This document shows positions 1 to 48,345 of a stretch of 48,345 nucleotides of DNA, piece after piece. The first letter of the stretch is position 1, and the number at the start of each line of letters is the position of its first letter. Below the pieces are notes generated by a model, which was given only the letters and a program-made list of their open reading frames with translations, was not told the origin of the DNA and did no database searches. Origin of the DNA: a virus (Duplodnaviria; Caudoviricetes); IMG/VR virus record IMGVR_UViG_3300037782_000051, positions 1 to 48,345 of that record; one strand, given 5' to 3'. The position numbers and the translations under genes are program-made.

Positions 1-8
1 TCCGATCT
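1..8. other. Probable Illumina adapter remnant (TCCGATCT)
   Basis: Equals the 3' end of the TruSeq adapter (...CTCTTCCGATCT). The match to the window end begins exactly at base 9. Confidence 0.75.
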
Positions 9-134
9 CGCATTGGTTAACAGGAGCCTGCAAAACGGCACTATCCGAGTAGGGGATAAAGTGCAAGTTAAAGGCGAGTTGAGACAAACAAAATACGGCT
101 TACAGATTAAAGCAAAATCCATAAGCCGCAAAGC
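9..134 (+). repeat. 126-bp terminal direct repeat, left copy (circular assembly overlap)
   Basis: Identical to 48220-48345. Confidence 0.95.
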
Positions 135-155
135 ATAGATCACGATTTATTTACC

Positions 156-186
156 GCTGCCGGGCTTACCTGTTCGGCAGCTTTTT
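156..186 (+). terminator. Hairpin plus T-tract (putative intrinsic terminator or processing stem)
   Basis: GCTGCCGGGC...GTTCGGCAGC followed by TTTTT. A similar element lies at 1154-1184. Confidence 0.55.
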
Positions 187-198
187 AAAACCTAAATT

Positions 199-510
199 AT
201 GACTGAGCAAATTATCCGGGAGACTACCCGGCTGCGGGCTGAGCTGCAACACGGCAGCGTTGACACCCGCTTTAAATTACCTGCTATACTTAAAGAGCAA
301 GGTATGGAATCACAGCGCAATATTAAAGAATTTACCGGAGTGCCTGTGGAATACCATCAAGTACTTATCATGGCCATCCGGCGCGGGCTGGCTGTGATTG
401 ACAATGAGCTTACTGCCGAGTACAACGCTGATGCACTTGACTATCAGATTGCGGAGGCAGCAGAGCAGGAATTGAACGCTATTGATTACATTAACAACCA
501 AAAACAATAA
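199..510 (+). CDS. Hypothetical protein (103 aa)
   Basis: ATG after A-rich leader; tightly packed with the next gene. Confidence 0.75.
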   Translation: MTEQIIRETTRLRAELQHGSVDTRFKLPAILKEQGMESQRNIKEFTGVPVEYHQVLIMAIRRGLAVIDNELTAEYNADALDYQIAEAAEQELNAIDYINNQKQ

Positions 511-512
511 CA

Positions 513-1130
513 ATGGAAGGTTTCATGTTGAACAACGACCGGCACACCTACCGGCTGCGCTTAGACGCTAAACAAGGGTGCTTAGTATCCAAAATCAAAA
601 ACCCGAACGACGAATGGGTTGAAGATCAGCGCATGAAGGGCGTAAAGGGTATTCTTATCGATGCCTCTGTCAAGTACAACGAGAATGCTGAGAAGCACTA
701 TCTGTACCTGACGTTCAGCCACGAAGGGGAGACGCTGATGGTGTACGCTCCATTCAACAACGCGGTGTTGGACCTTATCAACCGCTTGTCCGGTCCTGTT
801 GACCCATTCGGCCGGGAATGCACGCTGAAGGTCTGGCCCGTGAAGCTCGCTAATGGCACAACAGCCGGCATTGCCCTGTATGCTGAGGATGAGCGTTGTG
901 AATGGAAGTATGATGTCGCTGCAATAGGGAAGGTGCGACAGGCGAGCCGTGACAAGTGGGCTGAGATGTTCACAAAGTTTGTTGCGCCTAAGGTTGAGGC
1001 TTACAAGGCGATTAACCTTGACCCGCTTGCAACGAACCATCAGCAGCCTACTCCTGCGCAGGCGAACGAGTATCAAGACCCGACTTTACCTACACCGACA
1101 AAAGATTACGACGACGACCTGCCGTTCTAA
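513..1130 (+). CDS. Putative ssDNA-binding or recombination protein
   Basis: Beta-rich N-domain, Q/P-rich linker and acidic DYDDDLPF C-terminus typical of SSB tails; early/replication context. Confidence 0.55.
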   Translation: MEGFMLNNDRHTYRLRLDAKQGCLVSKIKNPNDEWVEDQRMKGVKGILIDASVKYNENAEKHYLYLTFSHEGETLMVYAPFNNAVLDLINRLSGPVDPFGRECTLKVWPVKLANGTTAGIALYAEDERCEWKYDVAAIGKVRQASRDKWAEMFTKFVAPKVEAYKAINLDPLATNHQQPTPAQANEYQDPTLPTPTKDYDDDLPF

Positions 1131-1153
1131 TATTTTGAATTGAGTGTCTAACC

Positions 1154-1184
1154 GCTGCCTGGCGCTGTTGTGCCGGGCAGCTTT
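1154..1184 (+). terminator. Hairpin, sister of 156-186
   Basis: GCTGCCTGGC...GCCGGGCAGC-TTT; the CCGCTGCC...GGCAGCTTT frame is shared with 154-186. Confidence 0.5.
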
Positions 1185-1192
1185 AAAAAGCA

Positions 1193-1531
1193 ATGACAAT
1201 GATAATGACAAAACAAGAAATGTACCATGCAGAGATTGCATCACAGTGCAAAGGGCTTATGTGGGGTTACAATAACGCTATAGGCTTTGCGCCTACTGAG
1301 AGGCTAAAAAACATCATCCGAGGCCAAGTAAAAGGGTATGAGCTTGCTTACAAAGCCCTGAATGTAGGCGATACGCTTACTTGGCTGAATAAGCTAGTTG
1401 GTGATTATGCTGTAATGTACGCGGAAGAAACAGAGCCGTCAAAGCGTGACGTAATTGAGGGTAAGCTTGATGCGCTTCGCCATGTGCGCGATGCGATTGT
1501 GGATGATAAACTCTTGTATAATGAAGAATAA
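1193..1531 (+). CDS. Hypothetical protein
   Basis: Helical ORF in operon context; the start may be one of three nearby ATGs. Confidence 0.7.
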   Translation: MTMIMTKQEMYHAEIASQCKGLMWGYNNAIGFAPTERLKNIIRGQVKGYELAYKALNVGDTLTWLNKLVGDYAVMYAEETEPSKRDVIEGKLDALRHVRDAIVDDKLLYNEE

Positions 1532-1724
1532 AGCCCAGCACTACGTCCCCGAATGGGCAAAAGACGAAGGTGTGCGCCTTGTAGTAGCCCGAATTTACGT
1601 AGGCAGCAAACGCACATCAGCCTACGTACCTATGCCACCTAAGCACTGGCCTGATGGTATGCCTGGGGAGGTGTACAGGAGGGTGCAGGAGATGTACCGC
1701 GAAGATGATGCGAAAGAGTTTTGA
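1521..1724 (+). CDS. Hypothetical protein (MKNKAQHYVPEW...)
   Basis: ATG at 1521 overlaps the end of the upstream gene; same frame as track ORF 1455..1724. Confidence 0.6.
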   Translation: MKNKAQHYVPEWAKDEGVRLVVARIYVGSKRTSAYVPMPPKHWPDGMPGEVYRRVQEMYREDDAKEF

Positions 1725-1751
1725 AATGCAAGGCGATTTTTGTATCTTGCA
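1721..1751 (+). promoter_or_regulatory. Bacteroidota-type promoter upstream of the replication operon
   Basis: TTG at 1721 and TATCTTGCA at 1743. Confidence 0.55.
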
Positions 1752-1780
1752 TCCATAATTAGCATGACACATTACATACG

Positions 1781-1878
1781 GTATTTCTTACAGCGGGTAG
1801 GAGCGCAGTAAGAAATGCTAATTCACCCTAACACGGGTACAATTAGCCTGACAGACTCCTACCTGTCGGGCTTTTTTT
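1781..1878 (+). promoter_or_regulatory. Structured leader or attenuator of the replication gene
   Basis: Hairpin 1 (1781-1818) has loop GGTAGGAG. The terminator hairpin (1846-1871, then T7) has loop ACTCCTAC. The two loops are complementary. Confidence 0.65.
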
Positions 1879-1890
1879 ATTTTCTGAACT

Positions 1891-2748
1891 ATGCAAAACC
1901 ATAGAAGTTACTACGCCATACTTACCGCTAACGTCAGGTATGACAAACGAATATCGTTTAGGCAAAAAGTATTGTTTGCCGAGATTACAGCACTTACACA
2001 TGCGAAAGGGCACTGTTTTGCATCTAACAGCTACTTTGCAAAGCTGTATGATGTGAAGCCAGAAACTATAAGCAGGGACATATCAGCGCTAAAAGAAGCA
2101 GGCTACATTACTATATTTATTGACAAGGAAGCAGGCAATAAACGAAGGATATATGCTGCGACAGCTGCTGAACAATCAACACCTATTGACGAAACAATCA
2201 ATAGGGGTGTTGACGAGGAAATCAATAGCCCTATTGATGATACGCGCAAGTATAATAATACAAGTATTAACAATACAAGTGTGAATAGTGAGAACGCACA
2301 CACACACGAAAATTCTCATCCCCTAAAAGACAACCCTAAAACTCCCCCCATTCCGGCGGCACCCCCCTCTTTTGAGGACGTGGATTACATCGAAGTCGCA
2401 AAACAGATGGCTAACTACTTCGAGAATGATGAGCGTGGCAAAACAGAGTGGGAATGGATGTGCAGCACGAAGCGGGTAAAAGTTAAGCCGTTAGCGATTA
2501 CAAGCCAATGGGCTGCGAAACATCAGGATGCGCCGTACATGCTACAGAATTGGCGCAATCACACTGGCAAGCTCATCAATTGGATAAGAGAGCAGAGCGA
2601 CACAGGCAAGCACACAGGCACTAACCAACCTGCAACAACCTACGAAGCCCCCCGGACAGCCCACCGCACAACAAAGCGCAAAAAGATAAGCAAGGAGGAG
2701 CTGGCAGAAATCCAAAAATTAACGCAAAATGCAAAGTTCAGCAAGTAA
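1891..2748 (+). CDS. Phage replication initiator (N-terminal winged HTH, replisome-organizer type)
   Basis: YYAILTANVRYD...LFAEITALT...GHCFASNSYFAKLY...TISRDISALKEAGYI signature; internal iteron-like repeats; lies upstream of DnaB. Confidence 0.85.
   Translation: MQNHRSYYAILTANVRYDKRISFRQKVLFAEITALTHAKGHCFASNSYFAKLYDVKPETISRDISALKEAGYITIFIDKEAGNKRRIYAATAAEQSTPIDETINRGVDEEINSPIDDTRKYNNTSINNTSVNSENAHTHENSHPLKDNPKTPPIPAAPPSFEDVDYIEVAKQMANYFENDERGKTEWEWMCSTKRVKVKPLAITSQWAAKHQDAPYMLQNWRNHTGKLINWIREQSDTGKHTGTNQPATTYEAPRTAHRTTKRKKISKEELAEIQKLTQNAKFSK
2182..2282 (+). repeat. Putative replication origin: ~24-bp-period iterons plus AT-rich repeats
   Basis: CTATTGACGAAACAATCAATAG / GTGTTGACGAGGAAATCAATAG / CTATTGATGATAC, then AATACAAGT twice. 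Confidence 0.65.
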
Positions 2749-3082
2749 CCTGACTGCCCCTATCTACAACCTGATAGCAGGAGGATGGGCGAACGAAAAG
2801 ACTGTAGCCAGGCTCATTAACCTGAACGATTCAAACGCACTGCGCAAATACCTTGATACGTGCAGGGCGAACCGGGACAGAGGGTTGGTAGAAGCTGAGA
2901 TGTCAGAGCATTATGCAGAGCAGGTGCAAATGTGCAAGCGGTGGCTTGACGAGGCTTACACAGCGTCAGGCGAAGACAGGGACACTACCAGGCAGCGCAT
3001 TGGAGATATGAAAACCTTTGTAGATGACTTCGGCTTAACGGATGCTATGCGGCAAGCATGGATAGAAAAATTCAGAGCATGA
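2729..3082 (+). CDS. Hypothetical protein between initiator and helicase
   Basis: Overlaps both neighbours (ATGA coupling with the helicase). Confidence 0.7.
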   Translation: MQSSASNLTAPIYNLIAGGWANEKTVARLINLNDSNALRKYLDTCRANRDRGLVEAEMSEHYAEQVQMCKRWLDEAYTASGEDRDTTRQRIGDMKTFVDDFGLTDAMRQAWIEKFRA

Positions 3083-4440
3083 CAACAACAGAAAGACAAA
3101 AAGCAATCATAGGCACACTTGCTATCAACCCTTCGGCATATATAGAGATTGCAGAGGTTGTAGCGCCTTACATGTTTGAGGAAGGCGCACTGCAAAAGAT
3201 GGCTAACCTGATATGGGAGAGACAGCGCGAAGGCATACAGTACGATGCTGCGACATTAGAAGCTGTCTGCCCGGCTCACGAGCTGCGGCAGATAGTTGAT
3301 AGTGCAACAAGTGCAGCGATTGCAGCGGAGCACGCTGTGCAGGTGCGCAATACTTACTACTACAGAAAGGACGCTGAGTATCAGCAGGCAATGCAGGCAG
3401 CAATATTAGAGGGCACGGATTACTTCAATGCCCGCTCGCAATATCTGTCAAACATCGAGGCCCTGCACATGGGCATGAGCGCAAAGAGCACAAAGGCTGT
3501 TCGCTTGCAGGCAGTACAGGAGCTTGCAACATTAGCCCTACAGCACCCTAACAGCCTGTCAGGCATCCCTACTCCTTACGCGCACCTAAATGAGTTCACC
3601 GGGGGCTGGCAAAAAGGCGATTATCAAATAGTTGGAGCACGGCCGGGGATGGGCAAAACTACATTTTTGGCTGAGTGCGCAATCGCAGCAGTGCAGGCAG
3701 GGCACCCTACAGCATTTTTCAGTATGGGCGACTTGACAACTGAGGCGCTGTACATGAAGCTTGCTTGCTTGCTTGCAGGGCTACGCATGAAAGACGTCCG
3801 CACAGGCAATATTGACAAAGAGCAGTTTGAACAGTTCTTTCACAAAATAGAACTGTTGTACGACTGGCCGATAGAGGTAATTGATTTGAAGGACTGCGAC
3901 AGCCGGATAGGCGCGATTGCAGATAGGATAAGGATAGGCACCGAAAAAGATGGCTGGCAGTTAGCTGTTATTGACTACGTGCAACAGCTTCGCCCTGATG
4001 ACAGCAGGTTAACAGGCAATCAGGCATACGAGCAAATCAGCCAGCAGGTGCAAAAGAGCGCAAAGTCGAATGACATACCGATCTTAGTTGCATCACAACT
4101 GAGCCGAGGCGTTGAGCAGCGGGGAGGCAGCAAACGGCCGAATATGTCTGATCTGCGAAGCTCAGGCGCTTTCGAGCAGGACGCTGATGGGATTTGCTTT
4201 TTGTACCGCCCCGGCTATTACGGCATTGAAGAAGACGAGCACGGGCAAAGCATTAAGTGGCGCACAGAGGTGTTGTTTGAGAAATACCGGATTGCTGGCG
4301 ATGAGGTTCCGGCAGTGTTCAACCTTGAATGGCGCAATCAGCGGCTAAAGCAAGAGATGGACGACGACGACACCTACCCTGCACAACCAACTAATCTAAT
4401 AACCAAGACGGCAAGCCTGGATGAGGATTTGCCGTTTTAA
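3079..4440 (+). CDS. dnaB: DnaB-like replicative helicase
   Basis: Walker A GARPGMGKTT, Walker B VIDYVQ, ASQLSR and DLRSSGAFEQDAD motifs. Confidence 0.93.
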   Translation: MTTTERQKAIIGTLAINPSAYIEIAEVVAPYMFEEGALQKMANLIWERQREGIQYDAATLEAVCPAHELRQIVDSATSAAIAAEHAVQVRNTYYYRKDAEYQQAMQAAILEGTDYFNARSQYLSNIEALHMGMSAKSTKAVRLQAVQELATLALQHPNSLSGIPTPYAHLNEFTGGWQKGDYQIVGARPGMGKTTFLAECAIAAVQAGHPTAFFSMGDLTTEALYMKLACLLAGLRMKDVRTGNIDKEQFEQFFHKIELLYDWPIEVIDLKDCDSRIGAIADRIRIGTEKDGWQLAVIDYVQQLRPDDSRLTGNQAYEQISQQVQKSAKSNDIPILVASQLSRGVEQRGGSKRPNMSDLRSSGAFEQDADGICFLYRPGYYGIEEDEHGQSIKWRTEVLFEKYRIAGDEVPAVFNLEWRNQRLKQEMDDDDTYPAQPTNLITKTASLDEDLPF

Positions 4441-4450
4441 AACAGGAGCA

Positions 4451-4849
4451 ATGACAGAAGCAAAATTAAAAGCATGGCTTGACAACCCTGCAAGCCGCAA
4501 CACCCTCCGGGGTAAAATCGCGCTGTATCTTCAGCAAGCAGGATATGCTACTACGGAGCAGTTAAGCAGCGCAATGGGCAAAAGTATCAATACTACTGCT
4601 GCCCGATTAACAGAGCTTGAAGCGCAAGGGTGCGTAACACCGATGTATAACGTCTCAGGGTACACCCTTTGGCGGTGGGAGTACGATAGCAAACAATGGG
4701 CTGTTAATGCGCAGCGTAGGGCGAACGAAAAAGCGCTTCGCAAGCTTACCGCGCTGCTTGATGTTAATGAGCTGTCAACACAGTTCAAGGCAGCGGTTAG
4801 GCACGAGATTGCATTGCTTGAATATGTGAACCAAAAACAGGAGCAATGA
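4451..4849 (+). CDS. Winged-helix DNA-binding protein
   Basis: TTEQLSSAMGKSINTTAARLTELEAQGCV HTH-like segment. Confidence 0.65.
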   Translation: MTEAKLKAWLDNPASRNTLRGKIALYLQQAGYATTEQLSSAMGKSINTTAARLTELEAQGCVTPMYNVSGYTLWRWEYDSKQWAVNAQRRANEKALRKLTALLDVNELSTQFKAAVRHEIALLEYVNQKQEQ

Positions 4850-5325
4850 CAGTAATCGGCATAGACCCAGCGTTCAGAAAATCGGGCTTCGCTATCTGTA
4901 TCATCGATGAGGATGGCGAAGCACAAGGCAGGATGTTCAAAAGCTTTTTGGACTTTTTGCGGTGGCTGACAGCGCCAGGTGAAGCTCCCGAACGCGCAAT
5001 AGTAGGCATTGAAAACAGTAACCTGCAAAACGTCACCTTCGACATGAAAGGCACAAAAGGTATGGTAGCCAAAATCAGCCGAAACGTAGGCGCTAATCAG
5101 GCAGCAAGCCAGTACACGGTTGACGCCTGCAAATGGCACTACGGCGATAAGTACGTCTTTGAGGTAAGCCCTAAGGAGAAAGGCGCTAAATGGACACAAG
5201 CGATGTTCAGGGCTGTTGCAAAATCGAATAAGCACACTATCGTTGGTAGGTTCAATCAGGACCAGAGAGACGCTTATCAAATAGCAATTGCAGCAAAGAA
5301 GCTTGCAAAACTTGCTAGATTGTAA
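4846..5325 (+). CDS. RuvC-like Holliday junction resolvase
   Basis: N-terminal VIGIDP, central VGIE and C-terminal DQRDAYQIA acidic motifs. Confidence 0.75.
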   Translation: MTVIGIDPAFRKSGFAICIIDEDGEAQGRMFKSFLDFLRWLTAPGEAPERAIVGIENSNLQNVTFDMKGTKGMVAKISRNVGANQAASQYTVDACKWHYGDKYVFEVSPKEKGAKWTQAMFRAVAKSNKHTIVGRFNQDQRDAYQIAIAAKKLAKLARL

Positions 5326-5343
5326 AATTATAATTACATTGCA
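5311..5343 (+). promoter_or_regulatory. Promoter CTTG-N20-TACATTGCA upstream of the operon containing the cassette array
   Basis: Same motifs and spacing as 10892-10924 and 32051-32083. Confidence 0.65.
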
Positions 5344-5376
5344 TCGTATTAATTAACAACCAAAACAACAATAACA

Positions 5377-5637
5377 ATGAGCATGAACAAATTCAACGAC
5401 CTGAACGAGTGGGAGGACGACTACTACTCCCGCAAGCACCAAAGCCGGACCGTAACAGCCGGTTACCTAGTCTGGCTAATCGGAGCCGTTGCGATTTTAG
5501 CAGCGCTCAGCCTGCTATTTTCGTGCAGCCGGACAACATACCCAACACAGCAGCCTGATCGCGTTGCGTGCGATACGCTTATTGACAGGGCTACAGGCGA
5601 GCGCATACCTGTATATAACTGCGAAACGACATGGTAA
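5377..5637 (+). CDS. Small membrane protein or lipoprotein
   Basis: Hydrophobic stretch ending LLFSC (lipobox-like). Confidence 0.65.
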   Translation: MSMNKFNDLNEWEDDYYSRKHQSRTVTAGYLVWLIGAVAILAALSLLFSCSRTTYPTQQPDRVACDTLIDRATGERIPVYNCETTW

Positions 5638-5711
5638 GAAGCAACCTATCCGCCGCCACAGAAGTACTAATCTGGCTGCTAATCGTAGCCACAATTTACG
5701 CTCTATGGTAG
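5631..5711 (+). CDS. Putative 26-aa membrane peptide (MVRSNLSAATEVLIWLLIVATIYALW)
   Basis: Manual translation; overlaps both neighbours by 7 nt. Confidence 0.4.
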   Translation: MVRSNLSAATEVLIWLLIVATIYALW

Positions 5712-5911
5712 CGCTGCACATCACAGATATACAGACCGAACCAGGCACCGAAATTGTAAAGGGCAGCGAAGCAACTCGCGCCACCTGCTTTTTCGTTGCT
5801 TGGTATTCGGAGAGCAAAAAGACATTATACTTTAACTGCTCGGACCCTAAAAAGCTGCTTCCACCTGATGTGGAGCGCATAGGGTTTAGGAAAACAAAAC
5901 GCAAAAAATGA
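5705..5911 (+). CDS. Hypothetical protein
   Basis: ATG at 5705 within track ORF 5564..5911; ATGA overlap with the next ORF. Confidence 0.55.
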   Translation: MVALHITDIQTEPGTEIVKGSEATRATCFFVAWYSESKKTLYFNCSDPKKLLPPDVERIGFRKTKRKK

Positions 5912-6087
5912 AAGACGAAAAATTTGAAATTCGCCATTTGCGCATGGAGATAAAACGCGAAACAGCCTGCGCTCAGCAAGCGGAGGATTGCGGCAAACAT
6001 GAGCTTGCTAAAGCCTATCGGCAGGGGCTGAAGGGTAAGAAAAAGAGGTTGAAGGAATTGGAGGTTAGACGGGGAGGTTGTGTGTAG
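5908..6087 (+). CDS. 59-aa basic hypothetical protein whose stop lies in the first attC-like half-site
   Basis: Manual translation MKDEKFEIRHLRMEIKRE...KELEVRRGGCV*. Confidence 0.6.
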   Translation: MKDEKFEIRHLRMEIKRETACAQQAEDCGKHELAKAYRQGLKGKKKRLKELEVRRGGCV

Positions 6088-6096
6088 CTGTAGTTA
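6073..6096 (+). repeat. Truncated attC-like site (right arm only)
   Basis: GGAGGTTGTGTGTAGCTGTAGTTA is 23/24 identical to 9469-9492. No left arm is present upstream. Confidence 0.8.
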
Positions 6097-6228
6097 TACC
6101 TAGCGAAACCAATAAATGTTCCGGCTGCTGGAGGATGCGGAAGCAGCTAGAGAAACCAATATCGGGCATCCACATTTATTCATCATCGCCTATTCCTTTT
6201 GGCATGGGGCGCTAAAATCTTATTTAAA

Positions 6229-6438
6229 ATGGAAACGACTTACATCATAATCAACCCAAAAACCAATTCTTACTTTGAGGGTTTTTTTGCTGGAAATACC
6301 AACCAGATTACATGGACAGATGATTATTCTGAAGCTGTACATTATTCCTCTGTAGAAGAAATAGAGAACGCAAACTTCTATGTAAAGGGAGATATTCATA
6401 AAGTTGAACATAAAATTAGCGCCCTAGCTAGGGTATAA
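6229..6438 (+). CDS. Cassette 1 cargo (cassette 6093-6439), hypothetical 69 aa
   Basis: ATG after TTTAAA; the stop TAA lies within the TAAC core. Confidence 0.75.
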   Translation: METTYIIINPKTNSYFEGFFAGNTNQITWTDDYSEAVHYSSVEEIENANFYVKGDIHKVEHKISALARV

Positions 6439-6495
6439 CGTACAAGTACTGGCGCTGTGCCGACTGTAAGGAGGTATAGGCGCTAGTACGTTGGT
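6437..6495 (+). repeat. attC-like hairpin 1 (AAC...GGT)
   Basis: GTACTGGCGC/GCGCTAGTAC stem with apical CCGACTGTAAGGAGG. Confidence 0.8.
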
Positions 6496-6625
6496 GTACG
6501 ACGGCTACCAATAGATAGTCGGCTGAGCGACAGTAGGAGCCAGCTAAAGAAACTCTACTCAGGCATCATCTTGTATCAATAGAATTTATTTCAAAGGGCA
6601 GTGCGCCCTTAAAACTATAATTACA

Positions 6626-6874
6626 ATGAATCCTTTTCAACCCTTTAATTACCCTAATCAAAACGACCAATTAAGAAAGAATCAACATCAACAACCCAGA
6701 ACTAAATTTAAGGACATTCAGGTAGGGGACGTCTTTAAACTAGAATGGTCTGGAGGATATACTTTATTTGAAAAAAAATCTAAATCCACGGCAATTGTAT
6801 TAGAATCAGAAATCAAATCTCCTGTTTTTGAGGTTGGAGATATTGAAAATTTCAATCCTAATTCACTTATTTAG
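6626..6874 (+). CDS. Cassette 2 cargo (cassette 6493-6893), hypothetical 82 aa
   Basis: ATG 133 nt after the GGT core; the TAG abuts the inner repeat GGCGCAC. Confidence 0.75.
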   Translation: MNPFQPFNYPNQNDQLRKNQHQQPRTKFKDIQVGDVFKLEWSGGYTLFEKKSKSTAIVLESEIKSPVFEVGDIENFNPNSLI

Positions 6875-6890
6875 GCGCACGCTGTCGTAC

Positions 6891-6954
6891 ACCGTACAGG
6901 GCTACACGCCGTGCTGCTGGGGACTCGGTTGGGGCATGGTGTGTAGCTGTAGTT
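6891..6954 (+). repeat. attC-like hairpin 2 (ACC...GTT)
   Basis: GCTACACGCCGTGC/GCATGGTGTGTAGC stem. Confidence 0.85.
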
Positions 6955-7083
6955 ATGCACCGGCTTAATTCTAATCATACGGCCCTGCGACAATAGGAGC
7001 TGGGCTTAAGAAATTATAATCGGGCAATATTGCCTTTCATTTCAAGGCTCATTCTTCGGGTGCGCCGCTTAAATCAAATTAAA

Positions 7084-7371
7084 ATGACAACATTAGAGCA
7101 AGTTAAAACAGTGCCTATCAATATTTTGCTTGAAAAAGTATGGCCCTGTGGTTTATGCTTAATGCGAGATTGTATGTGGATTGCTTTCTGGGAAAATGAA
7201 GATGAAGAAACGGCCTATACTCAAGATTCAGATTCTTTTGAAGATTTTATTTACAGGGTGATTGCAGATCAAATTGAAAACGGAGATGTTGACCATGAAG
7301 GTTTTAATCACATATCAATTGACTTTGCTATAGCATCAGTTGAGTACAATGAAGCGGCGGCTGGTGCATAA
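7084..7371 (+). CDS. Cassette 3 cargo (cassette 6952-7372), acidic hypothetical 95 aa
   Basis: ATG at 7084 after an A-rich stretch; the stop lies in the TAAC core. Confidence 0.75.
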   Translation: MTTLEQVKTVPINILLEKVWPCGLCLMRDCMWIAFWENEDEETAYTQDSDSFEDFIYRVIADQIENGDVDHEGFNHISIDFAIASVEYNEAAAGA

Positions 7372-7435
7372 CGTGCAGAGCTACCCGCCGTACAGCTTAG
7401 GCCGAGCGTTGGCGTATGGCGGGTAGCGTGTAGTT
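7370..7435 (+). repeat. attC-like hairpin 3 (AAC...GTT)
   Basis: GCTACCCGCCGTAC/GTATGGCGGGTAGC stem. Confidence 0.85.
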
Positions 7436-7567
7436 ATACCTAGCGAAACCAATAAATGTTCCGGCTGCTGGAGGATGCGGAAGCAGCTAGAGAAACCAAT
7501 ACCGGGCATCCATATTTATTCATCATTGCTTAATCCTTTTGGCAGGTGCGGCATAAATTAATCAGAA

Positions 7568-7876
7568 ATGAAATACCCTGAATCAATAATCAAAAAGCTA
7601 GTAATTGCATTTATTGTCATTCTTATATTCAATGCAATTATTTTTTACAGAATGGGGTATCACCAATCAAAGGTTGACATCGCCCACGAATACCCAATCT
7701 TCAATTTGAAAAATGAAGTCTTCAACGATGTTGAGTTTGAAGATGGAATGATATACTTTATGGGCGGTGTCAGCCATAATCACACAGTATACACCTATGA
7801 ATCTGATACATTAATTTTCTTATTCACATATCACCCAATGTCTGGTGTTTTTCTTGAAAAAGAATTGCCGCACTAG
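7568..7876 (+). CDS. Cassette 4 cargo (cassette 7433-7888), N-terminal membrane-anchored protein
   Basis: KKLVIAFIVILIFNAIIFY hydrophobic segment; leader nearly identical to cassette 1. Confidence 0.75.
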   Translation: MKYPESIIKKLVIAFIVILIFNAIIFYRMGYHQSKVDIAHEYPIFNLKNEVFNDVEFEDGMIYFMGGVSHNHTVYTYESDTLIFLFTYHPMSGVFLEKELPH

Positions 7877-7885
7877 CTAGGGTAT

Positions 7886-7942
7886 AACGGACGAGTACTG
7901 GCGCAGGCCTGAGGTACGAAGGCTTGGCGCTAGTATGTTGGT
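7886..7942 (+). repeat. attC-like hairpin 4 (AAC...GGT)
   Basis: GTACTGGCGC/GCGCTAGTAT stem with apical CCTGAGGTACGAAGG; same family as hairpin 1. Confidence 0.82.
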
Positions 7943-8072
7943 GTGTGCAGTTAAACCCTTAATCATAGGGTGAGCGACAGTAGGAGCGAACAAGAACAAA
8001 CCCACAACGGGTATCACAATAATTCTTTCACAGTCTAATCCTCCGGGAGCGGGCGCTTAAAACTTAATTACG

Positions 8073-8342
8073 ATGAAACAAGAATTGAATTTTATGGATG
8101 TTGATCTCGGTCACTTTGATACCGAATCGAAAACTTTTCACCCTAATATAGATAATGTAAAATCAATTGAAGTGATGGGGGAAAACAATTGCAACAATCC
8201 AGAAATTATGGGGTCTATTGAAATTGTATGTTACGATGAAAAATGGGATTGGCCAATTTTCATGTGGGTTAGAGAAGATAAGATAACACTATCAACAAGT
8301 GTATCGTATAGCAACCGCCGAAAAGTAATTTATCTTTCTTAG
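8073..8342 (+). CDS. Cassette 5 cargo (cassette 7940-8360), hypothetical 89 aa
   Basis: ATG 133 nt after the GGT core. Confidence 0.75.
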   Translation: MKQELNFMDVDLGHFDTESKTFHPNIDNVKSIEVMGENNCNNPEIMGSIEIVCYDEKWDWPIFMWVREDKITLSTSVSYSNRRKVIYLS

Positions 8343-8357
8343 CGACCGATTGCACAC

Positions 8358-8417
8358 ACCGGACGGGGCTACCCGGCGTATGGAGCGCAGCGTAATATGA
8401 TCGGGTAGCATAGTGTT
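8358..8417 (+). repeat. attC-like hairpin 5 (ACC...GTT)
   Basis: GCTACCCGG/TCGGGTAGC stem. Confidence 0.78.
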
Positions 8418-8538
8418 GGGTGCAGGCGTACAAATAATAGTGCGGCGAGTGACGATAGGAACGAGTGACAAGAAACCCTAAACTGGTATTTATTAATTCC
8501 TTTCTTTACTCTTAATCGGGGTAGAGCAGGGAGCGAAG

Positions 8539-8626
8539 AACGGTTGGGTGTATGGTGTGTAGCTGACACCACTAACTTTCGGCTAAAGAACTAATGTTTA
8601 ATCTGCTATACACTATATATTGTGTT
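8539..8626 (+). repeat. Nested longer attC-like hairpin of a different family inside cassette 6
   Basis: AAC...GTGTATGGTGTGTAGC / GCTATACACTATATAT...GTT; all non-Watson-Crick pairs in this stem are G-T. Confidence 0.72.
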
Positions 8627-8648
8627 AGCCACCGTAAATACTAAGATT

Positions 8649-8879
8649 ATGATTTTAGAAACAGGATTCAAACTACCACGAGATAAAGGCGTGATTCGAT
8701 TTGGTGATGTACTTAAAAGTAGTATGACACATGATGTAGTAGTAATGTTCCATCAAGGACAGAAGAAACCTATCGTAAAAGTGATAGATGAAGATATTTG
8801 GTTTGAACTTGAAGAGTTTCTTGACTCATGTGGTTCACGTCTTGAAATTAGCCACAACATTAATTATTATTGTGGCTAA
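8649..8879 (+). CDS. Nested cassette cargo (GTTAGCCAC 8624 ... GTGGCTAAT 8880) within cassette 6 (8415-8950); weakly YopX-like
   Basis: ATG at 8649. IRFGDVL...LEISHNI loosely recalls the YopX C-terminal pattern. Confidence 0.65.
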   Translation: MILETGFKLPRDKGVIRFGDVLKSSMTHDVVVMFHQGQKKPIVKVIDEDIWFELEEFLDSCGSRLEISHNINYYCG

Positions 8880-8921
8880 TACTTATCCATGTTCAACATT
8901 TCATTGAATATAGATATAGTT
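8878..8921 (+). repeat. Degenerate nested attC-like hairpin (AAT...GTT)
   Basis: TATCCATGTTCAA/TTGAATATAGATA imperfect stem. Confidence 0.55.
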
Positions 8922-8947
8922 CTTCCCTCCCTGCGGAGCTTGCACCC

Positions 8948-9003
8948 AACGTACAGGGCTACACGCAGGCGCGAGGCACGAGTGCTTGTGTGTAGCTGTA
9001 GTT
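8948..9003 (+). repeat. attC-like hairpin 6 (AAC...GTT)
   Basis: TACAGG-GCTACACGCAGGC/GCTTGTGTGTAGC-TGTA with apical GCGAGGCACGAGT. Confidence 0.85.
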
Positions 9004-9133
9004 ATGCACCGTTTTAACCAGCAGTAGACGAGCCGTAGTGTGCGAAGGCGGGTGACTAATTAATCGGGTAACAAACAATTATTATTTATTCATTTTTATC
9101 TGGCGGCTTAATCGTCAGCAAAACACAACAATC

Positions 9134-9409
9134 ATGCAAACATCAAAAAGAACTGAAATTCATGTAAACCAGCGAATGATTGAAATTCTATCTAAAGGCG
9201 ATTATATCCCATCGCTAGAGGAAGAATTTCAGATCAATTATACCACACGCGGGGTACTTCGCAATGATACCTTAAAGGTTGTAAAAATTGAAGATGAAAC
9301 ACACACAAGTGAACCAACTCAATTTCTACCTGAGATAGAAACCGTTGTAACAAAAATTCACTGTGAAGTTGTAAAGAACCATCATAAACAAAGATTTTCA
9401 TCATATTGA
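9134..9409 (+). CDS. Cassette 7 cargo (cassette 9001-9431), hypothetical 91 aa
   Basis: ATG 133 nt after the GTT core; bracketed by TGGCGGCT/AGCCGCCA. Confidence 0.75.
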   Translation: MQTSKRTEIHVNQRMIEILSKGDYIPSLEEEFQINYTTRGVLRNDTLKVVKIEDETHTSEPTQFLPEIETVVTKIHCEVVKNHHKQRFSSY

Positions 9410-9428
9410 TAGCCGCCAAATGGTGCAT

Positions 9429-9491
9429 AACGTACAGGGCTACACGCAGCCTGTTCAGCCCTCGCGTTGGAGGTTGCGTGTAGCTGTAGTT
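9429..9491 (+). repeat. attC-like hairpin 7 (AAC...GTT)
   Basis: GCTACACGCAGCCT/AGGTTGCGTGTAGC stem. Confidence 0.85.
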
Positions 9492-9616
9492 AGGTACTGC
9501 GAAACAACTAAATGGTCAAGGCGGCGATAGCAAGCCGGGTGACTATAACAACAGGCATCAAACCAGTATTCATCATTCATTTTCTTCGGGCGACTGCCAG
9601 CGTAAATAATAATCGA

Positions 9617-10252
9617 ATGCAAAACAAATTCTTAAATATTGATTGTATGGACGAGCGGGAAGGGCTGCCGTCTTATCCTGATAATTTCTTTGATCTTGCT
9701 ATTGTAGATCCACCTTATGGGTTAGATATAGGTAATTCTCCTAGAATTGTAACAGATAAGGGTATCAAGGGCAAGTCTTGGGATTCAATGATACCTGATA
9801 GAGAATACTTTGAACAGTTAAATCGGGTATCTAAAAATCAAATTATTTGGGGCTGGAATTATTTTGTCCCATTTTTATCTTCTTGTCAATGCTATATCGT
9901 TTGGTACAAGCATCAACCTGTCAAATCTTTTGCAGATTGTGAAAGTGCTTATACATCGTTCAAAAGACCCGCTGTTGTTTTTGACTTTAGATACTATGGG
10001 AATATTGAAGGCGGGACAAAAGCTAGTTTGAAAATTCATCCTACTCAAAAACCAATAAAGCTGTATCAAAGGACTTTAACGGAATTTGCCAAACCGGGCG
10101 ACCTTATTCTTGATACTCATGTTGGTTCTGCATCATCATTAATCGCTTTTGAAAGTATGGGATTCAATTACCATGCTTTTGAAATTGATGAAGATTATTA
10201 TAAGGCAGCCCTGGAGCGCATGCGGGCGGGCATTCAAACAGCAATTTTTTAG
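9617..10252 (+). CDS. Cassette 8 cargo (cassette 9489-10273): N6-adenine/N4-cytosine DNA methyltransferase, beta-class motif order
   Basis: Catalytic DPPY, then HPTQKP, then SAM-binding ILDTHVGSAS and FEIDEDYY. Confidence 0.9.
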   Translation: MQNKFLNIDCMDEREGLPSYPDNFFDLAIVDPPYGLDIGNSPRIVTDKGIKGKSWDSMIPDREYFEQLNRVSKNQIIWGWNYFVPFLSSCQCYIVWYKHQPVKSFADCESAYTSFKRPAVVFDFRYYGNIEGGTKASLKIHPTQKPIKLYQRTLTEFAKPGDLILDTHVGSASSLIAFESMGFNYHAFEIDEDYYKAALERMRAGIQTAIF

Positions 10253-10270
10253 CTGGCAGTAGTAGTACCT

Positions 10271-10335
10271 AACGGACAAAGCTACACGCTGCCACGCCCA
10301 GCCCTCGGTTCGCCGGTAGCGTGTAGCGTGATGGT
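10271..10335 (+). repeat. attC-like hairpin 8 (AAC...GGT)
   Basis: GCTACACGCTGCC/GGTAGCGTGTAGC stem. Confidence 0.85.
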
Positions 10336-10482
10336 GTGTGATGTGATATTCAAATAACTGAGCTGCGACGATAGGAGCGCGGCTGTATTAATACCCCCGA
10401 GCCTGTGGAGGCCGGGGGAGAATGAACTAAATTTTTTCATGGCCTAACCCTACTCGGGCAGGCAGGCGTAAAATAATTTTAA

Positions 10483-10671
10483 ATGAAAGATCAAAAGAAA
10501 AGTGTTGAAAATAAACCTAAAAGAAAACCTTGGAATTACGGGAAAAGAAAACCCATTGTAGATGAAATGGGGAATAAATGGTGTAATTGCATAGAACCAA
10601 AACTAACTTCTAATTCAGGTGTAGGTGGTCAAGCATATTGTTTAAAATGTCATTCAAATTGGTATCATTAG
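10483..10671 (+). CDS. Cassette 9 cargo (cassette 10333-10690), small basic Zn-ribbon-like protein
   Basis: CNC...CLKCH cysteine pairs. Confidence 0.65.
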   Translation: MKDQKKSVENKPKRKPWNYGKRKPIVDEMGNKWCNCIEPKLTSNSGVGGQAYCLKCHSNWYH

Positions 10672-10687
10672 CCTGCCCATATCACAC

Positions 10688-10743
10688 ACCGGACGGGGCT
10701 ACACGCAGGGCTGAGGTACGAAGCCTTGAGTGTAGCTGTAGTT
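10688..10743 (+). repeat. attC-like hairpin 9 (ACC...GTT)
   Basis: GCTACACGCAGGGC/GCCTTGAGTGTAGC stem with apical CTGAGGTACGAAG. Confidence 0.85.
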
Positions 10744-10891
10744 ACATGGCGTTTTAACCTATAATAGTCAAGCAGCGACAGTAGGAGCGCGGGTGACTTT
10801 TCTACTCAGCTACAAACCCTTTCCAATCCTGTCTATTCCGTGTGCGGCCCTAAACTAAATATACTTTGTGTATAAAATAATTGATATAAAA

Positions 10892-10924
10892 CTTGCGCGT
10901 GTGGTATACTTATTGTATATTGCA
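10892..10924 (+). promoter_or_regulatory. Promoter inside cassette 10 (CTTG-N20-TATATTGCA)
   Basis: Same spacing as 5311 and 32051; followed by an A-rich leader. Confidence 0.65.
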
Positions 10925-10953
10925 GCATCATTAACAACAAAACAATATAAATC

Positions 10954-11184
10954 ATGAAAAAGTACCTAGTAAATACCTTATTGAATATCATTCACGAGGT
11001 ATCTGAAATTGGAGGTGAAGTTGATCGCACAGATTTCATTCGTGCTGATGGAAGCAAAGGATGCGTTTTTGGTAAAGAATGGAAAACCATGCACGCAGAT
11101 AATGAGGAAGATATAAAAAATCACCTCCGAAAGCACAGAGAGTATTATTGCAGGATTAACGGATATAGCACTTTAGAACTTTAA
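10954..11184 (+). CDS. Cassette 10 (10741-11414) cargo gene 1, hypothetical 76 aa
   Basis: ATG after the promoter and A-rich leader. Confidence 0.75.
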   Translation: MKKYLVNTLLNIIHEVSEIGGEVDRTDFIRADGSKGCVFGKEWKTMHADNEEDIKNHLRKHREYYCRINGYSTLEL

Positions 11185-11227
11185 CCCAAGCCCCCGCGAT
11201 AACATCAACGGGGCTAAATCTTTTATT

Positions 11228-11413
11228 GTGGATAAAATCATTTCTATCTACCTCGAAAACCAAACCGAGAAAGCAAATCGGCTTGGTAAACACCGTCAAA
11301 CATTAGTGGCTTGGAAACGCAACCCTTCTCAGGCTAGCTTGCAATTGATCGAAGAAGACCTTAAAGCGCTTCTTCTTCTAATACAAGAATACAAGACCGC
11401 AAATGCCATGTAA
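11228..11413 (+). CDS. Cassette 10 cargo gene 2, HTH-like 61 aa
   Basis: QTEKANRLGKHRQTLVAWKRNP resembles an HTH; GTG start; the stop lies in the TAAC core. Confidence 0.6.
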   Translation: MDKIISIYLENQTEKANRLGKHRQTLVAWKRNPSQASLQLIEEDLKALLLLIQEYKTANAM

Positions 11414-11426
11414 CTACATAACACCC

Positions 11427-11468
11427 GCAACCCCGTATGTAAACGCTTGTAAACGACTACGGGGTTGC
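11427..11468. repeat. Perfect 11-bp inverted repeat closing the array
   Basis: GCAACCCCGTA...TACGGGGTTGC, 12 nt after the last AAC core. Confidence 0.7.
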
Positions 11469-11481
11469 TTAACTTGTAAGC

Positions 11482-12114
11482 ATGAAAAGAAAGCTAATCC
11501 TGCTCGACCCAGGCCACGGCGGCATCCATCCAGACACCTGCGAGTACACCACCGCACCAGATAAGATGGCGTACCACGAAGGTTATTACATGCACCATGA
11601 CGGATGGTTTTATGAGGGCGCATGGAACAGGTTTTTTGCCCTTGAGCTAGGAGCTGCGCTGGCTGCTTCTGGCATCCCCTTCTTGTACACCGTCCCTTTC
11701 ACCCGCTGGCATGAAGATGTAAGCCTTGGCGAGCGCATAAGTTATGCTAATTGGTTTCATCAACTGCATGACGTGCTATATATCAGCATCCATGCCAACG
11801 CGCATGACACCACCGTCCGGGGCTGGCAGGTGCATACCTCACCTGGTGAAACGCGCAGCGATGCGATAGGGCAGCAGTTGTGGGGTGAAGTAGAAAAAGA
11901 GTTCGGCAGTACGATAACGATGCGTTCAGACGTGTCTGACGGTGATGCAGACTTTGAAAACAAGTTCAGGGTGCTCACTCAGACTCGCTGCACTGCCATC
12001 TTAGCAGAAAACTTATTTTTCGATAACACTGAAGATGCGCTGCTGCTGATGGATGCGAATTTCGTGGAGCGTTTGAAGTGGTGTTATTTTCGGGTTTGTA
12101 TGGGGTGGTTTTAA
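11482..12114 (+). CDS. N-acetylmuramoyl-L-alanine amidase (Amidase_3), probable endolysin
   Basis: LDPGHGG, FYEG, ISIHANA and AILAEN zinc-binding/catalytic motifs. Confidence 0.9.
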   Translation: MKRKLILLDPGHGGIHPDTCEYTTAPDKMAYHEGYYMHHDGWFYEGAWNRFFALELGAALAASGIPFLYTVPFTRWHEDVSLGERISYANWFHQLHDVLYISIHANAHDTTVRGWQVHTSPGETRSDAIGQQLWGEVEKEFGSTITMRSDVSDGDADFENKFRVLTQTRCTAILAENLFFDNTEDALLLMDANFVERLKWCYFRVCMGWF

Positions 12115-12152
12115 TTTGTAGTTTTACATCAACAACAACAAAGCAATTGCAA

Positions 12153-12995
12153 ATGAAAACAGTAACATCAATATCAGGCGGAAAAACATCTGCTTATCTT
12201 GCTACTCATTACCCTACTGATTACAACGTTTTCTCTTTGGTTAGAATAGAGGACAAAAGTGCTGCGTTCCCTGATAAGAAAATTAGGCAAATAGTAGAGG
12301 ATAAAATCCAAAAGCAATTTATTGCTACAGCTGAAGATGATACTATCATTTACACAATTCTTGATCTTGAGCAGCATATCGGCAGAAAGATACATTGGGT
12401 ATCAGGCGACACCTTTGACAGCGTTATCGAACAAAAAGGCGGTTATCTTCCTAACAAGATGCAACGTTTTTGCACTTCAGAAATGAAGTTAAAGCCTATT
12501 TTTTATTGGTGGGCAGAAACAATAAGCGAACCAATAAAAATGCAAATTGGCTACCGGGCTAATGAGCAAAGAAGAGCAAACACTATGCTATCTAAGTGCA
12601 ATGAAGACGGATTGCTCGAATATAAAGCAACATTTGAAAAGCACTCAAATGGGAACAATAAATGGGAGCAAATACCATGGCAAAAACCATCATTCCCGCT
12701 TATTGATAACGCTGTTTTTCGTGACCAGATAGAAAACTATTGGACTGGTCAAACCGTCCGTTTTGCTGATTACAATAACTGTGTCGGCTGCTTTCATCGA
12801 AACCCCTTATTTCTTCGTAAGATGTGGGATAAACATCCAGCTAAGATGGATTGGTTTGAATCAAAAGAAACAGGGCCGAAAAACCCAAATTGGAGATCTG
12901 ATATATCTTATTCACAAATTAAGCAGCACCGCCCTCAATTTGAATTAGATTTTTCAGATTTTTCAGATTGCGATTCTGGATACTGCGGAATGTAA
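12153..12995 (+). CDS. PAPS-reductase-like (PP-loop) protein with Cys clusters
   Basis: SISGGKTS PP-loop, RFCTSEMK, IGYRANE, NCVGCF and terminal CDSGYCG. Confidence 0.8.
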   Translation: MKTVTSISGGKTSAYLATHYPTDYNVFSLVRIEDKSAAFPDKKIRQIVEDKIQKQFIATAEDDTIIYTILDLEQHIGRKIHWVSGDTFDSVIEQKGGYLPNKMQRFCTSEMKLKPIFYWWAETISEPIKMQIGYRANEQRRANTMLSKCNEDGLLEYKATFEKHSNGNNKWEQIPWQKPSFPLIDNAVFRDQIENYWTGQTVRFADYNNCVGCFHRNPLFLRKMWDKHPAKMDWFESKETGPKNPNWRSDISYSQIKQHRPQFELDFSDFSDCDSGYCGM

Positions 12996-12998
12996 CAA

Positions 12999-13032
12999 GA
13001 AAGCCCCAAACGCTCTTTTGCGCGGGGCTTTC
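12999..13032. terminator. Hairpin at the convergence of the two genome arms
   Basis: GAAAGCCCC...GGGGCTTTC between convergent genes. Confidence 0.7.
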
Positions 13033-13066
13033 ACCAAAACTGCTGTAACTCTCATACGATGCTAAT

Positions 13067-14224
13067 CTACAAATTAAAATACCATTCTGCAACCCTCCCC
13101 CTATCCGGGCAAAAAAGATACGCCTTACTACTGCGCTGATTGCCGGTAAAATTATGGTCGAAGTGCCATTTATCAGTAGGGCAAAGCGAAGGGCATATCT
13201 CTACCTGCGTCCCCATATACTCATCTCTCCTTTCGTCATATATTGATAGCCTTGCACTTGCGTTCTTATGCAGGTGGCCGACAAAGAAGTAGCGATATTT
13301 CACGCTACTGAAGATTGACGGCATATCGTTCGAGAAAGCCCCGTGCAGGTCGCGTGGCTTGACTTTCTCCCCGTGCGTGAAGCCTATCCCTGTTGCCCCA
13401 AATTTGAAGTATTTACGGCGGTATTGCTTGTTGTTGACTTGTACTACCGGATGCCTGTCAAAAAGCCCCTCTAGATAATCCCCTAGCCGAAGCACAGCGT
13501 CCTCATCGTGATTGCCAGGCACCATTATTACCTGCACAGGCGCAATCTCTGCACAAGCCAGAATGCCCGCTACTACTACGTCCCGCACGTATTTGTACAG
13601 ATTGCCAAAGCTCTCGCTGACCTCCATCGGCGTGCCACGCTTGGTAGTGTTCGTGTCGCTATTAGTATGCAGCAGGTCGTTGCCAATCGGCAAAAGTATC
13701 TGAGCTATCGGCAGGTCCTGCGCTTTGTACAGGTAATAATCCAATGCCTTTTGCCATACCTCTCGGGCTTCATCCAAGCTCCACGAGTCCCCCTTGTAGC
13801 CAAACGCAATCTTTCCGAAGTGGTGATCTGTGAGCATCGGCATAAGGCAGTAACCCTCCTGCAAGCCGTCAGGTATCTCAGTAGGGGGGAATGGCCGTGC
13901 TTGCAAGCTCAATTCCTGCACAAGCTCACTGTAAGCTAGCGCCATGTCCCCTGACTGCTCATATATGCGCCATTCACCGCCATTTGGAGCCTTTGACAGA
14001 CGTTTAAGCCTCATGCCCTCCGTTGGTGTGTCTGTGCTGTTTTGACGGCTGTACACTTCGCTTATGACGTTGCCGTTGCCGTCGAGCGTTTGCTTAGTCA
14101 GCCTAAGCATCCAATCGCCGCCTGCCTCGTCCATTGCATCCACTACGTTGTCTATGCCTATTTTTCGCACAGCATCAATAAGGCGTTGCCATTTTTCTTC
14201 ATCTCCGGTCAGTCTAGGTCGCAT
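13067..14224 (-). CDS. Calcineurin-like metallophosphoesterase
   Basis: TDHHFG, GNDLL, PGNHD, THG and GHLH motifs. Confidence 0.85.
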   Translation of the reverse strand: MRPRLTGDEEKWQRLIDAVRKIGIDNVVDAMDEAGGDWMLRLTKQTLDGNGNVISEVYSRQNSTDTPTEGMRLKRLSKAPNGGEWRIYEQSGDMALAYSELVQELSLQARPFPPTEIPDGLQEGYCLMPMLTDHHFGKIAFGYKGDSWSLDEAREVWQKALDYYLYKAQDLPIAQILLPIGNDLLHTNSDTNTTKRGTPMEVSESFGNLYKYVRDVVVAGILACAEIAPVQVIMVPGNHDEDAVLRLGDYLEGLFDRHPVVQVNNKQYRRKYFKFGATGIGFTHGEKVKPRDLHGAFSNDMPSIFSSVKYRYFFVGHLHKNASARLSIYDERRDEYMGTQVEICPSLCPTDKWHFDHNFTGNQRSSKAYLFCPDRGRVAEWYFNL

Positions 14225-14246
14225 AAAAGAGCGTATTAGGTATTAG

Positions 14247-14284
14247 AAAAAACCCCCTGCCTGCTAGTGCAGATACAGGGGGTT
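14247..14284 (-). terminator. Intrinsic terminator (- strand)
   Basis: AACCCCCTG...CAGGGGG followed by T6 on the - strand. Confidence 0.65.
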
Positions 14285-14308
14285 GTCAGTTATTGTCGTT
14301 GGATTCGC

Positions 14309-14704
14309 TTACAACTTGTAAGCCTTCTCAATCTCCTCAGGCTTTTCGCCCTTGCGGATACGGTCAAGGATGTCCTTTGCTGCTTCAGACTGAGCCGCAG
14401 CCCGGCCCAAGCGGTAGACAGATAGGATGCCGATAGCAGCATCAAGCCAATCGCCTTGCAGCTCGCGTGGCACTGACGTCATTTTCTCAGCCATTGCCTT
14501 GCGGATTTCGTCTTTTTCACGGTCGCCGATACCTGCCTGTTCGCTGCCAATCAGCTTAACGCCCCCAATGCCCTGCTGCCCGGCAAGGACAAGCGGCACA
14601 AGTGCGCCCAAATCAGCGAAATCCACTTTGCCATCTGCTGCGATGGTATAGCCCGCGTTAATGCCCTGCGCGGTGAAGGTTAGAAGTTCTCTAGTCTCTT
14701 TCAT
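14309..14704 (-). CDS. Hypothetical protein (131 aa)
   Basis: Operon packing with the protease gene. Confidence 0.7.
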   Translation of the reverse strand: MKETRELLTFTAQGINAGYTIAADGKVDFADLGALVPLVLAGQQGIGGVKLIGSEQAGIGDREKDEIRKAMAEKMTSVPRELQGDWLDAAIGILSVYRLGRAAAQSEAAKDILDRIRKGEKPEEIEKAYKL

Positions 14705-14708
14705 TGTC

Positions 14709-16289
14709 TTAATTTTTCACTGCCTTGCGCTCGATAGTATTCTGCGCGAAAGTGACAGTATTGATTTGTGAAAATGTCCTCTTTATGTTCGACACTGTCT
14801 TGCGCCGTGGTGCGTCTAGCTGCGAACGCTGCCCGGCAACTTCAGTGATTATTGTCTCAATCTGTACATCGTACCCTGCACGCTTCATCAGCATCTCATA
14901 AAAGTGCCGCACCCAAAACGTCATATCGAGCTTGTCGTCTGTAGCATTTAGCACAAAAGCCCGGTTGGTGAAGAACTCAGCAGTAGCAAGTGTAATCGCC
15001 TCAACAGCATCTTCAGCATACAGCTTGCTATCATAGCGCACTGTTAGCCTAACTTCATCGGTATAAAACTTTCCTGAGCCAAACGGCTTCCACATCACAG
15101 GATAGTTGTCTGATAACTTGACAATGATAGTGCGCTTGTCCTTTTCCGGCTGATCTGGTTCGTCCGGTTCATCTGGTTCGTCATCATTCGGCGTATCGGG
15201 GTTGCCGTTATGTTCATCGCTGTAGCTTTCCGGGTTGACGTCCTTAAGCGCTGTCAGGATATTAACGCCATATCCATACTTTTCATCCCATCCTTGCGGG
15301 CCTAAGCCCACCGCATTAGCACGCAGGCAGTTGCTCACCTGCTTAGCTGTAGCGTTCGATGTAGCCCCTAGAATAGCAGCTATTGCTGCCTGTGTAGGCG
15401 TTGCCATCGAAGTGCCTGACAGTTCAGCGTAACCACCGTTAAGCCATGCGCCGTACACCCGGACGCCTGCCCCTGACATATAGAGCTGTGGCCCGTAGTT
15501 GCTAAAGCCTGCAATAGTGCCTGAGTTGTCAATTGCTCCGATAGCGTGCGCACTTGTCCCGTTTGCCGGAGTGCCGATGAAGTTCTGCCCGTTGTTACCA
15601 GCAGCTGCAAGAACAAGCACGCCAGCATCTTCAGCTTTCTCAATAGCGCTGTTGAATTGCTCATTAACGCTTTGGCTGCCTAGCGAAAAATTAAAGATGA
15701 CAAACCAACCATCATCAATCAGCTTTTTTGCTTCTGCTGTGCCTGTCTCGATGCCTGTAACGATTTGGCTTGTATAGCCATAGCCCTCCTTTCGCAAGAC
15801 TTTGTAGAAGATCAGCTTCAGGTTATCGCCTAAGATAGATGCAGGCCCAAGCTTGTAGTTAAACTCATGCTTGCCTGCAATGCAGGTGCCTACGTGTATG
15901 CCATGCCCATGCTTTGCGCTTGCAGGCTCTCCTGTAAATATTTTATCTTTCTCAGGCCACGCGAAATCCTCAAGGCTCTTATGCCCTGCTTCGCCTTCAG
16001 TATCGAAGACGAACACCGCCACCTTGCGCTTGATACGCTCCTTAATCCACGCCTCGTTCTGAGCCACGCGGTAGTAATCGTACGCCCAATTGCCGTTCGC
16101 GTCAGCGGTGGCAAGGCTTGGTATCATCGGTATCTGCTCGATCGGGTCAAGGAAGACCTTTCCCGGCCCTTGATTCTCCTGAATGAAGCGCTCAATACGC
16201 TTGTACTCATTTGAATACTCATCAGGCACAGGCTGTGCGAAGAGCGTAAAAGTAACTGCTGTTAGTAGCAGTATCAGTAGATTCTTCAT
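14709..16289 (-). CDS. Subtilisin-like S8 serine protease with signal peptide
   Basis: VFVFDT, HGHGIHVG, AAAGN and GTSMATP catalytic motifs; N-terminal MKNLLILLLTAVTFTLFA|Q. Confidence 0.9.
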   Translation of the reverse strand: MKNLLILLLTAVTFTLFAQPVPDEYSNEYKRIERFIQENQGPGKVFLDPIEQIPMIPSLATADANGNWAYDYYRVAQNEAWIKERIKRKVAVFVFDTEGEAGHKSLEDFAWPEKDKIFTGEPASAKHGHGIHVGTCIAGKHEFNYKLGPASILGDNLKLIFYKVLRKEGYGYTSQIVTGIETGTAEAKKLIDDGWFVIFNFSLGSQSVNEQFNSAIEKAEDAGVLVLAAAGNNGQNFIGTPANGTSAHAIGAIDNSGTIAGFSNYGPQLYMSGAGVRVYGAWLNGGYAELSGTSMATPTQAAIAAILGATSNATAKQVSNCLRANAVGLGPQGWDEKYGYGVNILTALKDVNPESYSDEHNGNPDTPNDDEPDEPDEPDQPEKDKRTIIVKLSDNYPVMWKPFGSGKFYTDEVRLTVRYDSKLYAEDAVEAITLATAEFFTNRAFVLNATDDKLDMTFWVRHFYEMLMKRAGYDVQIETIITEVAGQRSQLDAPRRKTVSNIKRTFSQINTVTFAQNTIERKAVKN

Positions 16290-16292
16290 TTG

Positions 16293-16475
16293 TTAGTTTT
16301 TAGGTATTGCTGCAATCGCGCTGAATTTCTTCCAGCGCTTTTCTTTTCGTGCTGCCTGCTGAATGACCTCATGCGTCACCTCTTTTGTGGCAGGGTAGTC
16401 GAACTCAAACTGTACAATCTTGTCACCTCCGAACCAAGTTGCAGGCACTGCGATTGTTGCGATGTAAGTCTGCAT
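16293..16475 (-). CDS. Hypothetical protein (60 aa)
   Basis: TAATG coupling with the holin-like gene. Confidence 0.6.
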   Translation of the reverse strand: MQTYIATIAVPATWFGGDKIVQFEFDYPATKEVTHEVIQQAARKEKRWKKFSAIAAIPKN

Positions 16476-16816
16476 TATTTTCGTTTTTTGAAGATTAAGA
16501 GTCTAATTATTGTCGGTATGTCGTTCTTTTCGATGAACTCCAACACCTTATCCATCAACCTTAGCCCGATGCTGCCGATTAGGAACGCTAGTGCACGTTC
16601 AAAAGCTTCATCAATGCTTAGGTAGTACGCAACAAGCGGCGTGATGTAAGCCGCCGTCACAGCTCCTGCAAGCACGTTCAGCGCGCGGTGCAGTATGCTT
16701 TTCTCTGAGTTGTCTATCAACATATGCACTATTCCTCCTGCCATGCCTGCGACAAAATCCGCAAGCCGAAAACCAAGCCCTTCAAGCGCGTCAAAAAAAT
16801 CGTTCATCCTGTTCAT
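16475..16816 (-). CDS. Putative holin
   Basis: Three hydrophobic segments (AGMAGG..., LAGAVTAAYITPLVA, LAFLIGSIG) and a basic C-terminus; Met1/Met4 may be alternative starts. Confidence 0.65.
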   Translation of the reverse strand: MNRMNDFFDALEGLGFRLADFVAGMAGGIVHMLIDNSEKSILHRALNVLAGAVTAAYITPLVAYYLSIDEAFERALAFLIGSIGLRLMDKVLEFIEKNDIPTIIRLLIFKKRK

Positions 16817-16842
16817 TTTTTCAGGAGGGGGTAGTTAGGTAA

Positions 16843-17424
16843 TCATTTTTCCCACCGGAAGCCTAGTTGCAGCGTTGCGTCCTTCGGTGCAGCGCCGCCA
16901 TAGTCGCCCGGCTCGTTGTTAGCACCGCCCCACCACGGGCCAATCTCCCGGTAGAGGCAGTGCCAAGGTTTGTCGAAGTCGTGTGTCGCGGTGAATGTCC
17001 CACTAGGGGTGTGAATATAGTAATCTACCGTAGGGCGTAGCGTTATGGGGTCATGCCAAAACAGCACGCGCCCTGAAAACTGCTCTCCTGCTTTTACTGT
17101 CGCTATTTTGAAGCCCGGCCCGCCGATCTGCCAGCCGCCCCGCTTGTTGTTCGTGTAGGCGGTAATGGCGAACGTATCAGGCACATCAGTAGGACGCCAA
17201 GCAATTAGCGCTGAGCGTTGATTGTTCAGGCTGAACGCTGCTGTGATGCCTGTCAGCTTCAGCCAATCAGCCCTGTCCTTGTCACCGCCTACGTCATCAG
17301 CCGAGAACCAACACGAGCTGTCAAACATAGCGGTGAAGCTAAACCCTGAGTAGACAAGCGCAGGGAACAGCGAAGCCATCGGGCGAAAAGCCGTGCGCCC
17401 CTTTTTGATGTGGTACGTCTTCAT
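16843..17424 (-). CDS. Hypothetical beta-rich protein
   Basis: Operon packing. Confidence 0.7.
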   Translation of the reverse strand: MKTYHIKKGRTAFRPMASLFPALVYSGFSFTAMFDSSCWFSADDVGGDKDRADWLKLTGITAAFSLNNQRSALIAWRPTDVPDTFAITAYTNNKRGGWQIGGPGFKIATVKAGEQFSGRVLFWHDPITLRPTVDYYIHTPSGTFTATHDFDKPWHCLYREIGPWWGGANNEPGDYGGAAPKDATLQLGFRWEK

Positions 17425-17726
17425 TAACTGTCGCTTGCTGTGCGTTCGCCTGCTTGGTAGTAAGCGTCAATTTTGCCTGCACTGACAGACAGTTCTCTGA
17501 TGTCACCTACAACCTCATAGCCTGCCGGGTAATCTTCATTAGTTTTTTGCCCGAAAAAACCTTCTCGATTGTAGTCTTTGAAAGTCACTGTTGCATCAGT
17601 GCGCACTCGGAAGCCGATAAAGCGCTTATCGTCAAACGAGTCGTCAGTGATTACCTCGTGCGTATGAATGCCCATGCTCGCAAGCTGAGTGGCTAAGGTG
17701 CTGCTTTCGCTGTTTTTGTATGCCAT
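17424..17726 (-). CDS. Hypothetical protein, possibly virion-associated
   Basis: Operon packing; ATG after A-rich leader. Confidence 0.7.
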   Translation of the reverse strand: MAYKNSESSTLATQLASMGIHTHEVITDDSFDDKRFIGFRVRTDATVTFKDYNREGFFGQKTNEDYPAGYEVVGDIRELSVSAGKIDAYYQAGERTASDS

Positions 17727-17735
17727 TGGTTATGT

Positions 17736-17942
17736 TTAATAGCCTTGTTCGGCTAGTTTGAAAATAAAGCAAAATACTATATCTCCTACAATCTGTAAAG
17801 CACAGAATTTAGAAATATTATCAGAGTCTCCGTTAGCCAGATATTTATGAGAGTTCCAACCAAAGCTGTTTACTGTAGCTTGATGGTTCTCTATACCTCT
17901 ATTAAAACTACCTCTCTGTCTTTTATCATTTTGTGTTAGCAT
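17736..17942 (-). CDS. Hypothetical protein (68 aa)
   Basis: Fills the gap between - strand genes. Confidence 0.5.
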   Translation of the reverse strand: MLTQNDKRQRGSFNRGIENHQATVNSFGWNSHKYLANGDSDNISKFCALQIVGDIVFCFIFKLAEQGY

Positions 17943-17963
17943 CTTATTATTATTATTATTTTA

Positions 17964-18857
17964 TTATGCAGGCCCCCCGTCTGTGATTGTCCAATTATAT
18001 GTATTTTCTAGGCTCGTCCGCGCCGCTTCTGCTGCGCCTCCTGCCGTGTACTTGCTATTGCCTCCACTGAAGTTTAGCCCTGTGTTTGGGGCTTGGGCTT
18101 CGTAGTTGATTAGTAGGGCATCGTATCTGGAAGTTGGCAGACTAGTCCCTGTTAAAAAGTTACTAAAGTTTGTGACGCTGGAAATATTTAAGTTTTCAAT
18201 TCCAGGCGCATCAATTAAGCTAGGTAGCAACCCAAGTGCATTATCTATTCTTGTTACATTTGAAAAATCATTATCAAATATAATGCTCGGTATACCTTGA
18301 GAGCTAAAAAAAGAAGCTAAAAAAACATTTGAGCTTGACGTGTCAAATAAAGAAAAATCAAGAGTATAAACAATCCCTGTAGCTTGGAATATTCTTTGAA
18401 AATCTGTAACATTAGATGTTTTTGCGTTAGATTGACTAATTACCTTAGTCAAATTGTTACATCCATAAAAAGCTCTTGCCATAGTGCTCCAGACAATATC
18501 CCCCCAATTTCTAATTTCAATAAGCTTAGATTTGTCTCCACCATTATCAAACTGAATCCTGTTAAAGCCATTCGTAGCCGCCGGGAAAACCCTTAACTCA
18601 TAGATACCTACCCCCGCTGCAATCGTGATCGTAGCTGCATCACTAAGCCCTGTAATGGTTTCTTGCAAGGTACTGCCTGTACTATCCCACACCTCAACAT
18701 CATAGTCGCCAAGCGCACCTGTAAATTGGAATTGGTCGCTGTTACTCACGCCTGCATTAGCAGTATTAACAAGGATGCGGAAATCCACAGAAGATGTAAT
18801 TAATCCTCCTAATACGCTGTTTTTTTTATGCAAACCTAAACCTAATCCTAAGCTCAT
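17964..18857 (-). CDS. BspA/DUF285-like repeat protein (possible adhesin or tail accessory)
   Basis: WGDIVWSTMARAFYGCNNL, TSNVTDF, FDTSS and NISSVTNFSNFL repeats; ends WTITDGG. Confidence 0.7.
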   Translation of the reverse strand: MSLGLGLGLHKKNSVLGGLITSSVDFRILVNTANAGVSNSDQFQFTGALGDYDVEVWDSTGSTLQETITGLSDAATITIAAGVGIYELRVFPAATNGFNRIQFDNGGDKSKLIEIRNWGDIVWSTMARAFYGCNNLTKVISQSNAKTSNVTDFQRIFQATGIVYTLDFSLFDTSSSNVFLASFFSSQGIPSIIFDNDFSNVTRIDNALGLLPSLIDAPGIENLNISSVTNFSNFLTGTSLPTSRYDALLINYEAQAPNTGLNFSGGNSKYTAGGAAEAARTSLENTYNWTITDGGPA

Positions 18858-18859
18858 AA

Positions 18860-21800
18860 TTAAGGCCCTTTTGATATGATAATCCAGTTCCCGTCACCCA
18901 CGTACCTGTAGGTTTCATACCGGAAATTGGTATTTAAAATCCTGCTTACACTTGCTCCTAATACAGTGTACCCGTTGGTGACAAAATCAATCGTGGCTGA
19001 GTTTGTCCCTGCGCTCTCTCCTGCATAGACAGAAAACACATCGCCTATCTGTGCGCCTGCGGGCACTTGTGCTGTTACGCTGCCTGCGCTGGTATTGACG
19101 TGGTTTTCTTCTCCTATGCGGATATTAAATGCAGAGGTGGCGGCAGTGGTGTCTCTTAAAATAACAGAAGACTGTTGTACTGTGTCAAAAGCAGGAAAGC
19201 TATTGCCAATAATCCTTAATTTATTCGGTTGCCCAACTAAGGAAAAATAATCACTGTCGGTATTCATCCCCCTTTCTGGTATTGGTTTTACCGAAAAAAC
19301 AATACCAAAAGAGTATATATTTTCGCAACCTATTAACCTAACGCCGTGCCTATTACTGCTACTTTTATCTACAACCAAAGAAAAGTCATACCCTCCATAA
19401 ATCCCGGTTATAGTGTCACTTTCAACTACGTTATCTGTAGGGTTAATTGTATTAGCGCCACTATTGTTGAAATTGGCTATCATTGCCGCTTGATTTCTGT
19501 ATACCCATCGGTATTTTTCTTTGAATTGAACGCCAGAGCTATCAATTCCCTCTATTTGCATCTCAACTAGAACTGGTGCATATACACTAACACCTCGCCT
19601 TATCCCCATTATTCCTACATCTGAATTGTAAATATTTATTGTGTCGCTACTGTTTATTGAGCTAGTATAATGCGTTTCCTGAAAAGGTGCAATATGTGTT
19701 ATTGCCTGTTCCCCTACTTCCTCCTGTTGGCCAATGTATTCTTTATTTCTCACTCTTATACTGGATGTATATAGAGGATTAAACCCGTCACCAACTGCCA
19801 ATTGTGTTGAATTAAAATTCAATAGAGAACTAGCAGTTCCGTTATTTTGGCAGTCTACTTCGTAATATCTGCCCCATGTTGTAGGTAGAATAACATTTGC
19901 AGAATCAATATAGAACTTGTCTGCAAATAACACTTTTTGATAGTTTGAGCTGTCGGCATAGTCGTTAGGAGTAGTGATAAACCAATGTATTGAGTCTACG
20001 TCATTGGATTTTACAGATATTGTATTTCCTTGTGATATTAGGTTGCAATCTGGACAAGTGTTACCCTCCACTGCTGTAACTGAAAAGAAACCTGCATCAT
20101 TGCCAGGGCTGCTTTCAAACCTTGAAATGGTAAAGTCGTTATCTTTTATAAAGAAATCTGAAAACTGGGAAAAGCTACTGGCATTATTCAAAACTGGCAT
20201 CTTAAATGTGTTGCCGATCATTCGCAGCCTCTTGAATTTAACAGGGTCGTTTGATACATCAAACATGGTAAATTTAAAGGCCGACTTGTTTAAAACACTG
20301 TCTCTCCCATCGTCGCTTATTAATCCTGCATTAATCAATACCGTATCAGCAAGGGAAAAAACATTGTTTAAATAAGTTACTCTCTGCCCTCCTTTTACTT
20401 TCACTAAACTGCTATTTGTGGTATTCTGTAATCCCCAAACGTTTTCTATCGTGTTGTTTTGACATACATACTCAGTTACTCCTGAATAAATAAAATAGGT
20501 TGCTGTTTCCGTGCCGTTACTAATCAAGTTTTTTACAAAATTATTCTCCGCAACAAGCCTAACCCCGCCCCTTGCAAAGTCAATATTTGCACCCGTAATA
20601 ATCATAGGGGCAAGATATTGCGCCGTTGTAGTTATGCTACTGTCATTCTCAAAGCGGTTATTTGAAAACTCGTAAACTGACATTTGATTCCTGAGTGCTT
20701 GACGGATGCTGTCAGGATCAGGGTAAGCTAGACTTACATAGGAATTCCTAATGTTTCTAACTTGATTGTTCTTAAACTCAAGGCTTTTTGCTTGAACACC
20801 CCTTAATTCAAGTAACACGGCAGCTTGATCGTGGTAAATGTTTTCCACCTCTACTTTTTCAATCGTAGAAGCGGGGATATACTCACTAAGTAACGTGTCG
20901 TATCTGATTATATTCGTTACATATCTAATACCTACATTTCCGTAAAGATTACAATTTCTTATAACAATGCTCGATGTTTTTGGTGCTACTGCCGTATTAT
21001 TATTTGCGGTATTGGCACTATATATGTGATAATCTGTATTGTCGGAGACTATTCCGTTTTCGTAGTTTTTTGTTTTAAAAGTAAGATTTTCAAAATGTAT
21101 ATTGTTTGCGTTTGTGTTTTCTTCTGTGACGGAAAAATATCCTCCTGAGTTGTTTGTTAGGCTTCTTGTTAATCTTACTACTGAGCTGTCTCGGTCTACC
21201 CCTATGATCTTAAGCTGTTTGTTACTTGGGAGTCTATATCCTGCCGCTGTTGTTTCCGCAGTGAACCATAAGTTATATGTATCTTTTTGTAGCTCCACTA
21301 GCCCCATTTCAGCCGCATTTGTTAAGCCTCTGAATGTTGCTACACTATCTTCGCTGGGCGTTAGGCTCCATTCCACATAAGCCTTATAAACATCCCAATT
21401 GCCTTGTATAATAGTGCCAACACCCCATATTTGATAAATCCCTGCTATAACTTTTGCACCTGTTGCTGTTACCGTGTCTGCTGTTATAGTTGCTCCCTGA
21501 CTAAACCTGATTTCTGTATTGCTAAAATCAACATTCTGCCCTGAAAAGTCTACATTTTTTCTAATTCGAATAGGCAAGCCATTTGCCGTTGCGCTGTCAA
21601 TAGCTACCAACAAATCAGTGTCAGGTACAAGTATTTCATTTTGATACTGCACCTTCCGTTCCCCCGAAACAGAACTATCATAAGCGTACAAATCCCCGTC
21701 ATTGCCCTGCCGTATCTTCCCCACAGCAGTCAATTCCTTATCCCCAAAGACAACAGGCGACAACTTCTCAAAATTACCACTGCCGTTTACCTTCCAGTGT

Positions 21801-22117
21801 TCATTCGTCGCATTAACATAAATGATCTTCCCAGCTTGCGTTGCTATACCCGTAGTGTCACCGATTACTGAGATAGTATCAATCGCGTTATACCTGTTCC
21901 ACACTGAGCCTGAACCGGAGTAAATATATACTTTCTTTGTGTTCAGGTCAATTGCGAACTCTGAAGCATCAGCAAATGGTGTCGGGTCAAAGCTCGGCCG
22001 CCCTTCAAAATACAGGATGCCACTGCCTTTATTAATCAATCCATCATTACTGCCCTCCTGCTGAGAAAAAGCAATAAAAGGAATTAATGCTAATAGTATA
22101 GTAATTACACGCTTCAT
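18860..22117 (-). CDS. Large beta-helix-like tail spike or receptor-binding protein with signal-peptide-like N-terminus
   Basis: 1085 aa, N/T/S-rich with parallel beta-helix-like turns (IRNCN, FKNNQV, FSNNRF, CQNNTI); MKRVITILLALIPFIAFS|Q. Confidence 0.6.
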   Translation of the reverse strand: MKRVITILLALIPFIAFSQQEGSNDGLINKGSGILYFEGRPSFDPTPFADASEFAIDLNTKKVYIYSGSGSVWNRYNAIDTISVIGDTTGIATQAGKIIYVNATNEHWKVNGSGNFEKLSPVVFGDKELTAVGKIRQGNDGDLYAYDSSVSGERKVQYQNEILVPDTDLLVAIDSATANGLPIRIRKNVDFSGQNVDFSNTEIRFSQGATITADTVTATGAKVIAGIYQIWGVGTIIQGNWDVYKAYVEWSLTPSEDSVATFRGLTNAAEMGLVELQKDTYNLWFTAETTAAGYRLPSNKQLKIIGVDRDSSVVRLTRSLTNNSGGYFSVTEENTNANNIHFENLTFKTKNYENGIVSDNTDYHIYSANTANNNTAVAPKTSSIVIRNCNLYGNVGIRYVTNIIRYDTLLSEYIPASTIEKVEVENIYHDQAAVLLELRGVQAKSLEFKNNQVRNIRNSYVSLAYPDPDSIRQALRNQMSVYEFSNNRFENDSSITTTAQYLAPMIITGANIDFARGGVRLVAENNFVKNLISNGTETATYFIYSGVTEYVCQNNTIENVWGLQNTTNSSLVKVKGGQRVTYLNNVFSLADTVLINAGLISDDGRDSVLNKSAFKFTMFDVSNDPVKFKRLRMIGNTFKMPVLNNASSFSQFSDFFIKDNDFTISRFESSPGNDAGFFSVTAVEGNTCPDCNLISQGNTISVKSNDVDSIHWFITTPNDYADSSNYQKVLFADKFYIDSANVILPTTWGRYYEVDCQNNGTASSLLNFNSTQLAVGDGFNPLYTSSIRVRNKEYIGQQEEVGEQAITHIAPFQETHYTSSINSSDTINIYNSDVGIMGIRRGVSVYAPVLVEMQIEGIDSSGVQFKEKYRWVYRNQAAMIANFNNSGANTINPTDNVVESDTITGIYGGYDFSLVVDKSSSNRHGVRLIGCENIYSFGIVFSVKPIPERGMNTDSDYFSLVGQPNKLRIIGNSFPAFDTVQQSSVILRDTTAATSAFNIRIGEENHVNTSAGSVTAQVPAGAQIGDVFSVYAGESAGTNSATIDFVTNGYTVLGASVSRILNTNFRYETYRYVGDGNWIIISKGP

Positions 22118-22602
22118 ACTGTGCGTTGTTTTATTAGCTTGCCTGAATTAAAATCATTCAAGGCGTATAAATCGTTCACTTGAACACCGCCTATTGCTGC
22201 TGCCGAATCACTATTATAAGCAACTGCAGGGTAAGTAATCATGCTTGTCCCAAACGGATAGCCCTGAGCGTTATTTTGTGATAATTCAAAGACTACGTTC
22301 CCGCCTACTTCGTTGTAGCCTGCTGTAGCAGAACTGTAAGACGTAAATGTAGGCACACGCATCAATATAGACTCAGGCAGCCCGTAAACGTTGTCTGATG
22401 TCGTTGTAAAGTAGTCGCCAGAGTTTGCACCGTCTGTCTGCGCTGATTCAACTGAATCATATTGGCCAACAGGGGTGATGCCCTCAAAAGGGTCTCCCTC
22501 CGCAATAACAGGACCGCCTACTTTTCTATACCTGTTCAACCCTATGCCTAGTCCGATTCTCATTAGTAGCTCGTTTGTGTTATCATTAGGGTTGCCGTAC
22601 AA
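22114..22602 (-). CDS. Hypothetical tail-region protein
   Basis: Overlaps both neighbours; real start is probably the Met at 22563. Confidence 0.6.
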   Translation of the reverse strand: MYGNPNDNTNELLMRIGLGIGLNRYRKVGGPVIAEGDPFEGITPVGQYDSVESAQTDGANSGDYFTTTSDNVYGLPESILMRVPTFTSYSSATAGYNEVGGNVVFELSQNNAQGYPFGTSMITYPAVAYNSDSAAAIGGVQVNDLYALNDFNSGKLIKQRTV

Positions 22603-25088
22603 GTCGTTTCGCTTGATGCTCCGCCGGGGATATTAGCCACAGTCAAAGTCATCGCATCGTTTGTATTGTCAGGGAATAGCGAAATACTTACGCTATCAAA
22701 ATCAGTGTCATCTAGCAGTGCGTCGGTATCATCAATAATCTGTGTGGATACTGTGCCGCCGATATTTTTAGCCGTAAACCCTGCCCGCATGTACTTGTGA
22801 TCGCCCAATTCGACAGCACCATCAGCAACTGTAGCAATACAGCCCACCTCAATACGCCCGACGTATAGGGTGTTATTAGGGATAGAAATAACCGAACTAG
22901 ACCCATCTAGATAGAGCGTAAGCCCGCCCGTCCCTGTTTTTTCCCCCCAAGCAATCAGTCTCGTATATTGTGTTTCTCCTGAGTTAGCAGCCCCGCCGCC
23001 GCCAGCGTGCGCGTATTGGTTACGGATAGAGGCTAAACCGTTTTCACCATGCACATAAGAACCTGTGCCTGTTGCTGCGTTGTTTTGCCCTCCAGCTGCT
23101 ACCGAGGCATTGCCGCTTGCTTGGTTGTTTAATCCAAATGCAGCAGCCCCTATGCCTCTATTCGCATTATCCACCTGCGTGCTTTGGAAGCGCCCCGCTG
23201 CAAAATACCCCTTTGAATTATCGAATAGAAAGCGGTCATCCTCAGCAGCGTTGCCACTGTCATCTAACTGCGAAGAACCAAACACAAAGTCAAGCCCTGA
23301 TGAAGCGCTAACCGTGCGCACTGTGCCGGAGTTGTCCTCCCAAAAGGCTGAGCCGCCGCCTGTTGTTGCATTATGTAAAGTGTCCATAATTCCATCTGAA
23401 CCAACGACCAAGAAATATTTATCACTGCCCGGTGCGCTAGTGTACCGCCCGCCATCCAATTTGAAGTTGTTCGTAGACATTAAAACACTAGCACCGTGCA
23501 ATTCAGGCTGGTCGCTGCTAAGGACAAAAGCCCCCCCATCTGGGTTGTGAAAATAAATACTATCGATAGCATTAGGCTCTTCAATCTCAAACGTTCCGCC
23601 TTGGATTATTCTAACATCGCCCACCGCAAGGCTATCCTTTAGCCAGCCTGTGCCACCTGAAATATTAGAAAGGCTATCGCCTAATGCCCACACTGTCGCC
23701 ACCTGCGTTGTGTCCACCTTGAAATTAGCCTTGTCAGTGCTCATTGTCGTCACAACACCAAACCCGCCTTCAAGGTCTAAGAACTCGCCGTCACCAATCT
23801 GCTGAGCACTACCGACATCGCCGGTAAAACCGATAATGTCAATCTCGTTTGTAGTGCTTAGATCGCCTGTATTTTCAATGAAAATAGTGCCTGTCCCGGT
23901 ATTCTCGGTAATGCCAATCCCTGCCTGAGCTTCAATTGTCACGCCTGTGCTGCCTGATGTATTACTGTTAATCACTGCTGTGCTGCCCGTACCGGCTGCA
24001 ACTGTCAGGCTGCCTTCATTCGTAGCATCCGCGTCCGCGTCGTCAACATCATCAACGTTGTCTGCAAAACCTGCCGGGACGCCTGTCAGGCTGCTCCATG
24101 CGCCATCAAAATCATCGCTTACATCAGTGTCCCATCCTGAGAAGCTGCCTAGTGTTTCAATTGCTGACAAGTCAATACTGAATGCGCTGCCCGGTGCTGC
24201 TACCGTCACGTCTATTTCTTCATTGCCCACATCTAGCGTGCCTGCTGTAGCAACGCCATCCGCTGCACCTTCGCTAACCGCGTTTAGATCGCGTTTTAGG
24301 CTGTCAATTGCTTGCTGTACATCGTTCACATTGAGTGGCAGGTAGCTGTCATTGTACCACACCTCTCCTGCTGTTTGGTCATCAGTGCCCACATTCGGGT
24401 CAGGTGCAGATATAGTGTACTGCCCGTTTGCGTATGTAATATTGATGTTATTGCCTGCAATAATGGTGTCGACCTTGACGCCTAAGCTGTCGTACAGCGC
24501 CGCTATACTGTCTGCCTGTAGCTGATGCAGACTATCAACAGGGATAATAGCAGTGTACACAGTATCACTCTCCATTGTGATACTTAGGCTGTCATTCGCA
24601 AAGTCAACAGCGATAATACTGTCACCGTTCGCCACTGTGCCTAGCAAACTGTCAAGCCTTAGCGCATTGTGCATATCAATAAGCCCTTTTGTGACGTTGC
24701 TCAGTCCTAAGTTGTCAACGCTGCCCGGTGGTACTATGCCGTTTGTAGTCGGCCGGTACACTTGCCCGCTGCCAGTCGGCGCACCTGATGCGCTAACCCG
24801 CGCCTGAACAGTTACATCAGCCTCAAAATTGCTTGCCGTGCTATGAACCGTCAGCACTTCGAAAACATCACCGCTGCCGTCAATAATCTCATCACCGACT
24901 TGGATATTCTTAGTTGTAACACCAAGATTGTAGCGGTCTATGAAGTTGAGAATATCGCCCCGGTAGTTGTCGCCGGTAGTATTAGTAAAGTCATCAAAGG
25001 TGCAAATACCGATGAACTCGGATTTGAGCTGCGCCTGAGCGATGACAGGCAGGATAAACAACAATATGGTAGATAGCCTTACTGCCAT
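22563..25088 (-). CDS. Tail-fibre-like protein with signal-peptide-like N-terminus
   Basis: G/T/S/D-rich, with adhesin-head-like repeats (AAAFGLNNQASGNASVAAGGQNNAATG); MAVRLSTILLFILPVIAQA|Q. Confidence 0.6.
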   Translation of the reverse strand: MAVRLSTILLFILPVIAQAQLKSEFIGICTFDDFTNTTGDNYRGDILNFIDRYNLGVTTKNIQVGDEIIDGSGDVFEVLTVHSTASNFEADVTVQARVSASGAPTGSGQVYRPTTNGIVPPGSVDNLGLSNVTKGLIDMHNALRLDSLLGTVANGDSIIAVDFANDSLSITMESDTVYTAIIPVDSLHQLQADSIAALYDSLGVKVDTIIAGNNINITYANGQYTISAPDPNVGTDDQTAGEVWYNDSYLPLNVNDVQQAIDSLKRDLNAVSEGAADGVATAGTLDVGNEEIDVTVAAPGSAFSIDLSAIETLGSFSGWDTDVSDDFDGAWSSLTGVPAGFADNVDDVDDADADATNEGSLTVAAGTGSTAVINSNTSGSTGVTIEAQAGIGITENTGTGTIFIENTGDLSTTNEIDIIGFTGDVGSAQQIGDGEFLDLEGGFGVVTTMSTDKANFKVDTTQVATVWALGDSLSNISGGTGWLKDSLAVGDVRIIQGGTFEIEEPNAIDSIYFHNPDGGAFVLSSDQPELHGASVLMSTNNFKLDGGRYTSAPGSDKYFLVVGSDGIMDTLHNATTGGGSAFWEDNSGTVRTVSASSGLDFVFGSSQLDDSGNAAEDDRFLFDNSKGYFAAGRFQSTQVDNANRGIGAAAFGLNNQASGNASVAAGGQNNAATGTGSYVHGENGLASIRNQYAHAGGGGAANSGETQYTRLIAWGEKTGTGGLTLYLDGSSSVISIPNNTLYVGRIEVGCIATVADGAVELGDHKYMRAGFTAKNIGGTVSTQIIDDTDALLDDTDFDSVSISLFPDNTNDAMTLTVANIPGGASSETTCTATLMITQTSY

Positions 25089-25615
25089 GACACGAATTTG
25101 ATTAGAATGTCTACTTTGTTGATGTTAGTCAGGTTGTTGAACACAAGGTTTGTCTGCCCCTCTGCTACGCTTTCATTGATTTGTACCCCCTGATCGTTTG
25201 GGTTATGTACAATTTGATTAGTAGCATCAGCACGTTTTACCTGCACAATGCAGCTAATTTCCGTGCTTGCGAGCGTAAACCTTAGCGTTAGTGAGCCTCC
25301 TGAAAAGCTAGTGCTACTACAAGTCAAGCGGAAAGCCTCCGGGAAGCTGCCATCGGCGAAAGCGCAAAGGAAAAGCCCCTGTGAAGGGTTAGTAATGGTC
25401 GGCGCATCTCCCCAATAACTGACAACGCCTACCGGGTCAATATCACCAGGGGCAGGGATGCCGGCCGTAAAGCTGAAGTTAGTGCGCGAAGGCTGCGAAG
25501 CGCCGCCCTCATCGTACCATACGACGCTATCCATCCAGTTATGGAACTGCGTTTCTGTCGGCGTATCGCCGGTATTGAAGTACCCCTTTATTGTCGCTCT
25601 GCTTTCCTGAGCCAT
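25079..25615 (-). CDS. Tail-associated protein
   Basis: Position in the tail module; N-terminal RATIKGYFNTGDTPTETQF motif. Confidence 0.6.
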   Translation of the reverse strand: MAQESRATIKGYFNTGDTPTETQFHNWMDSVVWYDEGGASQPSRTNFSFTAGIPAPGDIDPVGVVSYWGDAPTITNPSQGLFLCAFADGSFPEAFRLTCSSTSFSGGSLTLRFTLASTEISCIVQVKRADATNQIVHNPNDQGVQINESVAEGQTNLVFNNLTNINKVDILIKFVSWQ

Positions 25616-25624
25616 TTTGCTTGT

Positions 25625-27031
25625 TTATTGGACTACAAAGTCCGTTTCGATAATCCAGAACCCTACGCCTTCCTCGGCAGGTGTGCCACCAACCCTGAAC
25701 AGGCTTGACTTCGCAAAAGCCCCGCAATTGGCGCTCTGTGCTTCAATGTACAGGTAATCAGTCCCGGCAGGTAGCTCATACACTACGCCTGCTGCCAGTT
25801 CTGCCTGCGTGTGGGTGCCTAGCAATGTGTCGCCGGAATCAGTAACAGCATACAGCTTAGTCTGCACATTCGGCAGTGCCCGTGCTGTTATCGTATCAGT
25901 GCCATCATCATAGGTGAGTATCCGCGGGAGTAGTAGTTCCCCGCTATCAGCAATAAGGTACTCGTCATCTGCTGCATTATACACTATATCGCCATCGGTG
26001 AGCGTGACCGTATCGTAGGTGCTGCCGTTGTATTGCTGCAAGATCAGCTCTAAGGACGCATTAAGCACTACGATGTAATCATCTTCCTGCAAGTTGCGAA
26101 TAATTCCTGAACTATCCAAATAGGCTGCATTACTGTAGTTCTTATCATTAAGCGTCAACTGCGCTACTGCGTTGTAAGTAGTTACTATGCAATTACCGGG
26201 TTCAACCTCATAGGCAGTAGTACCTACAGGACGCCCGGAGTTGATAACTACCGTATCTGTTGTGAACTCAAAAGTCACATCTGCCAAGTCGCCGAACTGT
26301 TCCCATGCCGGGTCGTTCATATCGAACTCGTCAACGCTGTACGTGCGCCCGTCCCGATAGTTGTATATCTCTACCTCATCATGCAGGCTGATAAGGCGCA
26401 TTGCATCGGTAAGAAACTCAGGCAGGATAACATTGAACCGATACCGCTTAAAGCTTGTCTGCTTAAGCTTTAGGCTCCTGCCGTCCCGCTGCGCCACCTC
26501 TTCGTCATACTCATAGCTCGGCTTGCCGATGTCCGTGCAAAGGTATAGCGTTGATTTGTAGGGTGCCTGATAGCGCACAAAGCCACCGGGCACGCAAAAC
26601 TCTTCTTCCAAATGCCAGTAAGATATTCGGATAAGGTCATCAGTATTTGCAACGCTGCAAAAGTAATCCGAGTACCAGGTATTTGTGCCATCCGATAGCA
26701 CTAAGTAGTGATACCCGTACTCGCTGTACGTTATCTCTATAGTGCCGGGATAGATAATCAGGTCGAAGTCTTCACCGGTAGGTTGCGCCACCTCAAGCCC
26801 TGTATTTTGCAACTGCGCGAGTATATCTGTGCTGTTGCCGTCATAAACCCTGACAATAGAGGCGCTGGTAATTCCTGCCCCTGTCCTGCTGCGCATAATC
26901 TGAAAAGGCAGGATGAAGCCCGCAGGGACAGGGTATTCATATGCCTGCCCGTAAGCGTACCATTTTGCCGCCTGTTGCTTGCTCAGGCTATCATAGAAGG
27001 GCAAAGGCAGTATGTTGCTATTCGGTGTCAT
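25625..27031 (-). CDS. Putative tail tip or baseplate protein
   Basis: Second gene downstream of the tape measure; beta-rich. Confidence 0.55.
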   Translation of the reverse strand: MTPNSNILPLPFYDSLSKQQAAKWYAYGQAYEYPVPAGFILPFQIMRSRTGAGITSASIVRVYDGNSTDILAQLQNTGLEVAQPTGEDFDLIIYPGTIEITYSEYGYHYLVLSDGTNTWYSDYFCSVANTDDLIRISYWHLEEEFCVPGGFVRYQAPYKSTLYLCTDIGKPSYEYDEEVAQRDGRSLKLKQTSFKRYRFNVILPEFLTDAMRLISLHDEVEIYNYRDGRTYSVDEFDMNDPAWEQFGDLADVTFEFTTDTVVINSGRPVGTTAYEVEPGNCIVTTYNAVAQLTLNDKNYSNAAYLDSSGIIRNLQEDDYIVVLNASLELILQQYNGSTYDTVTLTDGDIVYNAADDEYLIADSGELLLPRILTYDDGTDTITARALPNVQTKLYAVTDSGDTLLGTHTQAELAAGVVYELPAGTDYLYIEAQSANCGAFAKSSLFRVGGTPAEEGVGFWIIETDFVVQ

Positions 27032-29228
27032 GCAGCAATGTAATTTTGATGTTCAAGGTCGAAAACCGCACCTCTATTTTTGTCGGCATCCCATCGCCTA
27101 AGCTCGTGCGTACTAGCTTTACCGGGTCAACTTCTCCGCTGCTTGCATAGTCGAGTTCCTGCCGCTTTGTCTTGCGAACGCTTGACGCTGGAGTATCTGC
27201 AAGGTTGACAGTCAATAGCGCAGCAGGCATCCCTGACAAGAAATAGTTTTCGTGCGCATATGGGAAAGATACATACCCGTTTTGCAATCTGAACTGCTCC
27301 CCGCTAAGGGTTTCAATATCCACAAAAGGCGCTCTGAACCCTGCCGGGTCAAGCTCACAGTCAAACAGCACAAAGCCGTCCGGGTTGATCTCATTCGGGT
27401 TGCTATTGATATAGTCCACATCAGTTGTGAACTTGCTTACTGCCCGCTGCTCTACGTTATCACTTTGTGCGTACTTGCTGCGTACTTCAATAGGGTGCCC
27501 CTCAAACGCCCGGCTTGATTTGTCCATGTAAGAGAACTCAAGGCGTGACGGGATCTGTTCTTTCAGGTATTCCCACCTGTTTGTCCTGTACATCCACGCT
27601 TTGCCCGATTGCGGCTCTACTATCGTTGTGAGGTCTGCGCCTACCTCAGCGCTTGCATAGCTGCCGCCGTTCTCGAAAAAACTGATGTGCTCAATGCGCA
27701 GCCGGTTGTTGCTGTCTACGTACCAGTCGCAATTGTACAGGTTCAGCAGCATCTCAAATACATCAGCCATCCGGATTTCTGCCCGTGTTGCTGCCCGGTC
27801 GTATTCGCCAACAATTACGTTAGACTTAGGCGCAATAACAGGGTATTTCTTAGCCCCGCGCACCGGGTTGGTAGTGCCGTAGAAAAAGTCTGAGTATTCC
27901 GGCTCATTATCGAACGTCACATCAGGCGCGAACTGAGCTAACAGCGCATTGATAGCATCGTGCAACTGATAAGCATCGTTGATACCGATTACCTGCCCGT
28001 TGCCGTAGCTGCCAGCCAAGTCGCTAGGATAGTAGAACCATATCGAGAAATACTGCCACTGTGTAGGGCTGATCGGGAAAGGCTTTTCAATGCTGCCTGA
28101 TGGTGCGCTAACGCTTGGCAGTGTGAAGTATTGACCTGAAAGTCCCACCGCGTCCTCAGCGTATTTACCCCACCGCGTAGGCGATGTGCTTGCATCGCTC
28201 GATAGTACGATGTAAGGAATATCTGCCTCCGGTATCACGTATTGATACACCGGGCTGCTAGGGGCGATGTCTTCCTCCGGCAGTAGCTCGCCGGTAACGC
28301 CGTTCAGTACCTCTACCGGGCTAATCAAGCGGCTGTATATCTTCACACGAAAAGGGAAGATGTCAGGCCCGCCAATACCTACCGGGCGAAGCGGCTTGCC
28401 TTTCTCTAAGTCATTGCCCTCAAAGCCCTGACCTGGGAATATGCCCTCGCCAAGCGGCAGCACGTCAGACTGATAGATGTCTATCCCTGTGCTTTCATCC
28501 CTAATGCGCCATCTATTACTAATGCGCTGTAGGCGGTATGCGCCATCCTGTCGGATAAACAGCCCTGCTAGTACCGGGTCACTTTCGTAGGTGCCTGAAA
28601 CGTCAACAGGCATTGTGTCGAAGTACGGCACAATAACAAGGCTACCAATATTGGTAATGCTGAATTTGTAAGTATCAGTAAGCTCTGTCTCTGTATAAGG
28701 CGAACCGCTGCCCACCTGTCGCAATACAGGCACTTCAGAGTTAGTGCCGTTGACGTAGTTGTTAATGAAAGAACTACCCGCAATATACACTTGCAAGATA
28801 GGCTGAACAGTATAGCGCACTGCTGATGTGACAGGCGCAATATCAACTAGGTTATACTCCCTGTTAATGCCATCAAGCACCTTTTTTGTAGGTGCCTCGC
28901 TTGACAGGCTGACGCTCACAAGCCTGTTGTCTGCATCGAATGAGCAGTCTGTTTTCGCAAAACTGCCCCGGAAGAACACACTTTGCGTTGTCTGCCCCGG
29001 ATAGATGACGAATATTGTAAGCGGCACCTTTTCCTCTATATCAAGCCCTGCAATAAGGTCGTACTCCGAGCGTACAAACGTCAGGTTGCCGGACAAGCTC
29101 TCGGTGAAGTGGTTGCCGTCCTGTGCCCGCTCGATGATTTTTGTCAGGTCATCATCATACACAGGGTTAAGGTTCAATGTTTCGCCATTGATTTCTGCAA
29201 CGAATCGGTATTGCGGTTTGCAGCTCAT
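27018..29228 (-). CDS. Putative tail tip protein
   Basis: 736 aa, immediately downstream of the tape measure. Confidence 0.55.
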   Translation of the reverse strand: MSCKPQYRFVAEINGETLNLNPVYDDDLTKIIERAQDGNHFTESLSGNLTFVRSEYDLIAGLDIEEKVPLTIFVIYPGQTTQSVFFRGSFAKTDCSFDADNRLVSVSLSSEAPTKKVLDGINREYNLVDIAPVTSAVRYTVQPILQVYIAGSSFINNYVNGTNSEVPVLRQVGSGSPYTETELTDTYKFSITNIGSLVIVPYFDTMPVDVSGTYESDPVLAGLFIRQDGAYRLQRISNRWRIRDESTGIDIYQSDVLPLGEGIFPGQGFEGNDLEKGKPLRPVGIGGPDIFPFRVKIYSRLISPVEVLNGVTGELLPEEDIAPSSPVYQYVIPEADIPYIVLSSDASTSPTRWGKYAEDAVGLSGQYFTLPSVSAPSGSIEKPFPISPTQWQYFSIWFYYPSDLAGSYGNGQVIGINDAYQLHDAINALLAQFAPDVTFDNEPEYSDFFYGTTNPVRGAKKYPVIAPKSNVIVGEYDRAATRAEIRMADVFEMLLNLYNCDWYVDSNNRLRIEHISFFENGGSYASAEVGADLTTIVEPQSGKAWMYRTNRWEYLKEQIPSRLEFSYMDKSSRAFEGHPIEVRSKYAQSDNVEQRAVSKFTTDVDYINSNPNEINPDGFVLFDCELDPAGFRAPFVDIETLSGEQFRLQNGYVSFPYAHENYFLSGMPAALLTVNLADTPASSVRKTKRQELDYASSGEVDPVKLVRTSLGDGMPTKIEVRFSTLNIKITLLHDTE

Positions 29229-31936
29229 ACGTAGATTGTCCTTTTATTGCCCCGTTTGCGTATCATCCTGCCCTTTGAATCGGTATAGTATTGCTCTGAG
29301 CCGTTCTGCCGGATTGCTGACAGGTGCCCCTCCATGCGCTTGGTGTCGAAATTGATGCTAGGGGACAGGATAGGTATTTGCTGTGCTGCTTGCCCCATGT
29401 AAGAGAACTGCCGCTCAAACTGCTGATTGTTTAGGCTGTCAATAATAGCGGGCAGCACTGACCTGTACCGGCTTGTCGCTTTGCGGTTGATAACCGCCAT
29501 TGCCTCCCCGCGTTCTGCCCGCATCTGTGAGCCGTGCCCGTCTGTACCAATAAAGATGTCGTTACCGCTTTCGTGGCTACCGCCGTAGTCCAAGAACTCC
29601 AAACCGCCATCCCGGAAGATTTTAGCGGCTTGAAAGGCTTTGATTTTAGCCAGCGCAAACGAGCCGAACATAGTGCCCACTGCTGCGATATTGAGCGGGA
29701 AAGGAACGTCTTTGAGTATCTTCGACGCTGCTGTTATCAGGCTGCTTGCCTGCGTTACGGTATCAATAGCAAGCTGTGCCTTTTGCGCCCGTTCGCGCTG
29801 CTTAAGTGCTTCCTGCTGCTGCTGCTCTGCTGCTGCTAATTCATCCTGTCTTGCCTGGATATTCGCCGCCCGTCCTTGTTCGGCTGCTTCAATTTCTGCC
29901 TGTAATGCCCTTTTCGCTGCATCAGTTTCGCGGCTTGCAGCTTGCACTGCCGCATCAGCCGCTTGTATCCTCGCCTGAGTAAGCTCATTCAGTTTGCCTT
30001 TTGCGAAATTAACGCCTTTGTTCAATTCTTCCTGTTCCTTATCGCCAAAGCTAAGCGCTGAGAACAGCCCGCCTTCGCTTACCGCTGTGAAGTCAAATTG
30101 CAGGTCTTCTTCATCTACGATGTCGCCGATTTTCATCGGCTTTATCTCGCCTCGTGCTGCCTCTGCCGACTCATTGACCGCTGCCGCTAGGTCCTGTTCT
30201 GCTTCTTTCAAGTCTTGAACTGCCAGCCTGCGCTCTTTGATTATCTCAATAAGGCGTGTCTTGTTTTTTTCCGACAAGTCAATAGCCTGAATCTCTTGCA
30301 CAATCCTTGTAGCGTCTGCTTCTGCAACAAGCCTGTCTATATCAATTTGCACTGCTGCCTGAGCTTGCAAATTTTTAACTTGTTCTCTGAATGACAACTC
30401 TGATAGCCTCACTGTTTCTTTGAGCAGTCGCGCTTTCTCTGTTAGTGTGGTTTTGTCGTTTGATATAATTCGTTCATTGATCGTTTTTTGGTTGTCAAAC
30501 AAATCAATGAGTATATCCAGATTGATTTCCCGCTCATCAGAAATAAGTTCTCTTCGCGCCTTCGCGTTTTCTTGCACCGTCATTGTGTAGTTGCGGTCAG
30601 CCTCAGCGGCAGCGACAAAAGCATCTACCTGTCTGTCTTTAAGGTCTTCAATTTCCCGCTTTTGTGCCTTTCTTAATGCAATTTCCTGATTGATTACATT
30701 AAGGTTATTACGTGCAATTTGCTGCTCTATTGCTGCTCGCTGCTCAGTCGCCCTGAACAGTTCATCACTTGCTTCTTTTCTCGCTTCAAAGGATAGCGTT
30801 TGATCGTCTACGATGAAGCGCAGCTTTTCTTCATTGGTAATTACTGATTGCAGTGATTTTGTCAGCTCTCTATTGTTGTCGCGGGCTGATTGTATAGCTT
30901 GTGCTAACTTATCAAATTGTGCGGCTGTTTCTTCTACAGCGTCTGCTAATTCCTTTCGCTCTTGAGCATTAAGGCCTGTAAATAATTCACCAATACCGTC
31001 TGCTGCCTCCCTTGCACCTTCATTAATTAGTTGAAGGTCCCTTGTGAATATACCTCGTATGAATTTACCCAACCCCGCAAAGCCTCTTGAAACAGCTTCT
31101 AGCCGTTCGCCTATTTCCGTTACTAATGCAGACCCAAAATCCTTCATTGTTTGTATTGGGTCAGTAAATAAATCTTCAAGGAAGCCCGCAAGGCTGTCAA
31201 CTTTTTGGACTAATAACCCAAACACGCCCTGCAAAACAAAACTTGCCCTACGCAATAGCTTAGCACCGTTTTCGCTTTGCCTGAATGCTTCAAATAAAGT
31301 GCTTACAGCTCCAATAATAAGCGTCAATGCTGCAAGTAGGGGGGTTTTGCTTACGACGTCCATTGCAGCCCCAAAAGCCTTAGTGCCTGAAATGGCATCT
31401 ACGATTGCTTCTTTATAATTACCTACATTTAAAGATGTTTTACCTGTCTCCTCTTGCAGGCGCTTCATCTCTTTATAGATTTCTTTCGTCTTGGTAACAA
31501 GCCCCTCACTCGCTTCTGCCGCCTTGCGCTGCGCCTGTGTCATCTCATTAAGGCGCTGCTTGTTCAGGCTGTATTGCGCAGATAGAGCGTTGTAGCTGCC
31601 CTTTGCCGCATTGGCTGCCTTGATTTCTAGTGTTGCCTGCCGGGTGTTTTTCTTGCGCTCTTCACGCAGCTTGATGAGTTCTTTCTCCTGTTCGCGGTAT
31701 TCTCTGGTAAGCTTCTCTTTTTCCTTAGCAAGCCGGTCGGCTGCTTTGGTGGCTTCTGTAATCTGCTTGCGCCCATCCTCCTGCGCAACATTAGCAGTCT
31801 TGATGCTGTCGGCGTACTTCTTAGCAACCTTTTGCACCTGCTCTATCTGTTGCCCCAAACGGCCTAACTCTTCGATCGCGCGGGTTATTGCACCATCGTC
31901 AACATATATATCTGAAGCCTTAATCGGATTTGCCAT
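29225..31936 (-). CDS. Tail tape measure protein
   Basis: ~900 aa Ala/Glu/Gln-rich coiled coil with hydrophobic patches and GSYNALSAQY...NVGNY motif; downstream of the frameshifted chaperone pair. Confidence 0.88.
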   Translation of the reverse strand: MANPIKASDIYVDDGAITRAIEELGRLGQQIEQVQKVAKKYADSIKTANVAQEDGRKQITEATKAADRLAKEKEKLTREYREQEKELIKLREERKKNTRQATLEIKAANAAKGSYNALSAQYSLNKQRLNEMTQAQRKAAEASEGLVTKTKEIYKEMKRLQEETGKTSLNVGNYKEAIVDAISGTKAFGAAMDVVSKTPLLAALTLIIGAVSTLFEAFRQSENGAKLLRRASFVLQGVFGLLVQKVDSLAGFLEDLFTDPIQTMKDFGSALVTEIGERLEAVSRGFAGLGKFIRGIFTRDLQLINEGAREAADGIGELFTGLNAQERKELADAVEETAAQFDKLAQAIQSARDNNRELTKSLQSVITNEEKLRFIVDDQTLSFEARKEASDELFRATEQRAAIEQQIARNNLNVINQEIALRKAQKREIEDLKDRQVDAFVAAAEADRNYTMTVQENAKARRELISDEREINLDILIDLFDNQKTINERIISNDKTTLTEKARLLKETVRLSELSFREQVKNLQAQAAVQIDIDRLVAEADATRIVQEIQAIDLSEKNKTRLIEIIKERRLAVQDLKEAEQDLAAAVNESAEAARGEIKPMKIGDIVDEEDLQFDFTAVSEGGLFSALSFGDKEQEELNKGVNFAKGKLNELTQARIQAADAAVQAASRETDAAKRALQAEIEAAEQGRAANIQARQDELAAAEQQQQEALKQRERAQKAQLAIDTVTQASSLITAASKILKDVPFPLNIAAVGTMFGSFALAKIKAFQAAKIFRDGGLEFLDYGGSHESGNDIFIGTDGHGSQMRAERGEAMAVINRKATSRYRSVLPAIIDSLNNQQFERQFSYMGQAAQQIPILSPSINFDTKRMEGHLSAIRQNGSEQYYTDSKGRMIRKRGNKRTIYV

Positions 31937-32050
31937 GTTGCCTATTGATAGGGGCAAGCATAGGTGAGTGGTGGCAAGATACGAAAATACACGGAATGAT
32001 GCTGTTAAATGTTAAAATTTGCGTTTCTGTCAAAAATAATTAGGGTTTTA

Positions 32051-32083
32051 CTTGACACAAAGACAAAATAGCAGTAGATTGCA
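32051..32083 (+). promoter_or_regulatory. Promoter CTTG-N20-TAGATTGCA of the inverted three-gene island
   Basis: Same architecture as 5311 and 10892. A divergent TATCTTGC for the tape measure lies at 31974-31981 on the - strand. Confidence 0.65.
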
Positions 32084-32113
32084 GCATAATTAAAAAACAA
32101 AACAATAACAATC

Positions 32114-32587
32114 ATGGAGATCAAAGTAACAAATAGCAAAACATACAAAGGACGCAAAGAGAACTGGACAGAACAAAAAACTCGTTCTTTTCGATTAAAG
32201 TCAGATTTAGTTTGCGTTCACAAATCAGAACGTAAGATCAAGTCTTTTCAGTCTGGAGTAACGACCTGTGTATATGATGAATTTGATTCCAAAGAACAAC
32301 TGGAATCAATGACTTACGAACAAGCAAAAAAACACAATATAACTCGTGACTATACTCATATAGTACGCCCTGATAATAATCCTGATTACGTTTACACAAT
32401 GATTCTTCCTGCTGGGACTTATGTCGAAGAGTATGACAACGAATACCGATTCGAAATGTCTAGCGAAATTAAAATCAAATTAATTGGAACAATGGGTCGG
32501 GTTAGAATTACAGACGAAGAGCTACATCCTTATGAGTGTTCAGTATATGGAGGGAAGTGGATTAATGTATTCACAAAAAAAATATAA
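32114..32587 (+). CDS. Hypothetical protein (moron-like island gene 1)
   Basis: AT-rich ORF opposite to the structural genes, with its own promoter. Confidence 0.75.
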   Translation: MEIKVTNSKTYKGRKENWTEQKTRSFRLKSDLVCVHKSERKIKSFQSGVTTCVYDEFDSKEQLESMTYEQAKKHNITRDYTHIVRPDNNPDYVYTMILPAGTYVEEYDNEYRFEMSSEIKIKLIGTMGRVRITDEELHPYECSVYGGKWINVFTKKI

Positions 32588-32591
32588 TGTA

Positions 32592-32795
32592 ATGACAAAA
32601 GAGCAACTCCAATCAGAAATATCAAGCCGCTTCGCATCTAACAGCGATTTCATCAGCGCATTCAACGCGCTAGGTGGCAGCCTTTCGCTTGATGTAATTA
32701 GCCATCAGCTTGCAGGCCGTAGAGGATTAAGCAAGATGGCTGTATCTGCTTACACATTCTTCTTCAAATTACATGACTTAACAACAGAGCAATGA
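32592..32795 (+). CDS. Small HTH-like protein (island gene 2)
   Basis: ATG at 32592; SNSDFISAF...LSLDVISHQLAGRRGLS pattern. Confidence 0.6.
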   Translation: MTKEQLQSEISSRFASNSDFISAFNALGGSLSLDVISHQLAGRRGLSKMAVSAYTFFFKLHDLTTEQ

Positions 32796-32995
32796 AACCT
32801 ACAAAAAAAGGACAGCGATTTACTACTTCAGTAGTTCAGGGGTTATTCAAGGTCAAATGCTTCTTTGGCAAATCAGGTGTCGAGTATGACACCTACCAAG
32901 AGGCAAAGCGTGCCAACCCGACAGGATTTATTTTGATTCGCCCGGTAGGCTCAGATGGTTCAGTGCAAGCAAACCTCTGCGAGCTTGCCGAATAA
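32792..32995 (+). CDS. Hypothetical protein (island gene 3)
   Basis: ATGA overlap with gene 2. Confidence 0.65.
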   Translation: MKPTKKGQRFTTSVVQGLFKVKCFFGKSGVEYDTYQEAKRANPTGFILIRPVGSDGSVQANLCELAE

Positions 32996-33009
32996 CACTA
33001 TCAACAACA

Positions 33010-33035
33010 AAGCGCCCTGCAAATGTGGGGCGCTT
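33010..33035. terminator. Hairpin between convergent genes
   Basis: AAGCGCCC...GGGCGCTT. Confidence 0.6.
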
Positions 33036-33387
33036 ACTTTTTCCGCTCCTGCGCCTTCGCTTTCTTCTTAACCGCCTCTAAGGTCCTAAAAAACTCAAGC
33101 ACCGTCATGATCTTCGGGTCTTTGGTCACGTGCTGCTGCATCGCAATGCAAACGTCTTCAAAACTTACTACCGTTTTGGCTTCAACGCCGTTCGGCCCCC
33201 AAAACTGTTGCGGTGCTGTAGAGGACAATAGCTGCCCGTCAAGCGTATCAATTTTGCTTTGTTCTATGTCTTTGCCTGTAATCTGCTCAAGCATCAGTAA
33301 CGCCCGCTGTTTGAGCTTCAGGTATTGCTGCTTAATTTTGCCGGATTCCTTTTGTGCCGGGAAATAAAGCTCCATTTCCCCATCCAC
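33034..33387 (-). CDS. Tail assembly chaperone, frameshift extension (gpT-like)
   Basis: Opens in the -1 frame exactly at the A9G run of the upstream ORF. Confidence 0.7.
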   Translation of the reverse strand: MDGEMELYFPAQKESGKIKQQYLKLKQRALLMLEQITGKDIEQSKIDTLDGQLLSSTAPQQFWGPNGVEAKTVVSFEDVCIAMQQHVTKDPKIMTVLEFFRTLEAVKKKAKAQERKK

Positions 33388-33794
33388 TTTTTTTTTACCG
33401 ATTCAATTGCAGCACGAACAACGCCTACAGTCAGCCCTTTTTTGTTCAGCCGCTGTAAGACCTCCCTTGCGCTTGCCTCATCGCTTATGCGCACCTCTTC
33501 GCCGTTAATCGAATGAATAAGCGCTGCAAAAGATAGCATCTCCGGGTTACTGTTCTCGATCACAAACGCCATGCTTTGGCGCATGTTGTCAAGCTCTCTA
33601 AGAGCATTTTCCTGTTGATTATGCTTAATAAACTGCCTTGCACGCAATAAACGGCGGTCTACATCTTCAATCGTGCCCCCTATGCCTGCATCAATAGCAG
33701 CGTACAAATTGAATCGGTGGAAGACGGTAATAGGCATCGTCTCTATGCTGTCATATAGTTTAACGGACTGCCCGTTTATTCTCAGCGTTTGCAT
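33318..33794 (-). CDS. Tail assembly chaperone (gpG-like)
   Basis: Contains GTA AAA AAA AAG (slippery A-AAA-AAG at 33387-33393); upstream of the tape measure. Confidence 0.7.
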   Translation of the reverse strand: MQTLRINGQSVKLYDSIETMPITVFHRFNLYAAIDAGIGGTIEDVDRRLLRARQFIKHNQQENALRELDNMRQSMAFVIENSNPEMLSFAALIHSINGEEVRISDEASAREVLQRLNKKGLTVGVVRAAIESVKKKWMGKWSFISRHKRNPAKLSSNT

Positions 33795-34372
33795 TAAGGG
33801 CAGTTTTGAAAGTAGTTGATAGATAGGTCAACACGCAAAGCACCAAACGGCTTCATTAGGAATTGATGGTCAATCTCCCAATAATCATAATCCTGGTATA
33901 TACCTGGTGCAGTATCAAGGAAGCGGATAGGCTTAATCTGAGCAGTAGAAAACGCCGTCTGCGCAAAGAAGTCAAGCACATCAGATTTTACCCGCTCAAT
34001 AGTGCTGCTCTGCCACTCCGTAGGGTACAAGTCCCGGTAATTGAAGAAGAACACCAATCCAACTTCAGTCTGCACCTGCGAGCGTGCGCGGTGGTAATCG
34101 ATAGTGTCGGTGCCCCCGGTGTCTAGGTAGCTGTGGTTCTTCAGGTGCGCATCAGGAAGCAGGTTCACGTATTCTTTGCCGCTTACCTGTACTGCCGGGA
34201 AGCGTAGCTCTCTGCCGTCACCATCGCGCTTTACCCTGCGCTCAGCTATCAGGTAGGCGTTCGTCAGCCAGTCAAAGTGCGCTAACAGCTTTGTGCGCAG
34301 CTCAATAGCTACGTTCTCGAATAGCTTAGGCGTCTGAGGGATATACGCCGGATGGTTCGCGGGCCTGCTCAT
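33794..34372 (-). CDS. Putative tail-completion or terminator protein
   Basis: Position between the neck gene and the chaperones. Confidence 0.5.
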   Translation of the reverse strand: MSRPANHPAYIPQTPKLFENVAIELRTKLLAHFDWLTNAYLIAERRVKRDGDGRELRFPAVQVSGKEYVNLLPDAHLKNHSYLDTGGTDTIDYHRARSQVQTEVGLVFFFNYRDLYPTEWQSSTIERVKSDVLDFFAQTAFSTAQIKPIRFLDTAPGIYQDYDYWEIDHQFLMKPFGALRVDLSINYFQNCP

Positions 34373-34812
34373 GATAGGATGAATTTTCTAAAGTCGTTCT
34401 GTAGCTTAGGGAGCAAAAAACGGTTCAGCACCGTCAGGCTGTCATCAGATAAGCCTAATATTTGCGGGCTGTACTTGCGCACCAGATCTGGTGTTTTCGG
34501 GTCATTCGCTACCAGCTTAAATTCTGTTGCTTGCCACTGCACGCCTACCGAGCGGTGAAAAGCGCCGGTGTCCCGAAGCGTTACCCGATTAGTAGGCTGC
34601 CCGGTCTGGCTTTTGATTGCCTTAGTGAATGCAGTGTAAGGTGGGGTAATAGCTGCCCCATCTGCCCGTTCGCCTTTGTTGAACATTTGCTCATCGGTGT
34701 TCAGGCGCTCGATGGTCGGCTGCTCGGTCTTCGCAACGACAATAACCCGCTTGGCTGCATCGCGCTGCCACTGCTGTAGAGACTTGGTGATATTGTCGAG
34801 GGATTTAATCAT
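34369..34812 (-). CDS. Putative neck or virion morphogenesis protein
   Basis: VTLRDTGAFHRS and ILGLS motifs typical of phage morphogenesis proteins. Confidence 0.6.
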   Translation of the reverse strand: MIKSLDNITKSLQQWQRDAAKRVIVVAKTEQPTIERLNTDEQMFNKGERADGAAITPPYTAFTKAIKSQTGQPTNRVTLRDTGAFHRSVGVQWQATEFKLVANDPKTPDLVRKYSPQILGLSDDSLTVLNRFLLPKLQNDFRKFILS

Positions 34813-34878
34813 TAGTGCAATATACTGGTTTTTGAAGTTTTATGCTTAGTTTTGGTGTGAACGAAAAAAACAATTACA

Positions 34879-35253
34879 ATGGAGTTATTAGATGTAAACC
34901 TAAAACGTCTTAAAGCTAATTATGCGAGATTTTACAAAAACAAACGCATAATTTTTTGGGGGGAACCAATAGAAATTGTAGAATCACTTGACTTTGTAAA
35001 TAATACTTTAGTATCTTTTAGAGTCAAAAAATTATACAAAGACGGTCACGCAGAGATAGATAAAAATATTATTGGCAGTTCTTTTTCCTTTAGCATGGCG
35101 CTAAGTTATTGTTTTGCCGAAACGGTTGCTTTTTATATTGACGGGAAATGCGAATTAACTTCAGTTGATCTTAGGAGAAGATCCAAAAATGGCAGTTTTG
35201 TAAGAAATGTTCACTTTTCAGTTAAGGAATATACAGGACCTCATATTGATTAG
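34879..35253 (+). CDS. Solo AT-rich hypothetical gene inserted antisense in the head-tail module
   Basis: ATG after AAAAAAACAATTACA; TAGTTTTG promoter-like motif at 34847. Confidence 0.7.
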   Translation: MELLDVNLKRLKANYARFYKNKRIIFWGEPIEIVESLDFVNNTLVSFRVKKLYKDGHAEIDKNIIGSSFSFSMALSYCFAETVAFYIDGKCELTSVDLRRRSKNGSFVRNVHFSVKEYTGPHID

Positions 35254-35262
35254 CTCTTTTTA

Positions 35263-36384
35263 CTAAACCGCCGTATACTTAACCCCCCTCCTTCTACACG
35301 GCAAACAATGCTTATCCAACTGCCCGGTATCAAGGCTAACGCTTTGCCGGGCTTTTTCTATCTTATGCAGCAATCCCATCGGGCGCGGGCCTGAGCTATC
35401 GCCGTGCAGCTCAAAATTAATCTGCTGTCGGTCTACAATCGCCTGATTGCGGTTAATGCGAGCGTTCGGGTTGTATGCCATCTCACCGAGCAATACAGCC
35501 GCTACGTGCAAGCTAATCAGCGTTTTGAACAACTCCTTTTGTTCTAACAGGAAAGTGGTATAGTCGCACTGCACATTCAGGCGCAAATTTAGCCCGAAAT
35601 TGGTATCATAGTTGTACGACATACGGCTGATGTCCCACAGTTCAGTCTTAGGTGCATCAACCTCAAAGGGAGAGACAAGCACCATTTTTGCACCGGGGAT
35701 TTGCTGAGATACCGCTGAGCGCTCGAAATAGTCGTACATGCTGTTAATGCTCTGCCCGGTAAGGTCGTTCTGATGATAGACAAGGTAGTGCGCACCGTAG
35801 CCCTCTACCGTCCAATTCACCGTTACCCACTGCACGCTGCCTGCCCCGGTGTACGTCACCTCTTGGCTGTCAACAACTGCCTTTTTATCGGAGCTGTACA
35901 GGTAGATGGTTAGCGTTTGGTTTTCAGTCAATTGGATGCCAATTTGCTCCACCGTCAGGCGAAGGTCGCGGCTGCGCTTTGGTACTAATTCAATGCCGAC
36001 AAGCTGCCCCCGGTCGATGTCTGTATGTACGTCACCGGCTGCTGTCTGCCATATCTGCCTGCGCTCTAACAGGTTCTTAGCTGAGCGTGTCGGTAGCTTG
36101 AAGTCAAGCCAATCATTTACAGCATTGATAATGCCGGCTTCTGTCTTCTCCTGTAGCCAATCGGTGAAAGCGTCTGCTTTTTCCTGATCAGTATCGCCAA
36201 TCAGGTCAAGGTCTGGGCCAATACTCAGCAGGTTGTCGAACGTCAACAGCGGGTGCACATCGTTGTAGTACATGCCGCTAGTGGTGCTTGTCAGGCTTTG
36301 CAGTTGCAGCCCGTCAGCATCGCGGTTCTGCCGCCAGCCGATAAGCCCGATAAGCCCTGTTTTGAGTTCGCTTGCTGAATACAT
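35263..36384 (-). CDS. Putative head-completion or structural protein
   Basis: 373 aa downstream of the capsid gene. Confidence 0.55.
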   Translation of the reverse strand: MYSASELKTGLIGLIGWRQNRDADGLQLQSLTSTTSGMYYNDVHPLLTFDNLLSIGPDLDLIGDTDQEKADAFTDWLQEKTEAGIINAVNDWLDFKLPTRSAKNLLERRQIWQTAAGDVHTDIDRGQLVGIELVPKRSRDLRLTVEQIGIQLTENQTLTIYLYSSDKKAVVDSQEVTYTGAGSVQWVTVNWTVEGYGAHYLVYHQNDLTGQSINSMYDYFERSAVSQQIPGAKMVLVSPFEVDAPKTELWDISRMSYNYDTNFGLNLRLNVQCDYTTFLLEQKELFKTLISLHVAAVLLGEMAYNPNARINRNQAIVDRQQINFELHGDSSGPRPMGLLHKIEKARQSVSLDTGQLDKHCLPCRRRGVKYTAV

Positions 36385-36452
36385 AGCGCTGTATTTGAAA
36401 ATGCAGCCCCACTAGGAGGCTGCACGAGATGAAACCAAATTGAAAAAACCAA

Positions 36453-36911
36453 TTACGGGGTTTGAGCAACCGTACTAATGCTGGGCCGGATGGTAGTCAC
36501 TTGCGTACTTGAAGGCGCTACAGCAAGCACCCGCATCTTACCACCGTTCAGGTTGCCGGAATAGACAACGCTGGTGTCAGTCGTATTGGTAAGCGTGTGC
36601 AAGGTTGCATATTCGGTGCCTGCGCGGTTGAGCGCTGCTTGTACGTAGAGGGTGTAATTGCCTGTGCCTGATTCTACAGACGTACTAAGCTGCACATCGT
36701 AGTCAATTGCAATGCCGAAAGTACCGAGAGAAAAAATAGCAGTATCAACGCTGCCTGATGTCTCAAGGGTATCCTGCGTGGCATTGATGTTGGTAACTGG
36801 CGCAAACTGCGCACCAACAGGCTCAGGATTGTTGACTGGCGCTGGCGGTTCCTCCGTGCAACCAAATGCAATGAAGGCGACAAGCGCTATGATAATGGTA
36901 TGGAATTTCAT
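36453..36911 (-). CDS. Lipoprotein-like protein downstream of the capsid gene
   Basis: MKFHTIIIALVAFIAFG|C lipobox, Pro-rich linker and beta-rich domain. Confidence 0.65.
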   Translation of the reverse strand: MKFHTIIIALVAFIAFGCTEEPPAPVNNPEPVGAQFAPVTNINATQDTLETSGSVDTAIFSLGTFGIAIDYDVQLSTSVESGTGNYTLYVQAALNRAGTEYATLHTLTNTTDTSVVYSGNLNGGKMRVLAVAPSSTQVTTIRPSISTVAQTP

Positions 36912-37012
36912 GGTATAGAAATTTTTGAAGGTTGAAAAGGCTAGGCGGCAGCTCATTTGCTACCCACCTAGCGGAACACTCACCTATGATCGCCCTTTCG
37001 GGTTCACATTAT

Positions 37013-38059
37013 TTAGCTCGTTGCGATGTCGAACTTGATGATCGGCGTCGGGATGGTCGTTGCATCGCTGTTGTAGGGCGTCAGGAACGCGATGTCAATA
37101 GCGAAGTCGAACGCCTGCTCATAAGTCCGGGTCAGTCCTGTAGTGCCAGAGTGCAGGGAGCTTGCATCTACTGCTTTTTCGTAGTAGTAGCTGCCGAATG
37201 TCAGGTCAAGGCCCGGCACAAGCACAGTGCCCCACTCATGCCCATCTGCAAGGGTAGTGCCTGCAAGTGAATCCGGCTCAACGCGGGTAACAATACCGAG
37301 CTGCCCGTCTGCTACCGCAAATCCAGTGGCACGCTTACCGTCAGCATTGCTGATGCCGTTGGTGAAGTGCATGTTCTTGTTCATGAATTGCAGCGTGCGG
37401 TCCTGCTGATTGAACTCGCCAAAGCCATCCATGCGCTTCAGGATCGCGTGAAAGCCTGGGTTGCCGATCACGTCCATCGTCATACCGTAGTAGTCGTTGG
37501 ACATCATCATCGGGTCAAGGTCGGAAAGGATGTAGCTCTCCTTGAGGCTCGGTGCAGTCTCGCTGACTACGTTGCCGGAGAATACATGCCCGCCGGTCAC
37601 ATCGCCGATCACCTGCGTTTTCTGCGCTTCTAACTGAGTGACTGCCAGCCCTTCAAGCGTTGACATCATCTTGACAATCATCGCCTCGAACTTCTTGTTG
37701 AAGTCCTGCTGATAGGTCACATCGTTGTTGAAGTGCTGCTGCGGGTACATCTTGAAACCATACGCCAAGGTGGTGAAGGTCAGGGTGTACAGCGCACTGG
37801 TGTTCTCATCAGCAGGGATAACCAAAGGGCGTGTGCTGCGGATGGTCACGTCTTTGTACTGAATAGCTGGGAGCTTGACGGTATTACCGAAGCTTCGCCG
37901 TACCTTTTCGATTAGGTCTGCAGTCAACCAGCTTGAGGGCGCATCCCCTTGGCGCTTGAAGGTGTCAAATGCACCTGCGCGGGTTACGCGAAACTCGTTC
38001 TTGTCAAATTCTGGCGCTTGTGCACGGAACTCTAACGCCAGCGTGTTCACTAAACTCAT
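37013..38059 (-). CDS. Major capsid protein
   Basis: 348 aa directly downstream of the scaffold-like gene. The N-terminus recalls Bacteroides siphovirus capsid proteins (from memory, unverified). Confidence 0.75.
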   Translation of the reverse strand: MSLVNTLALEFRAQAPEFDKNEFRVTRAGAFDTFKRQGDAPSSWLTADLIEKVRRSFGNTVKLPAIQYKDVTIRSTRPLVIPADENTSALYTLTFTTLAYGFKMYPQQHFNNDVTYQQDFNKKFEAMIVKMMSTLEGLAVTQLEAQKTQVIGDVTGGHVFSGNVVSETAPSLKESYILSDLDPMMMSNDYYGMTMDVIGNPGFHAILKRMDGFGEFNQQDRTLQFMNKNMHFTNGISNADGKRATGFAVADGQLGIVTRVEPDSLAGTTLADGHEWGTVLVPGLDLTFGSYYYEKAVDASSLHSGTTGLTRTYEQAFDFAIDIAFLTPYNSDATTIPTPIIKFDIATS

Positions 38060-38082
38060 GGTTTAAGTTTTTGTGGCTTGGC

Positions 38083-38098
38083 GCTGGCTCGTTCGCAC
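38083..38098 (-). promoter_or_regulatory. 16-nt motif GTGCGAACGAGCCAGC upstream of the capsid gene
   Basis: Identical copy at 42150-42165. Confidence 0.7.
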
Positions 38099-38120
38099 CA
38101 AAAAGATTACTGAAAATTGT

Positions 38121-39089
38121 TTACTTCAAAGGCAACTCCGAGACGTTCATCTCCCTGTATGCCTGTTGCATCTTTGTGTGATATTCATCACTGTCTGCTG
38201 CAATGCCTTGCTTCATCAGGGATTCCCGGATGAGCTGTGTGGCTTCGCTTTTGGTGCGCGGGTTGCCGCTGATGGCTACACTTTTGCCTTGGCTTGCGCC
38301 TGTTGGCTTAGTGCCGCCACCGCCTTTGCTACCCTCGTTCAGGACGTCCTTGATTTCATTCAAAAACAATTCCTGCGGCTTGAACGGTTCCTGTAGGTTC
38401 TTCGGATTGGTGACGATATTCCCTTGCTCGTCACGGAAGATAGGAATGCGCTGGCCGTCTCTTTCCATCCAATCGCGCTTGTACTGTGACAGCACTTTCT
38501 CTTTGGCTGTTCGGATGTACGTCTCGCGGATGGATTCAGGTATCTCAGCTTTGAACTGAACGCCTTGCAAGGCACTGTCGATGTGCTTTTCAAACTCAAA
38601 CCGGTCGAGCTTATCGCGCTCTTGCTCTAGCTGTGTTTTGTACTCATTTTCCTTTTCCTGCACCTGGTTTTTCAGGGCTTCGAGCTGCTGGTCACGGTCT
38701 TTGATCTGCTGCTCTAGCTTTTCAATACGACCGGAGAGCAGCCCGGACTTATCGCCGTCCTTTAGCTGGTCCTCAAGCAATTTCTTTTCTGCTTGAAGTT
38801 TTGATAGGCTGCCTTCGATTTCTGACGCTTTACCGGCTTGCTCTTTTGCTTCAGTAAGCGTCTGCTTAAGCAGTTCCCATGATTTTACCTCACGGGGCTT
38901 GTCTTTGCCGAAAACCTCCTTAATGTCAGCATCCAGCCTGTCCCACATCTCGCGGGTCTTCGTTGCTATCGCTTCATTGACAGCGCTCTGCTCTGAGTTG
39001 GCTGATAGCTTTTCAAGGGCCTGCAATTGCTCATCTGTCAGGCTCTGTAGTGCGGTTTGCTCTTTGATGATGTCTCTCGTAAGTGGCAT
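38121..39089 (-). CDS. Capsid scaffolding protein
   Basis: K/E/Q-rich coiled coil with a GGGGTKP linker near the C-terminus; upstream of the capsid gene. Confidence 0.7.
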   Translation of the reverse strand: MPLTRDIIKEQTALQSLTDEQLQALEKLSANSEQSAVNEAIATKTREMWDRLDADIKEVFGKDKPREVKSWELLKQTLTEAKEQAGKASEIEGSLSKLQAEKKLLEDQLKDGDKSGLLSGRIEKLEQQIKDRDQQLEALKNQVQEKENEYKTQLEQERDKLDRFEFEKHIDSALQGVQFKAEIPESIRETYIRTAKEKVLSQYKRDWMERDGQRIPIFRDEQGNIVTNPKNLQEPFKPQELFLNEIKDVLNEGSKGGGGTKPTGASQGKSVAISGNPRTKSEATQLIRESLMKQGIAADSDEYHTKMQQAYREMNVSELPLK

Positions 39090-39104
39090 TGGTTTTGGTT
39101 TTGG

Positions 39105-39593
39105 TTATGCTTTGCGCTCAGCGCCAAAAATATTCATCTCTTCAAGTGGCTTGATACCTTTCGGCAGGTGCAGCACCTTATGGATTACATACCCTTGCGC
39201 TACGTGGTAGGTGGCAAAGGTCGTCCAGCTTTTTGCATCGAACTTCTGCACTCGCGGCTTGCTGTCTTTCTTCGGTGGCCGCCCATCGTTGTAGGTAGGC
39301 ACCTCAATCAAGGCGTGCACGAATTTCTCTTCGCCCTTTGGTACTTCGTAATTGATCTGGCTCAGGTCCGCTTCGTGCGCATCTACCTTGTTGCTCAGCA
39401 GGTCCTCAAGCAAGGTGTCGTCATCGCCGAACGGCAACGGCTCATCCTGCGCCCGGAGTGCTTCAATGTCCTTTTCTACTGTTGCAGGCTTGACGCTGTA
39501 TTCATCGCACACGTGGGCAATGATGTCTTCGTCTGCCATGCCTGTCAATAGCAGCTCGTCAACCCTATTAAAACGTTCATCTCGTTTACTCAT
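39105..39593 (-). CDS. Hypothetical head-module protein
   Basis: Lies between portal and scaffold. Confidence 0.7.
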   Translation of the reverse strand: MSKRDERFNRVDELLLTGMADEDIIAHVCDEYSVKPATVEKDIEALRAQDEPLPFGDDDTLLEDLLSNKVDAHEADLSQINYEVPKGEEKFVHALIEVPTYNDGRPPKKDSKPRVQKFDAKSWTTFATYHVAQGYVIHKVLHLPKGIKPLEEMNIFGAERKA

Positions 39594-41346
39594 TAGTTAT
39601 GGTTTGCGCCGGAGCATCACCGGCAGGTTGTATAATATATCCCCGTAGCACATCAGCAATCCGCTGTATTTTCACCTGATAGTCCAGTTCCTCACCGAAC
39701 TGCAACAGGCTTGTATTTTCGCGCTCAAAGCGAGCTATCAAGGTGCTGAAGTTCATTTTCAGCATGTAGTCCTCATATTCAATCTCCCCTGCTTGATACA
39801 TCGCCTGCACCTGCGTTTTGTCAAGGTGCCGGAACGGGTCAAGGTCTGACATTATGCGCACCCGTTGCAGCTCGTTCGGGTTATTCTTGTAGCGTACTTC
39901 GTAGTATTCAGACTGCAACATACCTAGCACCTTGTCATCAACGCCCGCTGTCTTCGCCTGTTGGTACATCTCAAGCAGCTCAGCAGGTTCGTGCAGGTAG
40001 AACTCTGTCCCGTAGTTGATGTGCGCACTGACAAAAGCAGCACCATAACGAAGCCTGCAAATTGTCTCATCCACCCACTGCTGCGCCAGTTCAAACTGCC
40101 GCTTCAGGTTGCGTAATACCTGCGCTTTGCTTTCAAAGGAGGCAATAACCTGCTTTTCGTTCACCGCTTGGTCCTTGCTCATCTCACCACCTGTGCCTGT
40201 GACTGCTTGGAATATCTCAAGCGCATAGGCCCGCCGCTTTTCGCGCACGTAGTCCAAACTGTTGCGGTCGACACTGACAATACCTACCGGGTCACGAAGG
40301 TCGGCTTTGTCGTTCTCTAGGCCCGGAGGGGTTACCTCAACAAAGGAGCCTGCGCCGTTGATGCGCCGCTTAGAGCAAATCGGGCAGCGCTGTATGCCGT
40401 GCCCGTGCCCCCTGCTGCCTGAACGGCTTAGCACATAGGTGCTATCTGAGTCCCTGCGCAAAAAACCGCTGTCGCAATATACGAAACCATCACGGCTGTT
40501 GTCCGGTGCGCTGTAGTCGCAGTCCTGAGCGAAGCCCCAATAGATGGGATAAGCGCCGTACAGGTCCAAGTGGCGTTCAGATATAGCAAAGAACAGATAC
40601 CAGTCCAAGTCGCCGAGCTGCTTAGTGATCGGGTTTTGCTTAACGCCTTGCTGCCTGAAGTTGATGGCATCAGACATAAAGAACCGCGCCGGGCAGTAAT
40701 CAAGCCCATGCGCTGCCTGTCGCTTCAGCTCTCCTAGCTCCTTATCAGTGTAATCATACACCTGCACTGCCTCGTCATCAATAACAGCTAGTTCGTCATC
40801 TTCCTGCTCAAAGATGATGTAGTCGAATGTCACGCCATCCTCTTCAAGCTCGTAGTCGATAACACTGTCAATGCTTAGCCAATACCAGTACGCATCAGTG
40901 CTGTCTTCCGGCATGTCAACGACAAGAATAGAGTTAGGCATTGACCGCAGCGCCTGCATCCCTTTTGTTCGCCATTTGCGCTGCTGCTTTAGCACCTCAT
41001 CTCTGTACTTGTCCCAATCCTGCGCCGCTTCCGGCGTGGTAAATTCATAGTTGAAAACGGCGTTTTTGCCGTCGAAAATCTTTTCGAGTGCTGAATAAAT
41101 CTGCTCGGTAAGCTCTACTGTCTTACCGGGGAACCGGAACAACGAACAAAACACCTCATATTTCTGCTCAGGTATCAGGTCGCGTACCCAATTCAGAAAC
41201 TCAGTGGTGTACTGCTCAGCGTGGCGTTGGCTTAGTGATACATCAGTATGAAAGCGCACGCGCTGCTCATGACTTATTGCATCCGCAATCATCGTCCTGC
41301 TGCGCTTTGCTTCCAGTAGTTGTTGTATCTCGTTTTTTTGCAGCAC
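39586..41346 (-). CDS. Portal protein
   Basis: 586 aa, helical, downstream of the terminase and upstream of scaffold and capsid; GTG start. Confidence 0.7.
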   Translation of the reverse strand: MLQKNEIQQLLEAKRSRTMIADAISHEQRVRFHTDVSLSQRHAEQYTTEFLNWVRDLIPEQKYEVFCSLFRFPGKTVELTEQIYSALEKIFDGKNAVFNYEFTTPEAAQDWDKYRDEVLKQQRKWRTKGMQALRSMPNSILVVDMPEDSTDAYWYWLSIDSVIDYELEEDGVTFDYIIFEQEDDELAVIDDEAVQVYDYTDKELGELKRQAAHGLDYCPARFFMSDAINFRQQGVKQNPITKQLGDLDWYLFFAISERHLDLYGAYPIYWGFAQDCDYSAPDNSRDGFVYCDSGFLRRDSDSTYVLSRSGSRGHGHGIQRCPICSKRRINGAGSFVEVTPPGLENDKADLRDPVGIVSVDRNSLDYVREKRRAYALEIFQAVTGTGGEMSKDQAVNEKQVIASFESKAQVLRNLKRQFELAQQWVDETICRLRYGAAFVSAHINYGTEFYLHEPAELLEMYQQAKTAGVDDKVLGMLQSEYYEVRYKNNPNELQRVRIMSDLDPFRHLDKTQVQAMYQAGEIEYEDYMLKMNFSTLIARFERENTSLLQFGEELDYQVKIQRIADVLRGYIIQPAGDAPAQTITNE

Positions 41347-41482
41347 TTGCTGTTTGCTTTTTGCTTGTCCCTTTTTGCTTTTTCCACCCGTGGCCCATGC
41401 CTAGAATCCGCTTGGCATGTTCTGCCTCAAATTCGTAGGGCTTACCGGACTGCGGGTGGATTAATATTGTCGTTTCTTCCAT
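41267..41482 (-). CDS. Small basic hypothetical protein
   Basis: ATG immediately after the stop of the upstream gene; overlaps the portal start. Confidence 0.5.
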   Translation of the reverse strand: MEETTILIHPQSGKPYEFEAEHAKRILGMGHGWKKQKGTSKKQTASAAKKRDTTTTGSKAQQDDDCGCNKS

Positions 41483-41483
41483 C

Positions 41484-42128
41484 TTACGATGTTGCGAGTT
41501 TGTCAAGCGGGTTGAAGTCCGTAGGCGTCACCACGTAGAACTCGTCCAGAATGTTTGGCAGTACCTCAAAGCGGAATGCGTTGGCATCGCGCTCATCAAA
41601 ACCACCAAAACGCTTCTGCCCGAGGAAGAAAGTCTTTTCAGCTACCGGGATGGGATAGAACTCTGTCGGGTTGCTGTTGTCATCAGCAAGCCCGCCAATC
41701 TGCCCGTATTCGTTAATAAGGTAAACACCGAAGATCTCGCACTCATAAGCGCGGATCTCCTTTGCGATACTCTGCGGCAGCTCGTAGAAGTTGCCCTCGA
41801 ACAGGTCAAGGTTTGCGCCTTTCACCGCCTGCTTGCCACCGAGGGAATCATTGCCACCACCTACCAGGCGCGGTTCACCGGGCGTGTTGGTAACACCTTC
41901 AGTGAACGGGGTCTGCACTGCCTTAGTGCCGTCAGAGGCAGAAAGCAGCGGTGACCACGATGCAATCACATTCGGGTTCGCGGATGCGATTGTGAATTTG
42001 TTTTTGGTGGTGCCTGTGGAGTAGACTCGTTGAAAAATCATCTTCTGAATCTGACCAAAATCCTCCAAGCAGGTAGGAAGGGTAATGTCACCGGGAGCTG
42101 AGCCGGGAGGGCAAGAACATAATGCCAT
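41484..42128 (-). CDS. Major structural protein, probably tail tube
   Basis: 214 aa, beta-rich, MALCSCP...CLEDFGQIQKMIFQR. Shares an upstream 16-nt motif with the capsid gene. No other tail-tube candidate is evident. Confidence 0.6.
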   Translation of the reverse strand: MALCSCPPGSAPGDITLPTCLEDFGQIQKMIFQRVYSTGTTKNKFTIASANPNVIASWSPLLSASDGTKAVQTPFTEGVTNTPGEPRLVGGGNDSLGGKQAVKGANLDLFEGNFYELPQSIAKEIRAYECEIFGVYLINEYGQIGGLADDNSNPTEFYPIPVAEKTFFLGQKRFGGFDERDANAFRFEVLPNILDEFYVVTPTDFNPLDKLATS

Positions 42129-42149
42129 TGCTGTATGGTTTATGATCGT

Positions 42150-42165
42150 GCTGGCTCGTTCGCAC
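42150..42165 (-). promoter_or_regulatory. 16-nt motif GTGCGAACGAGCCAGC upstream of the probable tail tube gene
   Basis: Identical to 38083-38098. Confidence 0.7.
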
Positions 42166-42222
42166 GGGATTAACAAATAGTTGCAACAAAAATAGTATAA
42201 AAATTTGGAAATGTCAAACACT

Positions 42223-42250
42223 AAAAAACCCCTACCGGACAGGCAGGGGT
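42223..42250 (-). terminator. Intrinsic terminator after terL
   Basis: ACCCCTGCC...GGTAGGGG followed by T6 on the - strand. Confidence 0.65.
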
Positions 42251-42293
42251 GAAAAGTAGCATAAGTATGAAAAAAACATCGGGGTGAAGATAG

Positions 42294-43535
42294 TTATTTT
42301 TTGCGTTTGTTGTATTTCAGGCTTAACCGCTGGCTGGCATAGCGCGCCGCGTCACAGGCATGATTGTACTCATCTACCGGGATGCTTGCTTTCTTATCAT
42401 TCCAGACGTAGTTGTTAAGCTCTTTAATTAGGTTGGTACTGCTTGGTGTTACAATCATTTTGTAGTCCTGCATATCTCTGATGCCATCTATCACACTTCC
42501 TGGGTACTTAAGGGCCTTGCTGACATTCAACCGCGCCTTAGCCATTGCAGCCACCGTCCGTTTCTCGTTAGTATCACAGACAATGAGGTCCCGCTGGCTC
42601 TTGATAGCCCCCCGGACTGATTCTATCAGTTGATCTACCGATAGCTCGTTAGCATACAGGCACTCATCAAGGTATAGTATTTTGCGCTTATTGTCTATTG
42701 CCACGCGCACCAGGGCTGTCGGGTCTGGGCTGTAGCCGAAGTCAAGGCCGTAACAGTGCGGCAGGCTTTCGTCAAAGGCTCCTGTTGTCCAGTTGGTGAA
42801 GACTACGCCTTCTGCTCTTTCCAGCCAGCCACCTAAGATAAGATTGCGGTATTTGTCGGGGTTGTCCCGCTTGATGCGATCTACCTGAGATAAGAACGAC
42901 TTGTCAAGGTGCTGTAAGTTGTCAAGGTAGGTGGTATGAATGTGGATAACGTCAGGGTGGTTGCTTACCGGGATTTGCTGCCCGTCTATTTCGATGAAAC
43001 TAAGGTGATTTTCAAACCAGCGCTTGTATATCCAATGCTCTTTCGTGGTAGGGTTCAGAATGAGTATTACGCTGTTCTTTGCGTTGCTTGTCCTGATGGA
43101 TAAGTCTATCTTATCAAAGCTCGCTTCATCCACCATCTCTTCTGCCTCATCAATTACAAAGGTGCTTACCCCTTGTATAGATTTGAGCTTTGCTGTCTGG
43201 TTGCCGGAACTTGTTTTGATGCCCCGAAAAAGAATGTCGGAGCCGGTAACAGTGCAAGTAATGTCTTTTGTCTTGACATCAAAGAAGTCAAGGCCGCCGA
43301 GCAGCTCTATCTTTTCGGTAAATTCAGGGATAATACTTATCTCTGCTGATGCCATCGTGTAGCGGGTGTATAATACGCGCTTACCTGGTGCGCCCCAAAT
43401 ATCCCGGCAAATGAAAGCAGAGACAGCAAAAGACTTACCGGAGCCTCTACCGCCGGTAATGATAATATAGCGCTTGCCGTGTGATTGGTCGAAAAGCGGT
43501 TTGTACTTCTTTGGTATTTTGATTGGTTTGCTCAA
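42294..43535 (-). CDS. terL: Terminase large subunit (PBSX-like)
   Basis: Walker A TGGRGSGKS, Walker B FVIDEAEE, LNP, nuclease GLDFG and NHACDAARY. Confidence 0.95.
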   Translation of the reverse strand: MSKPIKIPKKYKPLFDQSHGKRYIIITGGRGSGKSFAVSAFICRDIWGAPGKRVLYTRYTMASAEISIIPEFTEKIELLGGLDFFDVKTKDITCTVTGSDILFRGIKTSSGNQTAKLKSIQGVSTFVIDEAEEMVDEASFDKIDLSIRTSNAKNSVILILNPTTKEHWIYKRWFENHLSFIEIDGQQIPVSNHPDVIHIHTTYLDNLQHLDKSFLSQVDRIKRDNPDKYRNLILGGWLERAEGVVFTNWTTGAFDESLPHCYGLDFGYSPDPTALVRVAIDNKRKILYLDECLYANELSVDQLIESVRGAIKSQRDLIVCDTNEKRTVAAMAKARLNVSKALKYPGSVIDGIRDMQDYKMIVTPSSTNLIKELNNYVWNDKKASIPVDEYNHACDAARYASQRLSLKYNKRKK

Positions 43536-43897
43536 TCACCGATGATGATTTGTGGGGGCGCGGGTGGCTGTTTCTGTTTGTTGTGCTCTTCGTAGTAGCC
43601 AAATCGCTTAGCTAAGTTCTCCGCTGCCTTAATCCTGTCTGCGCCTTTTTGATTTTCGTCATCTTTCATCATTCGAAAGAACTCAGTGAGTTCATCGGCA
43701 GTAATTTCAAGGCGCTCTTTGCGGTCAGATTGCAACTCTTTGATAAAATTCTGAACATTAGGTTTTCTAAGGTTTTCTGATGCGCTAACTGTAGCTGTCT
43801 TTTCACTATAGCCCGCCCTAATAGCCGCCTGTGTGCCATTGAAGTCAACGACATATTCCCTGCAAAATGCCTCCTGTTTTTTGGTTAGCTTGTTCAT
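43532..43897 (-). CDS. terS: Terminase small subunit
   Basis: LTKKQEAFCREYVVDFNGTQAAIRAGYSEKTA signature. Confidence 0.93.
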   Translation of the reverse strand: MNKLTKKQEAFCREYVVDFNGTQAAIRAGYSEKTATVSASENLRKPNVQNFIKELQSDRKERLEITADELTEFFRMMKDDENQKGADRIKAAENLAKRFGYYEEHNKQKQPPAPPQIIIGD

Positions 43898-43943
43898 CAC
43901 TTCCAAAGATACGTAAAATTAAAACACCATGCTTGTGTTGCTA

Positions 43944-44087
43944 TCACAAGCCTTCTTTTTGCTCGACATACGCAATCAGCACATCAAGCGCCTGCCCGAT
44001 GTAGCTAGGGTTTGGCATAGGGTGCGTACCGCCTCTGCGCCAGACCTGGTAGTCTTTTATTACTTGGAGTGCTGTTTGGATGCTCAT
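43944..44087 (-). CDS. 47-aa hypothetical protein (MSIQTALQVIKDYQVWRRGG...)
   Basis: Manual translation; ATGA coupling with the upstream ORF. Confidence 0.55.
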   Translation of the reverse strand: MSIQTALQVIKDYQVWRRGGTHPMPNPSYIGQALDVLIAYVEQKEGL

Positions 44088-44308
44088 GCGAAGCGTTTAA
44101 GGATGTTCTCGAATTGTTTTTTGTAGCCTTGATTAACCTGTTTTGAGTATTTCTCGTTAATCAATTCGATGTACTTATGCATATACCACTCCCACCACGC
44201 TGATTCACGTCTTGCTTGATACCTGCCGGGATCTGATTCTAACCCCTTCGCAAAATCAATCTGCGCTTTTGCTTCAGCGTCTGCCTTTGCTTTTTCCATG
44301 TTGCTCAT
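44084..44308 (-). CDS. Hypothetical protein
   Basis: ATG at 44308 after an A-rich leader. Confidence 0.6.
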   Translation of the reverse strand: MSNMEKAKADAEAKAQIDFAKGLESDPGRYQARRESAWWEWYMHKYIELINEKYSKQVNQGYKKQFENILKRFA

Positions 44309-44411
44309 ATTGCTTTCTTTTTCAAAACGCGAAGGTGGCACGCCCTTCGCTGCATAATCCCAAATTCAACCAGAATGAATGAATATCCCTGCCGTGCCTC
44401 AGGAGTTAGTC

Positions 44412-44771
44412 TTAGATCGGCTTCACCTGCTCTTTCATAAAGCTTTGTTGAACGCCGTTGCTGAACTTAACATCAATAAGCCCGTAAGAGCTGATGCGTT
44501 TGACGATGCCGGCGCCTTTCGGAGTGCTTACTACGTCATCAACGTTGATCGTCTGATTAATCTTCTTCAGGCGCTTGCGGGCATTATCCCGCTTCTGCTT
44601 GCGCTTTACCGGGTCCGGCTCGTTGTCCTGCTCTCTTATCCATTTTCGCGCACGCTGAAGGGCTGTCACCTTGTCGAGGCTCGTTGTTGCTGTCCGGTAC
44701 AGTTCTTTGCGGTAGTGCGTCACTACGCCGTACCATTCGCCGTTTGGCGCTTCGATTGCTGTTGGTTTCAT
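44412..44771 (-). CDS. Basic hypothetical protein with SH3-like C-terminus
   Basis: INVDDVVSTPKGAGIVKRI...VKF pattern. Confidence 0.65.
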   Translation of the reverse strand: MKPTAIEAPNGEWYGVVTHYRKELYRTATTSLDKVTALQRARKWIREQDNEPDPVKRKQKRDNARKRLKKINQTINVDDVVSTPKGAGIVKRISSYGLIDVKFSNGVQQSFMKEQVKPI

Positions 44772-44774
44772 TGC

Positions 44775-45056
44775 TTATCTGATTTGATGGTGAATGAATA
44801 ACTCTCCATTCGCATTTCTGTACAGTATTCGATTCCACCCACCTTTTTCGTAGATTGAAATAGAATACTCAATACCTGGCTCCCCATTAGGGTAGGTTAT
44901 CCAATAATCGCCTATTTTAAGGTCATTTGTGCCATCCTGAAAGTTGTACAAATTAGGGTTTTTAGCTTTTACTTCATCAATGCCTGTTTGCTTGCCGACA
45001 AGCATACCTATGCCAAAAACAATAGAAGCGCCAATTACTAGTACGATGTATTTCAT
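44775..45056 (-). CDS. N-terminal membrane-anchored protein
   Basis: MKYIVLVIGASIVFGIGMLVG; ATGA coupling. Confidence 0.65.
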   Translation of the reverse strand: MKYIVLVIGASIVFGIGMLVGKQTGIDEVKAKNPNLYNFQDGTNDLKIGDYWITYPNGEPGIEYSISIYEKGGWNRILYRNANGELFIHHQIR

Positions 45057-45418
45057 ATCAATACAATTAGAGTTAACAATATAGAAAACACGCCAGCCAC
45101 AATCAGCAGCACCATCAGCATCCCGTGCGCTGCGATAATAATGTACAGCCACAGCCGAGCGAAGAAACCGAGCGCGAACCACTCTGTAGCGCCGCTACCT
45201 TTGTACCTGCGTTGCTTTAGCTTGTACTTGCGGTGCAGGGCTGTTTCCAGCTTCTTAGCGTTCAGCACACGAAAGTAGGCTACTGGGTATTCGGTGCTGC
45301 CTTTTATGCTGCTGTTAATCTGCTGCCACCGCTTTCGAGGGTTAGCTGCGATGCCAATTTTAACAAGGCGCTTATTTGAAGTAGTGCGCCCTATGTAAAT
45401 ATACCGGGTGTCAATCAT
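45053..45418 (-). CDS. GIY-YIG/T5orf172-domain protein with C-terminal membrane anchor
   Basis: YIYIG...VKIGIAANPRKRW...LETALHRKY...EWF, followed by a long hydrophobic tail. Confidence 0.75.
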   Translation of the reverse strand: MIDTRYIYIGRTTSNKRLVKIGIAANPRKRWQQINSSIKGSTEYPVAYFRVLNAKKLETALHRKYKLKQRRYKGSGATEWFALGFFARLWLYIIIAAHGMLMVLLIVAGVFSILLTLIVLI

Positions 45419-45573
45419 GAGCGTTGTATCATCGTTATGAATGCTGCTAAGCAACCTGCAAGGCCCGCGAAGCCGTACAGCGAAGGATAGCCAAAACGTG
45501 CTGCTCCTACTGCACAAGCGAACGCAAGCCCTGCAAATAGGTAAGTGAATGTAGTTAAGATTTTGTTACCCAT
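45415..45573 (-). CDS. 52-aa two-TM protein (MGNKILTTFTYLFAGLAF...)
   Basis: Manual translation; overlaps both neighbours. Confidence 0.55.
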   Translation of the reverse strand: MGNKILTTFTYLFAGLAFACAVGAARFGYPSLYGFAGLAGCLAAFITMIQRS

Positions 45574-47218
45574 TTTGGATTGCTTTTTTCAGTTCATTCA
45601 GCTTTTCAAGCCGCTTGGTTTTGTTGCTGTCATCCGGCAAAACCTGCTTTGCGACATCAAGCAGCTCAAGTGCAATTTCATCATCCCCTGCTGCAAAGGC
45701 TTGCCCTGCCCTACTTAGGTAAGACCTGAACGCTGCACCTGATTGCTTGCGTTTCGGTTGCGTTTCGCCTGTTTCGCTATCTGTTGCGTTTGTTGCGCCT
45801 TCTGTTGCGCCTGTTGCACTATCATCATTCTGAGGGGAAGCAGAGTAGGTGCTTGCCTGATAGGTGTCAACACTGCTCATTGTACTTGCTGAGCTACTGT
45901 ACTGCTGCCTTGCTTGCTGTGCTTCTTGCCTCATTCTGATTTGTGCCGCTTCATTTTCTTGTTGCGCCCGCTGTTGCGCCTGTTGCGCCTGTTGCGCCCT
46001 TTGTTGCGCTTTTTGCATTGCTGTCTGATGCGCGACTAAACCTACCTGAGCATTGACAGTAGGGTGGGATGCAACAAGGTATTCAGCAATAGCAGCATTG
46101 TAAGCGCTTGAGGATTTTCCGACAGACTTCGCAACTCTTACCATTCGCTTGCTGCCTTCTTCTTTGAAGTACGCGGGCACCTGTGCAACCATCGTTACAA
46201 AGTAAGTGTAGATACTGCCTACCATATCGCCGAACACATCTGTAATACCTGGCTTGTCAGGGAAGAACGTCTCCATTGTATCATCGCTGTGGACGATGTG
46301 AAAAGCGACAAGCCAAGAGCAGAAGAAGCCGCCAACAACCAAGATGAAGTCGAGTAAGTAGTAGGTCCAGCGCTCGGCAGTGTAGAGCGTGTTTTCTGCC
46401 CATATTTGCGTATCTAGTTCCTTTTTGATATGCTGCCATTTCGGGTTGTTCCGCTCCTGATATAGCTTTTCCTGCATTGCAGCAAGGATTTTTGCCTTGC
46501 TATCTTTTCCAGCTTTAATAACTGCTTTTGCTTCCTTTGCTGCTGCTGCTTCTATGTCATAAGCTTTTTTCTCTGCCGCCTTAATCTCAAGTGAATACTC
46601 TGCTCTAATCCAGTCTTTGTTAGCGTAATCCCGCTGTTCTGCGGGACTACCTTGCTTAATAGCAGTTTCTACCGTTCTGCGTGCGAGCTGCTCAGCGTCT
46701 GCTTTTATTTGCGCGGCTTCTCGTTCTGAGCGCTCAATCGCTTTGTCTGCCTCTGCCTTATATGTAGATTCAATTCGTGCGAGCGCCTGCGTTTTGTCTT
46801 CCTCGAATGACTGTATCTTTTCGAGCGCATCTGATTCTGCCTGCTTGCCTACAACAGTACTCTCGCCAGTCAGGTAAGTAGCACCACCAGAGAAGAAAAA
46901 CCGGCCTGCCATAAGGGCAAACAGTATCAGCGTTGCAAAACCGCCTTTTTTGTAGATCTTCCAAAAGCCGCCCTGTTCTATTGCCTGTGCCAATGCAGCA
47001 ACAGAATTTTCGTACAGCGCATTATCAATGAGGTAGGTAATTACAAGCGCTGCGCCTACGACAAGCACAGACTCCCAAACAGGCGGCAGCATAATGCTGC
47101 CGCCTAATGCGCTTTCGCATACCCGGTAGGCCATCCATGCCGTTGTTACCATTAAGCCAAAGAACAAGCCTTTAGCGAGAGTGTGGATTTTGAATATGAT
47201 TTTTGCTATATATCCCAT
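45566..47218 (-). CDS. Multi-pass membrane protein with long coiled coils (550 aa)
   Basis: Three N-terminal hydrophobic segments, an A/E/K coiled coil, a further TM segment, then Q/A repeats and an S/T linker. Confidence 0.75.
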   Translation of the reverse strand: MGYIAKIIFKIHTLAKGLFFGLMVTTAWMAYRVCESALGGSIMLPPVWESVLVVGAALVITYLIDNALYENSVAALAQAIEQGGFWKIYKKGGFATLILFALMAGRFFFSGGATYLTGESTVVGKQAESDALEKIQSFEEDKTQALARIESTYKAEADKAIERSEREAAQIKADAEQLARRTVETAIKQGSPAEQRDYANKDWIRAEYSLEIKAAEKKAYDIEAAAAKEAKAVIKAGKDSKAKILAAMQEKLYQERNNPKWQHIKKELDTQIWAENTLYTAERWTYYLLDFILVVGGFFCSWLVAFHIVHSDDTMETFFPDKPGITDVFGDMVGSIYTYFVTMVAQVPAYFKEEGSKRMVRVAKSVGKSSSAYNAAIAEYLVASHPTVNAQVGLVAHQTAMQKAQQRAQQAQQAQQRAQQENEAAQIRMRQEAQQARQQYSSSASTMSSVDTYQASTYSASPQNDDSATGATEGATNATDSETGETQPKRKQSGAAFRSYLSRAGQAFAAGDDEIALELLDVAKQVLPDDSNKTKRLEKLNELKKAIQNG

Positions 47219-47439
47219 TCCGTTGTTATTGTTTTTTCGATAGTGCTTCTTTTTTCGTCTTCTTCGTCCTCTGCTGCTGCCTCTGCAAAACGCTCAGACA
47301 TCTGCATCCGGTAGTTCGCCCTAGCTATGTCAGCTTGTATCCCTGCTATGTGTGCCTGAAACACGACATACAACACCCATCCGTTGCAGGCAACAGCGGA
47401 CACAATAGCAAGCAGTGTGTGATTATCGTTTGCCCACAT
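47206..47439 (-). CDS. Small membrane-anchored protein
   Basis: ATG at 47439; hydrophobic N-terminal half and acidic tail. Confidence 0.55.
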   Translation of the reverse strand: MWANDNHTLLAIVSAVACNGWVLYVVFQAHIAGIQADIARANYRMQMSERFAEAAAEDEEDEKRSTIEKTITTEWDI

Positions 47440-47587
47440 GGTTCTCTTTTTGTCGCTTCTCAATGTACTCCCTTACAGCCACCTCCACCACATCGCGGAT
47501 GAGCATGTTTGTCTGCGCAGCGTGCACCTTAATAAGCTTGTGCGCTTCGCTGCTGATTGCAATTGTGCTGAGTTGTATTTTTTCCAT
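47423..47587 (-). CDS. Ribbon-helix-helix-like regulator (54 aa)
   Basis: Manual translation MEKIQLSTIAISSEAHKLIKVHAAQTNMLIRDVVEVAVREYIEKRQKENHVGKR; first gene after a promoter motif. Confidence 0.65.
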   Translation of the reverse strand: MEKIQLSTIAISSEAHKLIKVHAAQTNMLIRDVVEVAVREYIEKRQKENHVGKR

Positions 47588-47589
47588 GC

Positions 47590-47660
47590 GTGCAATATAG
47601 GTACAATTTTGTTATTTTACAACTTAACAGAAAGACCGTTTAAAATCCCTATATTGCAGC
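47590..47660. promoter_or_regulatory. Divergent promoter pair at the junction of the two genome arms
   Basis: TATATTGCA on the - strand (47591-47599) and on the + strand (47650-47658). Confidence 0.65.
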
Positions 47661-47732
47661 ACCATACCAAGAGAATCATTGTGATTGTTTGTTGTTAATA
47701 CTCTGCCCGGTAGCACTCCTGCCGGGTTTTTT
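47661..47732 (+). ncRNA. Candidate small RNA (~70 nt)
   Basis: Promoter motif, ORF-less U/G-rich segment, then hairpin CCCGGTAG/CTGCCGGG plus T6. Confidence 0.45.
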
Positions 47733-47803
47733 ATTTGCATTTTATGTGAATTATATTTTGTTTTTATAATTTACTTTTATACTTTTGTATTAACAACAAC
47801 GCA

Positions 47804-48345
47804 ATGACAATGGAAATACAGGACTTTAAGATTGACACGCATACCGCCTTAATGACGCTTATCGTTGAGGATGGCGAGGGCTATGCAAACACTGTGGAGT
47901 TTATGCAGTGGCTTGCTAAGTGGGGCTATGCAAAATCATTTATCGGCTTTTGCGATATGCTTGTGCCGTATAACGGGCGTGCAATCACTTACAGAAACTT
48001 GCTCAATCACTACGGGCACGATCAGCTTATGGATTGGGTGCAGCATTGGGTACATGAATCTGCCGACGTAGAATGGCACATTCAAGAACAGCAGCATGAG
48101 CAAGTGCATTACGCTGAGGTGCTCAGCGCTGAGGATAAAAAATATAGGCTTGGCCGGATGAAGGCAATGCGGGAAGCAATATTGTGGACGCTTAGGTTGA
48201 GGGATGGCAAGCAGTGCACCGCATTGGTTAACAGGAGCCTGCAAAACGGCACTATCCGAGTAGGGGATAAAGTGCAAGTTAAAGGCGAGTTGAGACAAAC
48301 AAAATACGGCTTACAGATTAAAGCAAAATCCATAAGCCGCAAAGC
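47804..48345 (+). CDS. 181-aa protein with C-terminal OB-fold-like segment; spans the circular join and ends at 138
   Basis: Manual translation MTMEIQDFKID...IRVGDKVQVKGELRQTKYGLQIKAKSISRKA*. A-rich leader before the ATG. Absent from the ORF track because it crosses the window end. Confidence 0.75.
   Translation, partial: MTMEIQDFKIDTHTALMTLIVEDGEGYANTVEFMQWLAKWGYAKSFIGFCDMLVPYNGRAITYRNLLNHYGHDQLMDWVQHWVHESADVEWHIQEQQHEQVHYAEVLSAEDKKYRLGRMKAMREAILWTLRLRDGKQCTALVNRSLQNGTIRVGDKVQVKGELRQTKYGLQIKAKSISRK
48220..48345 (+). repeat. 126-bp terminal direct repeat, right copy
   Basis: Identical to 9-134. The ORF starting at 47804 continues in frame to TAG at 136-138. Confidence 0.95.

Follow-up and report, generated by a model that had tools for sequence, protein, structure and literature searches.

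It has long been asked how genes become packaged into integron-type cassettes. The classical integron cassettes described in PMC4889954, PMC8618304 and PMC8876359 are units of a hairpin plus a body, with complementary GTT/AAC ends and single-strand folding, and a site without a hairpin ends the array; novel cassettes are created by a mechanism described as unknown (PMC4889954). CALINs occur in virulent phages, including Polaribacter phage P12002L, which is a Bacteroidota phage (Qi et al. 2023, PMC9892861). Integron-type enzymes are also described as inserting cassettes at attG sites, which are neither attI nor attC and have a consensus of GWT at the cut (bioRxiv 10.1101/2022.09.11.507474), and the unusual delta-attI cassettes (PMC12901181) are grouped with this non-classical insertion. 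In addition, group IIC-attC introns invade attC sites, and fused cassettes exist (PMC8876359).

We analysed a window, by which we mean the whole stretch of DNA, here a complete phage record of 48 kb, that carries an array of attC-like hairpins and small ORFs. In our preferred reading, to which we give a probability of about 60 %, cassette 6 of this array is a constant frame with a slot that is likely filled site-specifically by hairpin-led cassettes, probably via a XerA-like recombinase of the host.

By analogy, this system would work like integron cassettes and would stand closest to phage CALINs. As in the phage CALINs described in PMC9892861, several attC-like hairpins lie between small ORFs, a methyltransferase is among the cargo and no integrase was found in the phage; unlike those CALINs, as far as that source describes them, one cassette sits inside another here and a constant frame holds swapped cargo. 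The genes of the phage array are also on the folding strand, each hairpin preceding its gene, which differs from phage CALINs. With classical cassettes the locus shares the complementary ends, the apparent single-strand folding, the hairpin-plus-body units and the hairpin-less end of the array listed above. It differs from them in its inverted gene orientation, in the internal self-complementary site inside a cassette and in a candidate enzyme that, judged by profile scores, is under the TIGR02249 cut-off; on account of the gene orientation and the integrase, the label of classical integron is withheld. In classical attC the extra bases are positioned otherwise than on the 5' arm of the folded strand, where they lie here.

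As in the attG and delta-attI cases, so far as their sources describe them, insertion at a site that is neither attI nor attC could place one cassette inside another. Unlike attG, the cut strand here reads ATT, and one spot takes several cargos whereas attG sites are many and scattered. Group IIC-attC introns and fused cassettes, as presented in PMC8876359, resemble the locus in nesting at a recombination hairpin and in the fixing of a gene by hairpin loss; unlike them, the insert here is a plain cassette without reverse transcriptase or transposase, and its target lies within the body of the host cassette. A literature search of titles and abstracts, with few subscription journals, found nothing on a cassette nested in a reusable frame, nor on the Bacteroidota enzyme system.

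The phage and its cassette array

In PHROGs and Pfam scans of the ORFs, terminase, portal, tail and DnaB genes were present in the window, and the phage has a terminal repeat of 126 nt. Its portal protein matched 75 cultured phages, 74 of which are named for Bacteroidota genera; therefore, the host likely belongs to the phylum Bacteroidota. The same profile collections gave no recombinase or integrase in 65 chosen ORFs of the window, and a six-frame search of the phage gave no match to the tyrosine recombinase family PF00589. The phage has at least nine attC-like hairpins and no integrase was found in it; its likeness to CALINs is to be read with the fact that this class is itself defined by an attC covariance model.

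The features are as follows, where chassis means the frame of cassette 6, and H1 and H2 are the left and right hairpins within it.

6087..11414, + strand: array of ten cassettes bounded by hairpins; no recombinase found; the two ends of each body are complementary to one another
8358..8417, + strand: junction hairpin preceding cassette 6, which moves with the chassis
8415..8424, + strand: outer left end of the chassis, GTTGGGTGCA, 10/10 complementary to 8941-8950
8425..8525, + strand: conserved leader of the chassis, from the alignment of alleles
8526..8541, + strand: left inner arm with AAC as its last letters, where all alleles break on the left
8539..8626, + strand: H1, an 88-nt attC-like hairpin of a widespread Bacteroidota family, part of the inserted cassette
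8624..8879, + strand: body of the inner cassette, GTTAGCCAC ... GTGGCTAA, ends complementary 8/9
8649..8879, + strand: 76-aa ORF of a small conserved family (ATG 8649, stop TAA 8877-8879)
8878..8921, + strand: H2, a 44-nt hairpin common to alleles A, B and F, the resident element and putative insertion target
8919..8934, + strand: right inner arm, 15/16 in the window
8941..8950, + strand: outer right end of the chassis, TGCACCCAAC; the downstream sequence differs among alleles
11412..11427, + strand: array end without hairpin, a degenerate match to the bacterial attI-like motif

The pieces from which the initial annotation built a nested cassette are all in place: the inner arms, the 88-nt hairpin, a short-leader cassette running from GTTAGCCAC (8624) to GTGGCTAAT (8880), and the degenerate hairpin behind it. 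Taken alone, these pieces of the window exceed chance only modestly; in Markov simulations, a 15/16 inverted repeat with arms 100-1000 nt apart turned up in 16 of 200 sequences of array size and in 9 of 30 of window size. Both the chassis (10/10) and the inner cassette (8/9) have complementary GTT...AAC ends.

In nine junction stems, excluding H2, the site at 10272 and the half site on the array's left, the + strand has 10 G.T and 0 A.C pairs, and it is the lower in energy in all nine. Since G.T occurs without A.C on this strand, we take the gene-coding strand to be the folding strand. The phage ORFs lie on it, each behind its own hairpin, and not in the classical layout of a gene followed by attC, which holds in two bacterial arrays (L290 and L291). 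Most of the array's own hairpins fit a spacer difference of 3, two of nine having been fitted with 2. A pattern for this main hairpin family gave 25 raw pattern matches in genomes, and its second viral match was rejected as chance; of the 24 matches to the outer-end pattern, one was true.

At the left end of the array (6068-6089), half a hairpin adjoins, without a break, the terminal part of a phage ORF of 59 aa. Scored with the bacterial attI-like motif, the right end (11412..11427) comes 20th among the 7854 AA-anchored words in the window, but each of the 29 bacterial attI-like sites scores higher. In one relative (L064:870-916) the array has shrunk to cassette 6 alone. The last cassette (window 10741-11414; L124:161-1193; L338:570-1397) holds several genes, the first ORF being variable; the window and L338 have a 61-aa ORF in common, and the array position differs among relatives. 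Ordinary cassettes (window 6093-6439 and 7433-7888; L063, L080, L124, L338) swap genes too, with near-identical leaders (95 % within the window) before unrelated ORFs and a short inner repeat that varies with the cargo, yet remains complementary. Leaders in the window (e.g. 6527-6540, 7974-7987, 10366-10379) have a recurring GCGAC-RRTA-GGAGC motif, which might fold into a small hairpin containing tandem G.A pairs. DNA modification recurs as a theme, as an N6/N4 methyltransferase cassette (9617-10252) and a nearby PAPS-reductase-like gene (12153-12995) join the Mom and D12 cargos of relatives.

Six contents in one frame

When the inner arms were used for scanning, true copies of the chassis made up 2 of the 21 loci matched in viruses (one contig), 8 of the 92 in metagenomes and 1 of the 5 in genomes. 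Six slot contents were found in one frame among related phage-type contigs:

Allele A (window, + strand): H1, the 76-aa cassette and H2
Allele B (L009, L064, L065, L078 and part of L063, records that may represent one population): short left element, Mom-family gene and H2
Allele C (L080, L112): T5orf172/MUG113 (GIY-YIG-type) gene directly between the arms, without inner hairpins
Allele D (L124): starts with another long-family hairpin start; the contig stops before the right arm
Allele E (L139): another long-family hairpin start and a D12 methylase; the contig stops before the right arm
Allele F (L338, a contig of phage type from a Balneolaceae bin): collapsed left element of 10 nt, 65-aa ORF and H2

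It is this comparison that establishes the nesting in cassette 6 proposed by the initial annotation: the inner arms, 15/16 in the window, are 16/16 in alleles B, C and F, and the frame is kept around different contents in related phages, five alternative inserts being found besides that of the window. Four complete and different contents (A, B, C, F) are held between both frame halves. The right sides of D and E lie beyond the contig ends, which counts against the preferred reading, as does the lack of inner hairpins in C. Three of the six contents are DNA-modifying or nuclease-type genes, which would be relevant to phage-host conflict.

Over its first 105 nt, the frame has an identity of 74-89 % among alleles A, B, C and F, and the cargo proteins have background identity only (11-18 %). 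The leader matched no Rfam family at gathering score, its one match (E 0.51) lying below that score, and a sigma-70 scan gave no match within it. The window, L063/L065, L080, L124 and L338 all have the same type of junction hairpin before the chassis, and the upstream neighbours of the chassis with its front hairpin are of three kinds; the partner behind the chassis varies among alleles, with the type of front hairpin constant. In the alignment, alleles A-E diverge 1-4 nt past the AAC of the left inner arm, and F does likewise; the crossover at this arm would be AA|C, 8540/8541. An unrelated contig (L083:2001-2048) has a terminator-like hairpin with the identical 16-nt arm sequence, probably by coincidence.

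The empty form of cassette 6 that the initial annotation envisaged was not found among the true chassis copies of these scans, and the joined junction of an emptied frame occurred in none of 381 loci, which counts against the preferred reading. Contigs of the sequencing runs were covered for 4 of 24 runs; those of run X1 held no joint, and since contigs drop rare variants, absence is not implied.

H1 (folding z -1.23 for 88 nt on the + strand) has its first 16 nt at 117 viral loci. In Cellulophaga phage phi18:3, an H1 homolog (81 %) is followed by the same start GTTAGCCAC, a different ORF and the end GTGGCTAAC, so members of this hairpin family do stand before ORFs elsewhere, a point that had been left for searching. 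Of the 48 H1-family units flanked by 1200 nt or more, 41 had their own matching end downstream, and the left spacer is 3 nt longer than the right in 79 of the 84 distinct sites above the stem threshold. H1 had been called a hairpin of a foreign family; it is foreign in sequence, but in geometry it does not differ from the hairpins native to the array. Therefore, the cross-talk that had been suggested between hairpin families holds in that two sequence families share one array, but a single enzyme suffices for it.

The 76-aa ORF, whose stop doubles as part of the right end of the cassette, has 12 homologs (58-88 % identity), no Pfam or PHROG family, and nothing above 0.76 (best score) in the protein atlas. 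For seven homologs, upstream read-through translations match the leader and, in most, the right arm of H1 too. A 151-nt contig of sequencing run X4 (depth 2) matches 8769-8879 and departs from the window exactly after 8879, its remaining 40 letters being unlike H2. The inner cassette had been expected in other arrays as well: with DNA context, none was found in viral and genome scans and cultured phages, and its support elsewhere consists of the protein read-throughs and the short X4 contigs only.

H2 is a real hairpin. From the AA at 8878-8879 onward it follows three unrelated cargos (A, B, F), and it is non-canonical, with AAT and a spacer difference of 1. Other junctions read AAC or ACC, and of the junctions examined H2 alone has T in place of C, in all three alleles; breakpoints at H1 and the outer junctions fit AA|C (G|TT), where H2 has AA|T. 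Its folding z in the window is -1.83 (+) and -2.28 (-), slightly better on the - strand, and -3.56 in allele B. Over the three alleles 95.8 % of cells are paired, with no compensatory change (row at register -2), which counts against the preferred reading. Exact patterns found no H2 outside the chassis, bar one match in a Bacteroides contig without arms, which was judged chance. An attI-like nature was suggested for H2 by a weak signal in a 17-site phage profile and rejected by a 29-site bacterial profile; against the TAA-CT-N4-TAT attI-like profile H2 scored -11 to -16.5, compared with a leave-one-out minimum of 5.6 for the 29 sites. H2 was likewise rejected as an attG secondary site, because GWT is required at the cut, where ATT stands on the opposite strand.

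The left element differs in alleles A, B, D, E and F. Because H2 stays constant behind unrelated cargos, the left element varies, and H1 is found with the cassette elsewhere, the polarity of the initial annotation, with H1 as the resident site, has to be reversed: H1 arrives with the insert, and H2 is the resident element. The insert extends over 8541-8879 (339 bp), and not over 8624-8918 as first proposed, so a unit consists of a hairpin and the body that follows it, with a presumed cut at AA|C. Against this, hairpins and bodies are not strictly linked within the main array, where one chassis type occurs behind several hairpin types. The comparison yields exact substrates and computed product sizes, namely a 339-bp inner circle, a 590-bp circle of the whole cassette and a 251-bp emptied frame.

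How the slot may be filled

The frame, its six contents, the breakpoints, the assignment of hairpins to units and the folding strand are directly supported. On the preferred reading, the empty frame would be a pair of 16-nt arms clamping the 44-nt hairpin H2, and a 339-bp circle of H1 plus body would insert at AA|T, before H2. A candidate host XerA-like recombinase would cut the folded gene-coding strand after AA. The hairpins may later erode (alleles B, F and C), which would lock the gene in place, and the collapsed hairpins in some alleles suggest such an insertion followed by erosion to a bare gene. Use of H2 by the candidate enzyme is unexplained, because H2 has AAT, a spacer difference of 1 and a score below all 29 bacterial sites; either the enzyme tolerates a site clamped by 16-nt arms, or H2 is a scar. 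If the enzyme does use this target, the rules now known for sites of single-strand cassette recombination would be too narrow. The cargo ends fit their own starts poorly in B (~6/10) and F (~7/11), by eye, which also counts against the preferred reading.

It is possible, though we consider it doubtful, that cassette 6 is a mobile mini-platform, an integron within a cassette, with a leader and its own non-canonical site, which captures foreign cassettes with the help of a host Xer-like enzyme, after which both hairpins erode until a bare gene is left between the inner arms, and that all leader-plus-inner-repeat cassettes are so built. The alleles would then be stages, with A intact, the left hairpin collapsed in F and B, and both hairpins lost in C with traces of each. 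Allele C starts with seven letters of F's collapsed element and ends with the last six stem letters of H2, in register, and it resembles the ordinary cassettes of the array in its succession of inner arm, A-rich leader, ORF, stop and inner arm. If this erosion series is true, nesting and decay would be a visible route to new gene cassettes. Against the generality of the route, the inner repeats of the other chassis change with the cargo and lack AAC/GTT. The idea in the initial annotation that we see a snapshot of gene acquisition by the chassis fares in the same way: it fits the alleles of cassette 6, but other chassis swap ORFs without AAC/GTT.

An unlikely history is that H2 was once a standard site, took one cassette and lost two bases at the crossover, after which later cargos entered via the left AAC, older ones were deleted and H2 stayed behind as a dead scar. 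The same defect of H2 in A, B and F is what a single event would leave, two bases added after AA would restore the 5/2 spacing of the family, and B and F hold collapsed or relic pieces. However, clean loss of the old cargo would still require a crossover at the AA of H2, cargos A and F each end at this AA with their own end sequence, and a two-cassette intermediate is absent from the six alleles.

We rate slightly lower an exchange without any enzyme, by homologous or illegitimate recombination or by template switching at the long inverted repeat, with the hairpins as passengers from the arrays of other phages. The precision of the breakpoints speaks against it, since both junctions of allele A lie exactly at the family AA|, the X4 contig, which is independent, departs at that very base, and all six alleles break right past the same AAC. 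Such an exchange would suit the absence of any recombinase found in the phage, the non-canonical H2 and the ragged boundaries of allele C, as well as other chassis types, in which unrelated ORFs lie behind 83-95 % identical leaders (type 1) at junctions without AAC/GTT.

That H1 is the resident site and the insert is body plus H2, read along the gene as in a classical integron, is largely refuted and very improbable. It would give the classical gene-then-attC layout, and the site left by removing 8625-8919 would fold well; but it would require five alleles with differing resident sites and, at the same time, one H2 shared by three unrelated cargos, elsewhere H1 moves with homologs of the 76-aa ORF and with these cassette ends, and H2 was not found outside the chassis. 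The notion of three ordinary units in a row whose ends pair by chance is refuted, for although a chance 15/16 repeat is not rare, the frame halves stay together around four complete contents and the outer and inner ends of cassette 6 pair solely in nested order.

A candidate host recombinase

The start of H1 gave 47 matches in genomes, of which seven were inspected. H1-family arrays adjoin a tyrosine recombinase in two of these seven, in Flavobacterium cheonanense (L291) and in a Crocinitomicaceae bin (L290); in both arrays most genes lie on the non-folding strand, and the array closes at a hairpin-less AAC. The two recombinases pass NF040815 (226.5 and 229.4 bits, cut-off 220) and are below the cut-off of 265 for the integron integrase profile TIGR02249 (204.5 and 190.8), and their nearest solved relatives are archaeal XerA-type enzymes. 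In the integron-like subgroup of tyrosine recombinases, the integron-specific insertion is described as essential and as not fully conserved (PMC8138268). Homologs of the XerA-like recombinase are encoded by 57 of the 121 genomes in that class (one unpublished genome, G097, included). By analogy with these bacterial arrays, we infer that a host XerA-like enzyme may act on the phage array. The incomplete MAG that holds allele F gave no close homolog of the recombinase, which counts against the preferred reading. The named candidate is a XerA-like recombinase common in Bacteroidota, with a putative target that breaks the GTT rule.

The motif TAA-CT-N4-TAT lies 74-115 nt past the stop codon of the recombinase in 29 of 32 loci, which were chosen by a rule that favoured this motif. 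In these loci (among L291, L290 and L347-L381), the conserved motif ~100 nt past the stop of the NF040815 recombinase is an attI-like site of an integron-like system in Bacteroidota, and the enzyme points toward its array. The cassette next to the attI-like site in the Crocinitomicaceae bin (L290:6002-6739) seems to stem from a phage, its folding strand carrying an ORF that appears decayed, and suggests traffic from phage arrays to chromosomes.
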